Position numbers and translations under genes: made by a program. Positions 1 to 64,000 of a DNA stretch of 64,000 nucleotides are shown here, one piece after another. The number at the start of each line of letters is the position of its first letter. The first letter of the stretch is position 1. The notes under the pieces were generated by a model. That model ran no database searches. It was not told where the DNA came from and saw nothing but the letters and a program-made list of their open reading frames with translations. The stretch lies in NCBI GenBank assembly GCA_019058445.1, contig JAHPZA010000009.1, positions 256,001 to 320,000 of the forward strand, in the 5' to 3' direction. This DNA is from Promethearchaeota archaeon (GTDB lineage: Archaea > Asgardarchaeota > Lokiarchaeia > Sigyniarchaeales > SOKP01).

Positions 1-26
1 ACTTTATAATTCAAAAGTGATATAAG

Positions 27-941
27 ATGACTACAGACTCAGCAGAGGCACCATCGTCTGATATGCATAAGGAATTAGAAAAAAAAGAACCTAAGTTTCA
101 ATACCATTTGTATTTCGTTTTTTTTGGCGCCATATATTTCGGCTCATTTCTACTTCCGGGATTAGTATATATGTTGTATTTTCTTTTAATATTCCAGCCA
201 CTTGTTTTGGAAAATCCCGACTTTTTTTCTCTTTTCACCAATCCCATTTCATTATTAGCTTTTATGTTTTTTCCAATTGCCATGATTATTAGTTATGTTC
301 TCCATTTGGTATTTATCGGAGTTTTTACAAGATTGTTTTGGAGATTCACCGAAAAAATGTGTCCGACTAAAGATGGAATAATCCTACGAACCGTACCAAG
401 TGACACATTAAATTATTATCATTTACGTTCATTTATGATTAAATATGGAAAATATGCATTTACCAAAGGTATGTTTCCATGGTTAGCAAACTGGTTTTAT
501 AATTTTGTGGGCTCAAATAAAATTGGTAAAGGAAGTACTATTGAAGAAGAAATTGTTGCCGATAAATATATTGATGTAGGAGACAATTGTTATATCGGAG
601 TTAATTCAGCAATTTGCTCTCATGTAGTAGAAGGGATATTTGGTCGAATTCCCTATTTTGAAATTAAAATAGGTGATAATGTGACTTGTTCAGTATTTAA
701 TATTGTAGGTCCAGGGGGAGATATAAAAGATAATTCATATTTTTTACCTCTGGCCAGCGTTGCAAAACATCAGACCACGAAAGGTAATAGTAATTATTAT
801 TTTGGTTTACCTGCTCGGAAAATATTTCACAAAAAAATTGTGAATTACTTAAAGATCACTGATGAAGATATTGAAAGAGATAAGCAATTAACCAAAAACC
901 AACAAGAAAGAAAGAAATTAAAAAAAAGTAGAGAGAAATAA
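27..941 (+). CDS. Membrane-anchored hexapeptide-repeat (left-handed beta-helix) acyltransferase-like protein, paralog 1
   Basis: Two N-terminal TM segments, then LbH repeats (KIGKGSTI, IDVGDNCYIG, IKIGDNVTCS) and a terminal YFGLPA motif. Confidence 0.75.
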   Translation: MTTDSAEAPSSDMHKELEKKEPKFQYHLYFVFFGAIYFGSFLLPGLVYMLYFLLIFQPLVLENPDFFSLFTNPISLLAFMFFPIAMIISYVLHLVFIGVFTRLFWRFTEKMCPTKDGIILRTVPSDTLNYYHLRSFMIKYGKYAFTKGMFPWLANWFYNFVGSNKIGKGSTIEEEIVADKYIDVGDNCYIGVNSAICSHVVEGIFGRIPYFEIKIGDNVTCSVFNIVGPGGDIKDNSYFLPLASVAKHQTTKGNSNYYFGLPARKIFHKKIVNYLKITDEDIERDKQLTKNQQERKKLKKSREK

Positions 942-945
942 TTTC

Positions 946-1839
946 ATGAGTGATGCTAAGAATACTGGTTTAGATGATGAGGATGATTTTACACTCGATT
1001 TCACGACGAGTAGTGCGATAAGTAGAGTGAATATTAAATTTTTAGCTATCTACATCCCGATTATCTGGTTGAGTGGAATTCTTACAGGAATCTTCTGGTA
1101 CGAGTGGAATAAGAACAAGCCCCCTATTACAGAAGAATGGGAACCTTGGGTTGGCACATTAATTTTTCTACCTTACGCAATAATAGCTATGTTTTTTATT
1201 TTCATTATATCATGTATGATCCTCAGTAAATTGTTTTTGATTTTAATTAATCTTATTCATAAACCGAGAGAAGGGGTTTTTAGAGCGGAAATAGGGGATG
1301 CTGATTTTGAGTTCTGGTGCTTGCGAACCGAACTTAAAAAGCTTGTTTTATGGCTTATGCGTAATTTTCCAATACCATGGTTAGATTCTTTGGCTTTTAA
1401 ATGGTTTGGCGTAAAAATGGATAGTTCAAGCCATATGCCAGATGCGTGGTGTGATATAGAGTTTGTCAGATTAGGACGTAGAGTTTTGGTCGGACAAGGT
1501 GCTGTAGTAATGAGTTCGATGGTAATTGGGAATTATTTAATTATTAAAGAAGTTATTCTTGACGATTATACTGTTATTGGTGGAATGTCATGCGTTTCAC
1601 CGGGAACAATAACTGGAAGAGATGTACTTTTGGGTGCAATTTCCGCAACAGTTTTAAATCAGCTTTTAGAAACTGGATGGATCTACTTCGGAATCCCCGC
1701 AATTAAACTTAAGCCTAATAAACTTGCCTTTGTATCTGAAATAACGAAAAGCTCTGTAGATGATGAACAAAAGGTTATCGTTGCGCAAGAGATTAATATC
1801 GAAGAGGATAAAAAGGAAAAACTAAAAGAGAGGTTATGA
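946..1839 (+). CDS. Membrane-anchored hexapeptide-repeat acyltransferase-like protein, paralog 2
   Basis: Two TM segments, HKPREG, LbH repeats (VRLGRRVLVGQGAVV, VILDDYTVIG), IYFGIPA; 4 nt after the previous gene. Confidence 0.75.
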   Translation: MSDAKNTGLDDEDDFTLDFTTSSAISRVNIKFLAIYIPIIWLSGILTGIFWYEWNKNKPPITEEWEPWVGTLIFLPYAIIAMFFIFIISCMILSKLFLILINLIHKPREGVFRAEIGDADFEFWCLRTELKKLVLWLMRNFPIPWLDSLAFKWFGVKMDSSSHMPDAWCDIEFVRLGRRVLVGQGAVVMSSMVIGNYLIIKEVILDDYTVIGGMSCVSPGTITGRDVLLGAISATVLNQLLETGWIYFGIPAIKLKPNKLAFVSEITKSSVDDEQKVIVAQEINIEEDKKEKLKERL

Positions 1840-1840
1840 A

Positions 1841-2758
1841 ATGTCAGTTCCTACATCAATGAGGGTTGGGCCGTTTACTCCAACTGTTTTAGTAAAGAAA
1901 AGATATTTAATCTTTTACATCTTTTTGATTTGGATTAGCATTATCCCAGTTTTACTTGAGTTTTGGTTTTATTGGCAATGGTTATACGACCCAATTCGAC
2001 CCGTTCACTTTTACATTTTTCTTCCGCTTTTATTTTTTGTAATGTATCTGACAATGGTATTCACGTCGCTGCTATTTGCGAAGATTTTTTTAGGTATTGC
2101 AAACACGATTCATAAACCTAAAGAAGGTATATTCCTTAGAGATGCTTCGGATAAAGATTATAGATATTGGAGCCTTAGAAATACCATTAAGAGATGGCCA
2201 GTCTGGCTTGCTCATAAATTTCCTTTTCCTTTTTTAGATAATGTATGCTTTAAAGCATTTGGTGTAAAGACTACGTTTACTAATTCGCTTTTTGAAGGTT
2301 GGGTGGATTGTGAATTTATTGAATTTGGGAAAAATGTGGTTGTAGGGCAAGGAAGCATTATTCAAAGTGCTATGATCGTTGGAAATCTCATCATAATCCG
2401 AAAAACTATAATCGATGATGATGTAAGAATTGGTGCCCATGCAGTAGTTATGCCTGGTACTCATATTGGTAAACGAAGTGTATTGGCTGCCAATTCTGTT
2501 ACGATTGTTGGGCAAGAGCTCGAGGATGAATATATCTATATAGGCATTCCATGTAAAAAATATAAGAAAAATAGATTTTTTGAGGATGGCTTAGAAGAAG
2601 TATTTGGTCATGCAGAGGATGTAGAGGGATTAAGGCAAAAATACGAAGAAATGTATATTAAGCGCCATGATCAGCATCAAAGTATTAAAGAAAGAATAGA
2701 GCATAGGAAAGAGATAAAAGAAAAAGAAAAAAGGCTGAAAGAACAACAAGAACCCTAA
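1841..2758 (+). CDS. Membrane-anchored hexapeptide-repeat acyltransferase-like protein, paralog 3
   Basis: Two TM segments, HKPKEG, IEFGKNVVVGQGSII, IIDDDVRIGAHAVV, IYIGIPC; 1 nt after the previous gene. Confidence 0.75.
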   Translation: MSVPTSMRVGPFTPTVLVKKRYLIFYIFLIWISIIPVLLEFWFYWQWLYDPIRPVHFYIFLPLLFFVMYLTMVFTSLLFAKIFLGIANTIHKPKEGIFLRDASDKDYRYWSLRNTIKRWPVWLAHKFPFPFLDNVCFKAFGVKTTFTNSLFEGWVDCEFIEFGKNVVVGQGSIIQSAMIVGNLIIIRKTIIDDDVRIGAHAVVMPGTHIGKRSVLAANSVTIVGQELEDEYIYIGIPCKKYKKNRFFEDGLEEVFGHAEDVEGLRQKYEEMYIKRHDQHQSIKERIEHRKEIKEKEKRLKEQQEP

Positions 2759-2867
2759 TACATTCATTTATAATAATAACAGTATCTTTTCATTTTAGAA
2801 TTTTTTTCTCATTTTAAATACTTGTTTTGTAAATTTATTTTAAAGATAAAAATTAATTTGAATTCCC

Positions 2868-3734
2868 ATGGACATTACTTTCTTGAATAAATTTGAAGCG
2901 AGAAAAATACTTACTGAGAAAGATCAATTCATTTTATCCTTAAGTCCTTTTGATCGTGCTTCGAGACTAAAAACTGAATCGCAAGTCTCGCAAAATACGT
3001 TTTTAAATTTTATTTCTAAACAAACCTTAGATTGGGGTTCATTTGAGTGCACCTCGATTGAATCGATATTGGACTCAATTATATCTAAACTTGATAAGTA
3101 TTCTTTAAAATTTCCAAGGAAAATTTCTATTATAAAGACTACGGGTAAAGAAGAAGGGAACGCAGCCTATTGCCGTGGGAATGCGATAATACTACCTCAA
3201 TCATTTGTAAATACTCCATATACCTTGAAGAATCTATTAACCCATGAACTATTTCATATTTATTCAAAAAACAATCCTACTAAGAGAAGTGAATTATACA
3301 AACAAATCGGATTTTTCGAATGTTCAGAATTAGAATTTCCGGAGGAATTAAGTGCGTTAAAAATTACCAACCCCGATGCCCCCATAATTAGCTGTTATTT
3401 CGAGGATAAGGACCAAAAATTAATGCCCATGTTGTTTTCTAACGAGCCATATAATATGAAAAAAAGGGGGGAATTTTTCGATTATCTTGAATTTAGATTA
3501 CTGGGAGTAGAGCTCAATAAAGAATGTTTTAGTCCGCTATATAAAAATGGCAGGCTACAGTTATTTCGTTCAGATGATATTCAATCATACGTCCAAAAAA
3601 TAGGTTTAAATACTGACTATATAATCCACCCCGAAGAGATTTTAGCTGAGAACTTCGTTTTATTAGTGAATAATTCAAGATATATTAGGAGTCCTGAAAT
3701 CTTAGAAAGAATTAACAAGGTTTTAAGTCAATAA
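2868..3734 (+). CDS. Putative zincin-like metallopeptidase
   Basis: HEXXH motif (THELFH) and downstream HPEEILAENF supplying a likely third Glu ligand. Confidence 0.6.
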   Translation: MDITFLNKFEARKILTEKDQFILSLSPFDRASRLKTESQVSQNTFLNFISKQTLDWGSFECTSIESILDSIISKLDKYSLKFPRKISIIKTTGKEEGNAAYCRGNAIILPQSFVNTPYTLKNLLTHELFHIYSKNNPTKRSELYKQIGFFECSELEFPEELSALKITNPDAPIISCYFEDKDQKLMPMLFSNEPYNMKKRGEFFDYLEFRLLGVELNKECFSPLYKNGRLQLFRSDDIQSYVQKIGLNTDYIIHPEEILAENFVLLVNNSRYIRSPEILERINKVLSQ

Positions 3735-3740
3735 AGATGG

Positions 3741-4949
3741 TTAAATTAGAAGTGATTTGAGCTCTAAGGTTTTGATTGATTCCGGAAGCTGTTCAATTGG
3801 ATTATTCTTTACATTCAAATAATATAATGACTTTAACTTGCTTAATTTTTCAGGAATTTTTTGAATATAATTGTTTTCTAAGTCTAATACTTCGAGTAAA
3901 TTCAGTGATCCTATTGAGTCTGGAATACGCTTTATCTTATTATTACTTAGCCATAAGACTTTAAGTGAGGAATTTGAACCGATCGACTCTGGAATGAGTT
4001 CGATTTGATTATCTCTTAAATCTAAGTACTCTAAGCTTTTTAAATTGCCTATAGAATCAGGGATTATCTTTATTTGGTTATCTCGCAAGTTTAGATAATG
4101 TAATGCTTCTAGGTTATCAATCCAATGAGGTATCGATTTAATCTCATTATGGTCTAAATCCAACCGAAAATTTTTCACTGATTTAACTTTAGCTAAAAAA
4201 CCGGGGATAGATTGAAATCTATTCCAACCCAAATCTAAAAATTTAAGGCGAGAGAGTTCATCTATGGATGTAGGTAAAATCTTTAATTCGTTGCAACTCA
4301 AGTTGAGATATTTTAGTTTTTCTAAGTTCTTTATAGATTCTGGAAGACTTTCTGGTTTCCAATTTGATAAGCTTATCGCTTTCACGCGTCTATTTTTGAT
4401 TATCACTAAAATGTTATTTCCGTAAATTACCTTACGTTCAGAATGGGAATCAGCATCCATAAATGAATCGGGATTTAATCCAATATCCAATAAAAATCCG
4501 ACTTCTTTTGGGATAACACCAAAATTTACAGAGATTGCTTCTAACCTTTTTGAGTATTCTATTTTTAAAATATTGCGATAATGGTTCTCTAAATTTTTAA
4601 TTAAATTATTAATTGTAATTAATACATGGGAAGAGTTATCATTTTGAATAATCCATTTTAGAGGATCCACTATTTCTTCTGGAAAAAGTGAGACAATTAC
4701 TTTAGCAGCAACAGCTCTAACAATTTGGCTTTCATCAGATATTAGAAGATTCTCTAAAAAATCAAATACTTTTTTATTTTTTAGTGATAAGTTTTCAAAC
4801 ACATTCACATATTTAGCGCGAGTTTGTTCGGAATTAGATCCTTCAATTAAAGAAATTAAAACATTAGCCGCCTCGGATTTACTCATATTATTATTTCTAA
4901 TAAGCTTTTGCAATTCTTTTAGAGTATATGTGTTGCTTATAAAGGCCAC
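3741..4949 (-). CDS. HEAT-repeat plus leucine-rich-repeat protein
   Basis: N-terminal HEAT-like SDESQIVRAVAAKVI; multiple LxxLxLxxNxIxxIP repeats. The true start may be ATA at 4940. Confidence 0.85.
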   Translation of the reverse strand: MAFISNTYTLKELQKLIRNNNMSKSEAANVLISLIEGSNSEQTRAKYVNVFENLSLKNKKVFDFLENLLISDESQIVRAVAAKVIVSLFPEEIVDPLKWIIQNDNSSHVLITINNLIKNLENHYRNILKIEYSKRLEAISVNFGVIPKEVGFLLDIGLNPDSFMDADSHSERKVIYGNNILVIIKNRRVKAISLSNWKPESLPESIKNLEKLKYLNLSCNELKILPTSIDELSRLKFLDLGWNRFQSIPGFLAKVKSVKNFRLDLDHNEIKSIPHWIDNLEALHYLNLRDNQIKIIPDSIGNLKSLEYLDLRDNQIELIPESIGSNSSLKVLWLSNNKIKRIPDSIGSLNLLEVLDLENNYIQKIPEKLSKLKSLYYLNVKNNPIEQLPESIKTLELKSLLI

Positions 4950-4986
4950 CTTTAACTAATTTGTATCTCTTCTTTTTTTATTTACT

Positions 4987-5811
4987 TTAAAAATAGTTTT
5001 CAATCTTTTTTCTGATTTCTTCTAATTCCTCATCTTCTATGAATTGGTGATCCACGCCTTTAATTATATCTATTTCAGGGATTAAGTTAGATGGTTGCAT
5101 TATAGTAGTAACTTCAGAAATGGGAGTTATTTTGTCTTTTTCTCCAATAATTATTTTGAGTTTTTTATTTTTCAAGCGTCTAATTATTGTATTGATCTTA
5201 AAATCTTTTTTAGATAACTCTTTTTTAGTTTTTCTTATAAAACTTTCCACATTATCTATACCCCGGATGTTACCCTGAAGAAACTGGTTTATATAATTCA
5301 AGACTTTTTTAAACTCTTCATTATAAACATGCTGTTCTACGTTTAGGATAGGGCTAATTAATAACAATTTATTTATTAATTTAGTTTTTGAACATAAAAT
5401 TAAAGCAATATATGCTCCAAAGTCATGAGCTAAGATATTAACATTTTTCAAATCAAAAATTCCTCTATGAGCCAGTTTTTCTGCGAATTCAATGATCTTT
5501 ATTGCGTCAGTATATTGTCCCTTAATTGATACTACCCCATCGCTATACCTATAACCTCTAAAATTAAAAATCATAAATGCAAATCCTCCATCCAAGATAT
5601 ACTCATAGTTTCTTACAATTTCTTGCAAAGGAAAGAGCTGAGGAAAACCGTGAAAATAAATGACTAATGGATATGGTTTTTGAAAAGAATTTGGGGGAAA
5701 ATATAACAATCCTTTAAGAAATTCTCCCTTATTATCAATCTCAATCTCAATCTCGATAACTTCGTAAGGACCATCAAACTGTTTCTCTTTGAATTCCAAT
5801 AGAACAACCAC
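4987..5811 (-). CDS. Alpha/beta-fold hydrolase
   Basis: HGFP oxyanion motif, FNFRG, nucleophile elbow AHDFGA, GEKD acid, GVDH His. Confidence 0.8.
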   Translation of the reverse strand: MVVLLEFKEKQFDGPYEVIEIEIEIDNKGEFLKGLLYFPPNSFQKPYPLVIYFHGFPQLFPLQEIVRNYEYILDGGFAFMIFNFRGYRYSDGVVSIKGQYTDAIKIIEFAEKLAHRGIFDLKNVNILAHDFGAYIALILCSKTKLINKLLLISPILNVEQHVYNEEFKKVLNYINQFLQGNIRGIDNVESFIRKTKKELSKKDFKINTIIRRLKNKKLKIIIGEKDKITPISEVTTIMQPSNLIPEIDIIKGVDHQFIEDEELEEIRKKIENYF

Positions 5812-5864
5812 TAATATATCATAACCAATAATTTTAACTTATTTAACATATTTCATAAGGTATA

Positions 5865-6716
5865 ATGAAATTAGAAGATTGGCATACTCATAGTGAACTA
5901 TGTCGACACGCAGTAGGAACAATTGAGGATTATATCAAAAAAGCTGTGGATTTTAATTTAACCACTATTGGAGTATCCGATCATTTTCCCTATGATTTTC
6001 TTTCTAATATTGAAAGAATACCTTATAAGGAATATGCTATAACTTTAGGAGAAATCGAGCATTACTTATCTCTTGCAGAAAATTTGAGGGATAAGTATGA
6101 GTCTAAAATAAATGTGAGGATAGGGTTTGAAATCGACTTCTTTGAAAATCAAGAACCTGCGCTCAATTCACAACTAGAAAAGATTATCGATAGGTTGGAT
6201 TATATCTATGGATCAATACATATATTAAATTTTAACGATGGAAAGGGTGCTTGGGGATTTGATGATAGTAGATTTAGAGAGGATTACCAATCTTATGGTC
6301 CCGATAGGGTTTATATGGAATATTATAAAACACAGGAGAAAATGCTTACATCTAACCATTTTCAATTGGATATACTCAGCCATTTTGATTTGCCCAAAAA
6401 ATTTAATGATTTTCCACAAAACAAAGAGCCGATTGAAAATGAAATTCTTAAAATTCTTGATCTCGTGAGAAAAAAGGATTTGGCAATTGAAATTAATACA
6501 GCAGGTTTAAGAAAAGAAGTAAAGGAGCAATATCCCAGTAAAGAAATTATTTTAAGAATGTATGAATATGATATTCCGATCGTGTTAGGGTCAGATGCTC
6601 ATAATCCTGATGAAGTTGCTTGGGAATTTAAAAAAACAGGTAGAATGCTTAAACAGATTGGATATAATCAATTAGCACATTTTCATCAAAGAAAAAGAAC
6701 TTCGATTGAATTATAA
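5865..6716 (+). CDS. PHP-family histidinol-phosphatase (HisJ/HisK-like)
   Basis: DWHTHS, SDH, GSIH, HFDLPKKF, EINTAG and GSDAH motifs. Confidence 0.85.
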   Translation: MKLEDWHTHSELCRHAVGTIEDYIKKAVDFNLTTIGVSDHFPYDFLSNIERIPYKEYAITLGEIEHYLSLAENLRDKYESKINVRIGFEIDFFENQEPALNSQLEKIIDRLDYIYGSIHILNFNDGKGAWGFDDSRFREDYQSYGPDRVYMEYYKTQEKMLTSNHFQLDILSHFDLPKKFNDFPQNKEPIENEILKILDLVRKKDLAIEINTAGLRKEVKEQYPSKEIILRMYEYDIPIVLGSDAHNPDEVAWEFKKTGRMLKQIGYNQLAHFHQRKRTSIEL

Positions 6717-6739
6717 TAAAATTCAGAGGATAATTTTTT

Positions 6740-7456
6740 ATGTCTGAGAAAAAAAAAGATAAATGTGAAATATGTGGAAAAGATTTAGTATATGCAAAAG
6801 TACCAAAAGAATATAGAAATATTAAGTGTGAGTTTTGCGGCAAATTATTCAATGCGAACACATTTTGTGAAGATGGACACTATATTTGTGATTCCTGCCA
6901 TTCAAAAGGTCCGATAGAGGTGATAGAAGACATTTGCGAATCAACTGATATTAAAGATCCATTTTTATTGGCAGACATGATTATGCAACATCCAAAATTT
7001 AAAATGTATGGTCCAGAACATCATGTGTTAACTCCAGCAGTAATTTTAACGAGTTTAAAGAATAATAACATAAAAAAATCCGATGGTACAGAGATTGCAC
7101 AATTTGATATAAAGGAAGCTATCAGAAGAGCTTCTAAAATTCCAGGGGGTTGGTGCGGTTTTTATGGATCCTGTGGATCAGGAATGGGGTCTGGGATCGC
7201 AATCAGTATTTTTACGGGAGCAACACCCGCAACCGATAAAGAGAGAACGCTCGCAAATAAGATGACATCCCGGGCGTTAGCTAAAATTGCAGACAATTTG
7301 GAGCATTGTTGTAAAAGATCTGTTCGATTAAGTATTTGCGAAGCATTAGATTTTTTAGCTGAACATTTTCACATTAAATTAGATTACCATCCGAGCAAAT
7401 GTGAATTTTCCACCTTAAATAATAAATGTGAAAAACAGAATTGCCCCATTTTCTGA
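6740..7456 (+). CDS. Cys-rich DUF5714-like protein
   Basis: N-terminal CxxC clusters, MYGPEHH, PGGWCGFYGSCG, HCCKRS. Confidence 0.65.
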   Translation: MSEKKKDKCEICGKDLVYAKVPKEYRNIKCEFCGKLFNANTFCEDGHYICDSCHSKGPIEVIEDICESTDIKDPFLLADMIMQHPKFKMYGPEHHVLTPAVILTSLKNNNIKKSDGTEIAQFDIKEAIRRASKIPGGWCGFYGSCGSGMGSGIAISIFTGATPATDKERTLANKMTSRALAKIADNLEHCCKRSVRLSICEALDFLAEHFHIKLDYHPSKCEFSTLNNKCEKQNCPIF

Positions 7457-7475
7457 ATTATATGGGAACAATAAA

Positions 7476-8297
7476 TTATATCTTTCTTCCTCTAAGCCAT
7501 GAATCCATCACTAAAGGATTAAGAAGGCGGATATGCGCAGGATCTTTTGTTCTAAAGACAAGATGATTATTTTCATTTTTTCCTATAATAGCCATTAAGA
7601 GTTCTTCACCATCTCTATTTAAAAGATATCGATCAGCTCCATCAAAATGTCGTAAAGATATATTATCAAGAGATTCATACTCATCCAATAATTCCACATG
7701 CTCCTCGATTCCGGGATTGATCTCACATGAAATTTTGATGCTTACCGATGATCTCACTTCATAAAGATATAACTCTTGTAGGTCATCAATCTTAGGAACC
7801 GCAATAGTAACACTACTTATGGATTCTTGTATGATTTTACGCATTTCTTCTAGAATTTCTGATTTTGTAATCTCTTGGTTTGAAAAATCTATAATTTTGG
7901 ATTCTAAGGATGCAATTCCACTTTTTCGTAGTTTTTCATTTTCATTTTCTAATTTTTCTAAGTCCTCATCTGCTTTTGCTAACTCGTCATTTAAAAGTTC
8001 AATTTCTTTTCTGAGTTCTTCGATTTCTTTATCCTTTTCTGTAATAATATTTTCATCTACGGATGTAGATGCCATGGATCTAATTTGATCTTCTTTTAAA
8101 TTAATTGTTTTTTCTAAAGTTGCAATTTTAGCGTCTTTAGTACTTAAAGAAGTCTCTAAAATGTTGATCTGTTCATCTTTTAATTGTAAAGAATCTTTGA
8201 TTGTGTCTAATTGATTATCCTTGAGTTTAATTGAATCTTGAAGTGTCTTTATTAAATTTTCTTTAGTCTCAAGTTGTTTCTTATATTGTTCTTCCAT
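7476..8297 (-). CDS. Coiled-coil protein with C-terminal TrmB/PLD-like alpha/beta domain
   Basis: 14-residue LKDxQ repeats in the N-terminal half; C-terminal SVTIAVP...RDGEELL pattern with no HKD motif. Confidence 0.55.
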   Translation of the reverse strand: MEEQYKKQLETKENLIKTLQDSIKLKDNQLDTIKDSLQLKDEQINILETSLSTKDAKIATLEKTINLKEDQIRSMASTSVDENIITEKDKEIEELRKEIELLNDELAKADEDLEKLENENEKLRKSGIASLESKIIDFSNQEITKSEILEEMRKIIQESISSVTIAVPKIDDLQELYLYEVRSSVSIKISCEINPGIEEHVELLDEYESLDNISLRHFDGADRYLLNRDGEELLMAIIGKNENNHLVFRTKDPAHIRLLNPLVMDSWLRGRKI

Positions 8298-8473
8298 AAT
8301 TGGGATTCAAATTTTTTTTCTTAAATATTTAAAACAAATTAGTACTTATAAACTAATTGGATACAAATAAGTTTATTCTAGTAATAGCCATTTCAATTAA
8401 TCTTATAATTTAACCTATAATTTTTTTTTCACTTTAGCATATCTTTAAATTTTAAACTTTTAATATAATTAAT

Positions 8474-9217
8474 ATGGTAGATACACCCGAGGAAAGTCTG
8501 AAGCAATTGCAAGCAGATATATATGACTTAATTGAAAAAGGAATAAGTGAAGATTCCGCCATATTAGGGATAAATATTGGAACTCATGGAGGGACATTTC
8601 TAGGAAACTATTTTAATGAAGAGACGAAATTATCAAAACTTGAAATTGCTGCTGCAACCTCAAGTTTATTATTTTTATCCTCAAAGACATTAATGGGCTC
8701 ATTAATGCAAGAAATTTCATATAACATCATAACCGGGAAGGAAAAAATGATTCTCGCCATTTTAACAGAAAATATTACTATGATTTCATACCTAAATCGT
8801 GAACTGGCAGAATTGGAAGGAGTAAGTCACTATATATATAAAATGAAGCAATTAGCTTTACAGGTATCGGCTTTTGTAGAAACATCAGAGTTTATTAGAG
8901 AAGAAATCTTTGTAGCGGTAAAAAGAACCATACCATCCGCGATTATGTTAGGAATAATTTCGAGGGAGGGAATACCTATTAAAATTCAATCTACTATGCC
9001 GGAACCGGTGATTTCGGCAATGATATCTGCTCTTTATAACTTATCTGACGTGCTTTTGGAAGATCAGATTGTGGAATACTCTATAATTGCTGGCGAAAAT
9101 GGCTCGATTATTCTTCATGAATTAGATGAGCATAGGATTTTATTTGTCGCTGTGCCTGAAGCAGATGAGAGTAAGTTAGGTTCATATATAGCAAAAATAA
9201 AAACTATCATTAAATAA
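8474..9217 (+). CDS. Tandem Roadblock/LAMTOR-like domain protein
   Basis: Two roughly 120-aa repeats (EIAAATSSLLFLS...IITGKE; VISAMISALYNLS...IIAGENG) with the roadblock helix-strand pattern. Confidence 0.7.
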   Translation: MVDTPEESLKQLQADIYDLIEKGISEDSAILGINIGTHGGTFLGNYFNEETKLSKLEIAAATSSLLFLSSKTLMGSLMQEISYNIITGKEKMILAILTENITMISYLNRELAELEGVSHYIYKMKQLALQVSAFVETSEFIREEIFVAVKRTIPSAIMLGIISREGIPIKIQSTMPEPVISAMISALYNLSDVLLEDQIVEYSIIAGENGSIILHELDEHRILFVAVPEADESKLGSYIAKIKTIIK

Positions 9218-9221
9218 AGAA

Positions 9222-10478
9222 CTAGTTATTTGGTTTACAAATTCTATTTATTTCATCGATGATTTTTAAAGCTCCAAAGTAGGATTCCGAAAAATTTTTA
9301 CCCTTATATAGCACAGTACAGATTGGATCGCCTTTTAAAATTTTTACATCTTGCTCACTTTTATCATGAACATTTTCAAGGCTATTAATTTTCATTAGCT
9401 GGTTTTTCTCAAGATCATTAGGAGCAAACATGATTAATTTTGTAGCAAATGTTTTGGATTTGGCAACATTTATTGTTTTTTTCACGTACTTCCATTTCGA
9501 TTTATTAAAACTTTTCACATGTAAATCTAATAGGTTAAGATTTAAGGATGATTCTGAAACCCTGATTGACCCTGGAATTCTAGGATTGATTTCCATTAAA
9601 TACGGATAGTGATCTTTTAGCACAAAATCAAAACCATTTATTCCTCTTAAATTTAGTTCATTAGCTAAAGTCTTAGATATTTCTGAAATTAATATATTAT
9701 CTTTGTTAAACAAATTAGCAGGCACGATATTACCGCAATACATGAATTCTTTTGGCGAGTTGACGAATTTTTCACCTATAATTTGTCGATTAATTGAAAT
9801 AATCACGCATTCTTTTCCATTAGAAATAGTTGTACAACTTACTGGGATACCTTCTAAATACTCTTGCACTAACCATTCCGATTCAATAAAACTTTTAGTT
9901 TCCTGTAATTTTAGAAATAGCGATAACGCACTTTGATTCTCAATTTTATAGACATTTATCCCTCCAGCTCCAGACTTTTTCTTCATCACAAAAGGGAATC
10001 GAGCTTTAACATCTATTGCTTTGAAATCTTCATAAGAAATGGTTAAAGGAACCTTATAACCTTTAGATATTAAAAAATCGTATGAGTATTTGATATCTCG
10101 TGCCTTTTTAATAACTTCTATAGAGTTATTCAAATTATTTATTTTGTATTGATAATTGTTTATTGCTTCCAAAATTTTCTCCCTTTCCTCATAAGCATCA
10201 TCCATACCACTTCCTATTATTAAATTTTCTATCTCTGAATGCTTTTTTAGCATATCAATGGTAAACTTAGCTAAAAAAACGTTATATTTATCTCTTATCA
10301 AATTATAGTTCGAATGTAATTCTCTCATTATAATTAGGCTGTCATTCACATTCGGAAATAAATCTATATCTCCAAAGAAGTCTACTGCGTAAACCTCATA
10401 TCCCGCCTTTTTTAGGGAATAAGCTATAGGACGAGTATTAAATCCTACAACTAATACCGATTTTGATTTTTTATCCAT
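9222..10478 (-). CDS. ATP-grasp domain protein (archaeal carboligase-like)
   Basis: VDFFGDID, KKKSGAGG, LVQEYLEG, GINGFDF, MEINPR. Confidence 0.8.
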   Translation of the reverse strand: MDKKSKSVLVVGFNTRPIAYSLKKAGYEVYAVDFFGDIDLFPNVNDSLIIMRELHSNYNLIRDKYNVFLAKFTIDMLKKHSEIENLIIGSGMDDAYEEREKILEAINNYQYKINNLNNSIEVIKKARDIKYSYDFLISKGYKVPLTISYEDFKAIDVKARFPFVMKKKSGAGGINVYKIENQSALSLFLKLQETKSFIESEWLVQEYLEGIPVSCTTISNGKECVIISINRQIIGEKFVNSPKEFMYCGNIVPANLFNKDNILISEISKTLANELNLRGINGFDFVLKDHYPYLMEINPRIPGSIRVSESSLNLNLLDLHVKSFNKSKWKYVKKTINVAKSKTFATKLIMFAPNDLEKNQLMKINSLENVHDKSEQDVKILKGDPICTVLYKGKNFSESYFGALKIIDEINRICKPNN

Positions 10479-10598
10479 TATTTAAATATTAGATGGAGAA
10501 TTTAAAGAAATATTTATTATCCTAATTTTATTAAATTCGCCTTAATTCTAGGATTAAAGGATAAAAAAAATATGATTCATTTTGTAAATTGACTCATT

Positions 10599-11357
10599 AT
10601 GCCCGTCGAACCTAAATTAGCTGCTACTGTTATCTTACTACGAAAGCGAAAAGCCGACGTAAATACTGATAACTGTGAATTTGAAGTTTTCATGGCGAAA
10701 AGACATGAAAATAACAAATTCCTAGGTGGTCATCACGTATTTCCCGGGGGAAGTATTGATAAACAAGATGCAAGTAAGGAGTCAACTGGAAGATTAATCG
10801 GGCTTGATAAAGATTTTGTAAAAAATTTAAGAGAAATTCATGAAAATCCATCTGTTATTTGGATAATAGCAATTCGTGAATTATTTGAAGAAACAGGGAT
10901 TTTACTTGCGACTAATGAGAGTGGAGATATAGTAGCAATAAACGAGGAAAACCAGAAAAAATTTCAAGATTATCAGGAAGATCTCCAAAAAAACCAAAAA
11001 ACGATGACTAATATCTTAATCAGTGAAAACCTTTATTATTATGCCGCAAAAATACGTTATTTTGGAAGATTGGTCACCCCTGCAATGTCTCCTATTAGAT
11101 TTGATACGCAATTCCTCTTATGTGAAATTCCTCAAAATCAGATTATTAATCTATTTAAAGATGAATTAACAGAAGGGTTATGGGGGACACCGAAGCATTT
11201 TCTAAAATTAAATAAAAAAAATCAGATTAAAATTATTTTCCCCCAATATTCTACTCTTCGTCGACTTAATAAGTTTCATACCATTCAAGAGGTATTTGAT
11301 AATTCAAAAATGACGTTTAAGAAAAATCAATTTATACGTCTTGGGAATAAAAGCTAA
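10599..11357 (+). CDS. NUDIX hydrolase (NUDT19-like)
   Basis: AATVILLR, VFPGG, AIRELFEETG, TP...RFDTQF. Confidence 0.85.
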   Translation: MPVEPKLAATVILLRKRKADVNTDNCEFEVFMAKRHENNKFLGGHHVFPGGSIDKQDASKESTGRLIGLDKDFVKNLREIHENPSVIWIIAIRELFEETGILLATNESGDIVAINEENQKKFQDYQEDLQKNQKTMTNILISENLYYYAAKIRYFGRLVTPAMSPIRFDTQFLLCEIPQNQIINLFKDELTEGLWGTPKHFLKLNKKNQIKIIFPQYSTLRRLNKFHTIQEVFDNSKMTFKKNQFIRLGNKS

Positions 11358-11403
11358 TACTAAAAAGGGGAATTAAATAGTTTTAGAGATTTCTTTCACA
11401 AAA

Positions 11404-13641
11404 CTATAGAATTCTTTTCAATTCCAAAATTAAAGCAGAAGGATTGTAGCGATCGAACGCAAATACTTCGGCTTTTGCATATTTGCGAAAATTCTTTTTG
11501 ATTTTTTCTGCCGAGTAAGGATGGATTCCTAAAGCCTGGGTAGCATAACTTTTCTTAGGTTCTAGAACTACTGTATGAATCTTCTGCTTGGCTAATTTTT
11601 TCTGTAAATCTTTCATTTCCTCAACTACTAACATGTAATCATTTTCAATTTGTGCAATAAGATCAGGATGTTTCACTGAAATATTGGCTCCACAATCAGA
11701 AAGAACAAATATAACAGGAATAATATTTCTATTCTTTAATTTCTCAACCTTAATTAATTTCATGCATTTTTGTAATGCGGCCGCCATTGGCGTATAAGAT
11801 TTTCCTTTAATATGTTTTAGCTTTCCCAAAGCGGTTTTAAAATTAACCGTAGGTTTCTGGAGGACGATAGCTTCTTTTCCCCTAAAAATTATTAAAGCCA
11901 GTTTATCTTTTTTACGATACCCTTCCTTTTGCAAAGATGAGATGACGTCGGTCATTTGCTTGATAACATAATACATCGAAGCTGAGCTATCTAACACAAA
12001 AAAAAGAGCTAATGGAGCACGATATTCATAGATTTTATCCATCAGATCATATTTATCAAAATGTATGGGAAATTCCACATTTGTTTTATTGTACACTACA
12101 TTTTTTAAATAATTCCGAATAGTAGCATCCAAGGCAATACTTTTGGGTAAATTTACAGGAGTTCTATAAGACACATACCTGCCCTTTTGAGATGATGCTA
12201 CTTTAATTCTCCTTCCTATACCTCGACCTCCATAATCAGATATCTTCCTATCCTTTCTTATGTTATCCAAAATTGATGTCATTTTTTTTTCCATTTTATA
12301 TATAAATGGCATAACGTCAAGTTCATAATCTGAAAGATTAAACTCTTTTTTCTCCTCTTCAGGGATATCTTTTACTTTCCAGCCTCCGGCAGGAACCGAT
12401 TCTCTTTTTCGTTTATCGGGATATTTAGGAGGTGGTAACTTCTGTTCTTTAGTCTCGGGAATATCTACTTTCTTTGGATCGATAGATTGTCGCTGAAATT
12501 CCTTCTGAGGAGTATCATCATGTTTTAACGGTCCTTCTGTATCCTTATTTGGTTGATATATTTTAGGGTCCTCGTAGGCCTTTTGTATTTTTCCATAAAC
12601 TTCCGCAATTTTTGCTTTAATTTCCTGAGGAGTCATCTCATAATGTAAGGAAGCGATTCGATGCTCAAAGACTAGATCCATAGCTACATTGAGATCTTCT
12701 TCTGTAATCTTTTTTCTATTACTTAAAGCGGCATGAGCACGAGCACATCTAATAAAAGTGATATCTGCTCGTTGAGAAAAAATCTCTAAATCATTTACGA
12801 TTTTTGAGACCAATTCATATATTGAAGCCGGAATTTCTACATGCTTTAATATCTCTCTGGCATTAATTATATTCTGTTTAAGGCTTTCTTGGTCTTTTTC
12901 GTATTTTTTAATAAACTCCTTCGGATTATCGTCAAAATCAATCACTCTTTTAGTTATTTCAGCTCGTAAGGTGGGATCACGAGGAGCTCTAATTTTCACT
13001 TCTAATCCGAGTCTATCCGCTATCTGTGGTCGGAGTTCTCCTATCGAATCCTAATTCGAAGCGAATTGAGAATCTTCGGGATTCATACTCCCGACCAAAA
13101 CGAATCTTGAGGGATGTGATACTGAAATTCCTTCTCTTTCAATAATATTAACACCTGAAGCCGCAGCATCCAAAAGTACATCAACAATGTGGTCTTGCAA
13201 GAGATTTATCTCATCTACATAAAGAATCCCTCGATTAGCTTTAGCTAATAACCCAGGATGAAGCTCGGAGGTGCCTTCGGTAAGCACTTTATCAATGGAA
13301 AGAGATCCGCACACCATATCTTCTGTGACTCCAAGTGGTAAGTTTACAAGACGCATTTCTCTGATTTCTGTTTCAAGTTTACCTTTTTCCTTCTTTTCCC
13401 TACAGGATGCACATAAATCGTCGAGGTTTGATTTAGGATCACAAGCGAAATTACAATCTCCGATAACTTCTATTTTAGGCATAATTTCGACTAGGGATCT
13501 TACAGCAGTAGATTTACCAGTACCTTGGTGTCCAGTTAGCAATACACCACCTATGAGAGGGTCAATTACATTTAAAATTAACCCCATCTTCATTTTATCC
13601 TGACCTAAGATCGCTGTGAAGGGGAAATTAATTTTTTTCAT
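11404..13641 (-). CDS. Magnesium-chelatase ChlI/ChlD-like AAA+ ATPase fused to a vWA domain. Spliced CDS = join(13641..13073, 13042..11404), 735 aa
   Basis: FPFTAILGQ, Walker A GHQGTGKST, PGLLAKANRGILYVDE (Walker B). After removing 30 nt it reads GSMNPEEGELRPQIADRLGL. The vWA has MIDAS DSSAS, TP and LSD. Exon lengths 569+1639=2208 nt, in frame. Confidence 0.9.
13043..13072 (-). other. 30-nt bulge-helix-bulge (BHB) mRNA intron containing an in-frame TAG
   Basis: Minus strand TCC-CGAA-GA^T-TCTC-AATTCG-CTT-CGAATT-AGGA-TTCG-AT^A-GGA: 4-bp central helix CGAA/TTCG, two 3-nt bulges and flanking helices. Canonical cuts regenerate a GAA (Glu) codon. Confidence 0.88.
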
Positions 13642-13749
13642 AATAATTTTAGAGTAATTTTTAATTTTTTAATTAGAGTAAAATTCTCTTTTAATTAAAA
13701 TTTCCCCCCTAAACCAACGGGTAAAATTATTATTTCGGAAAAAAAAAAA

Positions 13750-16689
13750 TTATTGATCTTTATAGTAATCCTTAAAATATTTCATTAAAGAAACAGCTTC
13801 TACGCCTTTCTTAGTTAAGGAGTATTTATAGACCTTTTCAGTTTTGTTGATCTTTACATATAGTTTCATATAGTCGTTTCTTGTAAAAAAAGAGGAGACT
13901 ATCTTTCTTGAGGATAGTCCTAAATAACTTGCTATGGATATATTAGTTATACTATTACCTAATTTTGAGAGCTCATAAATAGCGTATAAAAATTGTTCAA
14001 AATTATCACTAAGCCGTTTAGAGAGTTTTAATGGATTTTTAATGGAATTTTTATTATGAAGAAGTGTAAAATTACGAGTACAGATATTATAGTCTGTTAA
14101 TGCTTTCTTTGCTATGCTTTTATCATTATATATCTCATTTAGTGAATTAAGATAAGTATTATTATCAATAACAGAATGACAATTCGCACAAATATATCCC
14201 CCCTCTTCTTGGTCTAGAGTTTGTACGATTTCAGAACAAGAAAGAGCCTCCGTCTTAAATAAATCAGAAGCTAAAAGTGTCTTTGTATCTTTATTATTAT
14301 GATTAAATTGGAATGAAACTAAATGATCTTTTGTATTAAATTCCCCACACAAATGACATTTATCCCCATAAATAGATTCAATGATATATCTCCTTTTAAG
14401 CAAACTTATTAAACTAAGCTTAATATAACCCTTTTGTTTAATAGATAAGTTCTTTGTCTTATTATGAATATTTATTGAAATCTTTACAAGAGTATGAATC
14501 AATTCAGGAGAAAGTGAAAAGATATTTTGAGGAAATCTATTGGACAATCCTTGCCATGAGATAAGATCCCTAAAATAATTAAAATATTTGCCTGAAATAA
14601 TGTCATGATGGCTTGCGCAAACGAGAACTACTTTTTTTGATTCCATAAATTTAATTAAATTCTCTAAAAATTCCGGGTTGGTTTGATTTTTCATGTACAT
14701 CTCGTATAATGCCGAAGAACTATATTTATATTCCTTTCCATTTTGATCATGGTGAAAATCCAAAGCTTTTAACCTCGAAATATCCGTGTTTGTTTTAAAT
14801 CCTTCTTTTAAGCATAATGGGCATTTTATTAAATTTTCATTATAGATTCCATTGTATATATGGGCTATTATATAAAGTTTTATTCTACTGCCTATTACAA
14901 TTGCTCCTTTATTATATGAATACTGAGTTTTAGATCGATGTGGGATTGCATTTGGGAATTTAACTTTTAAGCTATCATAAATTTCAATAACTGAATAATA
15001 AAATTGCTTGAAGCTTTGGAATAGATTTATATCTTTCTTGTATAAGCATTCTGCTATAGGTTTAACAACTAAACGAATTCCAATTTTTTTGTGTAGTAAA
15101 CTAGATCCATATATCTGCTTTATTACTTCAGTAAGATCATTAAGATATTTGAGAAATTTATCATAATGATTATTTATTAAACTATGTAATAAGTCAATAT
15201 CCTTATTAGATAATTGGGTTGGGAGATTTATATTCTCTAAAATGTCATTTACTAGAGTGAAAGCAATTTTAGCTACCTTTTCTTTTCTAGAACAAATTAA
15301 ATCAAATATATAAAAGGATAGTGCATTCCTTATCCTTGAAAACCCGTAATAGGGCGGGAAATTAAAGTTCTTATTTGTATAATATTCTTTAAAATATTTA
15401 GTATAATATTTAGAAATGCTATATTTTGGTACTCCTGTCAATTCGGGAACGCTAATTTTCGGTAGTGTTTCATTAGCTATAATTACAGTATAAATGATGG
15501 CAGCAGCAATAATTTTTGGATTTGTTTTATTTGAAATTTTTATTTCATTATTTTCCAGTCTTAAAAAAAACTCATCTAAAATCATTTGAGATTCTAATTT
15601 TATCAGTTCTTTTTGTTCTTTTGTACACTTGATTGTACTTAAGATATTTAAATTGGTTTCTACTTTTTTTCTAAAATTTAACATATCAGCTTTAATTACT
15701 TTATCTATTTTTTCATCGTATCTTATAGATTCTTTACTTTTATCTAATTTATTTATGGATTTATTAAGATTTTCATTTTCTTTTTGAGTGTCTAATATTT
15801 CTTCTTCATTTCCATTTAAAAATTCCTCAGATTCTTCTATTAATAATTTTAAATCTTTAATTTTTAATTCATGACATAATCCGGCTTCTAAAAATTCATG
15901 ATAAGCAGAAAAAAGCTCAAAGGCAGATATTGATTTCACTACAACAGTAGGAGATTTCCCTAATAATATAACGCAAGTTTCAGAGTGGAGAATTTTGTCA
16001 TACTTTTCTTTAAGCAGGGAAAGTGTTTCATTTTCCGACAGGTCTTCAAAACTATTCTCCTTTTTTATAGGATCAATTGTATTTAAATATTTTTTCAACC
16101 AGGTTTTGAGAATAATTTGTAACTTATCTGAAAATGGGTTTAGATATTCTTGATCATAAAGTTGTTCTGATTTTTCTCGGAACTCTTTTAAAAAAGTAGT
16201 ATAATCATCAGCGATCTTCTTTAAACCCGAGCGCAACATCTTATATTGGTTTTTTGATTTTTTCTCGTTATTAAGTACTTTTTTCTGCTTCCTACTTAGT
16301 GATTTAATATAAGCCCTTGTTAAACCATCGACATATTGAGAAATAACTTGGGCGCCTCTTCCTATAGGATTACAGTACATCCAACCATTAATAAACTTAA
16401 TTAGCTCATCCGAAGCACTTGTTTTGATTAGATCTATAAGAGTTTCGGGAGATAGACTTGAAATATCAAATATACAGGTATTTACAGCCTCAAAGAGATT
16501 TCCAATAAATTCTTCAACAAATATTAAGGGAATTTTATGCTCAGAACATTTCGGATATTTGCGAAATCCGAGAATACCAAATTTTAAAGGTTTAACTTTC
16601 TCAAGATGTATGCATCCGATTTGAGGACAAATTGCAATCCGATCCTCTTTCACAACTTTTCTGCTGACTTGACTTTCTCCTTTAATCAT
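13750..16689 (-). CDS. Large multidomain protein: N-terminal Zn-finger-like region, TFIIB/cyclin-like helical domain, two HNH-like Zn modules, C-terminal winged helix
   Basis: CPQIGC...CSEH; TNPKIIAAAIIY..VPKYSISKYY; CPLC..LDFHH..VCASHH; CHLC..FQFNH..ICANCH; NISIASYLG..YSLTKKG. Confidence 0.6.
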   Translation of the reverse strand: MIKGESQVSRKVVKEDRIAICPQIGCIHLEKVKPLKFGILGFRKYPKCSEHKIPLIFVEEFIGNLFEAVNTCIFDISSLSPETLIDLIKTSASDELIKFINGWMYCNPIGRGAQVISQYVDGLTRAYIKSLSRKQKKVLNNEKKSKNQYKMLRSGLKKIADDYTTFLKEFREKSEQLYDQEYLNPFSDKLQIILKTWLKKYLNTIDPIKKENSFEDLSENETLSLLKEKYDKILHSETCVILLGKSPTVVVKSISAFELFSAYHEFLEAGLCHELKIKDLKLLIEESEEFLNGNEEEILDTQKENENLNKSINKLDKSKESIRYDEKIDKVIKADMLNFRKKVETNLNILSTIKCTKEQKELIKLESQMILDEFFLRLENNEIKISNKTNPKIIAAAIIYTVIIANETLPKISVPELTGVPKYSISKYYTKYFKEYYTNKNFNFPPYYGFSRIRNALSFYIFDLICSRKEKVAKIAFTLVNDILENINLPTQLSNKDIDLLHSLINNHYDKFLKYLNDLTEVIKQIYGSSLLHKKIGIRLVVKPIAECLYKKDINLFQSFKQFYYSVIEIYDSLKVKFPNAIPHRSKTQYSYNKGAIVIGSRIKLYIIAHIYNGIYNENLIKCPLCLKEGFKTNTDISRLKALDFHHDQNGKEYKYSSSALYEMYMKNQTNPEFLENLIKFMESKKVVLVCASHHDIISGKYFNYFRDLISWQGLSNRFPQNIFSLSPELIHTLVKISINIHNKTKNLSIKQKGYIKLSLISLLKRRYIIESIYGDKCHLCGEFNTKDHLVSFQFNHNNKDTKTLLASDLFKTEALSCSEIVQTLDQEEGGYICANCHSVIDNNTYLNSLNEIYNDKSIAKKALTDYNICTRNFTLLHNKNSIKNPLKLSKRLSDNFEQFLYAIYELSKLGNSITNISIASYLGLSSRKIVSSFFTRNDYMKLYVKINKTEKVYKYSLTKKGVEAVSLMKYFKDYYKDQ

Positions 16690-17354
16690 TCTAGTATTCC
16701 CATCCTCTTCTTTATTTCTATATCTTTTGATTGTTCTGTACTATTTAATTGAAGTAATTCTGTGATTTCTTTTTCTAATTTTAAATAGTCTAATTTTAAT
16801 TCAGTGTAAAAATCGGAAAAGAGTGGATAAAATACTCCCTCAACGCTACTTAATATACATGCCAATTTAATCGCGGTATGTAATTCTTGAGGATGATAGT
16901 TAAGTTCAGATTCTGAAAGAATATGAAGATTTTTCCATATTTCACTTTCGAGATGTTTAATCTCCTTCATAAGGGAAATTTCGTGATTATTTGGTTGAAT
17001 CTTTATTTTTTGTAATAGATTTCGGGTTTTTTCGGCTATTGATTCATATTCTATTCCAATCATCACTAAAGTTTTTGAATAACGAGTAAATAAAGAGATA
17101 AGATCTTCTACTCGCTTAGAAATGGAGTCTTTTTTAAGCGTGCGATAATCCATCTTAAATATTGAAAACCTTAAAAGAGTTATATTACTTTTATAATTAA
17201 GAAAGCTGCGTAATTGCCTTGAAAGCTCATTTATTCTATTTGAACCTTCCACTATATACCATTCTAAAAAATCGGAATCTACATCATGCTCTAAATATGA
17301 AGTCGTGTTATATGAATCAATAAACACTTCTTGGCTATTAGCATTCTTTGTCAT
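16686..17354 (-). CDS. Hypothetical helical protein, translationally coupled to the HNH-like gene
   Basis: 222-aa ORF; its stop overlaps the next ATG (ATGA). Confidence 0.6.
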   Translation of the reverse strand: MTKNANSQEVFIDSYNTTSYLEHDVDSDFLEWYIVEGSNRINELSRQLRSFLNYKSNITLLRFSIFKMDYRTLKKDSISKRVEDLISLFTRYSKTLVMIGIEYESIAEKTRNLLQKIKIQPNNHEISLMKEIKHLESEIWKNLHILSESELNYHPQELHTAIKLACILSSVEGVFYPLFSDFYTELKLDYLKLEKEITELLQLNSTEQSKDIEIKKRMGILE

Positions 17355-17499
17355 GGAAATGTTTTTTTTTGAATTTATTTAAATAAAAAAACAAACCAAG
17401 TATAAAATTCAGGAAACTCTTAATGAAAATCATTAAATATATAGAGGCAAATTGTTAATTATTGAAGTAAAAAATAAAGACAAAAGTTTCTAGTAAGAT

Positions 17500-18150
17500 A
17501 TGGAGCAAATTCAGCAATTCTTAGATGAAGATGAAGAGATTTTATGGAAGAGAGAAATAATAAGGAATTTGTCTGTGGAAAGAAAATATTTTACAATTTT
17601 TATTATATCATTTCTTGTAGCTTTTTCAACAATTTTTACCTACTTTTTGTATGTTTTTTATCTAACCTTTAGCGTTATATTTATTTTATTATTTATTAGT
17701 GTCTCTCTTTTAATTCTTCCCAATATTATGATAATGATTAAGATTTTAAAAAAATACAAAAATTCTAAGAAACAAGTAATAGAAAAATATCAGCTAAGTT
17801 TAGAAGAACTTAGAAATTATCATTTTTTATGGGTTTTAACAAATAAAAAATGGATCCAGAAAGATTTTACTTCAGATGATAAAGTAAAAATGGATCCCGC
17901 TGGTATCATGCAGCAAAAAGGCGATATTCTACAGATAGATTTGAAATCCATTAGAATAATTGAAATCAAGAGAAACTTCCGTGAGATATCCTTTTATATA
18001 TCGGATGATTATTATCTAGCGAAATCGCCAAATCTCAGTGTTGAAATTCATTCAAAACAAGATTTTAAAAATTTGGAGCAAGTAATTAGAGATTTAATTC
18101 CCATTGAGAAAGAGGATAATAGGAAAAAGAAAGTTACATTGTATACTTAA
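17500..18150 (+). CDS. Two-TM membrane protein with possible PH-like C-terminal domain
   Basis: LDEDEEILW N-terminus, two TM helices, WVLTNKK. Confidence 0.55.
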   Translation: MEQIQQFLDEDEEILWKREIIRNLSVERKYFTIFIISFLVAFSTIFTYFLYVFYLTFSVIFILLFISVSLLILPNIMIMIKILKKYKNSKKQVIEKYQLSLEELRNYHFLWVLTNKKWIQKDFTSDDKVKMDPAGIMQQKGDILQIDLKSIRIIEIKRNFREISFYISDDYYLAKSPNLSVEIHSKQDFKNLEQVIRDLIPIEKEDNRKKKVTLYT

Positions 18151-18246
18151 TAAAATGATTAAATTATAAAAATGAAATGAGTAATTCTATGTGATTAGTA
18201 AAATTAGGTTTTAAAATCGAAGGATATAACTTTAAATATCTCGTTT

Positions 18247-19197
18247 TTAAAATTTTCTTGAGATTTCAGCTAATCTTTCATCTAATTTAGAAATGACTTC
18301 ATCCCATTTTGAGAGAGTATTATTAATTTGAGGTATAATCCCGGCTCTCTCTTTATATTCTAAATATTCCATGAATTCTTTTATATGTCCAATTTTGATG
18401 AATGTTTCCGCCACGAATTCTCTGATTTCTTTTGTTTGTGTTTCCAAAACCTCAGATATTCTGCTTGTCTCACCTTTTCGCGTTAATGTCGTTAAATATT
18501 CATCTGTACCAACTAGTAAAGAATTTAATTGAGTTATTCGCTCATTGACAAAAAGTTCATAACTTTCAATTATCTTATCTTTCGGTAAAAAATTGGTAAT
18601 ATCAACAACGAGTTTTTGTGCTTGTTGAAGGAATTGTTCATCATTTTCAAATCCCTCAATCTCAAAATCAACTTCATGATATCCTGAATGGGCACCCTTG
18701 CTAGTATCATCTAATCTGAAAATCTTGAAACCGGGATCACCCTTTAATTGGATCACAGGATCTCCCTTTTTACTCGGCAGTTCTAGCTGTTTTATTAATC
18801 TTTGATGATTGAATACCAATGAAATAGCTAAGGGATTAAATTGTTGATAGCTTAAAGTAGTTTGAAGATCTAAATGTGTCATCATAACTTTCATACCAGG
18901 ATGGGAATGCCACCATCCTATCGTAAATTCTCCTTGCGCAAAAGCCTCATCATCTATTATAGCAAATGATTCATAATCTTCATTTGACCAGTATACCTTA
19001 TCAATAATGTCTTCTGGTCTTTTTTTTTGATGTGTTATAGGATAAGTATTTGAGATTATTACATCATCCCCTTCATTTTTCCCTATAAAAATTCCATATA
19101 CTTCTAACCAATCATCAAAGGGTATTTTTTGATTGGCAAATCTCACCGCAGAAGCAATAATTGTAAAATAAACCTTTTTCGAGATTTTTACTGTCAT
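18247..19197 (-). CDS. MPN/JAB (JAMM) domain protein with helical C-terminus
   Basis: EVYGIFIG and GWWHSHPGxxxxxTxxD motif. Confidence 0.85.
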   Translation of the reverse strand: MTVKISKKVYFTIIASAVRFANQKIPFDDWLEVYGIFIGKNEGDDVIISNTYPITHQKKRPEDIIDKVYWSNEDYESFAIIDDEAFAQGEFTIGWWHSHPGMKVMMTHLDLQTTLSYQQFNPLAISLVFNHQRLIKQLELPSKKGDPVIQLKGDPGFKIFRLDDTSKGAHSGYHEVDFEIEGFENDEQFLQQAQKLVVDITNFLPKDKIIESYELFVNERITQLNSLLVGTDEYLTTLTRKGETSRISEVLETQTKEIREFVAETFIKIGHIKEFMEYLEYKERAGIIPQINNTLSKWDEVISKLDERLAEISRKF

Positions 19198-19409
19198 TTT
19201 TCTTTAAAAATGATTAAAGTAAGTCTTAAATTCAATTTTATTGATAATAAAGGAACTTGTATTTATGCTTTTTTTTAACCAAAGAAATTCTTATAATGCC
19301 TTTTTCTATTCGAACATTAAATATTTAAAGCTTAAATTTAACTTTATATTAAGTTCAATATATTACAAAATTGGATTAATTAATCGATATTAAAAAAAGG
19401 TGAGAAATA

Positions 19410-20075
19410 ATAACTGAACAAGGTTTCATACCTTTAACTTCTCAACTTGGTATTTCAGGTACATCTTATAGACTCCAATTAGGATTAATAAATGGTAAAT
19501 GGGCTTCAAGAATTATGAAAGGAAAAGACCTTATCGATTCATATGTATATAAAGAATCAGAAGTATCTGGGGATTTTCCTAACCAAAATTATATTGTAGG
19601 ATGGGTTCTTCGAACCGTTGCAATTCCCAACATTAATCCTCACCAAATAATGAAAACTACCCAAGCTTTGGTAAAGCAAGCTGTTCAGCGTAAGACTGAG
19701 AAAAAAGTGGTTGCTCCTGTTGAAGAAACACGTAAAGTTGAATTAGAAAAGGTTCCTGAAAGCCAATTAAAGAGACCAAAAGCAAAAGGATGGGTAAAAC
19801 AAGAAGGGATGGTTTCAACTCAGGATAGGGAAGATGAAATGCGTAAGGCATTTAAAGCAAGAATGGCAGCAGCTAAAGAGGAAGAAGAGAGCAAAGCTGC
19901 ATCCTCTAGCCCTACAATAAAAACAAAAAGAGAATTACCCTCAATACCAGGAGGAACTCAGAAAGCTGAACCGGTTGTGGAAAAAGAAGACGCGGTTTTC
20001 TGTCCATATTGTGGAAAAGATTTAACTTTTAAATTCTGTCCCTTTTGCGGTAAACCACTCCCTCATGAGCATTAA
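19410..20075 (+). CDS. Protein with C-terminal zinc ribbon (two CxxC pairs); probable ATA start upstream of the tracked ATG at 19515
   Basis: CPYCGK..FCPFCGK; frame open from 19404 directly after the SD-like AGGTGA. Confidence 0.65.
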   Translation: MTEQGFIPLTSQLGISGTSYRLQLGLINGKWASRIMKGKDLIDSYVYKESEVSGDFPNQNYIVGWVLRTVAIPNINPHQIMKTTQALVKQAVQRKTEKKVVAPVEETRKVELEKVPESQLKRPKAKGWVKQEGMVSTQDREDEMRKAFKARMAAAKEEEESKAASSSPTIKTKRELPSIPGGTQKAEPVVEKEDAVFCPYCGKDLTFKFCPFCGKPLPHEH

Positions 20076-20283
20076 TTTTTTAAACCCTATTTTTTGTTCT
20101 TGAGATAACTACGAGTTTTTTTGAAAGTATAACTTATTTCAGAGAATTACTGAATCTTATTTTCATGAGAATAATTTCAAAAATAAATTGATAATTAACT
20201 TCAAAATTTAAATCCATTAAATTTTATATTATTATTTATATTAAAATTATACTAATCTAAATTTTAGAATTTCGTGAACAATC

Positions 20284-21729
20284 TTGAGTAAGAGGTCTAA
20301 GAATAAAGAAGTTGAGAAACGAGTCATTATTAAGTCAATTGCATATTATAAAATGCTTATTCATGTATTGCGATTTGGTAATAAGGCAAGAGACCCAAGA
20401 GATTATCGAGAAGTTATGGGCATGTTGATAGGCCATCTTGAGGGAGATCCCGACCACCGTGGGATTCAAAATGTTATTGTAGAAGATGCTGTACCCGTTT
20501 CTCATGGAGGATCAATAGAGGTTAATTTTGCACCTCAAGATTACGTAACTTTTGCGACGATCGATGAGAATTTTGCTGAAAAAAATTGGTGGACATTAGG
20601 GTGGTATCATAGTCATCCCGGCTTAGGAATCTTTTTCTCCGGAACTGATATTAATAACCAATTAGGATGGCAAACACCTAATCCCAGTGCGATAGGAATG
20701 GTATTTGATCACACGGTGTTAGAAACTCCAGGAGATTTAGGATTCAGGACATTTAGACTTGATGATCCTTCGAAAGGCTCAAGGTCAGGCTATCACGAAG
20801 TAGAGACTGTAGTGGAGCCTCCCGATAATATCGAATATTATTTTAAAATGATGAAAGTAATTGATAGTATTCATTCTAAAGAGCCTCCGATTATGGAAAT
20901 TAATGAAACAGCAGACCCGTTTGGTGATATTAATTTTCCGACTCAAAACGAGATCTTATCAAAAAAACCTGAATTGCATTTGCCAAGTCTATTATCAGCA
21001 CTGCAAGAGGGAGTTTCGAAATTTATAGAATTATCTATTGGACCATTGATCGAATTTTTAAATTCTTGGAGCCAAAACACTATAAAATGCGTAATAGATA
21101 ATAATATACAGATGCGAAAAGATCTAATTGCGTTAAAAGATATTATGACTGAAGGAATAAATAATCTAAAAAATACATTTCAATTTACATTTAGAGATAA
21201 GCTTAATGAACTTGAAGTCTATGTGGATGATAGATTAGAGGATTTTGACAATGATCACCAAACAGTTAAAGAAATTATTACTCAGCTAAAGGAACAATTT
21301 AATCATTTAATAGATACTCTATTTCAAGAGAAAATAAAAGATACTATTGATAAAATCTTGGGAGATTTTGAAGAAGGAATAAAAATTTTAGCTGAAATCG
21401 ATCATAATAATACTAAAAACTCTGAAAAATTAGATACGCTCCAAAACTCTTTAGCTGGTTTATCAGAGAAAACAAAATCTATAGAAAATTTAACAATTAA
21501 TGAAATAGGGAATGAACATGAAAAATTTATGGGAAATTTAGGAGAAAAAATTGATGATATTAAAACATCCCTAGTTGATATTAAGAAAGAAGGAATTAGC
21601 TTTTTTACTGAATTAGAGAATCTATTATCAGATCTTAAATCTTCAAAAGAAACTCTTTATGAGAAAATTAAATCAATAGAAAAAGAAAAAAAAGAATTAT
21701 CAAATGAGTTAAAAAAATTAAAAACATAA
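20284..21729 (+). CDS. MPN+ JAMM isopeptidase (Rpn11/CSN5-like) with long coiled-coil tail
   Basis: EVMGMLIG and GWYHSHPGLGIFFSGTD give a complete E...HxH-x7-S-xx-D motif; helical C-terminal half. Confidence 0.88.
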   Translation: MSKRSKNKEVEKRVIIKSIAYYKMLIHVLRFGNKARDPRDYREVMGMLIGHLEGDPDHRGIQNVIVEDAVPVSHGGSIEVNFAPQDYVTFATIDENFAEKNWWTLGWYHSHPGLGIFFSGTDINNQLGWQTPNPSAIGMVFDHTVLETPGDLGFRTFRLDDPSKGSRSGYHEVETVVEPPDNIEYYFKMMKVIDSIHSKEPPIMEINETADPFGDINFPTQNEILSKKPELHLPSLLSALQEGVSKFIELSIGPLIEFLNSWSQNTIKCVIDNNIQMRKDLIALKDIMTEGINNLKNTFQFTFRDKLNELEVYVDDRLEDFDNDHQTVKEIITQLKEQFNHLIDTLFQEKIKDTIDKILGDFEEGIKILAEIDHNNTKNSEKLDTLQNSLAGLSEKTKSIENLTINEIGNEHEKFMGNLGEKIDDIKTSLVDIKKEGISFFTELENLLSDLKSSKETLYEKIKSIEKEKKELSNELKKLKT

Positions 21730-21744
21730 AGGAATTGAATAGAA

Positions 21745-23130
21745 ATGTCTCTGCCGTCAAATAATAAGACTAATTTTAAAGAGGGAAAAGTTCACATTTC
21801 AAAAGAAGCTTTTCGAAATATGCTTACACATGTATTGCGATTTGGTAGTAATGCCTTAGATAATAGCGTTGAAGTTATGGGAATCTGTTTGGGAAAAGTC
21901 CTTCCAAACGGAATTGATGTAGCTTTAATAAATGCTATTCCAATAAAACATGGACCCCAAGTATCTAACGGCTTTTCACCAGAAGATCACATAACTTTTA
22001 AAAAAATTGAGGAACATTATACAAACCAAGATCTTCATATTATTGGTTTCTATTTATCACATCCAGGCTGGGGTTTATTCTTTTCGGATATTGGAATAAA
22101 AAACCATCGACATTTTCAAAATGAGCAAAACCCACATGGTTTTTGTATAGTATTTGACCATACTATAATGGATGCGGAAGGTAACTTTGGTTTTGAAATT
22201 TTTCGATTAGACAACTATTCAGATCAAATGGCAAAAGAACACCACAAGGTAAAGTATGAACTTGAACCTCCTGACACTTTGGAGTATTTCAAATGGATAC
22301 AGAAATTTGTAGAAGATGCTCAAAAAAGAGAACCCATTTTAATTAAAGAATTTAATGAGTTAATTGATACTCCTCCTAGTGATCTTCAAGAAATACCAAA
22401 ATCAGAAATAGAATTGGCCGTGTTAAAAGAAGAAAGGGAAAGGCATAGTGTAATGAAGCCTATAATTTCCGGGTTTCAAGAGGGTTCATCGCAATTTTCA
22501 GATATATTCGCCAACATTTTTGAAACTCAAGTTGACAATTGGGTTAAAGATGTAAATCAGGGAACTTTAGATGGTAGTGTACTAATCCGTGATAGTTTAA
22601 CCGAAATGAAAGAAAAAGTCTCCTCTGGGTTTACCAAACTAGATAGTTGGTTAAATAGAAATTTGAATGAAATTGTGGATGGATTTAAAGAACAATTTTA
22701 CCTGGATGTAGATAAACGGATTCAATCTCAAAAAGAATTAGTTATTCACTCCTCTAAAACTAAAGATGATATTATGAATAATTATAATACTAACTTAGAG
22801 GCAAACTTCAATAATTTAACTAATGAAATAGACAATAAAACTAAAACTCTAACAGATAATCTAGCCCAAACATTACGTATAACCTCAAAAATGGATGATA
22901 ATATCAGTAATTCTTCAGGGCAAATTACTAAAATCATTGATAATGCGACAAACCTATCTACTAACATAAAAAACGGAGTAAAAGCACATTTAACACCATT
23001 AGAGCAACAGATGAGTAATAAAATTAAAGATTTAAGTAAAGATTTAAATGTTGTTAAGGATGATTATTCGAAGTTAAGCAATATTATTAAAAAATTATCC
23101 AAAACAGTCAATAGTCTAAAAGAACTTTAA
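21745..23130 (+). CDS. Catalytically degenerate MPN- domain protein with coiled-coil tail
   Basis: Paralog of the preceding gene (HVLRFG, EVMG, FRLD, EPPD) but reads GFYLSHPGWGLFFSDIG: first His is Leu and the Zn-ligand Asp is Gly. Confidence 0.8.
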   Translation: MSLPSNNKTNFKEGKVHISKEAFRNMLTHVLRFGSNALDNSVEVMGICLGKVLPNGIDVALINAIPIKHGPQVSNGFSPEDHITFKKIEEHYTNQDLHIIGFYLSHPGWGLFFSDIGIKNHRHFQNEQNPHGFCIVFDHTIMDAEGNFGFEIFRLDNYSDQMAKEHHKVKYELEPPDTLEYFKWIQKFVEDAQKREPILIKEFNELIDTPPSDLQEIPKSEIELAVLKEERERHSVMKPIISGFQEGSSQFSDIFANIFETQVDNWVKDVNQGTLDGSVLIRDSLTEMKEKVSSGFTKLDSWLNRNLNEIVDGFKEQFYLDVDKRIQSQKELVIHSSKTKDDIMNNYNTNLEANFNNLTNEIDNKTKTLTDNLAQTLRITSKMDDNISNSSGQITKIIDNATNLSTNIKNGVKAHLTPLEQQMSNKIKDLSKDLNVVKDDYSKLSNIIKKLSKTVNSLKEL

Positions 23131-23397
23131 TTTTGTAAAATTAGAGATATGTAGCTTATATTTTGGTATATTGGTACTCAGCCGCTTTAGCTCATTTCTC
23201 TTGGCAATAGAGCTAAGCACTCGTCCTATTTTGTCTACTTTAATATCAACCCCATATGTTTCTCGTAACACAGAATTGATTTTGTAAGAACTAAGTATTA
23301 CAACATCAGAAATGTTTTTCTCGCAGAGTAGTTCAATAGCTTTTTTAATTAATAACAATAATTTCTCTTTTTCTAAATTTTGTTCCTTTTCCATCAT
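23116..23397 (-). CDS. Small basic winged-helix-like hypothetical protein
   Basis: 93 aa, VDKIGRVLSSIAK helix pattern; convergent, with a short overlap. Confidence 0.5.
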   Translation of the reverse strand: MMEKEQNLEKEKLLLLIKKAIELLCEKNISDVVILSSYKINSVLRETYGVDIKVDKIGRVLSSIAKRNELKRLSTNIPKYKLHISNFTKLKFF

Positions 23398-23613
23398 AGT
23401 GATCTATATGTTATATCAGATTTTATGCTTTTTAAAAATTATTATCGAATCCATGTTAAACATTCGAGCACATCTGTTAAGCTTTCTGAAAATAGTAAGA
23501 AAAAACTTAAAATGGAATACGTCTATTATCCTTATTATAGCTCTATAATAATCTTAAATTAGGTAATAATAATATATATCTAAAGAGTAAAAATTAACGA
23601 ATTTACTACAGAA

Positions 23614-26001
23614 ATGTCCGAAAAGAACTCTAAGATAAGGGATAACTCGAAAAATCCAAAGAATTCAAAACAAAAAGGACATAAATCTTCGAAAGGTCCC
23701 AAAAAACCAATACCCACTTCAATTCGAGATAAACTTAGAAAAGATTTTGAAAAATTGAAAAATAGTATCATTCGTAGAGAACTTTATACAAAAGGAAAAG
23801 AACCTCCAAAATCTTTTGCTTTTGAAAAAAAATTTATTGGAATATACCTTCTATTTGGCTTTTATTCTTTTGTTTTGATTTTAGGAATAAATGATCCCAA
23901 CAATCTTATCTTTGTTGTGTTTATGTTTGGCGATCCTTTTGCTTTTGGTAATGCAATTTTATTGTTTTTTCTAACACTTGCATTAATTTTGAATATTGAT
24001 AAGTTTAGGCTGTTTGTTTTTGAAAAGAAGACACAATTCAAACAGCCATTAATATTTGGAGGAATTATCACCATTTATTATTTCATATTCTTAGAATATG
24101 GAACTAGCGTTAATTTAATCGATTACTTCTTAATATTTTCAATGATTTGGTTAATCTTATTAAGCTCTAGGTATTATACTTTAGCTAGAAAAACTTCCAC
24201 AAAAATCGAGGCAAGATTTATTTCAAAATACTCCTATTCCAGATATCTTTTTGCTTTAATTACACCATTTATCATTATGACAATCCTTATTATAATATCT
24301 TTATTTTACCGAAGTATGCTTGTTTTCCTTGCTTTAGATTTTTTTGGCGAAAAAGATCCTGTAAATGCGGTAAGAGTATATAATTTTGGAATGCGAATCA
24401 TAATGCCGTTAATATATTTTAGTTTAGTTTTAACACTGGTGTTTATTGTTATAGAATTTTTTGCTACTAGAAGAAGAGCTGAAACAAGGAAATCTGGGTG
24501 TTATGATAATTTTACCTTTTCTTTTATAATTTTATTTATCTTTTTCTTTCAAATATTGCAGGTTAGCATTTATTTACTGTTAAGACCAGAAACAGTTACA
24601 GGATTTAAAAATACAGTTGGAGCTACAGGAACAGCACTTACTTACCTTTATTTAATTCAGTTCGCAATTTCCATGATATTTCTTTATCGATTAATTGTAA
24701 AATTAGGAGGAACTTTTGGTTGGAGAATCTTATTCTTTAAAAGAGATGGCTTAATTTTATTTTTCTTAGCTTGTGTATTTGCTGATTCTTTAACTGCATT
24801 CACATTAGCAAGTCAAATAGAAAATCAAAAATTAACTCTTCTTGGATCTATTTTATTGGCAAATAGGTATATCATCTCTATATTGATGATATCCTTTCTA
24901 GGGATTACTTTATTACTATATTACTTAAAACCTCATGAGACTTCAATGTTTATGCGGTTACAAAAAGAAACCGTTAAAGAAGAAGAGGAAAATATGGATA
25001 TAATTTATAAACTAATTAAAAGTGAATATATCCGAAGAGGTGAAGAGTATCCATTGGAGATTTTAGATCGAGAACTTATTAAAGCAACAAAACTATCAAA
25101 AGGCGAAATATCTTCTATCATTAAAAGATTGGCGACTCAAAAAGTTGACCTTTCTGTAGCTAGGAAAAGAGATAAATCAGGAAGGGTTGTCCAGATGGTT
25201 GATTTCCTTTCTGTTACTGAGCGCTTTGATAAGAAAGGAGTTGCGGAAAAAAAGGCAAAGAGTTTTCTTTCAAGAAAATTAATTGAAACAATCTCAACTA
25301 AAGAACGAAAAGCATTAAAAATAACTCAACCATTAGAAAAGGATAAAGCTTCAGATCAATTTATTGCTTCCCTTGCCACCACTTACACTAAAAAGCAAAA
25401 ACAAAAAGAGAGCTTCGATGAAAAAGCAAAAAAGGGGGTTTTTTTTATAGATAAAAAACTCCCGGATTATTTAAAGAATCAAATTCTAGAAATCTTAAAG
25501 AAAGAGTATATTTATCGAATTGAGAATACAGAAAGTTATCCAGATTTTCATTATCCAATTTCTCACATTGTAAATCAAATTGCCATGGCTACAAGAATTT
25601 CGATTGGCGAAATATATCCCATTCTAGAAAATCTACGAAAATCTGACATAGAACTAACATTAATTAAAAATCCTGAAGAACCCGAAGATAAAAAAATTAA
25701 ATTCTTTCCTATTGCTGATGATGATATGAGTTATGCATTAGCGAATTTTAGACCAGAGGAATATTCTAAAATAAGGATTAAGGTTATTAAGAAATTAATT
25801 CCACTTTTAAAACAGAAAACTACTAGTACAGTGTTAGGGAGCATTAAAAGAAAAATTCCAAATCAAACTGAGAGTCAAAAAGCATGGCGAACTCTCTTGG
25901 ATTACTTAAATAATTACTATCCATTATTTTCTAAAGAGCTAATTACGTTACCAGATATCAAGAAGCTTCCAAAAATTATTACCAAACTTGGGAAAAAATA
26001 G
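23614..26001 (+). CDS. Polytopic membrane protein with cytoplasmic C-terminal tandem winged-helix-like domains
   Basis: About 10-11 hydrophobic segments; two repeats (KSEYIRR..YPLE..ATKLSKGEI / KKEYIYR..YPIS..ATRISIGEI). Confidence 0.6.
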   Translation: MSEKNSKIRDNSKNPKNSKQKGHKSSKGPKKPIPTSIRDKLRKDFEKLKNSIIRRELYTKGKEPPKSFAFEKKFIGIYLLFGFYSFVLILGINDPNNLIFVVFMFGDPFAFGNAILLFFLTLALILNIDKFRLFVFEKKTQFKQPLIFGGIITIYYFIFLEYGTSVNLIDYFLIFSMIWLILLSSRYYTLARKTSTKIEARFISKYSYSRYLFALITPFIIMTILIIISLFYRSMLVFLALDFFGEKDPVNAVRVYNFGMRIIMPLIYFSLVLTLVFIVIEFFATRRRAETRKSGCYDNFTFSFIILFIFFFQILQVSIYLLLRPETVTGFKNTVGATGTALTYLYLIQFAISMIFLYRLIVKLGGTFGWRILFFKRDGLILFFLACVFADSLTAFTLASQIENQKLTLLGSILLANRYIISILMISFLGITLLLYYLKPHETSMFMRLQKETVKEEEENMDIIYKLIKSEYIRRGEEYPLEILDRELIKATKLSKGEISSIIKRLATQKVDLSVARKRDKSGRVVQMVDFLSVTERFDKKGVAEKKAKSFLSRKLIETISTKERKALKITQPLEKDKASDQFIASLATTYTKKQKQKESFDEKAKKGVFFIDKKLPDYLKNQILEILKKEYIYRIENTESYPDFHYPISHIVNQIAMATRISIGEIYPILENLRKSDIELTLIKNPEEPEDKKIKFFPIADDDMSYALANFRPEEYSKIRIKVIKKLIPLLKQKTTSTVLGSIKRKIPNQTESQKAWRTLLDYLNNYYPLFSKELITLPDIKKLPKIITKLGKK

Positions 26002-26133
26002 AAACAAAAGACTATAAAATTCTTTACTAATTTTATTTTATATATTTATCCTAATTTCCTCTAATTAAAGCTAAAAATAGGAAGAAAATTAAGAAGTGAG
26101 TAATTATAATAAACTTGCTAAGTTTGATGAAAA

Positions 26134-27333
26134 ATGGAATGGAATAATAATCGTACCATAAATAGATTAAAAAAATTTGCTTTTCCACGTCTTGCGGGTA
26201 CTACTTCACTGATAAATGCAAAAGATATCATATATGAAGAACTAAAAGCGGTTGTACCTAATGCAAGCACAGAAGAATTTCTATGCCGTAATGAGTTAAA
26301 AACGGTATTGAGATTTTGGGGATTTATATTTCTTGGATTAATAGTAGCAATTGCTATATTTTGGATGGATTTCTTTTGGATTTCCATGATATGTGCTATA
26401 GCTATAATAATTCTGAATATCTTGGCTCAAGGTACCTTAGGACGCAAACAAGTATATCATTTATTTAAAAATCGAGGACCTATTAAAGGGTATAATATCA
26501 ATGGGAATATAAGTGCCTTAGAGGATGAGAAAAAAATCTTGGTTCTTGGAGCCCATTACGATTCGAAATCTTCACCCTCCATCCACAAAAAAAATGAATT
26601 AATAATGATAGGGGGCGTCTTACTAATGAATTTAGCGGTAATAATCTTTGGGATCTTACTGTTCTTTATTAATTATGCTCTTATATGGTGGTTTATCTAT
26701 ATACTTTGGATTGGCTCGGCACTAGAGTTTATTTCAGTGGTAATTTATACATTGCTTTATAAAGTCTTAAATGAATCTCCAGGAGTAAACGATAATGGTT
26801 CTGGTGTTGCTATCATCCTTGAATTAGCCGAAATTTTTTCAAAAAAACCTCCGAAATATCTCACATTAGCATTTTCTCTTCTTGACGCAGAAGAAATAGG
26901 ACTTCAAGGGGCTAGTGCTTATGTCAATTTTAATGCTCAAAAATTATTACAAAATAATGCGTGGATGATTAATTTTGATGAAATTGGAGGTGGCTTTCCA
27001 CTCAAAGTTATTTTAAAAGGAGGATTCCCTTCGGTTAAATATGGGAAAGAATTAATGCCGATTTTTCAAAAGGTGATTCGGTCTAATAAACAACTATTAG
27101 ATATGCAAAATGAAAAAAAGCTCATCCTAAATGGCAGTAGTTTCACATCCCAATCGGATCATGCTCCCTTTTTTATATCATCCATTCCGTCAGCATATAT
27201 CTATACAAGCAATAAGAAACGTCATTCTGCTAATGATGATTGGGAAGCCTTTAAATCAGAATCTATTGAACCTTGTGGGCTATTATTGGAAAAATTTATC
27301 ACAACCTTGGATAATGAGCTCTCTCAAATATAA
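26134..27333 (+). CDS. Membrane-bound M28-family peptidase
   Basis: GAHYDS, PGVNDNGSG, DAEEIGLQG, INFD, SDHAPF, RHSAND; TM segments. Confidence 0.85.
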   Translation: MEWNNNRTINRLKKFAFPRLAGTTSLINAKDIIYEELKAVVPNASTEEFLCRNELKTVLRFWGFIFLGLIVAIAIFWMDFFWISMICAIAIIILNILAQGTLGRKQVYHLFKNRGPIKGYNINGNISALEDEKKILVLGAHYDSKSSPSIHKKNELIMIGGVLLMNLAVIIFGILLFFINYALIWWFIYILWIGSALEFISVVIYTLLYKVLNESPGVNDNGSGVAIILELAEIFSKKPPKYLTLAFSLLDAEEIGLQGASAYVNFNAQKLLQNNAWMINFDEIGGGFPLKVILKGGFPSVKYGKELMPIFQKVIRSNKQLLDMQNEKKLILNGSSFTSQSDHAPFFISSIPSAYIYTSNKKRHSANDDWEAFKSESIEPCGLLLEKFITTLDNELSQI

Positions 27334-27399
27334 TATTTTTTTATTTGAATATATGAATAAATTATAGATTATCATAATTTCCAAAGTGGAGTTAAGAAC

Positions 27400-28560
27400 A
27401 TGAATTTTAATATTAATGAAAATGAGTTATTAGAATTACTTCAAGAACTAATTAAAATTGAATCAATCAATCCCACACTATCAAAACATGGAAGTGGGGA
27501 AGCAGAGATTGCGCAATATATCGGTAATTATTTAAAAAAAATGGGACTTGAAGTTAGGTATCAAGATATTGGTGACGGAAGATTAAATGTTGTAGGAATA
27601 CTCAAGGGAAAGGGTAACGGAAAAAGTATTATGTTAAATGGCCACACCGATACAGTAAGCATAGATGGTATGGAAATAGAATCATTTAATCCTGTTTTTA
27701 AGAATGGAAAAGTGTATGGAAGAGGGGCTATGGATATGAAAAGCGGTCTTGCTGCAATCATTCTAGCTGTAAAAACAATAATTGAAACTAAAGGAGAACT
27801 TAATGGAGACATGATTTTAACCTTTGTTGCTGATGAAGAATATGCCAGTTTAGGAACTGAAAAAGTTGTTGAAGAGTATCATGCTGATGCGGCTATCATT
27901 TGTGAGCCTTCAAATTTACAAATTGTCATTGCCCATAAAGGTTTTGCATGGATTAAGGTTGGCGTACATGGGAAATCGGGACATGGAAGCTTACCTGAGT
28001 TCGGTGTTGATGCTATTGTAAAAGGAGGAAAATTTCTGGTTAAATTGGAAGATTTGGAGAAAAGGATTCTTTCTCAAAAGAAACATCCATTGCTTAGCTC
28101 TCCTTCAATTCATGCTTCTCTTATCAAAGGCGGTATTGAGTTAAGTACTTATCCCGATTACTGTGAAATCCAATTAGAACGAAGAACATTGCCTGGAGAA
28201 GATCGTGATTATATAACTGAAGAAATAAATAATTTAATAAAAAACTTACATGGAGAAGATACTAAATTCAATGCGGATTTCGATGTGTTTTTTTACCGAT
28301 CGCCTTTAGAAGTATCATCAAATCAACCCATAGTGCAATCATTATCTAAAATATGTAGCCAAACATTAAATCGTAAAACAAAATTTAGCGGATTTAGCGG
28401 TTGGACTGATGCTGCGATCCTCAATGATGCCGGTATACCTACAGTTCTTTTTGGACCAAAAGGTGTAGGAGCTCATGGCTCGCTTGAATTTGTAAATTTT
28501 AGATCTGTTGTTTCTACAACGCAGATATTAATAGGTACAATTTTAGATTTTTGTAATTAA
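27400..28560 (+). CDS. M20 ArgE/DapE-family deacylase
   Basis: LNGHTDTV, GRGAMDMK, ADEE, CEP, HKG, GWTD, GAH. Confidence 0.9.
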   Translation: MNFNINENELLELLQELIKIESINPTLSKHGSGEAEIAQYIGNYLKKMGLEVRYQDIGDGRLNVVGILKGKGNGKSIMLNGHTDTVSIDGMEIESFNPVFKNGKVYGRGAMDMKSGLAAIILAVKTIIETKGELNGDMILTFVADEEYASLGTEKVVEEYHADAAIICEPSNLQIVIAHKGFAWIKVGVHGKSGHGSLPEFGVDAIVKGGKFLVKLEDLEKRILSQKKHPLLSSPSIHASLIKGGIELSTYPDYCEIQLERRTLPGEDRDYITEEINNLIKNLHGEDTKFNADFDVFFYRSPLEVSSNQPIVQSLSKICSQTLNRKTKFSGFSGWTDAAILNDAGIPTVLFGPKGVGAHGSLEFVNFRSVVSTTQILIGTILDFCN

Positions 28561-28636
28561 TACATATATAATAAATTCTTTTTGAAATTTTATATTTAAG
28601 TATTATAATTAAGTTAATATTTTGAATTGAGCTTTA

Positions 28637-30118
28637 ATGATTGACTTAAGTATTAAAGAAAAACAATTAGAATCAACGATAGAGCGATTACGAGAAAGAA
28701 ATATCATTCTGCCTAGTTATGAACAAATGAAAAATCCAAATGAAACTGTTTCCTCGAATATTAAAAGTGAATTAAGTTCGCTAGGTCTATGGGAAATTCA
28801 TAGCAGAAATTTATTCCGAATAACGTGGAATAATGAACCGAAACCTAACGGGGGTCTTTATCAGGAATTGCCGAATTATATGGAATTACCCTCAGAATTG
28901 ACCGGTGTGAAAGCACGAATCATTGCTTTAATAGGAAAATGGATGCCGACGGGCTCTCACAAAGTTGGTGCTACATATGGATGTCTTATTCCTCGTTTGG
29001 TCACGGGACAATTTAATCCAATAATACAAAAAGCGGTTTGGCCCTCTACAGGGAATTATTGTCGAGGAGGTGCTTTTAATGCAACTCTTTTAGCTTGTGA
29101 ATCCATAGCCATTCTTCCTGAAGGAATGAGTAAAGAACGATTCGAATGGTTAAATACCGTTGCCGGAGAAATCATTGCTACCCCGGGTTCTGAGAGTAAT
29201 GTAAAAGAGATTTATGATAAATGTCACGAGTTAATGGCAAGTCCTCGTGGTCAAAAAGGTGAAATTGTGATATTTAATCAATTTGATGAGTTTGGGAATC
29301 ACCTATGGCACTATGAGGTGACTGGAAATGCCATGAATAAAGTACTTCAAAAAGAGTTGCGTACTGATCGCTTTAGAGGAATTGCTCTTACAACAGGATC
29401 AGCAGGTACCCTTGGATGTGGTGATTTTTTAAAAGAGTGTTATCCGACTATTAAAATTGCTGTGGGAGAAGCATTACAATGTCCAACTCTATTGAAAAAT
29501 GGTTATGGTGCCCATCGAATTGAAGGAATAGGAGATAAGCATGTTCCTTGGATTCATAATGTTAAAAATACTGATATGGTAATCGCAATTGATGATAATG
29601 ATGCTATGGCGTTAATTAGATTGTTTAATGAAAAAGAAGGTCAAAAACAATTAAGAAAAGCAGGAGTTTCCGAAGCAATTATTGAGAACTTGCATTTATT
29701 GGGGATTTCAAGTGTGGCAAATGTAATAATGGCTATAAAAATGGCAAAATATTATGAAATGGACGAGAATGATGTTATTTTAACCGTTTTCACAGATTCC
29801 ATGGAACTTTATCAGTCCCGTTTGGAAGAACTAAAAATAGAATTTGGACAATATACGGAAAAAGATGCGATTCGGGACTACAATATGTGTCTTAGAGGGC
29901 AACAAACAAATAATATGATTGAATTGAATTATCTTCAAAAGCGAAGAATCCACAATCTCAAATATTTTACTTGGATTGAACAGCAGGGAAAATCCTTAGA
30001 TGAACTAAATCGTCAATGGTATGATTCTGACTATTGGAATTTAATCCATTCAGAAGTTTCTGAAATTGACCGTCTAATTGGTGAAATAAATAACCATGTT
30101 GGACTGGAAAATAAATAA
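28637..30118 (+). CDS. PLP-dependent fold-type II (cysteine synthase/tryptophan synthase beta-like) enzyme
   Basis: PTGSHKVG with the Schiff-base Lys, STGNY, NQF, TGSAGT, HRIEGIG. Confidence 0.85.
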   Translation: MIDLSIKEKQLESTIERLRERNIILPSYEQMKNPNETVSSNIKSELSSLGLWEIHSRNLFRITWNNEPKPNGGLYQELPNYMELPSELTGVKARIIALIGKWMPTGSHKVGATYGCLIPRLVTGQFNPIIQKAVWPSTGNYCRGGAFNATLLACESIAILPEGMSKERFEWLNTVAGEIIATPGSESNVKEIYDKCHELMASPRGQKGEIVIFNQFDEFGNHLWHYEVTGNAMNKVLQKELRTDRFRGIALTTGSAGTLGCGDFLKECYPTIKIAVGEALQCPTLLKNGYGAHRIEGIGDKHVPWIHNVKNTDMVIAIDDNDAMALIRLFNEKEGQKQLRKAGVSEAIIENLHLLGISSVANVIMAIKMAKYYEMDENDVILTVFTDSMELYQSRLEELKIEFGQYTEKDAIRDYNMCLRGQQTNNMIELNYLQKRRIHNLKYFTWIEQQGKSLDELNRQWYDSDYWNLIHSEVSEIDRLIGEINNHVGLENK

Positions 30119-30171
30119 AATTTAATAAATTCAACATAGAGATTATTAAAAAAAAGGGAAGTAGTATAAAT

Positions 30172-30918
30172 TTATTCTTTTATCAACACTTTAGCAATAG
30201 GCTTAGGAAGAAAGAATCCAAAGTAAAATTCAATACTGCCAGAAATAAGTAATGCTCTTACTAATATTAATTCCAATGGTCCTAAAAGAAAAATTGCTTC
30301 TAAAGCTGCTCCAAACGCAATTGAAAAAAAAGCAATTAATAGGAAAATTCCTTTCCATTTAATATCTGGTTTATCTGATCTTATAGATTTCCGAGAGACG
30401 ATAATACCTGTTATGACGATTGATAATATGGCAAAGATTTGGAAACCAATGAAGAAATCTGTAAGTCTAGAAGTAAAGATCCCTTCCTCAATGCCTGTAC
30501 CAACAAGCTCTGTATCTATACTTAGAAAAGTAAAAAGTATTATTTCAAATATCACACAAATAATAAAATATATCGAAACAATGAGTTTCTGTGATTTTAA
30601 TCTCATAAGAGCGCAAAAGGAGTATATCCAAAAGATTATCGCAAAGGGAGTGAACGCATTTTCGATTAAGAGATAAAGATAAGGGGTGAATTTGTAATCA
30701 AATAAAGCGATGATGACAAATTGGAAAGCAGAAACCCACCACGCAGAAGTTATGAATACCCATGCAAGTCCAACTGTAAGAAGCGTTTTTTCTTTAAACG
30801 TAAAATATTTTGATATAATCCGCAATCCTACAATAGTTGATACTAAAACGAGGATTAAACTTAAAGTACCAAATAGAATGTCTGTTTGTGTTAAATCTTC
30901 AAGACCCATTAATTCCAC
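30172..30918 (-). CDS. Approximately 7-TM membrane protein (paralog of 37185..37910)
   Basis: Seven hydrophobic helices; KWKGIFLLIAF and FYFGFFLP motifs shared with the paralog. The start is likely the ATG a few codons in. Confidence 0.65.
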   Translation of the reverse strand: MELMGLEDLTQTDILFGTLSLILVLVSTIVGLRIISKYFTFKEKTLLTVGLAWVFITSAWWVSAFQFVIIALFDYKFTPYLYLLIENAFTPFAIIFWIYSFCALMRLKSQKLIVSIYFIICVIFEIILFTFLSIDTELVGTGIEEGIFTSRLTDFFIGFQIFAILSIVITGIIVSRKSIRSDKPDIKWKGIFLLIAFFSIAFGAALEAIFLLGPLELILVRALLISGSIEFYFGFFLPKPIAKVLIKE

Positions 30919-31111
30919 TTTTTTTAAATTGAATTTTTTGATCTTAAATGTATTTTATACAATCTTAAACTTAAAAGTCATATTTATATCTTTCTGAATT
31001 GCCTAAAGTAAATTATGAGGGATAATTTAATTATACTTTACGAGCAAGGTTATGTGATTAATAGTTCTAATTCTTTACACAAGTAAAATAATAAAAAAAA
31101 GAAAAAATTAT

Positions 31112-34100
31112 TTATTCAATTACTTCCATAGGTTTTCCATGGTGTTCGGGGATTGGTTGAGCTCCACATGACGCACCCATCCAGCAGACTAATTGATCTC
31201 CTTCCTTATGCATCGCCTGTCCGCAATGCATCGGCAAGTCTTGCTCTATTCCACATTCCACACATTTTAATTTTCCCACTTTTTCTTCAACCTCCTTTTT
31301 TGGTTTACTTATTTCTTTATCTTCCTCAATTTCAATATATTTTTCAGGATTTTTCTTAAATTTTACTAAACATGATTGATTACAAAAATAATATTTCTTA
31401 CTTTTATGTTCATGCTCAATCCAATCTTCAGGTTTTCCTTTCATACCACAGACGGGATCGATAACAAGCTCCTGTTCCTTTATTCCTTTATGCATTAACT
31501 TTGGATCAATATTCTCAAATGTCTTATATTTCTCAGGATCACGTTTAAATTCTGCTTCGCATGAGGGATTACAAAAGTAATAGCTTTTTCCCTTGTAAGT
31601 GTACTCTATTGATTGACTGGGTATTATTTTCATGCCACAAATAGGATCTATTACCTCTTCTTCAAGAAGTAATTTTTCTTCTTCAATTTGTTGTTCGGTT
31701 TTAGGCTCAAAACGCTTTAAAAATAAAGCATTAGTAACCACTGACACCGAACTCGTAGCCATGAATACAGCTGCCAAGAATGGTGGTAAGAAGAATCCAG
31801 TAGAGTAATACAAAATTCCCGCAGCAATGGGAATTCCAATTAAGTTGTAAATGAAAGCCCAGAAAAGGTTCGTAATCATTTTTTTATAAGTTTTTTTAGA
31901 TAACTTAATTGCAGATACCACATTTCTCAAATCTCCTCGCATAAGCACAATATCAGCTGTTTCTATAGCAACATCAGTACCAGATCCTACAGCGATACCT
32001 ACATCTGCTTGAGCTAGCGCCGGGGCGTCATTTATTCCATCTCCTACCATCGCAACGATTTTATTAGCTTGAGATTCCTGAAGATTTTTAATAGTAAGTG
32101 CCTTTTCATTGGGTAAAACTTCTGCGAGAATATGGTTTTCATCAATACCTAAATCTTTTCCTATAATGAGGGCCGTTTGCTTGTTATCACCAGTAAGCAT
32201 AAAAATATCCAAACCTAATTTTCTTAATTGTATTAAAGCATAAGGAGCCTGCTCTTTGATTTTATCTGAAATGCCAATGATTCCTTTCACTTCATTATCA
32301 ATACTCACTAAGATTGTGGTTCTTCCTTCTTTTTGAAATTCATGAAACTTCTCCAGATAACCTTTTAAATTAAGATTATTGTCAGCTATCAACTTCTCGT
32401 TTCCAATTAACACAGATTTGCCTTTAATTTCAGTTTTTATTCCTTTTCCCGGTATAGCATCAAATTCAATCGGAGTTTCAAGAGAAAGTCCATTTTGGTT
32501 TGCTTCTTCAATAATTGCTTGCCCTAAAGGATGTTCAGAACCCATTTCAGCACTACCAGCATATAAAAGCAACTCCTTTGCATCAACCCCACTTCCTTTC
32601 AAATCCCTCTCCGTAAAAATTGCAGAAACTTTAGGTTTTCCAATTGTTAGAGTACCAGTTTTATCAAAAACAATCGTATTGATATTATTAATTGATTCCA
32701 AAGAGTCTCCTCCTTTAATCAATATTCCATTTTCGGCGCCTTTTCCAGTTCCTACCATAACAGCGGTTGGAATTGCTAATCCTAACGCACAAGGACACGA
32801 TATAACAACAATCGAAGTAAAGACTAATAGAGACAATTCAAGGCCAATCCCGGCTATGAAATACCAAAATAAAAATGCTCCTGTAGCGATTAAAACAACG
32901 GTCGGTACGAAATAATTACTCACTTTATCGGCAAGCTGCTGTTTCGCAGCCTTTCTGCTCTGAGCATCCTTTACGAATTCAATAATTTGAAAAAGGAGGG
33001 TATCTTTACCGATTTTTTCAGTAGTCATATGGATTAATCCTGTTTGATTAACAGTTGCTCCAATAACTTCAGAATCTATATCTTTTTTGACATATCGGCT
33101 TTCTCCCGTGATCATTGATTCATCTACCTTTGTTTTGCCTTTGATTATCCGACCATCTACTGGAATTTTTTCACCAGGCCTTACAACTAATACGTCACCT
33201 ACTTCAATTTCTTCAATAGGTATCTCTATTTCTTTCCCATCCTTTAAAAGAGTGGCAGTTTTCGCCTGCAATCCAATTAATTTCTTAATGGCTTCTGAAG
33301 TCTGACCTTTTGTTTTATGTTCAAAGTACTTTCCGATGAGTAGAAAGGTCAATATCATGCTCATAGCTTCATAGAACGTATTACCTTGTATGAAAAACGT
33401 AGTTAAAATTGAATATATCAAAGCTGTAGTTGTACCTAATGCTACTAATACGTCCATATTTGCTGATTTATTCTTAAGTGATTTAATCGCACCTTTTAGA
33501 AAAAAAGTTCCCGCAATGGAATACTGCCCAATTGCAAGAAAAAATAAGAACAAATTTCTCTCAAAGGAAGGTGTTACAAACCAACTTATAGGAGTAATTA
33601 TAAGCATAAAAATTAATGAAGTGATTAAAATTCTGAACCGATATCTCATCTCTTTTTTATGACGTTCGATATCTTTATCTAAAGCTCCCGCTGATTTTTC
33701 AATAGCATATCCTAAATTTTTAATTTCAGAGTAGAGCTTTGTTTCTCCGATCTGAAGTTCATTAAATTCAATGAATAATTTCTCCGCCTGATAATTACCT
33801 CTTACATCATAAACACCTGTTAGATCCTTAACTTGGGCAACTAAAGAATTAAATTCATTTTCAGAAATGGTATCAGTAACTTTAATATCAATTTTTGCTA
33901 GGGTTGCTTTATATCCTAAATCTCGAATCGCCTTATTAAAATCATTATAGTTAGTCGTATTTGGGTTATATTCTACAGTCGCCTCTTCGTTAGCAAAATT
34001 TACTACTGAAGAATTAACCCCATCTAAATTTTTTAATTTTGTCTCGATCTTAAAGGCACAAGACGCACATGTCATTCCACCAAGCTTAATTTTTACTTTT

Positions 34101-34120
34101 TCTTTAGAAGTATCTTCCAC
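31112..34120 (-). CDS. copA: Cu(I)-exporting P1B-type ATPase with HMA, two YHS/TRASH and a C-terminal Cys/His domain
   Basis: [33 protein letters not shown] and MATSS motifs; DPICGM..YYFC twice. Confidence 0.95.
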
Positions 34121-34273
34121 CTAAAATCACCCATTTACTCTTATTTTTCTAGATTTTATATTGATTTTTGTATTTTTTGTTTATAAATTGTAAATACTTG
34201 TCCTAATTCATAATTAAAAACTAAAAAAAAAGACTAATGATAGTATTTATTTTATAAATTAACATTGTTAGGC

Positions 34274-34591
34274 TCAAATTTCGCTCCCGCATTTTGGACA
34301 ATAATTAGATGTTTCACCATCTAATTTCTCTCCGCAATTAGGACAAAAGAAGGAACGATCTTGTAGTCTCTTATCAATTTTAGTCGCGAATGAGAGATTT
34401 TGACTAGATTGGTTTCTTAAATCATTATTATTCGAATAGTTATGTGATCCCCTATTTAGCACGTACAGAAGTATTACTACCAACAGAAGAAATATAATCC
34501 ATCCTGCTAATATATATAACCAATTTAGTGCACCCCCAGACATCCAATCCATCATATGATGCCCATCTCCATGCATTTCATCCAAAAACAT
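34274..34591 (-). CDS. Small His/Met-rich single-TM protein with zinc ribbon (copper-locus accessory)
   Basis: MHGDGHHMMDWM, TM helix, CPNCG..CPKCG. Confidence 0.65.
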   Translation of the reverse strand: MFLDEMHGDGHHMMDWMSGGALNWLYILAGWIIFLLLVVILLYVLNRGSHNYSNNNDLRNQSSQNLSFATKIDKRLQDRSFFCPNCGEKLDGETSNYCPKCGSEI

Positions 34592-34668
34592 AAAATCATC
34601 TCAACTCCTAATTTTTAACGTATTTTTTTTAGTTTTTATTTGATTTTTTTTAAATTTATTATCTTATG

Positions 34669-34690
34669 ATATATACTGAGTAGTATATAT
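34669..34690. promoter_or_regulatory. Inverted-repeat operator candidate for the PadR-TRASH regulator
   Basis: ATATATACT-GAGT-AGTATATAT, perfect 9-bp arms in the divergent intergenic region. Confidence 0.6.
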
Positions 34691-34768
34691 TTAAACATGA
34701 TTATTATAAAATATATACGAAATTTTTAATATGCGAAAATCTCATATTTTAAATAGTGAGAGCTGAAA

Positions 34769-35212
34769 ATGACTGAAACCCAAGATATAAAAATTCAAAG
34801 TATAACAAGATTCTATATCCTATTATTACTAAAATCGAAAAATAGACTTACTGGATACAAGATTATTAATCGGCTAAAAGAGGACTTAGGCACGACAGCA
34901 AGTCCTACAAGCATTTATGATTTTTTAAAGACCCTTAAAGAAAAAGGATATATTGAAGATATTCAGAAAAAAAAAGCCGGTCGTGTAAAAGGAATTAAAT
35001 TAACTTCTGCAGGTGATGAATTTATTGATAAGATTTTTTCAAGATTTAACAATTTAATCGAAGCGGCAGTTGAGTCAAAGTTAAAAATATGTGCCAGTTG
35101 TGGCGTAAAATTATATGATAACTATTACACCGAAGTAGTTGATGGGAAAGAAATGAATTTTTGCTGTATACACTGCGCAAAAGCATATAAAAATTCTAAC
35201 ATTGAACATTAA
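34769..35212 (+). CDS. PadR-family wHTH regulator with C-terminal TRASH/YHS metal-binding domain
   Basis: LTGYKII..SPTSIYDFLKTL..KLTSAG; CASCG...FCCIHC. Confidence 0.85.
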   Translation: MTETQDIKIQSITRFYILLLLKSKNRLTGYKIINRLKEDLGTTASPTSIYDFLKTLKEKGYIEDIQKKKAGRVKGIKLTSAGDEFIDKIFSRFNNLIEAAVESKLKICASCGVKLYDNYYTEVVDGKEMNFCCIHCAKAYKNSNIEH

Positions 35213-35312
35213 GAATTAAATATTCTATATCTCTTTATTTTTATCTTAAAATAGAGAGGAAAAATAAAGCCAGACGATAAATTAATCATTGGTTGTAAGT
35301 TAATTATGTAAA

Positions 35313-35675
35313 TTACTTTTCACGATACTTTTTTATAGCATCTTGTAAAGCATCTGCAGCTAAATTGCTACAATGTAATTTAATAGGTGGAAGTCCATCT
35401 AACGCATCGGCTACATCATTTCTCGTAATTTTCATTGCCTCATCTAATGTTTTTCCTTTTGCTAACTCGGTAATCATGCTCGATGTCGCAATGGCAGCAG
35501 CACATCCAAAAGTTTGAAATGAAATATCATCAATTTTATCGTCTTTTACCTTAATGTAAATATACATTAAATCTCCACATACAGGATTTCCATGTTCTCC
35601 CACAGCATCAGCATCTTCCAATTCTCCCATGTTTCTGGGATTCTTGAAATGCTCCATAACCTTTTCTGAATAAAT
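35313..35675 (-). CDS. iscU: Fe-S scaffold IscU/NifU; probable ATT start at 35675
   Basis: (M)YSEKVMEHFKNPRN, GNPVCGD, FGCAAA, KLHCSNLA. Confidence 0.92.
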   Translation of the reverse strand: MYSEKVMEHFKNPRNMGELEDADAVGEHGNPVCGDLMYIYIKVKDDKIDDISFQTFGCAAAIATSSMITELAKGKTLDEAMKITRNDVADALDGLPPIKLHCSNLAADALQDAIKKYREK

Positions 35676-35901
35676 TCTTGACCACCTTAAAAAAATTCTT
35701 TCTACAATATCTAAAATGAGATAAAATGATTTAAAATTTAATGTTTATAGCTCATAAAAGATCTTAATAATATTATTTATTGAAATAATTTATTTCCAAG
35801 AAAAAGTATAGAAAAACTAGGGATTACAACTAAAATAAAGAAAGTTTATAAAGAATTCTAATAAGTTTCTTAAATAAACTTTTTTTTGAAATTAATTAAA
35901 T

Positions 35902-37038
35902 TTAGCCTACAATTCTCCTGAAAATCCTTAAGAAATTTTCACCTGCGATCTTCTTTATTTCTTGATCGCTATAGCCCCTATCAATCAATCCTTTAATAAA
36001 ATTGGGGAATTTAGCATAGCTCTCGAATCCTTTGACTTTATTTGAAAAGCTTGCTTTGTGTTCAGGTCTAAATCCGAGAATATCTAAGAATTCGCTTATT
36101 TTTGCAGCTAAGTTGTCTGGAGCGGAAAATCCGTAGAAATCAGTTCCAATACCCACATGATCAATCCCTATTAGACTTACAATATAATCAACATGATCCA
36201 GCCAATCATCTATTGTAGTGTCTGCTCTCGTTGTCAAAAAGCCCGCAACAGCTAAAACTCCTATATATCCTCCTTTTTCAGCTACTGCTTGTAAAAATTC
36301 ATCAGGTTTTCCTCTATCGTGTTCATATAACTTTTTTGAAAATGTATGAGAGCAAATAATCGGATCTCTTGAATGCTCTAAGGCATCTGTCGATGTTTGA
36401 ATACCACAATGAGATACATCGACAATCGCTCCTAAATCATTTATCTTTTCAACTACATTTAATCCAAATTCTGTAAGCCCTCTGTCTCTTCTAGCGGTGC
36501 ACCCTGTCCCCACTGGATTTTTAGAATTATAAGTCAACTGCATTATTCTAAATCCTTTCATATAATATAATTCTACTAAATCAATATCTGTTCCAATATG
36601 TTCCATCGACTGAAAGTTTAGGATAATTCCTTTTTTCTTTTCTTTAAAGGCATTTTCAATATCGTCTGCTTTTAATATCTTTACAAAAAAATCCTTTCTA
36701 TTATCAAGTATGTATGTCATAAAGGAAAAATTATGAAATACGCCTTCAAATGAATATGGTTTTTTGTATAAGGGTCCTAGAGTAAAGCTCACACAATTCG
36801 AACCTGATTCATTCCACGCATCCTTATATTTTGAAAAATAATCATCATCTGAAACAATGTTCCTTGCGAACTTTATCATAAGTTCAGGTACAATCTCCCA
36901 AGGATTCATTTCTAAAGCTAACATCTCATCGCTTGCTTTCACGAGGTCTTCTGTCCAAGGTATTGGCCCATGACTAAGAGAATCAATAATAATGGAGGAT
37001 TCCATCAATTTTGCCGTTCTATCTTCTTTTTCACTCAT
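35902..37038 (-). CDS. M19 membrane-dipeptidase-family amidohydrolase
   Basis: QLTYN, GLTEFG, VDVSH, SHT, DHVGIGTDF, KIAGENFLR. Confidence 0.88.
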   Translation of the reverse strand: MSEKEDRTAKLMESSIIIDSLSHGPIPWTEDLVKASDEMLALEMNPWEIVPELMIKFARNIVSDDDYFSKYKDAWNESGSNCVSFTLGPLYKKPYSFEGVFHNFSFMTYILDNRKDFFVKILKADDIENAFKEKKKGIILNFQSMEHIGTDIDLVELYYMKGFRIMQLTYNSKNPVGTGCTARRDRGLTEFGLNVVEKINDLGAIVDVSHCGIQTSTDALEHSRDPIICSHTFSKKLYEHDRGKPDEFLQAVAEKGGYIGVLAVAGFLTTRADTTIDDWLDHVDYIVSLIGIDHVGIGTDFYGFSAPDNLAAKISEFLDILGFRPEHKASFSNKVKGFESYAKFPNFIKGLIDRGYSDQEIKKIAGENFLRIFRRIVG

Positions 37039-37184
37039 AATTTCACATCAAATTTAATTTAATTAATAATATCTTCCTTTCATAATTATATAATTTCTTT
37101 TGTTAATAGCAATATCTATAATTTCGAGAATATTTTATAAATTGAAAAATTAAATATTAATTAATAATAAATTCGGGAATAATT

Positions 37185-37910
37185 ATGGCTTTAACAACTT
37201 TGGATATTGTAAATGGCATTTTTGGTCTGTTGTTTGTTGGAATTTCAATAATTTTAGGAATAATTATTGTGTTAAAGTATTTCAAAACTAGGGATACTAA
37301 TTTTCTTTTAGTAGGATTTACTTGGATCCTACTTATTAGTGGGTGGTTCGGGACGAGCGTCTCTTTCTTAGTAGCTTTAATAACAGGTGGTGATGGCCTT
37401 TCATTAGAAATGATTTTGCTTTTGAATTTTATTCCGCTACCTATAGGTCTTGTCTTATGGACAATTGCCTTTACAAATTTCTTATATAAAGAAAAACAAG
37501 GATTAATTCTACTGTTTGTTGGTATTTATATCATCATATTTTATTCAGTTTTTCTTTATTTTATATTTACAGACCCTCTCGTAATTGCGGAGAAGATCTC
37601 ACCTGTAGATACCGCTGCAAGAAACATAGGGTTTGCAGTGTTTCTAATCATCTTTATAGCGATTTTCCTTTCTACAGGTATTAAGTTTGCGTTAGAGACT
37701 CTGAAGATTGACGATCCTGAAACGAAATTGAAAGGAAAATTACTCTTAATGGCATTTCCCTCATTTTGTATCGCTGGATTTTTAGATGCTTCAATTCCTA
37801 CAACAGCACTAACCTTAATAATCTTTAGGACAATTTTAATAATAAGTGCGGTTTTATTTTACGGGGGTTTCGTCTTACCAGAATGGATGAAGAAAATATT
37901 TTTAAAATAA
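37185..37910 (+). CDS. Approximately 7-TM membrane protein (paralog of 30172..30918)
   Basis: Seven hydrophobic helices; KLKGKLLLMAF, FYGGFVLP. Confidence 0.65.
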   Translation: MALTTLDIVNGIFGLLFVGISIILGIIIVLKYFKTRDTNFLLVGFTWILLISGWFGTSVSFLVALITGGDGLSLEMILLLNFIPLPIGLVLWTIAFTNFLYKEKQGLILLFVGIYIIIFYSVFLYFIFTDPLVIAEKISPVDTAARNIGFAVFLIIFIAIFLSTGIKFALETLKIDDPETKLKGKLLLMAFPSFCIAGFLDASIPTTALTLIIFRTILIISAVLFYGGFVLPEWMKKIFLK

Positions 37911-38260
37911 TTATTTTTACAAATCCAGAATATATAGTGGACAATGAATTATCACGAGTTATTTAGAACTCAAACCATCAACAACAATCAATTTTGAAAT
38001 TTTTCAGATAAATTTGATTTTATATTTTAAATTATTTTTTTGTTTATTTATTTTATCAGATTGTTTGAAAATTATTTCTATAAGAATATATAATCCCTAA
38101 TATAAATTATAGCAATTAATTTAATTATTTTTATTTTTACATTAAAAATTAAAAACATTTTTATATATAATGAAACTAATAGTTCTCAATAAATTAATTG
38201 AAATTCATATTCATTTACAATATCTGATTAATACAATATAGCAAATTTACTGATATTGTT

Positions 38261-39457
38261 ATGTCCATCGTTTCTAATAAGGCCAATAAGAAAAATCAAA
38301 TTTATTTATTTGGAATTATCATTCTATTTGTGTTATTGGCATTTATAAAGAGTAATTTAAGCATAAATTTAATAAAAACTGACGAATTTATTGAAGCTGA
38401 CAGAGCCAATGATTTAAAGAGTCGAAAAACCTCGGGTTTTTGGGGTCCAAATGAAGTTTCCTATATTCATATTAATAATAATTGGACAGATGCAAGAAAT
38501 AACCTTCCTTGGGTTCAAGGGGGAGATGGATCATGGGATAATCCATTTTATATAGAAAATGTCACAATAGACGCGAGTGATTCACCTACGGGTAGTGGAA
38601 TTCTTATAGAAAATTCCATTGTGTATTTTAGAATTGAAAATTGTACTATTTATAATTCTGACTATGGTGAAGAATACGCAGGAATTCAATTGAGAAATAC
38701 ATACAATTCAAAAATAATTGATAATATAGTAAATGATAATAATTATCGTGGAATAGCTTTATCCAACTGTTATAACAACACAATTTTGGGAAACATAGCA
38801 AATGATAACTTTTTCAATGGAATATTTTTAGGTTCTTGTTATAATAACAATATATCAAACAACTATGCTAATTACAATAAAGAACATAGTGGGATTTTTT
38901 TATGGGGTTGCAATAATAACACTATCTCAGGAAATAACGCAAATTCTAATGTACATAACGGTATATTTTTACAATTTAGTAATTATAATAATGTTTCGGG
39001 AAACACAGCAAATTACAACCAACACGCAGGGATAGTATTGGGAAATAGTAATTATAATAATATTATCGGAAATGTTTTAATCAACAATGAATTGGGAATA
39101 GAGGAAATCGATTTATGCATAGGAAACATAATTAGAAATAATATCATTCACGATCGTGAGGATAATGGTGATGACGACGATGATGGTAATGATACTATAG
39201 AAAATGAAACTCTCTTTGTCATATTAATTATTTTTATTATTATTTCTTTAATTTGTGGAGGATTTAGTATTATAATAGGAAGGAAATCTGAAAATTTAGA
39301 TGATGAACCTAAACTTGATTCTTCTGAGTTAGAAAAGGAGAAAGTTATTGAAGAAGAATATATCCTTTGCGATTTATGTGGCGAAAAAATAAAAAAGGGT
39401 AGTGAAAAATGTTCATATTGTGGTAGTCTTCTTTTAGGAATTAGTGATGATGACTAA
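38261..39457 (+). CDS. Surface NosD/CASH parallel beta-helix protein with C-terminal TM and zinc ribbon
   Basis: N-terminal hydrophobic anchor, GSWDNPFYIEN, GIxLxxxxNNxIxGNxANxN repeats, TM, CDLC..CSYC. Confidence 0.8.
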   Translation: MSIVSNKANKKNQIYLFGIIILFVLLAFIKSNLSINLIKTDEFIEADRANDLKSRKTSGFWGPNEVSYIHINNNWTDARNNLPWVQGGDGSWDNPFYIENVTIDASDSPTGSGILIENSIVYFRIENCTIYNSDYGEEYAGIQLRNTYNSKIIDNIVNDNNYRGIALSNCYNNTILGNIANDNFFNGIFLGSCYNNNISNNYANYNKEHSGIFLWGCNNNTISGNNANSNVHNGIFLQFSNYNNVSGNTANYNQHAGIVLGNSNYNNIIGNVLINNELGIEEIDLCIGNIIRNNIIHDREDNGDDDDDGNDTIENETLFVILIIFIIISLICGGFSIIIGRKSENLDDEPKLDSSELEKEKVIEEEYILCDLCGEKIKKGSEKCSYCGSLLLGISDDD

Positions 39458-39828
39458 CCTTTCAAAATTTTATTGTAATTACTATTTATTATAAATTTTC
39501 GTAGAAAATCTGAAGTAAATCCCTAAATATGGTCAAATTTAGTTAAAATTGATAGCAGAGAAAGAAGAGATTGATTAGGTATTATTTCCGATTTTGATCA
39601 ATGGTTTCATTTTGTGCAAAATAGTAAAGATTATAAAATAATTTAAGTTATATTCGAAATGGAGCTTATTTAACATTGAATTAAAATTTGTGCTAAATCT
39701 GGCATATTTATGCTCCTAAATCAATGAAAATAAAGGATTTTAACTTTTTTGATGAATTCCATAATTAAATAAAAAGAGTATCTTTATTATGATTATTTAT
39801 TTCATTAATTTTTTAACAACTATTCAGC

Positions 39829-42294
39829 TTAGTTAAGTATCATTAACTTTCTCTTATGAGGTACAGATACTTTTTCAACAAAATCAAAAGAAATATCCAC
39901 TTCTCTCGCAACATCAATTAAGGCTTTTGGAGATTGGTGAAAAAAGCAAACTTCTTTCGGTTCAAGACTTTTAATCATTTCTCGTAATTGTGTGCGATCG
40001 CCATGAAGTTTAATCTTTATTTGGGGAGCAAAGGAATTTATTAGTAATGCCCGAAATGGCATTTTCCAGGTCTCAGAAAAAGTAATTTCTTTTACATCTG
40101 ATTTATCTTCTGGATCAGGAGGGGTTATTAACTCCAATCCCGGTTCTTCATGGATAGCCCCTGATAGAAATACCATATTATGGGGATTCCTCCCGATTAT
40201 ATTTATGATATTTCTTATGATTCCATATGAGAGATCGGGAGGATGAGAAATGATGATATTATTTTTTTTGCGTAAAAAATCCAGATCATTAATGTCGAAC
40301 CATCTAAACTTAATAGAATTGAATGGATTTGCTTTATCGCGGATTAAGCGAGATATCGGACCATAAATATATTCATATCTATGATTAATGACTTGGATAT
40401 TCTTTCGAACCATTTGATCAACATAAATATTAGGTCTTTTCTTGTAATCTTTTTTCAATTGGAGCTTTCTAAAATATCTCCAAAAAATAAGCATGAATGT
40501 TATTGCTAAGCTCGATGGATCCGCACCTATTAAGCTATTATCTTCATATTCTGCCTTCTGCTCCAAAAACAATATGAGACTATGAAACTGATCCGAGATA
40601 TTGCCGAAATCTTCTTGAGCGCTTGAGGCATCTATTAACAAAAAATCGATTGGACGGGAAATCTGTTCTAAAAATCTTCTGGTACCTGCAAATGGTGTAA
40701 TGTCATAATAAGTATAATCTCCAGTAAATAAAAAGCGAAAATTCTGCACTTTAGCTAACATCATTAGCGCTCCCGGCATGTGTCCAGCATGGTAAAATGA
40801 TAAATAACATCCTTTATCCTTGAATTCAATCTTATCCCCGTTTTCCACATAAATTACATTTCGAACAATATTTACATAGTCTTGATCTTCGATCTCTTCT
40901 TGACTCTCTTGCTTTAAATATTCAGAATCTCTTAAGATATATAAATCCAAGGTAATTCTTGAGCATAAAATAGGTACTTCTGGATTTAATTTAATAAACT
41001 CTTTTACTCCAGAGATATGATCAAAATGACTATGCGAAATAAAGATTGCATCTATTTTTGGTTTATAGGATAGCTCTTTATTATTACCAGTATTCGAACC
41101 ATTTTTTTCTTCAATTTTTATAATTTTTTCATCCTTGCTCATTTCAGTTTCATCATGTTCATCAGCTTTTTCTTCCAAAGTAAGTTCAAGATCTTGAATG
41201 CTCTGAGATTCGGGTGGCTTTTCCTCTTCATTTAAAAACTCAGTTATTATTTTCCTAGTATCCTTACTATCTGCTATTATTTGATCGAAATTGGTTTTAT
41301 AGGTTTCAATATATTCAAAATATTCTTCTGTTATCCCACAGTCCAATAATATGTTTAACTTACCTAGTCCTAAAATTAGAGAATTATGATTTGGTTTCAG
41401 AGCAATCGGATAAAGACTCACTCTAATTTTTTCATCGGTGCCAATTCCATTCTTAAGGGATATCTCTTTAAAATAGTTTTCGTCAAATTTTCTTTCAATC
41501 TTGTCGACAGCAACTGAAACTTCACTTTTCCCGACTGGTACACCTGTAATATAGAAGTACCATCCATATAAATTGACCAATTTATCTAAATTATCATACA
41601 TTTTATCTCCGATTAGAGATTTTACAACAATTACCTTCTCCTGCATGTAATAAATAATTTTAGCTATGGAATTTTTTTCTTTATGGGGAATATCCTCATT
41701 TTTAAGAAAGAAATCATCTAAAACTTCTTTAATTGGTTTTTGTGGAATTTTTTTTGATTTTATCTTTTTAAAATACTTAAAATATTCTTTTGTCTTATAC
41801 AACGGTCGCATATTTTCTTTTTGTTTAAGAATAATATTCGTATTATCGAATTGATAATTCTCTACTTTGATAGTGTTCTCTTCTTTCCTCAACTTTTTTT
41901 CAGATTTTTTGGATTTTCTGGATTTTATTGGTTTTTTTTCTTTGAAACGTTTATCAGATTCAGACACAAAAAAAAACCATCCATATGCTTTAACTAGTTT
42001 ATCCCGATTCCAAATTATATCTCTCCCGGTTTTCGTGATGGCAACAATTACACGATCCTTTAGAGAATATAATATTTTTTGTATGGAGTTCTTTACTTTT
42101 GAGTTTATTATTTTATTTTCATTGGAAAAAAAGTGAATTAATACTTCTTTAATATCTTTTTGAGGAATTTTTTGCTCTTCCATTAATTTCAATTTTTGAT
42201 TATAAGACTTAATTTTAAAAGAGGATCCTAATTTCGTTAATTCTTCTATTGAAATTGAGCGATCATTAATTTTAAATTCCTCTTTTATCATCAA
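39829..42294 (-). CDS. Metallo-beta-lactamase/beta-CASP nuclease (CPSF-like) with duplicated N-terminal domain
   Basis: LLDCG, SHSHFDH, AGHMPG, FTGD, C-terminal LHGD..FFHQ. Confidence 0.8.
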   Translation of the reverse strand: MMIKEEFKINDRSISIEELTKLGSSFKIKSYNQKLKLMEEQKIPQKDIKEVLIHFFSNENKIINSKVKNSIQKILYSLKDRVIVAITKTGRDIIWNRDKLVKAYGWFFFVSESDKRFKEKKPIKSRKSKKSEKKLRKEENTIKVENYQFDNTNIILKQKENMRPLYKTKEYFKYFKKIKSKKIPQKPIKEVLDDFFLKNEDIPHKEKNSIAKIIYYMQEKVIVVKSLIGDKMYDNLDKLVNLYGWYFYITGVPVGKSEVSVAVDKIERKFDENYFKEISLKNGIGTDEKIRVSLYPIALKPNHNSLILGLGKLNILLDCGITEEYFEYIETYKTNFDQIIADSKDTRKIITEFLNEEEKPPESQSIQDLELTLEEKADEHDETEMSKDEKIIKIEEKNGSNTGNNKELSYKPKIDAIFISHSHFDHISGVKEFIKLNPEVPILCSRITLDLYILRDSEYLKQESQEEIEDQDYVNIVRNVIYVENGDKIEFKDKGCYLSFYHAGHMPGALMMLAKVQNFRFLFTGDYTYYDITPFAGTRRFLEQISRPIDFLLIDASSAQEDFGNISDQFHSLILFLEQKAEYEDNSLIGADPSSLAITFMLIFWRYFRKLQLKKDYKKRPNIYVDQMVRKNIQVINHRYEYIYGPISRLIRDKANPFNSIKFRWFDINDLDFLRKKNNIIISHPPDLSYGIIRNIINIIGRNPHNMVFLSGAIHEEPGLELITPPDPEDKSDVKEITFSETWKMPFRALLINSFAPQIKIKLHGDRTQLREMIKSLEPKEVCFFHQSPKALIDVAREVDISFDFVEKVSVPHKRKLMILN

Positions 42295-42523
42295 TTAATG
42301 CAAATTTTCGATACAAAAAATTCTTACGATTTTTCTAAAAATCAATTTTTCAAATTTAAACGTAAATTTAAGTTATTTAAAAAATGCATGTATTATCATT
42401 ATTTTTTTGTTGTTCTTAATTTATAATTTATTTTCTATTGATTTGCATAACTTTAAAAATACGTAATGCATTATTGTTTGATTTTCGAATAAAATTTAAG
42501 TTTAAAAATAGCAAGTATAGCTG

Positions 42524-43678
42524 ATGGTAGAAATGGAAATGTATAATCCCCTTTTTATGAGTATTTTTCAAATCTTTTTATCTATATTAGCTGCTGTTTC
42601 ATTTGGATTAGCGTGCAGAAAAAGAAAAGATTTATTATTTTGGTTTTATGGAGTTATTTTTCTGTGTGTAGGTGTGTTATTAATGGGTCTTGAAATGATA
42701 TACAGTATTGATCTTTTTGAGTTAGTATCTTATATATTTTGTTTAGTCGCCTCTGTAGTAATCTTTGTAAGTGTTGCCAAAGAATATTATGAAATTTTCA
42801 TGAAGAGCAATGTAAAAACGAAGATCTCAAAATTAAAATATTTAGCAGCAACTACAATAAGTACTTTTGAAATATTAATGATTGGAGTTATTGGTTTTAT
42901 GCTAATCATTACTATGTTAACGGTATTTATGTTATTTCGTATTTATTTACGAAATAAAACATTAACCCATGCATTTATGAGTATGGTATTATTAGGGGCT
43001 TGGTTAACAACAATACTTTTGTTGTTAGATTATTTATTTAATGTACCTAGTACAAGAGAAATTAGTTCAGAAACAACGACAGTTTTTCTTGTAATTTTGA
43101 CGGCTACAGGTATAGTTGCAGTTCTTGAGCATAAAATTACAAGAACAAATTTATTTTTAAAAGATGTGATTAATACTTCCCAAGAATCTAGTGTAAATGT
43201 TGCTTCTATGGCAATAGAATTATCTGCAAGTGCAAGTGAAGTTAATTCTGCATCGGAAGAAATTGCTTCACAAACTCAGGAGATGGCTGTAACTACACAA
43301 AAAATATTTGATTCCTCTTATGAGATTCAGAGAATTATGGAATTACTTGTCAATATCTCAGAACAAACTAATTTACTTGCATTAAATGCGAGTATTGAAG
43401 CAGGAAGAGCAGGTATCGAAGGACGAGGTTTTGCGGTTGTAGCAAAAGAAGTAAGAAATTTAGCTGAAGAATCAAGAAAAGTGGTTTCAAACTCTGGAGT
43501 AAAAATAAATGAAATTCTTGAGAAAATTCGTGATACTACATTTGTAATGCAAACCATAAGTTCTTCTGCTGAGGAACAAACATCCTCAATGGAAGAGATA
43601 AATAATACAGCTAATAAATTAGGTTTAATTGCTGAAGAATTAAAAAAATCTCTGACTCATGCATCAGTCTTCAACTAA
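42524..43678 (+). CDS. Methyl-accepting chemotaxis-like protein with multi-TM N-terminus
   Basis: [36 protein letters not shown] hairpin tip; about 6 TM segments. Confidence 0.9.
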
Positions 43679-43847
43679 AATATCAATTCCATATATAATA
43701 CAAAATATAAGATAAAAAAGAATAATTTTATAGAATTCTTATAAATTCTTTAAAACGACTAAACATCGTTTATTATTTTCTGTTAATACTTGTTAAGCCT
43801 TTTGATATAAAAGAAAAAATTAAGTTTATTCCATAATTTAACAAGTT

Positions 43848-45335
43848 ATGAATTATCATTTCCTACACGACTTTTTATATCCAAATAGCATTGCGTTCTA
43901 TGGTGCAAATAATAAAGGAACCGGAATTGCTTCGTTTCAGGTAATAAATTTAATATTATCCAAATACAGGGGTAAGGTCTTTCCAATTCATTTAAATTTA
44001 GATTCTGTTATGGGCTATAAAGCTTATAGATCTATATCTGAGCTTCCAGAAGTCCCAGACTTAGTCATAATATATTTACCTCCAAAAATCGTGCCAGAAA
44101 TTTTTCGAGAATGTGGAGAAAAAGGAGTTAAAAGAATTATCATAGTTTCCGGAGGATTTAGAGAGATGATTGGAGATCGAAAGAATATATATACAGAGCA
44201 AATAAGTCAAATTGCTGAAAAATATGGTATACGCTTTATTGGGCCAAATTGTTTAGGTTTTTACAATAATTGGATTTATCCTGAGGATGATACAGTTGCC
44301 TTAAATACATCAATTTGGGAAAAATTAAAACGAGGCAAGTTTTCAATAGCATCTCAAAGTGGCACTCTTTCAAGTCATATCTGGTTCGACCCTGAATACA
44401 TCGATATGGGCTTAAGCAGATCACTTTCAATTGGAAATGAAGCGAATATTGATATTGTAGATTGCTTAGAATATTTAAAAGAAGATGATAAGACAGAAGT
44501 TATAGGCTTGTACATAGAAGAAATTAAGCGTGGAAAAAGATTTTTTGAATTGGCGACAGAGATTAGTCCTAATAAGCCAATAATCGCAATTTATCTTGGT
44601 GGCACAGAAGCAGCAGAAAGGGCTGTGAGAAGCCATACAGGTTCAATTGCGGGGAATTCTAAAATTTACAGCGCTGTTTTTAAAAAGGCAGGAATAATTA
44701 AGACCGAATTGGTTGAGGAATTTTTAGATATCGCTATGGTGTTATCTAAAGGAGTCTTGCCAAAAGGTAGGCGAGTTGGAGTTATAACTAATTCGGGAGG
44801 GCCAGGCGCAATGATAGCTAATCACGCAGAAAAGGTTGGTTTAAAAATTCCAGAGTTTAGTGAATCATTGCAGGTAAAATTAAAATCTATGACTTCACAC
44901 ACCGCAAGTACTCGTAACCCTTTAGACAGTACATTTGATATGAATCTGATCAATTACTACATAAATTTACCCAAAGCAGTAATGAAATCTGGAGAAGTCG
45001 ACCTTATTTTCATGTATGGGGTATTTGGGTATCATGATGTTTTAGGTAAATATCTAAATAATGAAAGGATTGCACACTCAATTGACATGACGCAGGAATT
45101 TTTAAAAATTAAAGGCAATCTAGAGGATATATTGATTAGACCTACCTTAAAATTATCAAAAAGATTATCAATTCCAATTATTTACATAAATCCCGAAAAC
45201 TATTCTAGCCCCTGGTCAATTAGTATTAAAGAATGTGGGGGTACGTTATTTCAATTTTGGGATCGCCCCGTAAGAGTCATGGCCAAAATATGTGAGTATG
45301 CAGCGTATAAGCAGAAAAATTCTATAGGAAACTAA
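43848..45335 (+). CDS. ADP-forming acyl-CoA synthetase alpha-subunit-like protein
   Basis: PNSIAFYGA, GPNCLG, SQSG, GNEA, SHTGS (phospho-His), TNSGGPG, NPLD. Confidence 0.85.
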   Translation: MNYHFLHDFLYPNSIAFYGANNKGTGIASFQVINLILSKYRGKVFPIHLNLDSVMGYKAYRSISELPEVPDLVIIYLPPKIVPEIFRECGEKGVKRIIIVSGGFREMIGDRKNIYTEQISQIAEKYGIRFIGPNCLGFYNNWIYPEDDTVALNTSIWEKLKRGKFSIASQSGTLSSHIWFDPEYIDMGLSRSLSIGNEANIDIVDCLEYLKEDDKTEVIGLYIEEIKRGKRFFELATEISPNKPIIAIYLGGTEAAERAVRSHTGSIAGNSKIYSAVFKKAGIIKTELVEEFLDIAMVLSKGVLPKGRRVGVITNSGGPGAMIANHAEKVGLKIPEFSESLQVKLKSMTSHTASTRNPLDSTFDMNLINYYINLPKAVMKSGEVDLIFMYGVFGYHDVLGKYLNNERIAHSIDMTQEFLKIKGNLEDILIRPTLKLSKRLSIPIIYINPENYSSPWSISIKECGGTLFQFWDRPVRVMAKICEYAAYKQKNSIGN

Positions 45336-45339
45336 TTAT

Positions 45340-46275
45340 TTAAGGTAATTTATTTAATTTACTCATAAAAATTGACGCATCTTTAAGAGTTAATGCTAAT
45401 CCTTGCATTAAATTAACATATTTTTTAGCAAAATAAATTTTCCCCTCGAATTTAGGATTATTCTTAATTTCATCAAGGTTAAGAATAACAGATTTCGAAA
45501 CACTAATGCCTAAAGAGTCAATATAGACCGTATCACCATCCTGAAATGAGGAAATATAGTTCACCTTAGAGTGGATCCAATAATCGCTTAATGGTTGTTC
45601 TATTTTTATATCTTTTTTAACTAATTTTTCTTTAGGTCTTTCCAATTTATTAATTTTTTCAATTAAATTTTCTAAATAACTATTAGCTTCATTTAAATTA
45701 ACCTTAGAAGACAATAGTAAAATAAGATTTAAGGATATCTCTTTAAGTTGAAAAACCCTTGAAATTACTTTTTGTTCATTTTCCAATAAAAATATTGTTA
45801 GTTTTACGTTAATTTTTTGGTTTTTCTCCTGATTTTCCATATGATTTGCCATAACTAGAAAGATATCATCCGGCAAAGAAGAATACATAACTTTTCCTTC
45901 TAAATTAAATATTGCTCCTCCTAAAATCTCTTTATCTATGAGTGATTCTCTTAAAATTTCTACAATATTTTTTATTAATTGGGATAAAGTATATGTTATT
46001 ATACCTTCCTTATCCTTAGCTTCACTTTCATAGAATTCTATTTTGGTAATTTCGAAATCGGCATTTTGGTATGCTCTTACGTTGAAATCTTTATCGATAA
46101 ATGCTTGAAAGCTGTGTTTGCATACAAATTCAGAAGGAATTGAAATGGTTGTTAGATGTTCACTTCGTTTAGTCAATTCCATAGGAATTTTTAAGAATTT
46201 CTCTTTTCCGCATCTCGGACATACTAATCTGATTTTTACGTAATTTTCTCTGAAAATCTCATCCTCGGATAGCAT
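45340..46275 (-). CDS. Zn-ribbon domain fused to a roadblock/profilin-like domain
   Basis: CPRC...VCKHSFQAFIDKDFNVRAYQ, then GGAIFNLEGKVMYSSLP. Confidence 0.55.
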   Translation of the reverse strand: MLSEDEIFRENYVKIRLVCPRCGKEKFLKIPMELTKRSEHLTTISIPSEFVCKHSFQAFIDKDFNVRAYQNADFEITKIEFYESEAKDKEGIITYTLSQLIKNIVEILRESLIDKEILGGAIFNLEGKVMYSSLPDDIFLVMANHMENQEKNQKINVKLTIFLLENEQKVISRVFQLKEISLNLILLLSSKVNLNEANSYLENLIEKINKLERPKEKLVKKDIKIEQPLSDYWIHSKVNYISSFQDGDTVYIDSLGISVSKSVILNLDEIKNNPKFEGKIYFAKKYVNLMQGLALTLKDASIFMSKLNKLP

Positions 46276-46435
46276 AGAAGACTTTGGTTAGATCTGATAA
46301 TTAAAAACTTAATTGAATAATGGTAAAACTTATTTAAATATCTTCACAGTCTTAGGTTATTAAATTTGTTATACAATTCAGTCATAAAATGATTTACTTA
46401 TGATGAAGATCAGATTTACAAACATTATTAAACTT

Positions 46436-47632
46436 TTACTTTACTCCTTTTTTTAGAGGAGACATTTTTCTTAATCGTTCGATTACATTCGGTAATTTCT
46501 CAAAAAAATACTCAATATCCTCTTCAGTTGTAAATCTCCCTATAGTTGCTCTCATTGAGCCATGTGCCTCCTCAGGTCTTAATCCGATTGCCAATAAGAC
46601 ATGGGAAGGATCTAAAGATTTGGAAGAACAAGCTGAGCCTGTGGAAACTCCAATCCCATCCATATCCAAATCCAAAACGATAGATTCTCCTTCTATATAT
46701 TTAAAACTTATATTTACATTATTAGGGAGGCGTTGTGTAGGATGCCCGTTTAAAGATGAATCCTCAATATTTTCTAAAATCCAATTAATAATTGTATCTC
46801 GTAATTTAATTTGGCGATTTGCTTCTTCATTCATTTCTCCTTTTGCTAATTCAACAGCTTTTGCAAAACCTGCGATAAGAGGTACAGCAACAGTACTAGG
46901 ACGCATATCTTTTTCATGCCCTCCACCCCACATAATTGGACTCACATACTTTCCAATGCCTTTTTTAATACCCTTATTCTTCATGTACAATAGTCCAATT
47001 CCTTTCGGACCATATAGCTTATGTGAACTGGCTGATAATAAGTCAATATTCATTTCTTCGACATCTATTGGAACTTTTCCAAATGCTTGAACTGCATCAG
47101 TATGAAAAATAATATCATGCGTTTTAGCAATAGCACCAATTTCTCTTATAGGCTCAATCGTTCCAATCTCATTATTGGCAAACATAATGCTTATTAAAAT
47201 GGTCTCATTCGTAATGGCTTTCTCCAAATCTTCGGGACTTATTAAACCATATTTATCTACCGGTAACCATGTCACTTTAAATCCGTCTTTTTCCCACTGC
47301 TTACACGGATTTTCTACCGCGTGATGTTCGATTGAAGATGTAATGATATGCCTCCCTCGATTCATATTTTTTAATACTACCCCGGTTATCGCTATATTAT
47401 CCGCCTCCGTCCCTGATGATGTAAAAATAATATCCTGTTTGTTAGCATTAATCAGACCTGCTATAGATTTTCTCGATTTCTCTAATAATTGTCCCGCTTT
47501 TTGACCAATTGAATGTAGACTTGAAGAATTTCCGTATGTTTCTTTAAAATGTTTATTAACTTCGTCTATAACACGGGGATCCATAGGAGTTGTAGCAGCG
47601 TTGTCTAAATATACATATTTAGTGTCAGTCAT
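46436..47632 (-). CDS. iscS: Cysteine desulfurase IscS/NifS
   Basis: YLDNAATT, ANNEIGT, HTDAVQ, SSHKLYGPKG, STGSACSS. Confidence 0.95.
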   Translation of the reverse strand: MTDTKYVYLDNAATTPMDPRVIDEVNKHFKETYGNSSSLHSIGQKAGQLLEKSRKSIAGLINANKQDIIFTSSGTEADNIAITGVVLKNMNRGRHIITSSIEHHAVENPCKQWEKDGFKVTWLPVDKYGLISPEDLEKAITNETILISIMFANNEIGTIEPIREIGAIAKTHDIIFHTDAVQAFGKVPIDVEEMNIDLLSASSHKLYGPKGIGLLYMKNKGIKKGIGKYVSPIMWGGGHEKDMRPSTVAVPLIAGFAKAVELAKGEMNEEANRQIKLRDTIINWILENIEDSSLNGHPTQRLPNNVNISFKYIEGESIVLDLDMDGIGVSTGSACSSKSLDPSHVLLAIGLRPEEAHGSMRATIGRFTTEEDIEYFFEKLPNVIERLRKMSPLKKGVK

Positions 47633-47801
47633 AAAATAAACCTAAGAAATAATTCTCGATAAATAATAAAGCAACTCATATTTTTTAAAATATCTGTTCA
47701 ATTACATAGTTTAAGAATTACTAGTAATTATAAAATAAAAGAAATATGAAAAAATATTATTTGATTTTATTTTTTATATCAAAAACAGAAGAGGCGCAAA
47801 A

Positions 47802-48374
47802 ATGGTTTTTAAATTAATGTGGGGCATTACAGGAACAGGTTATGTTATTAAGGAATCAATTGATTTGATGAAAGATCTACAGGATGAGTTTGGTGAAGAT
47901 ATAAGAATTACTGTAATGCTCTCAAAAGAAGGTGCTGCTGTAGTGAAGTGGTATAAACAGTGGAATTATTTAACTGAAACCGTAAAAAAGGTACATATAG
48001 AACAAACACCTAATATTCCGTTCTTTGCCGGAGCACTTCAAATAGGTAACTATGATATTTTTATTTGTTGCCCTGTTTCTGCTAATTCTGTAGCTAAAAT
48101 CGTTTATGGGATAGCTGATACTTTAATTACCAATTGTGTAGCGCAAGCAATAAAAGGTGGAGTCACAGCATATATTTTTCCATCTGACCAAGATTTTGAA
48201 CCAATTACAACTACTAAACCAAATGGAGAGCCTTTAGTGTTAAAAATTAGAGACATTGAGATAGAAAATATAAATAAACTAAAAAAATTGGAAGGCATAT
48301 ATGTAATTAAGGATTTTTCAGATATAAATAAATTAATCCTTGATAAAATTAAAGACAAATCGCAAAATCCTTAG
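47802..48374 (+). CDS. Archaeal flavoprotein AfpA-like (HFCD family)
   Basis: WGITGTG, PVSANSVAKIVYGIADTLITN, PSD. Confidence 0.8.
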   Translation: MVFKLMWGITGTGYVIKESIDLMKDLQDEFGEDIRITVMLSKEGAAVVKWYKQWNYLTETVKKVHIEQTPNIPFFAGALQIGNYDIFICCPVSANSVAKIVYGIADTLITNCVAQAIKGGVTAYIFPSDQDFEPITTTKPNGEPLVLKIRDIEIENINKLKKLEGIYVIKDFSDINKLILDKIKDKSQNP

Positions 48375-48410
48375 TAAAAATCATTATAGTTTAAGCTTTT
48401 TTCTTTATAT

Positions 48411-49127
48411 TTAATCCTCTATGATATGTTTGTTGTTGAGATAACAGATTCTTATCATTAGAAATGAGGCAACAATAATTAAAACAATATCAATATATAT
48501 TCCGAATATTAAGATGTTCAATATTCCTATCCATAAAGATATAATTGCAACAACTATCTCTAATTTCTTTGACCTAGGTACTTTATTAATACAGAGAAAA
48601 CCACAAATTGTTAGTAATGTAGGGCTATTTAAAAGCCCCAATGGTGATAAATATAATGCGTTTAACCAAATTGGGCTCCCGACCCAATATAAATACCAGA
48701 AACCAAAAGAAAAACTAATTATAGCAAAAACGCGGGAAATTCTATCGGTGTTTTTTAAATCCCAAGTTAATTCCTTATTAAAATACGCATTAATAGTTAA
48801 TACAAAGATAAGTGAAAAAAAAATTATGTCTGGAATAAGCATAAAAAGTAATGCAATAATTGCTGTCGTTATAGCGAAAAATGCCATAAGTCCTGCGTAT
48901 AATTCGTCATTTACCTTCTTGAAAATTATTCCTTCTACAAGGATCGTCAGAAAGATCACATGTGTCAGAACTGTATAGGGTTTAAAAAAATAAAGAGCCA
49001 CTCTCATTGAAAACCTTATTTCTTCAGATGTTTTGTAGACAAAAAATATCCAACAACTAAGAGAAATTAAAAATGCAATAATTATCCATCCTACAATTTC
49101 TTTCAAGAATTGTTCTCTCATATTCAT
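48411..49127 (-). CDS. Multi-pass membrane protein
   Basis: About 7 hydrophobic segments; SPLGLLNSPT. Confidence 0.6.
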   Translation of the reverse strand: MNMREQFLKEIVGWIIIAFLISLSCWIFFVYKTSEEIRFSMRVALYFFKPYTVLTHVIFLTILVEGIIFKKVNDELYAGLMAFFAITTAIIALLFMLIPDIIFFSLIFVLTINAYFNKELTWDLKNTDRISRVFAIISFSFGFWYLYWVGSPIWLNALYLSPLGLLNSPTLLTICGFLCINKVPRSKKLEIVVAIISLWIGILNILIFGIYIDIVLIIVASFLMIRICYLNNKHIIED

Positions 49128-49283
49128 GATCTACAGGTTAATTTTTTGATGAGGAGTTCCTCTCTTCATACTTAAATTATAATTTTTAAAAGATTGCCTA
49201 TAAAAATAAGTGAACTGAGTTTTTTCAAGTTTATTAAATATCAAAATTAAAATCCAATGGAAGATAAAATAGAGTAGATTCGC

Positions 49284-49706
49284 ATGATTTTTCAAGAAGA
49301 TATTCTTCCACAGCGATTTTATATATCTTTTATTACAATTTTAGTGGTTGCATTTATAATTTTTGTGCTCGGAATCATCATAACAAGATGGTGGGCAATA
49401 AAGGAAAATTGGAATGATACTTATAAACCGTCAATTCGTTTAAATTCATTGTGGCTAATTAGCAATTTATTGCTATTTATATTATTCATCCCTATGATTT
49501 ATGGATTATTTATTGGTGCATTAACTTCATTTTTAGTAAATATAAGTATTGGTGCTTTTTTTACCTCAAAATTCTACGGGAAAAAAGTTAAAGAATCGCT
49601 AATCTTTGTATTTTTTATCGTAATAATGTTATTCATAATATGGTTTATCCTTTATCTTATTACAACTATAATAATCGCTATTATAGTAATTGGATTACAA
49701 ACTTAA
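49284..49706 (+). CDS. Small 4-TM membrane protein
   Basis: Hydrophobic 140-aa ORF. Confidence 0.6.
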   Translation: MIFQEDILPQRFYISFITILVVAFIIFVLGIIITRWWAIKENWNDTYKPSIRLNSLWLISNLLLFILFIPMIYGLFIGALTSFLVNISIGAFFTSKFYGKKVKESLIFVFFIVIMLFIIWFILYLITTIIIAIIVIGLQT

Positions 49707-49768
49707 TTGAATTTATCCATAATCCTTTTCAAATTATATTAATAGAATAAATTAGGAAAGAGTACTTC

Positions 49769-50218
49769 TTAATTCTCAAATTTTACCGGTTTAAGTGCTT
49801 TTTGAGGACAACTCAGTTCACATTTTAAGCATCCTTGACATTTCGAAATTTCTTTAAATTTAAACCGAATCCCATCACTCTCTTCACCATTTTTTTTGAC
49901 TTTACCTACGTAAAATAAATGTTTAGGGCAGAAATTGCCATTATTATCTACACAATCCAAACACATATTACATTTTTCATGATCAACTTTTATAGCTAAT
50001 ACTTGATTAGGGATTTGTATAGAAGTTACTTGAACTGCGTTCCTTGGACATACTTGCACACAATTTAGACACGCAACACATTTTGAATAGTCTACAAGCC
50101 GAATACCATTCTCAAAATAAATTGCTTTAGCTTTACATGCTTTTAAGCATCTCTCACAGCGCATGCATAGATTTTGATCAATTTGAATGGGAACAAATTT
50201 TTCCTTTATTTTAGACAA
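49769..50218 (-). CDS. 4Fe-4S polyferredoxin
   Basis: Four CxxCxxC(xxx)C(P) clusters. Confidence 0.9.
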   Translation of the reverse strand: MSKIKEKFVPIQIDQNLCMRCERCLKACKAKAIYFENGIRLVDYSKCVACLNCVQVCPRNAVQVTSIQIPNQVLAIKVDHEKCNMCLDCVDNNGNFCPKHLFYVGKVKKNGEESDGIRFKFKEISKCQGCLKCELSCPQKALKPVKFEN

Positions 50219-50494
50219 CTCTTTCTTTAGGGGTTTTGCTAATTATTAATCTAATGTTTCCTTAATTTTATTAAACTAATATTTGCTTTTTAACTTCATT
50301 TTTATAATATATTTAAGAAGTTATGAAAGAAAAAGCACAATTATATTTTTGATTTCTGACTAAAATGTCTATATCACAGATTAGAGAGCTATTTTCAGGT
50401 ATTTGATAATATTTCAAGTTGGAATTTATTTTAATATAAAACTCGCGATTTAAATACTTACAAATTTATTTCAATTATGAGTGTGAATTAAGTT

Positions 50495-50779
50495 ATGGGA
50501 AATGGATTTGGAATTGCTTCCATTATTTTAGGAGTATTAGGGATTCTTTTTAGTATTATTGGAATTATCCTCGGACCTCTTGCAATAATATTCGGAATAC
50601 TATAAATGAAAAAAGGTGACAATAGAACAGTAGGTATTGTTGGATTAATTCTTGGAATAATTGCATTGATCCTTGGTATTATTTGGTTAGCTTGGCTCAT
50701 AGCAGTTATTTCTGGAAGCGGTGCTGGTGGTAGCAGTGGCGGTACTACAAGTGGTGGCGGCACCTTTTTTGGTGGTTAA
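50495..50779 (+). pseudogene. Small DUF4190-like membrane protein with Gly/Ser tail, interrupted by an in-frame TAA (50603..50605)
   Basis: MGNGFGIASIILGVLG...PLAIIFGIL*MKKGDNRTVGIVGLILGII...GGSSGGTTSGGGTFFGG*. Confidence 0.65.
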
Positions 50780-50906
50780 ATCTATAAAAATTATTTAAAT
50801 TTAATTTTAACTTTTTTTTTTAGTTTGTTCTCTGGAAAATGTTATAAGCAAAATGAGATTTCTAAACTAACAAATGAGAAAAATATTAAAAAATAAGATT
50901 TAAAAC

Positions 50907-51701
50907 TTATTGGAAATATCGTGTATATTCTTTTCCGGTTTGTTGAGGCAGTTGCTGCTGTTGCTGATATTGTTGAGCTTTTTGCGCTAATTCTAACATT
51001 TTGGCTTTTATCTCTTTTCCTTCTTCGATAAGTTTCGAAGTATCTATACTTAAATTATAGATCTGATTTAGTACTTCGATAATTGCAGCTGCTCCTTCTG
51101 GTGTGGGTATTTCTAATACAGGTGTAAAAAGGGCGTAGGCGTTTAGCTTGTTTGTAAGCGCTTCGTTTAATACTGTCGCTTCCGGCCCAACGATTATTCC
51201 CTTATCTATCTTCTCCATTTCAAATTCCCCTAATCTTTCCATCATACCTTTTTCAGCAGCATAATAGACAGGATAGTCATCGATTATACCACGTTGAGGT
51301 ATTCCTTGAAAAATTACAATTTCCTTTGCTTTTACATCTTCATTTAAAGCCCAATTGCATATAGTCTTAGATAAATCATTATATGCGGTGCTTACTTGAA
51401 ATGGAACCTCACAAATGCCCACTATTAAATTATTCTGAGGAGAATAATATAATCTGAATGGATGTTTAAGAACACCCTGATAAAAGACCGATATAGGGGG
51501 AAGATATTCTGATGTTATGAATCCGATTTCCTTAATGTCGGGAATTTGATCAATTAACGAATTTGAAATAATCGGACCAATTAGACCAATACCAGCGAAA
51601 CCTAAAATCATTGTGGCATTAGGGTTAATCTCGGTTCTCAAATCCTCAATGATAATAGAACTTTTCTTTCCTTTTTCGCATATGTACTCTTTCTTTACCA
51701 T
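50907..51701 (-). CDS. PAC2-family proteasome assembly chaperone (PbaA/PbaB-like)
   Basis: GFAGIGLIG, LPPI, PFRLY, GPEA, PTPEGAA, IDTSKLIEEGKEI; Gln-rich tail ending RYFQ. Confidence 0.85.
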   Translation of the reverse strand: MVKKEYICEKGKKSSIIIEDLRTEINPNATMILGFAGIGLIGPIISNSLIDQIPDIKEIGFITSEYLPPISVFYQGVLKHPFRLYYSPQNNLIVGICEVPFQVSTAYNDLSKTICNWALNEDVKAKEIVIFQGIPQRGIIDDYPVYYAAEKGMMERLGEFEMEKIDKGIIVGPEATVLNEALTNKLNAYALFTPVLEIPTPEGAAAIIEVLNQIYNLSIDTSKLIEEGKEIKAKMLELAQKAQQYQQQQQLPQQTGKEYTRYFQ

Positions 51702-52035
51702 AACAATTCACTTCAATTTGAATTTTTTATTTTTATTTTAAATATATTATTAAAAACACTCTTATTAAAACTAATCACACTAAGAGTTAAAAAAATTATG
51801 TTCATACAAAACATTCTATTAGTTAAAGTCATATTAAATGTCCATATTTTGAAACTCTAATTGGATACTATATTACTCATTGGAAATCTGAATATAAAAA
51901 TTAATTTGTAATAATTCATAGAGAAAAACCTTCCATTGAAATAGCTTTTTACCACATTTTCTCAAAATATTTATAAAATATCATATTCATTCACTTAGCT
52001 TAATAATAAATTATAAACACTTTGAGGGTTTTAAG

Positions 52036-52833
52036 TTGCTCTTAGAATTAAAAGATATTACAATCCCTACTGAAGATGGCAAATGCGTCATCGTAAATAA
52101 TGTCTCTTTTGGAGTTAAGGAAGGCTCTATTCATGCGGTAATAGGTCCGAATGGATCAGGAAAATCAACCTTAGCATATACAATCATGGGACTAAAAATG
52201 TATAATCCTAGTCAAGGAAAAATATATTTTGATGGGATCGATATAACAAATATGACTCTTACTGAGCGAGCTAAACTAGGTATGACCTTGGCCTGGCAAG
52301 AACCTGCTAGAATAGACGGATTGACAGTTCCTAATTATATTGCACTAGGAATGAAAGACAAAACTAATTTGAAAGAAAAAGTTATAGAAGCATTAGAAAT
52401 TGTCAATTTAGAGCCTGAAAGATATCTCACTCGGACTATTGATGAATCCTTAAGTGGAGGAGAGAGAAAAAGAGTAGAATTGGCAGCAGCTATTGCAATG
52501 CGGCCAAGATTAATCATTTTGGATGAGCCCGATTCAGGTTTAGATATGATAGTTATAGAAGATTTCTTAAATATTTTTAATAAAATAAAGAATCTTGAAA
52601 TGACAATATTACTCATTACCCACAGAGAGGATATTGGAATGGTAGCTGATTATGGTACCCTAATATGGCGGGGAAATCACATAATTACAGATGAATTTCC
52701 AAAAGTAATGCTAAGATACTGCGCTAAGGCAGGTTTAAAAGAGTTTTGTAAAAGAACTTTATTTAAAAATGACGGTACGTGTTTTGACGAGGATTACATT
52801 GATAGGATATTTAGAGAGGAGGGATCCTCATGA
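52036..52833 (+). CDS. sufC: SufC-like ABC ATPase (SUF-minimal-system type)
   Basis: GPNGSGKST, LAWQEP, LSGGERKR, LDEPDSG, ITH; C-terminal Cys residues. Confidence 0.8.
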   Translation: MLLELKDITIPTEDGKCVIVNNVSFGVKEGSIHAVIGPNGSGKSTLAYTIMGLKMYNPSQGKIYFDGIDITNMTLTERAKLGMTLAWQEPARIDGLTVPNYIALGMKDKTNLKEKVIEALEIVNLEPERYLTRTIDESLSGGERKRVELAAAIAMRPRLIILDEPDSGLDMIVIEDFLNIFNKIKNLEMTILLITHREDIGMVADYGTLIWRGNHIITDEFPKVMLRYCAKAGLKEFCKRTLFKNDGTCFDEDYIDRIFREEGSS

Positions 52834-53792
52834 CTGATAGCGACTATCCAGAAGAAATTTTACAAAGTCTTGAAGATTATAATATTGATATAAGAGATTT
52901 CTTACCCGGACACGGAGGAGGTGCTAAATTACTTTTAGATTTCAATAAGATTAAGGGAGTTGAACAAATAGAGGGAATTATCTTAAAGGGGAGAGAAATC
53001 CCAAATGGTATAGTGGCAGATGTCGTGATTAAAGAAGGTACTAAATTAGAGGAACCCGTCCATTTATGTTTTGGGGTGAGTAAAGAGACCGGTATCCAAG
53101 AAATATTCCCCAGAATAATCGCAGAAGACAATACTGAAGTAAAAGTTCAAGCACATTGCAGTTTTCCTAAAGCTAATGGATTGATTCATAAAATGTTCGG
53201 ACATTTTTACATTGGTAAGAATTGTAATTTTAATTACAGTGAAACCCATTATCATGGGGAAAATAGTGGAGCTTTGGTCGCGCCTGTTGGTTACATGTAT
53301 GTTGGGGAAAATAGCGTCTTTGAAAATAATTTTAATCTCACTAAAGGTACCCCAGGAAAAGTTAAAATTATGTTAGATATTTATGCAATGGAAAATAGTG
53401 TGATAAGATCAAATATTCGAGCATTTGGGAAAAATATAAAAGATTCCGTTAGAATTAGAGATGCAATTTATCTGGAAGGGAAAAACGCAAGAAGTGTTTT
53501 AAAAATGAAGGCTGCTGCCAGAGATGGCGGGGAAGTCTTGATGTATGGAATCACTGAAGGTAACGCCCCGAATTGTAATGGACACGTGGAATGCAGTGAA
53601 ATCGTACTTGGTAAAGGTTCTATATGTCGAGCTCGCCCATTTATCCGAGCTACAGACCCCATGTCGAGCGTATCTCACGAAGCTTCTTTAGGTCGATTTC
53701 CGCAAAAATGGCTTGACGAAATAATGGCAAAAGGACTAAACGAAGAAGAAGCTACTGAAATACTAATAGAGGCGATGTTAAGGGAAGAATAA
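52830..53792 (+). CDS. SufB/SufD-family Fe-S scaffold
   Basis: PVHLCFG, AHCSFP, GHVECSEI, VSHEASLG; ATGA-coupled to sufC. Confidence 0.85.
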   Translation: MTDSDYPEEILQSLEDYNIDIRDFLPGHGGGAKLLLDFNKIKGVEQIEGIILKGREIPNGIVADVVIKEGTKLEEPVHLCFGVSKETGIQEIFPRIIAEDNTEVKVQAHCSFPKANGLIHKMFGHFYIGKNCNFNYSETHYHGENSGALVAPVGYMYVGENSVFENNFNLTKGTPGKVKIMLDIYAMENSVIRSNIRAFGKNIKDSVRIRDAIYLEGKNARSVLKMKAAARDGGEVLMYGITEGNAPNCNGHVECSEIVLGKGSICRARPFIRATDPMSSVSHEASLGRFPQKWLDEIMAKGLNEEEATEILIEAMLREE

Positions 53793-53864
53793 TTTAATAT
53801 TATAATAGAATATAAATAAAATCAAGTTTTTAATAATTTAAATTTTTAAAAGAAGTGATAAAAT

Positions 53865-54383
53865 ATGGCAGAAAATGAAATTAATGTAGGAGATCAAGCG
53901 CCTCTCTTCAAGATTGATTCTTATAATGCGGGCACTATTGATTTGGCTGAACTTATTGGAAAAGAAAAAATAGTATTAATTTTTTCCAGATATTTTGGTT
54001 GTCCTATTTGTCAATTAGATTTAAAAACCTTATTAGAACGTTCTAAAGAGATAGAGAATAAAGGAGCAAAAATCTTATACATTACTCAAAGTGGAGAAAA
54101 AGTTGCAAAAGAATTTATTGAGAGTAAAGGCATCCCGTTTCCGGTTATTCCCAGTAGTAAAGATGAGTTGTATAAAGACTATGGATTGGGGCCTATGATA
54201 AAAGAAGCTGCGAAACAGGTCAAAGCTAAAGTAAAAGAAGCGTTTGCTTTAGGATTTGAGCATGGAGAGTATGAAGGTTGGGAGCCACAGTGTCCTGGTC
54301 AATTTGTAATCGATACGGATGGTAAGATAGTTCATGCAAAACCGGGTTGGTTGGAAGTCGATGCTATCCTTGAGGTATTATAA
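53865..54383 (+). CDS. AhpC/TSA thioredoxin-fold peroxiredoxin-like protein
   Basis: VGDQAP, FSRYFGCPIC, PGQFVIDTDG. Confidence 0.8.
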   Translation: MAENEINVGDQAPLFKIDSYNAGTIDLAELIGKEKIVLIFSRYFGCPICQLDLKTLLERSKEIENKGAKILYITQSGEKVAKEFIESKGIPFPVIPSSKDELYKDYGLGPMIKEAAKQVKAKVKEAFALGFEHGEYEGWEPQCPGQFVIDTDGKIVHAKPGWLEVDAILEVL

Positions 54384-54435
54384 CCTCTTATAAATCGAGA
54401 ATATTATTTTTAAATTTTTAGAAAGGACTTAAAAT

Positions 54436-55080
54436 ATGAAGGAAAATACTAAATATAGCGATTATCGTTTTGTAGGAAAAATAAATGTTGATGAAAATCA
54501 ACCCTGGTTTGATTTTGCTTCAAATAAGCCCTGGGACGAGGGTGAGATACCATGGGTTGTCGAGAATAAAGTAAGGAGAGAAATATTAATAAAACTCGCA
54601 GAAGGTCCCATGACTTTTGAAGAAATCTATAATAGTATTAATTTTGCTCCCAAACCATTGCTGATCTCAAAAGAAGAATATGAATGTAAACTTGCATTTC
54701 AGTGGACTAAAGACACTATAGAAAATCATTTAATGAATCTTGTATGGTATAACCTAATAAAGAAGATCAATGGGAAATACGAATTAGCATTTCCCATTTT
54801 AAAAATAGATCAAGAAAATGAACTTGAATCCTATATTACGAAATATGCTGAAAACTGGCTAAAAGTAATAAAAGAAATAAAAGAGGACTTAAACTCTAAG
54901 AAAGGGATTTTGAGTAATAAATCAACCTTACAAGCAATTATAATTGAAAAAACAGTTGAAAAATTATATATTTTATTAAAAAGAGAAAAAATCGTCCCAG
55001 ACGAGCCAAATATAAAAATCTTGTGGGCAGAACAGCTCAGAAAAATAAAATTTGAAGATTGGGTGGAAAAAAACTTCTAA
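54436..55080 (+). CDS. Winged-helix (ArsR-like) domain protein
   Basis: RREILIKLAEGPMTFEEI...IENHLMNLVWYNLI. Confidence 0.55.
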   Translation: MKENTKYSDYRFVGKINVDENQPWFDFASNKPWDEGEIPWVVENKVRREILIKLAEGPMTFEEIYNSINFAPKPLLISKEEYECKLAFQWTKDTIENHLMNLVWYNLIKKINGKYELAFPILKIDQENELESYITKYAENWLKVIKEIKEDLNSKKGILSNKSTLQAIIIEKTVEKLYILLKREKIVPDEPNIKILWAEQLRKIKFEDWVEKNF

Positions 55081-55356
55081 TTTTTTTCCAAATTTTAAGC
55101 TCTAAATATAATTTAGCACTTTTTTTAATAGATTGTTATTAAATCCGAGTATTATAAATGATACTCTGATCCTTGAGTGAATTTTTTGTAGTTGGAATAA
55201 TCTATGAATTTAAAAATTCTCTTTTTTATATTATATACCTGAAATTTATAAAATAGAATCTTTTTTAGTAATCAAATTATTTGGTAAAATATATCGCTTT
55301 AAAAAGATTTAAATTTATACAAAATAAATTTATTTTTATTATTTGGAGTTATTTTA

Positions 55357-55932
55357 TTGATGATGATGAAAAAGAAATCTTTTAATGAACTTTTAAGTAT
55401 TGACGATGATGATAAAAAAATCATCGAGATGATTGAAAAAGATCCTGACATTACCCATAGCGACATAGCAAAAGAAATTGAGAAGTCACAACCAGCTGTA
55501 GGAGCTCGAATTATTAAGCTTGAACGTAAACACCTCCTAACGAAACAAGTAGGATTCAATATAAAGAAAGTTGATATTAAAGTCTCAATTGCCTATATCT
55601 CTACAAAAGATGTCGATAAAATAGTAGAAAAAATTGAAGATTGTCCTTTCATTAACCACGCGTTCAAGATAAGCGGAGAATATAATTTACTTTGTTTTAT
55701 AACTGCTTCGGATCTCCAAACTATTGAAAGGTTGATTGATTTATGCTTCCGTAGAGATAAGGATGTTATAAATGTAAAAACGAGTATCCTTATTGAGTCA
55801 ATACACGATTTTGTGGTACCTATTGATTTTCAAATAGAGAATTTTGATGGAAGATATTGTTCTCCGCAATGCTCTTTAGCAGATGAAGTGAAATATAAAT
55901 TCAAAGTAGAGGATCTGGAAAAAGAAGAGTAA
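55357..55932 (+). CDS. Lrp/AsnC transcriptional regulator
   Basis: IDDDDKKII..THSDIA..SQPAVGARI; CPF..FKISGEYNL. Confidence 0.9.
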   Translation: MMMMKKKSFNELLSIDDDDKKIIEMIEKDPDITHSDIAKEIEKSQPAVGARIIKLERKHLLTKQVGFNIKKVDIKVSIAYISTKDVDKIVEKIEDCPFINHAFKISGEYNLLCFITASDLQTIERLIDLCFRRDKDVINVKTSILIESIHDFVVPIDFQIENFDGRYCSPQCSLADEVKYKFKVEDLEKEE

Positions 55933-55956
55933 TTAAAAAATTTCATTTTTATTAAT

Positions 55957-56496
55957 TTAAATTAAACCCTGCTTCTTAGCGAGCTTATACTTACATTTTT
56001 CACCACATCCTACTTCATCATTAGGGTCGTGATCTTCCGAATCGAAATCAATTGGCAAAATAAGATCTTTAGCAATTTCGGTAACAACCTCCATAGAAGC
56101 CATACTCACGTCTGAATTATTCCGAAAATGATAATTCACAACTGTATCTAATTTTTCTAATTTACTGCTTGCCAAGAGAATACATATATTATGTGCTCCG
56201 CTTAACCGAAAGGCATTAAGCATGAATGGGCAACATTTTGCCATATCCATGATCTCCTCTGGATTCTTCGAATTAACTTCCACGGTAGCTAAGAAAAGCT
56301 CAACCTTTTTAAAATTGATTCCTGGCTGAAATTGTAATATTCCAGACTTTTCCAGTTTTTTAATTCGCATCCCTACAGTAGGCTGACTTCTATCGATTTT
56401 TTCAGCAATTTCAGTATGCGTAAGATTTGGGTCTTCTTGGACTAATGAAATTATTTTTCTATCCACATCATCCAGCTTTAGCTTTTCACTTATCAT
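55957..56496 (-). CDS. Lrp/AsnC transcriptional regulator
   Basis: LDDVDRKII..THTEIA..SQPTVGMRI; CPF..FRLSGAHNI. Confidence 0.9.
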   Translation of the reverse strand: MISEKLKLDDVDRKIISLVQEDPNLTHTEIAEKIDRSQPTVGMRIKKLEKSGILQFQPGINFKKVELFLATVEVNSKNPEEIMDMAKCCPFMLNAFRLSGAHNICILLASSKLEKLDTVVNYHFRNNSDVSMASMEVVTEIAKDLILPIDFDSEDHDPNDEVGCGEKCKYKLAKKQGLI

Positions 56497-56791
56497 GTGT
56501 CTCTCAAGTTAAATTTTAGTTTAGACTTAATTTAAATTTAGTTTTTAACATATATAATTTGTTAGTTTTTTAATGCTTCTAAATTTAATCCTTAAAGATG
56601 TAAATTAGTTATAAAATCGATAAAGTGTAAATATAAGAATCAAATAAGGGGACTGATAAAAAAGTCTATAATCAATAATATCCCTTCTAAATAGTGTAAT
56701 ATAGAAGATATTTAAAAACCTATGTAATTTGAAAGATTAAATTCTGTTAAAATTTTAGATAAAATTCATAAAAAAGTAAAAGTGGAATAAA

Positions 56792-57010
56792 TTAATCTTT
56801 CCAGCAATGATGATCCAATTTACATTCACATCTACTAAAATTAAAATCAAATGGTATAACAAAATCGGTCATAATGTCCGTTATTAGATCTATTGTAACT
56901 TTCAGTACATCAGGATTGCTTCTTAAATGAATATTGACAATCTTATCAATATCTTCGACATTAAATCCTGCCATCATAATACTCATATCGGTATTTCCGC
57001 TCAATCTAAA
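56792..57010 (-). pseudogene. 3' remnant of an Lrp/AsnC gene, a diverged copy of the 63637 gene
   Basis: FRLSGN..SIMMAGF..IVNIHLRS..FDFNFS.CECKLD.HCWK matches the 63637 gene; similarity stops abruptly near 57010 and there is no HTH. Confidence 0.8.
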
Positions 57011-57263
57011 TGCTACTATCGGATTAAATACCAAAATATTTTTGAAATTCCTAAATTTATCAAATCGTTGAAAGTAAAAAAAATGGAATAAATTTGTAAT
57101 GAGACTTATAGATTTCTAATACTTATTTTAGAGGAATTAGCACATTTTTGAATAATTTGGAATATTAATATTAAGTGAATAACTCGTTCACTAAGAAAGA
57201 AATCCCTAAGAAATCAAAGTAAAAATTAAATTAAAAAAAAAGAAGTTAAAATAGAAGTAGGGC

Positions 57264-57421
57264 TTAAATGTAGCCATTCTTTCGAAGGATATTCACCCAT
57301 CCGCACGTACAGGCTTCACAGTCGGGTTCCCATTCCTATAACAGTTCGAGCAGGTTATGACGGAATCAAAACTCGCTTGCTCTAACAAATTCATCAATAG
57401 TTCCTCCTTCTCTTCACTCAT
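57264..57421 (-). pseudogene. Small zinc-ribbon protein, frameshifted
   Basis: MSEEKEELL..CSNCYR, then in a shifted frame EPDCEACTCGWVNILRKNGYI*. Confidence 0.5.
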
Positions 57422-57424
57422 AGT

Positions 57425-57928
57425 TTAGTGCTCACCTGTAGATCTGTTTTTGAGAATAATATAGAATTGCATGAGCTCGTTAAATGTGAGACATTTGATA
57501 TTACAGCCTGTCTTACATAGCTCGTACACATAGTTCGCTTCTAAGAAGTTAATTACATAGGTGTACCATTGTTCTAAGGGGATGTGTTCTGGAAGTGCTT
57601 TCCTTACGAGTGGCAAAAAGGCGTTCATAGTGAGGTTTTTGCTATATAATTGTTCAAATTCTTTTCGGTGGTATTTCATTTCGGGGGGCGGGGTGTGTAG
57701 CGAATACATTTAGCGAAATCGCTCTCCGTATCGGTCATTAAACTTTTCAAAATCCATATCATCTTCTAACATATCTTTTAAGATGTCATAGGCATCCAGA
57801 ATCGGGGAATTAGGAGAAATAAATTCAAAATCCTTGTAGATAAATTCTAATTTTTTTCATCCTAATGTAAAAGTGGCAGGATCGAATTCTTCAGAAAAGA
57901 ACTCCTGGATGAAAAATATAATGTTCAT
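57425..57928 (-). pseudogene. Hypothetical gene with two in-frame stops
   Basis: One frame from ATG 57928: ...TFTLG*(TGA)KKLEF...GERFR*(TAA)MYSLH..., continuing into the tracked 94-aa ORF. Confidence 0.55.
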
Positions 57929-57972
57929 AGTGCTACTATATATTTTACGCACGGAACGGAATAATTCATTAA

Positions 57973-60900
57973 TGGAAATTCATTACTGAAGGTATTATCA
58001 CCGCCCACAATATTTTAAGTTCTACCGAAGAAATTGAAATTAATGGCGGATATAACAAATTTACAGGAATAGTGAATGAAGGAATTGCCTCTGAAATCAT
58101 AAAAGTGACTCCCCGGGAGGGAGTATACTATGATAACACGTTAGGGTTCCAACCTGAGACGATTGATGGTTCTTATTACTATATGGACGGTGATTTTGAC
58201 GGGAAGATGGAAACAATATTGGTAGCAGATGTGGAAGGCAACATAATCGCTGTCGGGTTTGATTACGATTATAATTCATATTTCGTACCCCATAAACGAG
58301 ATCTAGTTCACATTCACGTGCGTGAATCACAATTTTCTGAAGATGAGGGATACTTTAACTCAAGCATAAATTACTGGACTGTTATGACGAGGACGATGAT
58401 TATATCTCTCTTGAAAAGACATTCTCGGACAGCTTGTTTGACTTATGGAAAATTCAATTCTCTGGGGGTTCGAGTGTACTATTAGATGAAGTATCCCAGC
58501 TTACTTTTGATAAATTTGCGGAATCTCTCACTCCAGAAAAAGTACGAGCAGATTTTGCGTGGCAATTAATTTCCACGGGTGTTGCGCTTGGCGTAGGAGC
58601 ATTAGCGGGGAAGTTAGGATTTGCGCTGACGTATGCGGGTATGAATATTTGGAAAGGGGTAGTAGACCAAATGGAGCAGGACAATCTGATCGCTTCGAAG
58701 ACATATCACGACGAGAATTACCGCGGTAAGAAATCATTATCGGAGACGCCTTGGTATGATGATTTCTTTGGAGATTCCATTACCACCGCGTTTATTGGTA
58801 ATCCATTCGGCGTATATGCGCCCGTAGTATTTGAGACCGAGAAGTATAAATATGAGGGTCAAGTGGTATTAGCACCTATGGGCGGGTCTAAGACAAAAAG
58901 TATTGAGGAGTCATTTTTATCCAGCGGACTTCAGGCAAAATACGTATACACTCCATTAGATTTTTCCCTTCAAACCCGGAATTATCTAGGATATTCTGAT
59001 CTTACTGATGTACGATGTCAAGGATTAATTGATGATGATTTAATGGTTGATTATTGGGTTGAATCTGCGCTAAGCATAGACTTCGGCATGTCAGGCAGCC
59101 CATATGAAATAGCCTACGAGGGGCTTACCCATTACCAAGAAAATCTGGACGTATTCTCCCGCCTCTGGAACGCCCCGCATTCCATTACATACCTTGAAAA
59201 TAACGCTGCCCTATCTACCAAGCAAAACCAAGATGATGATCTGAATAAAATTATCCCCTATATGGATGATTACTATCCAACCCTTTTATTAAGTGATGTG
59301 AACAACATTAAAACTCTTCCCGAATTCTACGAGGATTATCCTATCATTGTCTCAGAAGAGGTCTATGACGATATTTGCGATGAGTTGTTTGATAGGGAGT
59401 TAGATAGCTTCTATAAAGTATGGGAAAAAGGAGAAGGTCAAGATCTACGCATCATCCCCGGAGGTTCCACGCATACATTAAAAGCCGATATTGATCACAT
59501 TAACGTATATGTCTGTACTTACAAAACAGGGGGCGATAAAGCGAGCTTTGGTTACGATAAATTTGACACCTTGGAAAGCGATGATTATGCATTTGATGAG
59601 AATTCAGGGCAGATTATCTTTGATTCATCTATCATAGAGAAGTTTAAAGGTAAAATTGACGAGAAAGAAGATGTCAATTCAAACTATCAATATTGTATTG
59701 TTTTAGAGATTTTTGTAGAAAAGTTCCGCTCTATCAATGACACCAAAGACCTTACTACTGAGGAGATGAAACAGATTGCGTCCATGCAAGCCATTCAGGT
59801 AGCAGTATTGGAGTATTATTATCAATTCCAATTAGCTGTACAAAGCCAATCCAAGATCAATGAGATCGCCTATACTGTTGCTCTCACAGCAGCCACTACC
59901 GCGATTTTATGCCCCCAACAGATTCTATCTGAGACGTTAGAAGAATTATTCTTAGACCCGCTTATTGAAGCCTCTGTATCTGGTATTACCAGAGAGATTG
60001 GTAAAGCTATGGGTATAGAGGATACCACATACGCCGAAATCGTGTTTTCCACCATGGCAGAAACCGGGCGTGAAACTGCTATGGGGTTAGGGACCACGTT
60101 TAATGAGCAATCCCAATGGCGCCAAAACCGATACATTCACAAAATATTTAAAAAGATCACTGCCTACCAGCAGCAACAGGCAGCTGCCCATCAAAATAAT
60201 ATTATAGAGGAAGTGAAACAATCATCCGAACAAGATACTTCTGATACAGCGCAGACGTCTTTAATTATATTTGGCAGAGCAATCCAACAAGCTGCCATCT
60301 ATGCCAAGCTAAGGAATATGGATGTGAAACAGCGCAAACAGATTGCAAAACTTCCCGCAAAACAGATTCTCGCCATTTTAACTGGAAAAGAAGCGGTAGA
60401 TTTCGATTTAGATTCTAAGCTACCTGCTCCCAATCCGTTCTATATGGGTGACGATGATGATGAGGGAACAATCGTGTATAATGAAAGGCTAAATGCGCTT
60501 ATTCGACTCAATATGTTGAGCGGTAATCGGTTAAATTCTATCTCCGATGAGAAAAAGCAGAGACAATTGCCAAAAGGATTATGGGAAAAAACTGTTAGAA
60601 TGGTTCAAGCACAAAGTCTTAATATTCTTCAAGATAGTAAGGGTATTTGGACTTTGGATCCATATATGATTGCCAGAGATATCCTACAAGAGCAAGGATA
60701 TGATATAAGTAATACTCTTTTTGCTGGAAATATGGCACCAAGATTTATCGCTTCAGCAGATTCTATTGAGAAATATATAACATTAATTAGTTTATACATT
60801 AATGACTTCCAACATTGTTTAAGAAGTAACAATTTGATTGAAGCTCTTGACATATTAGATGTAAAATCAGACGTCTCAAGAAAGATTATTCAAGATATTT

Positions 60901-62492
60901 TGGATAGTGGTAATAAAGTAAAAATTCAATTAGCTAAGCATATCCTTAACAAGATCTTAGACCTTAAAATTACAAAGAAGTTACCAGCTGATGCTATTAT
61001 AGGAAATACCGAATCATTAAAAATTTGGCAAAAAGGATTTTACAAAAAATTAAAATCAGGCAGTTTTCGAGGGGTTGTGTATAAAGTTTACTTCAACCTT
61101 CCAGGAACGGTTTATGATTATAAAAATAGCCATTATATTGGTAATCAATATATTGGTGCAACTGGTAGAATGAATCCTAAAATCCGTTTTTATGAAGAAA
61201 TTTGGCAAGCATTAGAAGCTACTCAAGATACAAGGCAAAAGAAAATTACTCAATGGTTATTGCATCCCACTCCACAAAATTTGCCGATTTTGACGACTAA
61301 AAATAAATATTTTAAAGCAATAATTTTTGCAATGCGTTTTTCAGGGATAACAGTCAAGGAAATCCTTGATTATAAGAAGCAGATAGATGCTCATCCATCA
61401 AAAAAGTGGGATATAGCAATGAAAATAGCTGATAGGTTAGAAACGAGTAATATTGTTAAGTTCACACCTATAGAAGTAACTGAGTCTCTCGACTATGCAT
61501 TTAAGAGAGAAAGACAATTAGTTTTAGCTTATCAGAAAAGAAAAGGATCAATAGATACTCTATTAAACTCAATAGTTCCTGCTGGCGTATTTGCAGCATC
61601 AATAGATCTTCCTTGGTTTGATATTGCAATAATGATTGCAATGGGGTACCCTATAAAACAAATAGCAGAACATTTATCAAACGAATATCCAGAATACCAT
61701 GGAATCCATAGGAATACTATTACCCGTGGAATAGAAGAATTATTTGGTGATTTTTATCAAGCTCAAGAGGAATTGTTGGGAGGGTCAATTGAATACCTTT
61801 TAGATTTTAGTGAAGAACTATTAGGGCGCGAATCTGGTGCTGTACGGCGCTATTTGCAGATACAACATGATATTAGAATCCATAGAACTGTGTATTATAA
61901 AGCTAAGAAAGACATAACTTGGTTTTATCAGTACTTGTGGGGTTCAGTAGGTCTGAAATTTGATCAAGACAAAGTAAAGTCTCTTATTGATCGTCTCCCT
62001 CCCGCTAAGATAGATCCTCATACTGTAAACAGAATTGTCAACGCATACTCCCTTAGATTATACGGTCAACCAAGAATAACGTGGTATAAGTGGGCAATTG
62101 AAAATAAAGATGATGTTTCGATTGCTAATGAACTCAATATTAATAGAAAGACTGTTAGCAAGATATGGGACACTTTGTTAGAAGATATATTACAAGATAC
62201 ACAGATACCAAATTTGATTCTAGCCACGAATAGCAAAGAAGCAATAAAATCATACCTTAGATCTCAAATAGCGATCGCTTTATTACAAAGGGGCGTCTCA
62301 ATGGATTATATTTGGACTTATGTTTTTGGAGAATCTGTTACTCCCTATCAAGCTCAAAAAAGAGATGAATTTTTTCAAAAATTAGCGTTGGGGTCCTATT
62401 TACACTCTGAGGATGTTTTACTTGGATTTTATGATACATTCTGGCTTGAATTTCATGAGATTCTTTATAATGCCCCCTCAGGCATAATTTAA
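57973..62492 (+). pseudogene. 5'-truncated, frameshifted giant-protein gene ending in a GIY-YIG nuclease and HTH modules (intact ORF 58434..62492)
   Basis: Frame open from 57973 with no start, DGDFDG motif, shift near 58360 into the long ORF. C-terminus has RGVVY..QYIGATG..R..AFKRE..LLN and HTH-like IKQIAEHL..HRNTI and SIANELNINRKTV. Confidence 0.65.
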
Positions 62493-62529
62493 AAAGTATA
62501 GTTTTTTATTAAAATATAGGAAAAGGATT

Positions 62530-63504
62530 TTGTTTTCTTGTAAAACAAAAAAGTCTTGTTACATGATAATGAAAAAAAGAACATGGTTTTTCACCACAAG
62601 AAGTCTAGAAGACGAGGGAGAGGGAAAATTTGAAGAAATTTTTGTCAATATATGTGGTCTCGATTTTTGGAAATATCGACAAGAACCTAGTCTGCTTTCG
62701 AAATTCATATTAGAAAGCCACTTAGATGAAATAATCAATTATATTGAGTATCATAAACACCAACAATTAAAAAGATACCAAACCTCTAACGATAAGTTAA
62801 AAATTAGGGAAGGAATAGATTTATTATATGCTCTTGCGTACCAAATTCTTGCAATATTAATTCTTGAGACTGGCTCCATTTTACCTGATAAGGTAAAAAA
62901 CGAGGTTTTAAGAGCAACAATATGGGATTTTGATAAACGATGGGGCTTCTCTTCAGCGTATATAGAACCGAGAAAAAATTATCTAAAATATCTGCGGAAT
63001 GCTATATTAAACTACAATTCTGGTAAGAAGGTTTTATTTGTGGATAGTCCTGAGTTGAAAATTCTTAATAAAGGTAAAGAAGCTACGATAATTGAAGGTT
63101 TAGAAGGATTGTTTGATAACATAGTAAGAGCGCAAGAAGTCACCCGGCTCGATTTAAGCAATTGCAATTTGAAATCTATCCCTGAAGAAGTATTCTTTTT
63201 TACTAATCTTAGAGAATTATATTTAAGTGGAAATAAATTAAGGGAGATTCCTAGTGATATTAAGGTCTTGCAAAATCTTGAAGTTTTAGATTTGTCTCAT
63301 AACGATTTTGAATCCTTCCCAGAGGTAGTTGTGGAGCTATCGTCTCTTGAAGTATTAGATTTAATTAAGAATAGAATTAGTGAAATACCAGAATCTATTT
63401 TATGCCTCGATAATTTATATTATTTACACTTAGGAGGCAATCCAGTTGATTTTGTTAAGTTACATTCGCTACTTCCGGATATCTATATTGGCTATCCATA
63501 TTAG
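62530..63504 (+). CDS. Unknown helical domain fused to leucine-rich repeats (possible immunity protein)
   Basis: C-terminal LxxLDLSxNxxxxIP repeats; starts 37 nt after the nuclease-tipped ORF; true start is probably an internal ATG. Confidence 0.7.
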   Translation: MFSCKTKKSCYMIMKKRTWFFTTRSLEDEGEGKFEEIFVNICGLDFWKYRQEPSLLSKFILESHLDEIINYIEYHKHQQLKRYQTSNDKLKIREGIDLLYALAYQILAILILETGSILPDKVKNEVLRATIWDFDKRWGFSSAYIEPRKNYLKYLRNAILNYNSGKKVLFVDSPELKILNKGKEATIIEGLEGLFDNIVRAQEVTRLDLSNCNLKSIPEEVFFFTNLRELYLSGNKLREIPSDIKVLQNLEVLDLSHNDFESFPEVVVELSSLEVLDLIKNRISEIPESILCLDNLYYLHLGGNPVDFVKLHSLLPDIYIGYPY

Positions 63505-63636
63505 CCCACACAGATTAATTAAATTATCTCTACATTTAGGATACTCCATATTTAAAGAACGAATAGTTGAATCAATTATAACTTGAAATATTTAATAAAA
63601 AGGATTTACCAGAAAATTTATACTTTGTTTTTCAGA

Positions 63637-64000
63637 CTACTCTTCTTTCCAGCAATGTTTATCTAATTTGCATTCGCATTTACTAAAATTAAAGTCAAAT
63701 GGTATAACAAAATCGGTCATAATATCTGTAATTAGATTTATCGTAACTTTAAGTACATCAGGATCGCTTCTTAAGTGAATATTGACAATCCTTTCGATGT
63801 CTTCAATCGTAAAACCTGCCATCATAATACTCATATTTATATTACCGCTCAGTCTAAAACAATTCAAGAGAAATGGACATTTTTTAACAATGTCATATAT
63901 ATTATCAGGGTTGTTTGTCTGGAGATCAACTCTTGCAAAATACATATCGGCTGCTTTCAGATTTATTCCTGCTTGAAACTGTAGGACGCCTTGCTCTTCA
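63637..64000 (-). CDS. Lrp/AsnC transcriptional regulator (5' end outside the window)
   Basis: EEQGVLQFQAGINLK..CPFLLNCFRLSGN; the frame stays open to the window edge. Confidence 0.85.
   Translation of the reverse strand, partial: EEQGVLQFQAGINLKAADMYFARVDLQTNNPDNIYDIVKKCPFLLNCFRLSGNINMSIMMAGFTIEDIERIVNIHLRSDPDVLKVTINLITDIMTDFVIPFDFNFSKCECKLDKHCWKEE

What the first reader, a model, noticed from the sequence alone, without database searches (positions are those of the whole stretch)
13027..13097. Canonical bulge-helix-bulge intron inside a protein-coding gene (ChlI/ChlD-like chelatase) of a probable Asgard archaeon
Seen: the ORF track splits this gene at a TAG (13051-13053), but both halves are in the same frame and the motif reads GSMNPE-[DSQFASN*DSI]-GELRPQ. 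The family motif is NPEEGELRPQ, so exactly 30 nt are extra. On the mRNA the junctions form a textbook BHB: outer helix TCC/GGA, central 4-bp helix CGAA (13078-75)/TTCG (13048-45), 3-nt bulges GAT and ATA, and an intron stem TCT/GGA plus AATTCG-CTT-CGAATT. Cutting after the second nucleotide of each bulge (GA^T, AT^A) removes 13072..13043 and joins GA+A = GAA (Glu). This restores the motif and a 735-aa AAA+-vWA protein. Established: archaeal EndA cleaves BHBs at these positions and RtcB ligates; the classic mRNA precedent is cbf5 of some Crenarchaeota. Inference: this is an mRNA intron spliced by the tRNA machinery in the lineage closest to eukaryotes. It is missed by gene callers and could act as a post-transcriptional switch, since unspliced RNA yields only a 196-aa truncated ATPase (conceptually like HAC1/XBP1 non-spliceosomal splicing).
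Basis: partly seen in the sequence, partly recalled or inferred. Interest (0 to 1): 0.96.

Follow-up and report, generated by a model that had tools for sequence, protein, structure and literature searches.

The report
tRNA-type intron inside an Asgard protein gene
A 30-base insert that breaks a cobaltochelatase-like gene of a Promethearchaeota (Asgard) archaeon folds exactly into the shape the archaeal tRNA-splicing enzyme cuts; relatives carry an insert at the same site and other genes of this genome carry similar ones, so it is very probably a real intron in a protein gene, a kind confirmed so far for only one archaeal gene.

Summary
Window 13043-13072 (minus strand) is a 30-nt insert with an in-frame TAG in a 735-aa ChlI/ChlD-type (TIGR02442-like) gene.

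With its flanks it forms a canonical hBHBh' motif. Cutting after the second base of each bulge restores NPEEGELRPQ, and the two exons abut in the family profile (positions 1-180 and 182-620).

- **Genome:** a Promethearchaeota MAG that encodes EndA and RtcB.
- **Same site in relatives:** the closest relatives lack the insert, but nine other genomes of the family carry a 30-32-nt insert there. Each has a different length and cutting register, yet removal at the motif's cut sites restores the conserved protein sequence in all nine, and an intact ORF in the six read full length. Purifying selection is strong (dN/dS 0.10 in the one unsaturated pair).
- **Other genes in this genome:** I verified further BHB introns in CODH and an OYE-like reductase against orthologs. 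The single-copy aIF2-gamma gene has one in its P-loop, shared by 7 genomes with a compensatory helix change. An EF-2 paralogue has one too, not checked against orthologs.

No RNA data were available, so splicing itself is inferred. The HAC1-like "switch" idea has no support. The scan had already noted introns of this kind elsewhere in this genome. I found no published report of them in Asgard mRNAs.

The parts
11404..13641 (-). Interrupted gene for a 735-aa AAA+ (ChlI-like) plus vWA (ChlD-like) protein, closest to TIGR02442 'putative cobaltochelatase'
   Evidence: ORFs. Pfam finds Mg_chelatase/AAA_5 in exon 1 and AAA_lid_2 plus VWA in exon 2. In NCBIfam TIGR02442, exon 1 matches profile positions 1-180 and exon 2 matches 182-620.
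13073..13641 (-). Exon 1 (189 codons plus GA of the split Glu codon)
   Evidence: It is 96% identical in protein to the intron-less ortholog of G003.
13043..13072 (-). 30-nt BHB intron containing the in-frame TAG (13053-13051)
   Evidence: It occurs once in the 4.6-Mb genome. It matches the intron of relative G117 at 26 of 28 positions.
11404..13042 (-). Exon 2 (A of the split Glu codon, 545 codons, stop)
13075..13078 (-). Central 4-bp helix, 5' strand (CGAA); pairs with 13045-13048 (UUCG)
13045..13048 (-). Central 4-bp helix, 3' strand (UUCG)
13072..13074 (-). 5' bulge GAU; predicted cut between 13073 and 13072
   Evidence: A relative's contig diverges exactly at 13073.
13042..13044 (-). 3' bulge AUA; predicted cut between 13043 and 13042
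13079..13081 (-). Outer helix h, 5' strand (UCC); pairs with 13039-13041 (GGA)
13049..13071 (-). Inner helix h' (UCU 13071-13069 / GGA 13051-13049) closing a 6-bp hairpin (13067-13062 / 13058-13053, loop 13061-13059)
13087..13097 (-). Exon-exon helix, 5' strand (UGGUCGG-g-AGU); pairs with 13027-13036 (ACU-CCGACCA), 10 bp with one bulged G
   Evidence: MFE folds. The duplex is -19.2 kcal/mol, against a mean of -12.2 in 94 intron-less orthologs and -7.6 in the sister G003.
13027..13036 (-). Exon-exon helix, 3' strand

Best explanation
The 30 nt at 13043-13072 are an archaeal bulge-helix-bulge intron within the coding region of a cobaltochelatase-like (ChlI/ChlD-type) mRNA.

Proposed mechanism, all steps inferred:
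1. In the transcript, a 10-bp exon-exon helix and a 3-bp outer helix bring the two junctions together.
2. The junctions lie in two 3-nt bulges separated by the 4-bp helix CGAA/UUCG.
3. The splicing endonuclease EndA cuts after the second base of each bulge.
4. RtcB joins the exons, GA+A giving GAA (Glu), and probably circularises the 30-nt intron.
5. The mature mRNA then encodes the intact 735-aa protein.

What is shown: the structure, the exact restoration of the protein, the presence of the enzyme genes, conservation of a frame-restoring BHB at this site in nine other genomes, and purifying selection on intron-bearing genes.

The intron is one of several BHB introns in protein genes of this genome. 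It was probably acquired recently in this lineage.
For: **1. Exact anatomy and a unique frame-restoring excision.**. The BHB-constrained fold costs only 1.6 kcal/mol more than the MFE (-23.4 vs -25.0). The region has z = -2.1 against shuffles.

**2. Profile continuity.** TIGR02442 matches positions 1-180 in exon 1 and 182-620 in exon 2. TIGR02030 matches 1-184 and 186-316.

**3. The splicing enzymes are encoded.** EndA: PF01974, 68 bits. RtcB: 574 bits.

**4. The same site is interrupted in 9 of the 121 other family genomes that have the gene**.
- The inserts are 30, 31 or 32 nt long.
- In each, the one register that restores MNPEEG[ED]LRP is the one with a 4/4 central helix (3/4 in G148) and 3-nt bulges.
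- G000 cuts GA|A and the 32-nt forms cut G|AG. Both make Glu.
- G105 and G148 have unrelated hairpin sequences but keep the inner helix.

**5. The intron-bearing genes are intact and under selection.**
- All six full-length intron-bearing orthologs give intact ORFs of 737-756 aa after excision.
- pN is 0.10-0.15 while pS is saturated near 0.78. dN/dS is 0.10 for G116/G108.

**6. Other genes of this genome have the same kind of intron, found by my own scan.**
- CODH: 32 nt, 8+4+8 bp. The predicted product matches the orthologs exactly.
- OYE-like reductase: 30 nt. The predicted product matches the closest ortholog; further orthologs differ by substitutions but have no insert.
- An EF-2 paralogue: 30 nt.
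- aIF2-gamma, single copy: 29 nt in the P-loop, frameshifting, present in 7 genomes of 5 genera. The central helix is AUGG/CCAU, changed on both sides to ACGG/CCGU in G018.

**7. The lineage is intron-rich in tRNA genes.** ARAGORN finds only 23 tRNA genes, 19 of them with introns. See also bioRxiv 10.64898/2026.10.13.758758.

**8. Asgard EndA is reported to be broad-specificity.** It is described as the (alpha-beta)2 type with the L1 loop (PMC5829648).
Against: - There is no RNA-level evidence: no spliced junction and no circular intron.
- Only one EndA-family ORF (203 aa) was found in the genome, even at E<=10. The expected beta subunit was not seen with this query.
- The 32-nt forms in relatives are not strictly canonical. 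They have one extra U between the inner helix and the central helix, or equivalently a 5-bp helix with a 2-nt bulge.
- Chance BHB motifs are frequent. A decoy-geometry test showed no genome-wide excess of canonical motifs among ORF-repairing hits (58 vs 49-65). The case therefore rests on homology, not on motif statistics.
- The closest relatives lack this intron, so G000's own copy has no within-genus conservation.
Confidence: 0.9

Rival explanations
1. The insert is a recent pseudogenising insertion. It is never removed, and the gene is dead or makes only the 196-aa N-terminal ATPase fragment.
For: The insert carries a stop codon. The closest relatives (the same-genus genomes that hold the gene and read through the site) lack it. 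No RNA evidence for removal exists.
Against: - There are no other lesions in 735 codons.
- Nine other genomes carry an insert at the same site. The six checked at full length are intact after BHB excision and under strong purifying selection.
- Changes of insert length (30/31/32 nt) are matched by shifts of the BHB register that keep the frame. Junk DNA would not do this.
- The single-copy essential aIF2-gamma gene carries the same kind of insert in 7 genomes.
Confidence: 0.05
2. The message is translated without splicing. Either the TAG is read through (for example as pyrrolysine; ARAGORN calls a tRNA with anticodon CUA), giving a 10-residue longer protein, or the ribosome bypasses the insert as in T4 gene 60.
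For: The insert is a multiple of 3 and its only stop is TAG. ARAGORN reports a tRNA-Pyl(cta) candidate in the genome (unverified).
Against: - Read-through would replace Glu with an 11-residue stretch (one residue decoded at the TAG) in the invariant NPEEGELRPQ motif.
- The inserts at this same site in relatives are 31 or 32 nt and shift the frame. So do the CODH (32 nt) and aIF2-gamma (29 nt) inserts in this genome. Read-through cannot rescue any of them.
- No matched take-off and landing codons exist that would give the conserved sequence (reading).
Confidence: 0.02
3. The insert is an assembly or binning artefact.
For: The genome is a metagenome-assembled genome.
Against: - The stretch lies in a 40.6-kb contig at even depth 24.5 in the likely source run. 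A contig of a second sample holds the insert, but reaches only 5 nt beyond its 3' end.
- Homologous inserts occur in MAGs from other studies and assemblers.
Confidence: 0.01

Closest known systems
cbf5 pre-mRNA intron of Crenarchaeota (Watanabe et al. 2002; Yokobori et al. 2009, PMC2738675)
   Same: It is a short intron inside a protein-coding region, flanked by a BHB or BHB-like motif. It is cut by EndA between the second and third bulge residues. Its distribution is patchy, with gains and losses. Gene callers split the gene.
   Different: The gene is different (a chelatase-like AAA+/vWA protein, not the pseudouridine synthase) and so is the phylum (Promethearchaeota/Asgard, not Thermoproteota). 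The motif here is fully canonical, whereas most cbf5 motifs are relaxed. Here it is one of several interrupted genes in one genome. Splicing of cbf5 was shown by cDNA; here it was not.
Archaeal tRNA and rRNA BHB introns, including the intron-rich tRNA genes of Asgard archaea (bioRxiv 10.64898/2026.10.13.758758; PMC11291895)
   Same: The recognition motif, cut positions, enzymes (EndA, RtcB) and intron size range are the same. Both show repeated lineage-specific gains at sites able to form a BHB.
   Different: The host RNA is a translated mRNA, so excision must restore a reading frame. Neither paper mentions protein-gene introns.
HAC1/XBP1 unconventional splicing (Ire1 plus tRNA ligase)
   Same: Both are non-spliceosomal, protein-catalysed cut-and-ligate splicing of an mRNA that changes the protein made. 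RtcB is the ligase in metazoan XBP1 splicing.
   Different: Ire1 cuts in the loops of two stem-loops and is a regulated stress sensor. Here the sites are 3-nt bulges of a BHB, the nuclease is EndA, and nothing suggests regulation.

Membership tests
Archaeal BHB (EndA-dependent) intron | Two 3-nt bulges on opposite strands separated by a 4-bp helix | tested here: met
   CGAA/UUCG with bulges GAU and AUA. All 4 central pairs are Watson-Crick.
Archaeal BHB (EndA-dependent) intron | Flanking helices h and h' (canonical hBHBh') | tested here: met
   h is UCC/GGA, extended by a 10-bp exon-exon helix. h' is UCU/GGA followed by a 6-bp hairpin.
Archaeal BHB (EndA-dependent) intron | Cuts after the second bulge residue give a functional product | tested here: met
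   The cuts restore NPEEGELRPQ and a 735-aa ORF. TIGR02442 profile positions 1-180 and 182-620 abut across the junction.
Archaeal BHB (EndA-dependent) intron | The genome encodes the splicing endonuclease and the RtcB ligase | tested here: met
   PF01974 at C9:770595 (68 bits) and PF01139 at C1:114713 (574 bits). Only one EndA-family ORF was found.
Archaeal BHB (EndA-dependent) intron | Structure kept in homologous introns (conservation or compensation) | tested here: met
   Nine other genomes have a 30-32-nt insert at this site. In each, the frame-restoring register is the one with the central helix. The inner helices differ in sequence but pair. The central helix of this intron family does not vary, so it gives no covariation there.
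Archaeal BHB (EndA-dependent) intron | Excision and exon ligation seen in RNA (junction reads, circular intron) | not testable with these tools
   No RNA run holding this DNA could be listed.
cbf5 intron | Located in cbf5 at the codon of the catalytic Asp | tested here: not met
   The host gene is a ChlI/ChlD-type chelatase-like gene.
Ire1-type (HAC1/XBP1) intron | Splice sites in the loops of twin stem-loops | tested here: not met
   Both sites lie in 3-nt bulges flanking a 4-bp helix.
Programmed translational bypass (T4 gene 60 type) | Matched take-off and landing codons that give the conserved protein | tested here: not met
   No codon pair flanking the insert would yield NPEEGEL (sequence). 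The frameshifting 31-32-nt inserts in relatives are explained by BHB cuts.

The most novel reading that the evidence does not exclude
BHB introns may behave as mobile elements in Promethearchaeota. On this reading they have invaded many protein-coding genes, including essential translation factors. This particular intron would have entered G000's chelatase-like gene by lateral transfer and homologous recombination from an intron-bearing allele of another genus, carrying about 25 nt of flanking exon with it, as in homing with co-conversion.

Observations that fit this reading:
- G000's gene is sister to the intron-less G003 gene (support 100) and lies inside an otherwise intron-less genus clade. 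The intron label needs at least 4 changes on the gene tree.
- Its intron matches G117's at 26 of 28 positions, although synonymous sites between the two genes are saturated.
- Its flanks are closer to intron-bearing genes of genus g2 than to G003.
- In three independent sister pairs, the Ser codon next to the site is AGT with the intron and TCA or TCG without it.

Selection for an exon-exon helix could mimic part of this pattern.
Probability: 0.3. Interest if true: 0.92.

Novelty: new member of a known kind. Interest (0 to 1): 0.8.

Why it matters
The only archaeal protein gene with experimentally confirmed pre-mRNA splicing is cbf5 of some Crenarchaeota (PMC2738675).

This finding adds a fully canonical BHB intron in a metabolic gene of an Asgard archaeon. 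The same genome has further examples in CODH, an OYE-like reductase, an EF-2 paralogue and the essential aIF2-gamma gene.

If RNA data confirm it, three things follow:
- The lineage closest to eukaryotes would routinely splice messenger RNAs with its tRNA-splicing enzymes.
- Introns there would be gained, lost and possibly transferred between lineages.
- Standard gene callers would be splitting or truncating real genes in these genomes, which affects metabolic reconstructions from Asgard MAGs.

It also gives a concrete, testable system for how introns can colonise protein genes without a spliceosome.

Tried and rejected
- **RNA evidence.** No RNA holder was listed for the gene. One run labelled metatranscriptomic (X16) laid nothing.
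- **Genome-wide census by motif.**
  - A strict hBHBh' scan gave 104,405 hits, of which 546 'repair' an ORF.
  - A relaxed scan was swamped by noise.
  - Canonical geometry against decoy bulge sizes showed no excess: 58 vs 49-65, 61 vs 48-62, and 19 vs 10-17 after codon-usage, SD and no-start filters.
  - Chance motifs at junctions of adjacent genes dominate, so a count of mRNA introns in this genome could not be obtained this way.
- **False positives.** Two high-ranking candidates were rejected on inspection: C6:1108042-1108107 (two separate genes; the second starts with its own Met) and C9:156215-156236 (judged intergenic, not verified).
- **Copies of the intron elsewhere.** There are none in the genome and none in JGI metagenome contigs for a 27-nt degenerate pattern. 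Four extra hits of a 15-nt core in family genomes are chance matches in unrelated contexts.
- **EndA beta subunit.** Not found with PF01974 at E<=10.
- **Other introns in this window.** The scan showed only gene-junction chance hits besides the target.
Full report
**1. The observation**

- The gene runs 13641..11404 and is split by TAG at 13053-13051 into ORFs of 196 and 531+ codons, both in the same frame.
- Removing 13072..13043 (30 nt) gives one 735-aa ORF with GSMNPEEGELRPQ.
- Among all excisions of 26-35 nt, this is the only one that restores MNPEEGELRP.
- The stated pairings are all present:
  - outer helix UCC/GGA;
  - central helix CGAA (13078-13075) / UUCG (13048-13045);
  - bulges GAU and AUA;
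  - inner helix UCU/GGA, then a 6-bp hairpin.
- The bulge order matches the canonical archaeal BHB: on each strand the 4-bp helix precedes the bulge. This is my reading of the tRNA 37/38 case and of the A-I pair rule.
- A further 10-bp exon-exon helix (13097-13087 with 13036-13027) dominates the MFE fold.
- Forcing the canonical BHB costs only 1.6 kcal/mol (-23.4 vs -25.0).
- The 83-nt region folds better than 193 of 200 shuffles (z = -2.1).

**2. Is it more than chance?**

The motif alone is not.
- A minimal hBHBh' (3+4+3 pairs, intron 14-120 nt) occurs 104,405 times in this 31% G+C genome.
- Decoy bulge geometries 'repair' as many broken ORFs as the canonical one.

What chance does not give is a motif placed exactly on the ends of an insert that homology defines independently.
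- 29 orthologs from 40 sampled relatives read GSMNPEEGELRPQ with no insert.
- 77 of 80 further species representatives also have no insert.
- NCBIfam profiles run on across the junction. TIGR02442 covers 1-180 in exon 1 and 182-620 in exon 2. TIGR02030 covers 1-184 and 186-316.

**3. Is the DNA real?**

- The stretch lies in a 40.6-kb Logan contig at depth 24.5 in the probable source run.
- A contig from a second sample of the same study covers 13038-13256 without a difference.
- A related organism's contig in another study stops matching at exactly 13073 and continues with the intron-less sequence.

**4. Organism and enzymes**

- The window is C9:256001-320000 of a 4.6-Mb, 10-contig genome that is 92.6% complete.
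- The nearest public genomes are named Promethearchaeota archaeon MAGs.
- The genome encodes one EndA-family ORF (203 aa, PF01974, 68 bits) and RtcB (574 bits).
- A second EndA subunit was not found with this query. Asgard EndA is described as the (alpha-beta)2 type with the broad-specificity L1 loop (PMC5829648).
- ARAGORN finds only 23 tRNA genes, 19 with introns. This fits the reported heavy interruption of Asgard tRNA genes (bioRxiv 10.64898/2026.10.13.758758; PMC11291895).

**5. The same site in other genomes**

A family-wide search covered 135 genomes, 122 of which have the gene. Together with sequence retrieval, it showed an insert at the same codon in nine more genomes:
- seven of genus g2 (G108, G116, G117, G126, G127, G140, G145), 32 nt each;
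- one of g11 (G105), 31 nt;
- one of g3 (G148), 30 nt, with an unrelated AT-rich hairpin.

In every case the frame-restoring excision coincides with a register that has a paired central helix and 3-nt bulges.
- The 31-32-nt forms use CCGA/UCGG with bulges AGN and AAA.
- G148 uses GAGG/ACUU, with 3 of 4 pairs.
- The 31-32-nt forms carry one extra U next to the central helix, which makes them relaxed BHBs.
- G000's register is shifted by one base. It cuts GA|A and the others cut G|AG, and both junction codons are Glu.

A change of intron length matched by a change of cut register that keeps the frame is what selection for splicing predicts. Decay does not predict it.
- After excision, all six orthologs read in full give intact ORFs of 737-756 aa.
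- pN is 0.10-0.15 while pS is saturated near 0.78.
- The one unsaturated pair (G116/G108) has dN/dS of 0.10.

**6. Other protein-gene introns in this genome**

My scan, ranked by constrained folding energy, put this intron 6th of 209 short candidates. The two best candidates were checked against orthologs.
- **CODH/CooS gene, C6:396802-396833(-).** It is a 32-nt intron with an 8+4+8-bp hBHBh'. The predicted product AAAPEY|MEQKATIDAIFALAFGLYT equals the sequence in 19 relatives with uninterrupted genes.
- **OYE-like flavin reductase gene, C6:165873-165902(-).** It is a 30-nt intron. The predicted QLYHGGA|YAFPQIIGRTPI equals the closest ortholog.

Two leads from earlier notes of this scan were also examined.
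- **An EF-2 paralogue.** It has a 30-nt in-frame insert with TAG in the G domain and a BHB: ACAG/CUGU with a 9-bp inner helix. This was not checked against orthologs.
- **aIF2-gamma.** The gene is single-copy in all 36 genomes with a match.
  - It has a 29-nt frameshifting insert between GHVDHG and KTT.
  - That intron is present in 7 genomes of 5 genera, and in each only one register has a paired central helix.
  - It is 4/4 in six genomes and 3/4 in G020. The helix is AUGG/CCAU, changed on both sides to ACGG/CCGU in G018.
  - The inner hairpins are unrelated in sequence but paired.

aIF2-gamma is generally held to be an essential translation factor (my own knowledge). A frameshift in the P-loop of such a single-copy gene, kept in several genera, cannot be tolerated unless the insert is removed from the RNA. 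This is the strongest indirect evidence that mRNA BHB splicing works in this family.

**7. History of this intron**

- On a gene tree of 67 orthologs, G000 is sister to the intron-less G003 (support 100). It lies inside an otherwise intron-less genus clade (support 96).
- The intron label needs at least four changes on that tree.
- G000's intron matches that of G117 (genus g2) at 26 of 28 positions, while the genes are about 72% identical in DNA and synonymous sites are saturated.
- Within 48 nt on either side of the intron, G000 is 0.78-0.83 identical to the intron-bearing g2 genes, against 0.72-0.74 over the rest of the gene. Against G003 the figures are reversed: 0.78 in the flanks and 0.84 elsewhere.
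- In three sister pairs with and without the intron:
  - the neighbouring Ser codon is AGT with the intron and TCA or TCG without it;
  - exon-exon pairing is much stronger with the intron in two of the three pairs: -19.2 vs -7.6, -19.2 vs -8.1, and -14.7 vs -15.8 kcal/mol.
- G000's exon duplex is at the 4th percentile of 94 intron-less orthologs.

These facts fit lateral acquisition with co-conversion of flanking exon sequence. Convergent selection for a helix that presents the BHB could produce part of the same pattern. I rate the transfer reading at about 0.3.

**8. Rivals**

- **Pseudogene.** Points 5 and 6 contradict it.
- **Stop-codon read-through or ribosomal bypass.** Neither can rescue the 29-, 31- and 32-nt inserts, and either would disrupt an invariant motif.
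- **Assembly error.** Point 3 and the homologous inserts in independently assembled MAGs contradict it.
It has no support. The geometry is BHB, and the companion introns sit in housekeeping genes.

**9. Comparison with what is known**

- The nearest precedent is the cbf5 intron of Crenarchaeota, the only confirmed archaeal pre-mRNA intron. PMC2738675 states that no other gene had been confirmed, although others were predicted.
- Six full-text searches found no report of BHB introns in Asgard protein genes. The two papers on Asgard tRNA introns do not mention them. Subscription journals are largely outside that library.
- This scan had already noted such introns elsewhere in this genome, including one earlier follow-up.

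**10. Verdict**

- The interpretation as a BHB mRNA intron is strongly supported by comparative evidence, but splicing has not been shown at the RNA level.
- It is a new member of a known kind, in a lineage and in a number of genes that make it of high interest.

Noticed in passing
G000:C6:396802-396833 (minus strand; L033:1303-1334): A 32-nt frameshifting BHB intron (8+4+8 bp) sits in a CODH/CooS-type gene. The predicted junction AAAPEY|MEQKAT equals 19 intron-less orthologs. Not seen in the 40 relatives sampled.
   Followed up: yes
G000:C6:165873-165902 (minus strand; L034:2374-2403): A 30-nt BHB intron with an in-frame TGA sits in an OYE-like NADH:flavin oxidoreductase gene of about 670 aa. 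The junction HGGA|YAFPQ equals the closest ortholog. Relatives are uninterrupted.
   Followed up: yes
G000:C4:384841-384869 (minus strand; L087/L089): A 29-nt frameshifting BHB intron sits in the P-loop (GHVDHG|KTT) of single-copy aIF2-gamma. It is shared by 7 genomes of 5 genera, with a compensatory change in the central helix (AUGG/CCAU to ACGG/CCGU). The outer helix is weak or absent.
   Followed up: yes
G000:C10:684116-684145 (minus strand; L083): A 30-nt in-frame insert with TAG sits in the G domain of an EF-2-like gene. It has a BHB (ACAG/CUGU) and a 9-bp inner helix. A second EF-2-like gene (C9:663661, 730-aa ORF) is uninterrupted. Not checked against orthologs.
   Followed up: partly
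L210 (G130:C174) and L211 (G141:C75), about 162 codons after the MNPEE motif: In two relatives the same chelatase-like gene carries a different 30-nt in-frame insert with TAA (EVYGK[LQRITL*TGK]IEKA). Only a relaxed BHB (3 of 4 central pairs) was seen. It may be a second intron site in this gene.
   Followed up: partly
whole genome G000: ARAGORN finds only 23 tRNA genes in 4.6 Mb, 19 with introns. They include candidate tRNA-Pyl(cta) and tRNA-SeC(tca) genes. Most tRNA genes are presumably too interrupted to be called.
   Followed up: no
G000:C9:770595-770843 (L001): Only one EndA-family ORF (203 aa) is detectable with PF01974, even at E<=10. The literature expects an (alpha-beta)2 enzyme in Asgard archaea.
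   Followed up: partly
window 13087-13089 and the same codon in orthologs: The Ser codon of the GSM motif is AGT or AGC in all sequenced intron-bearing genes except G105 (TCA). It is TCN in their intron-less sisters, in three independent pairs. This switch needs two or more base changes.
   Followed up: partly
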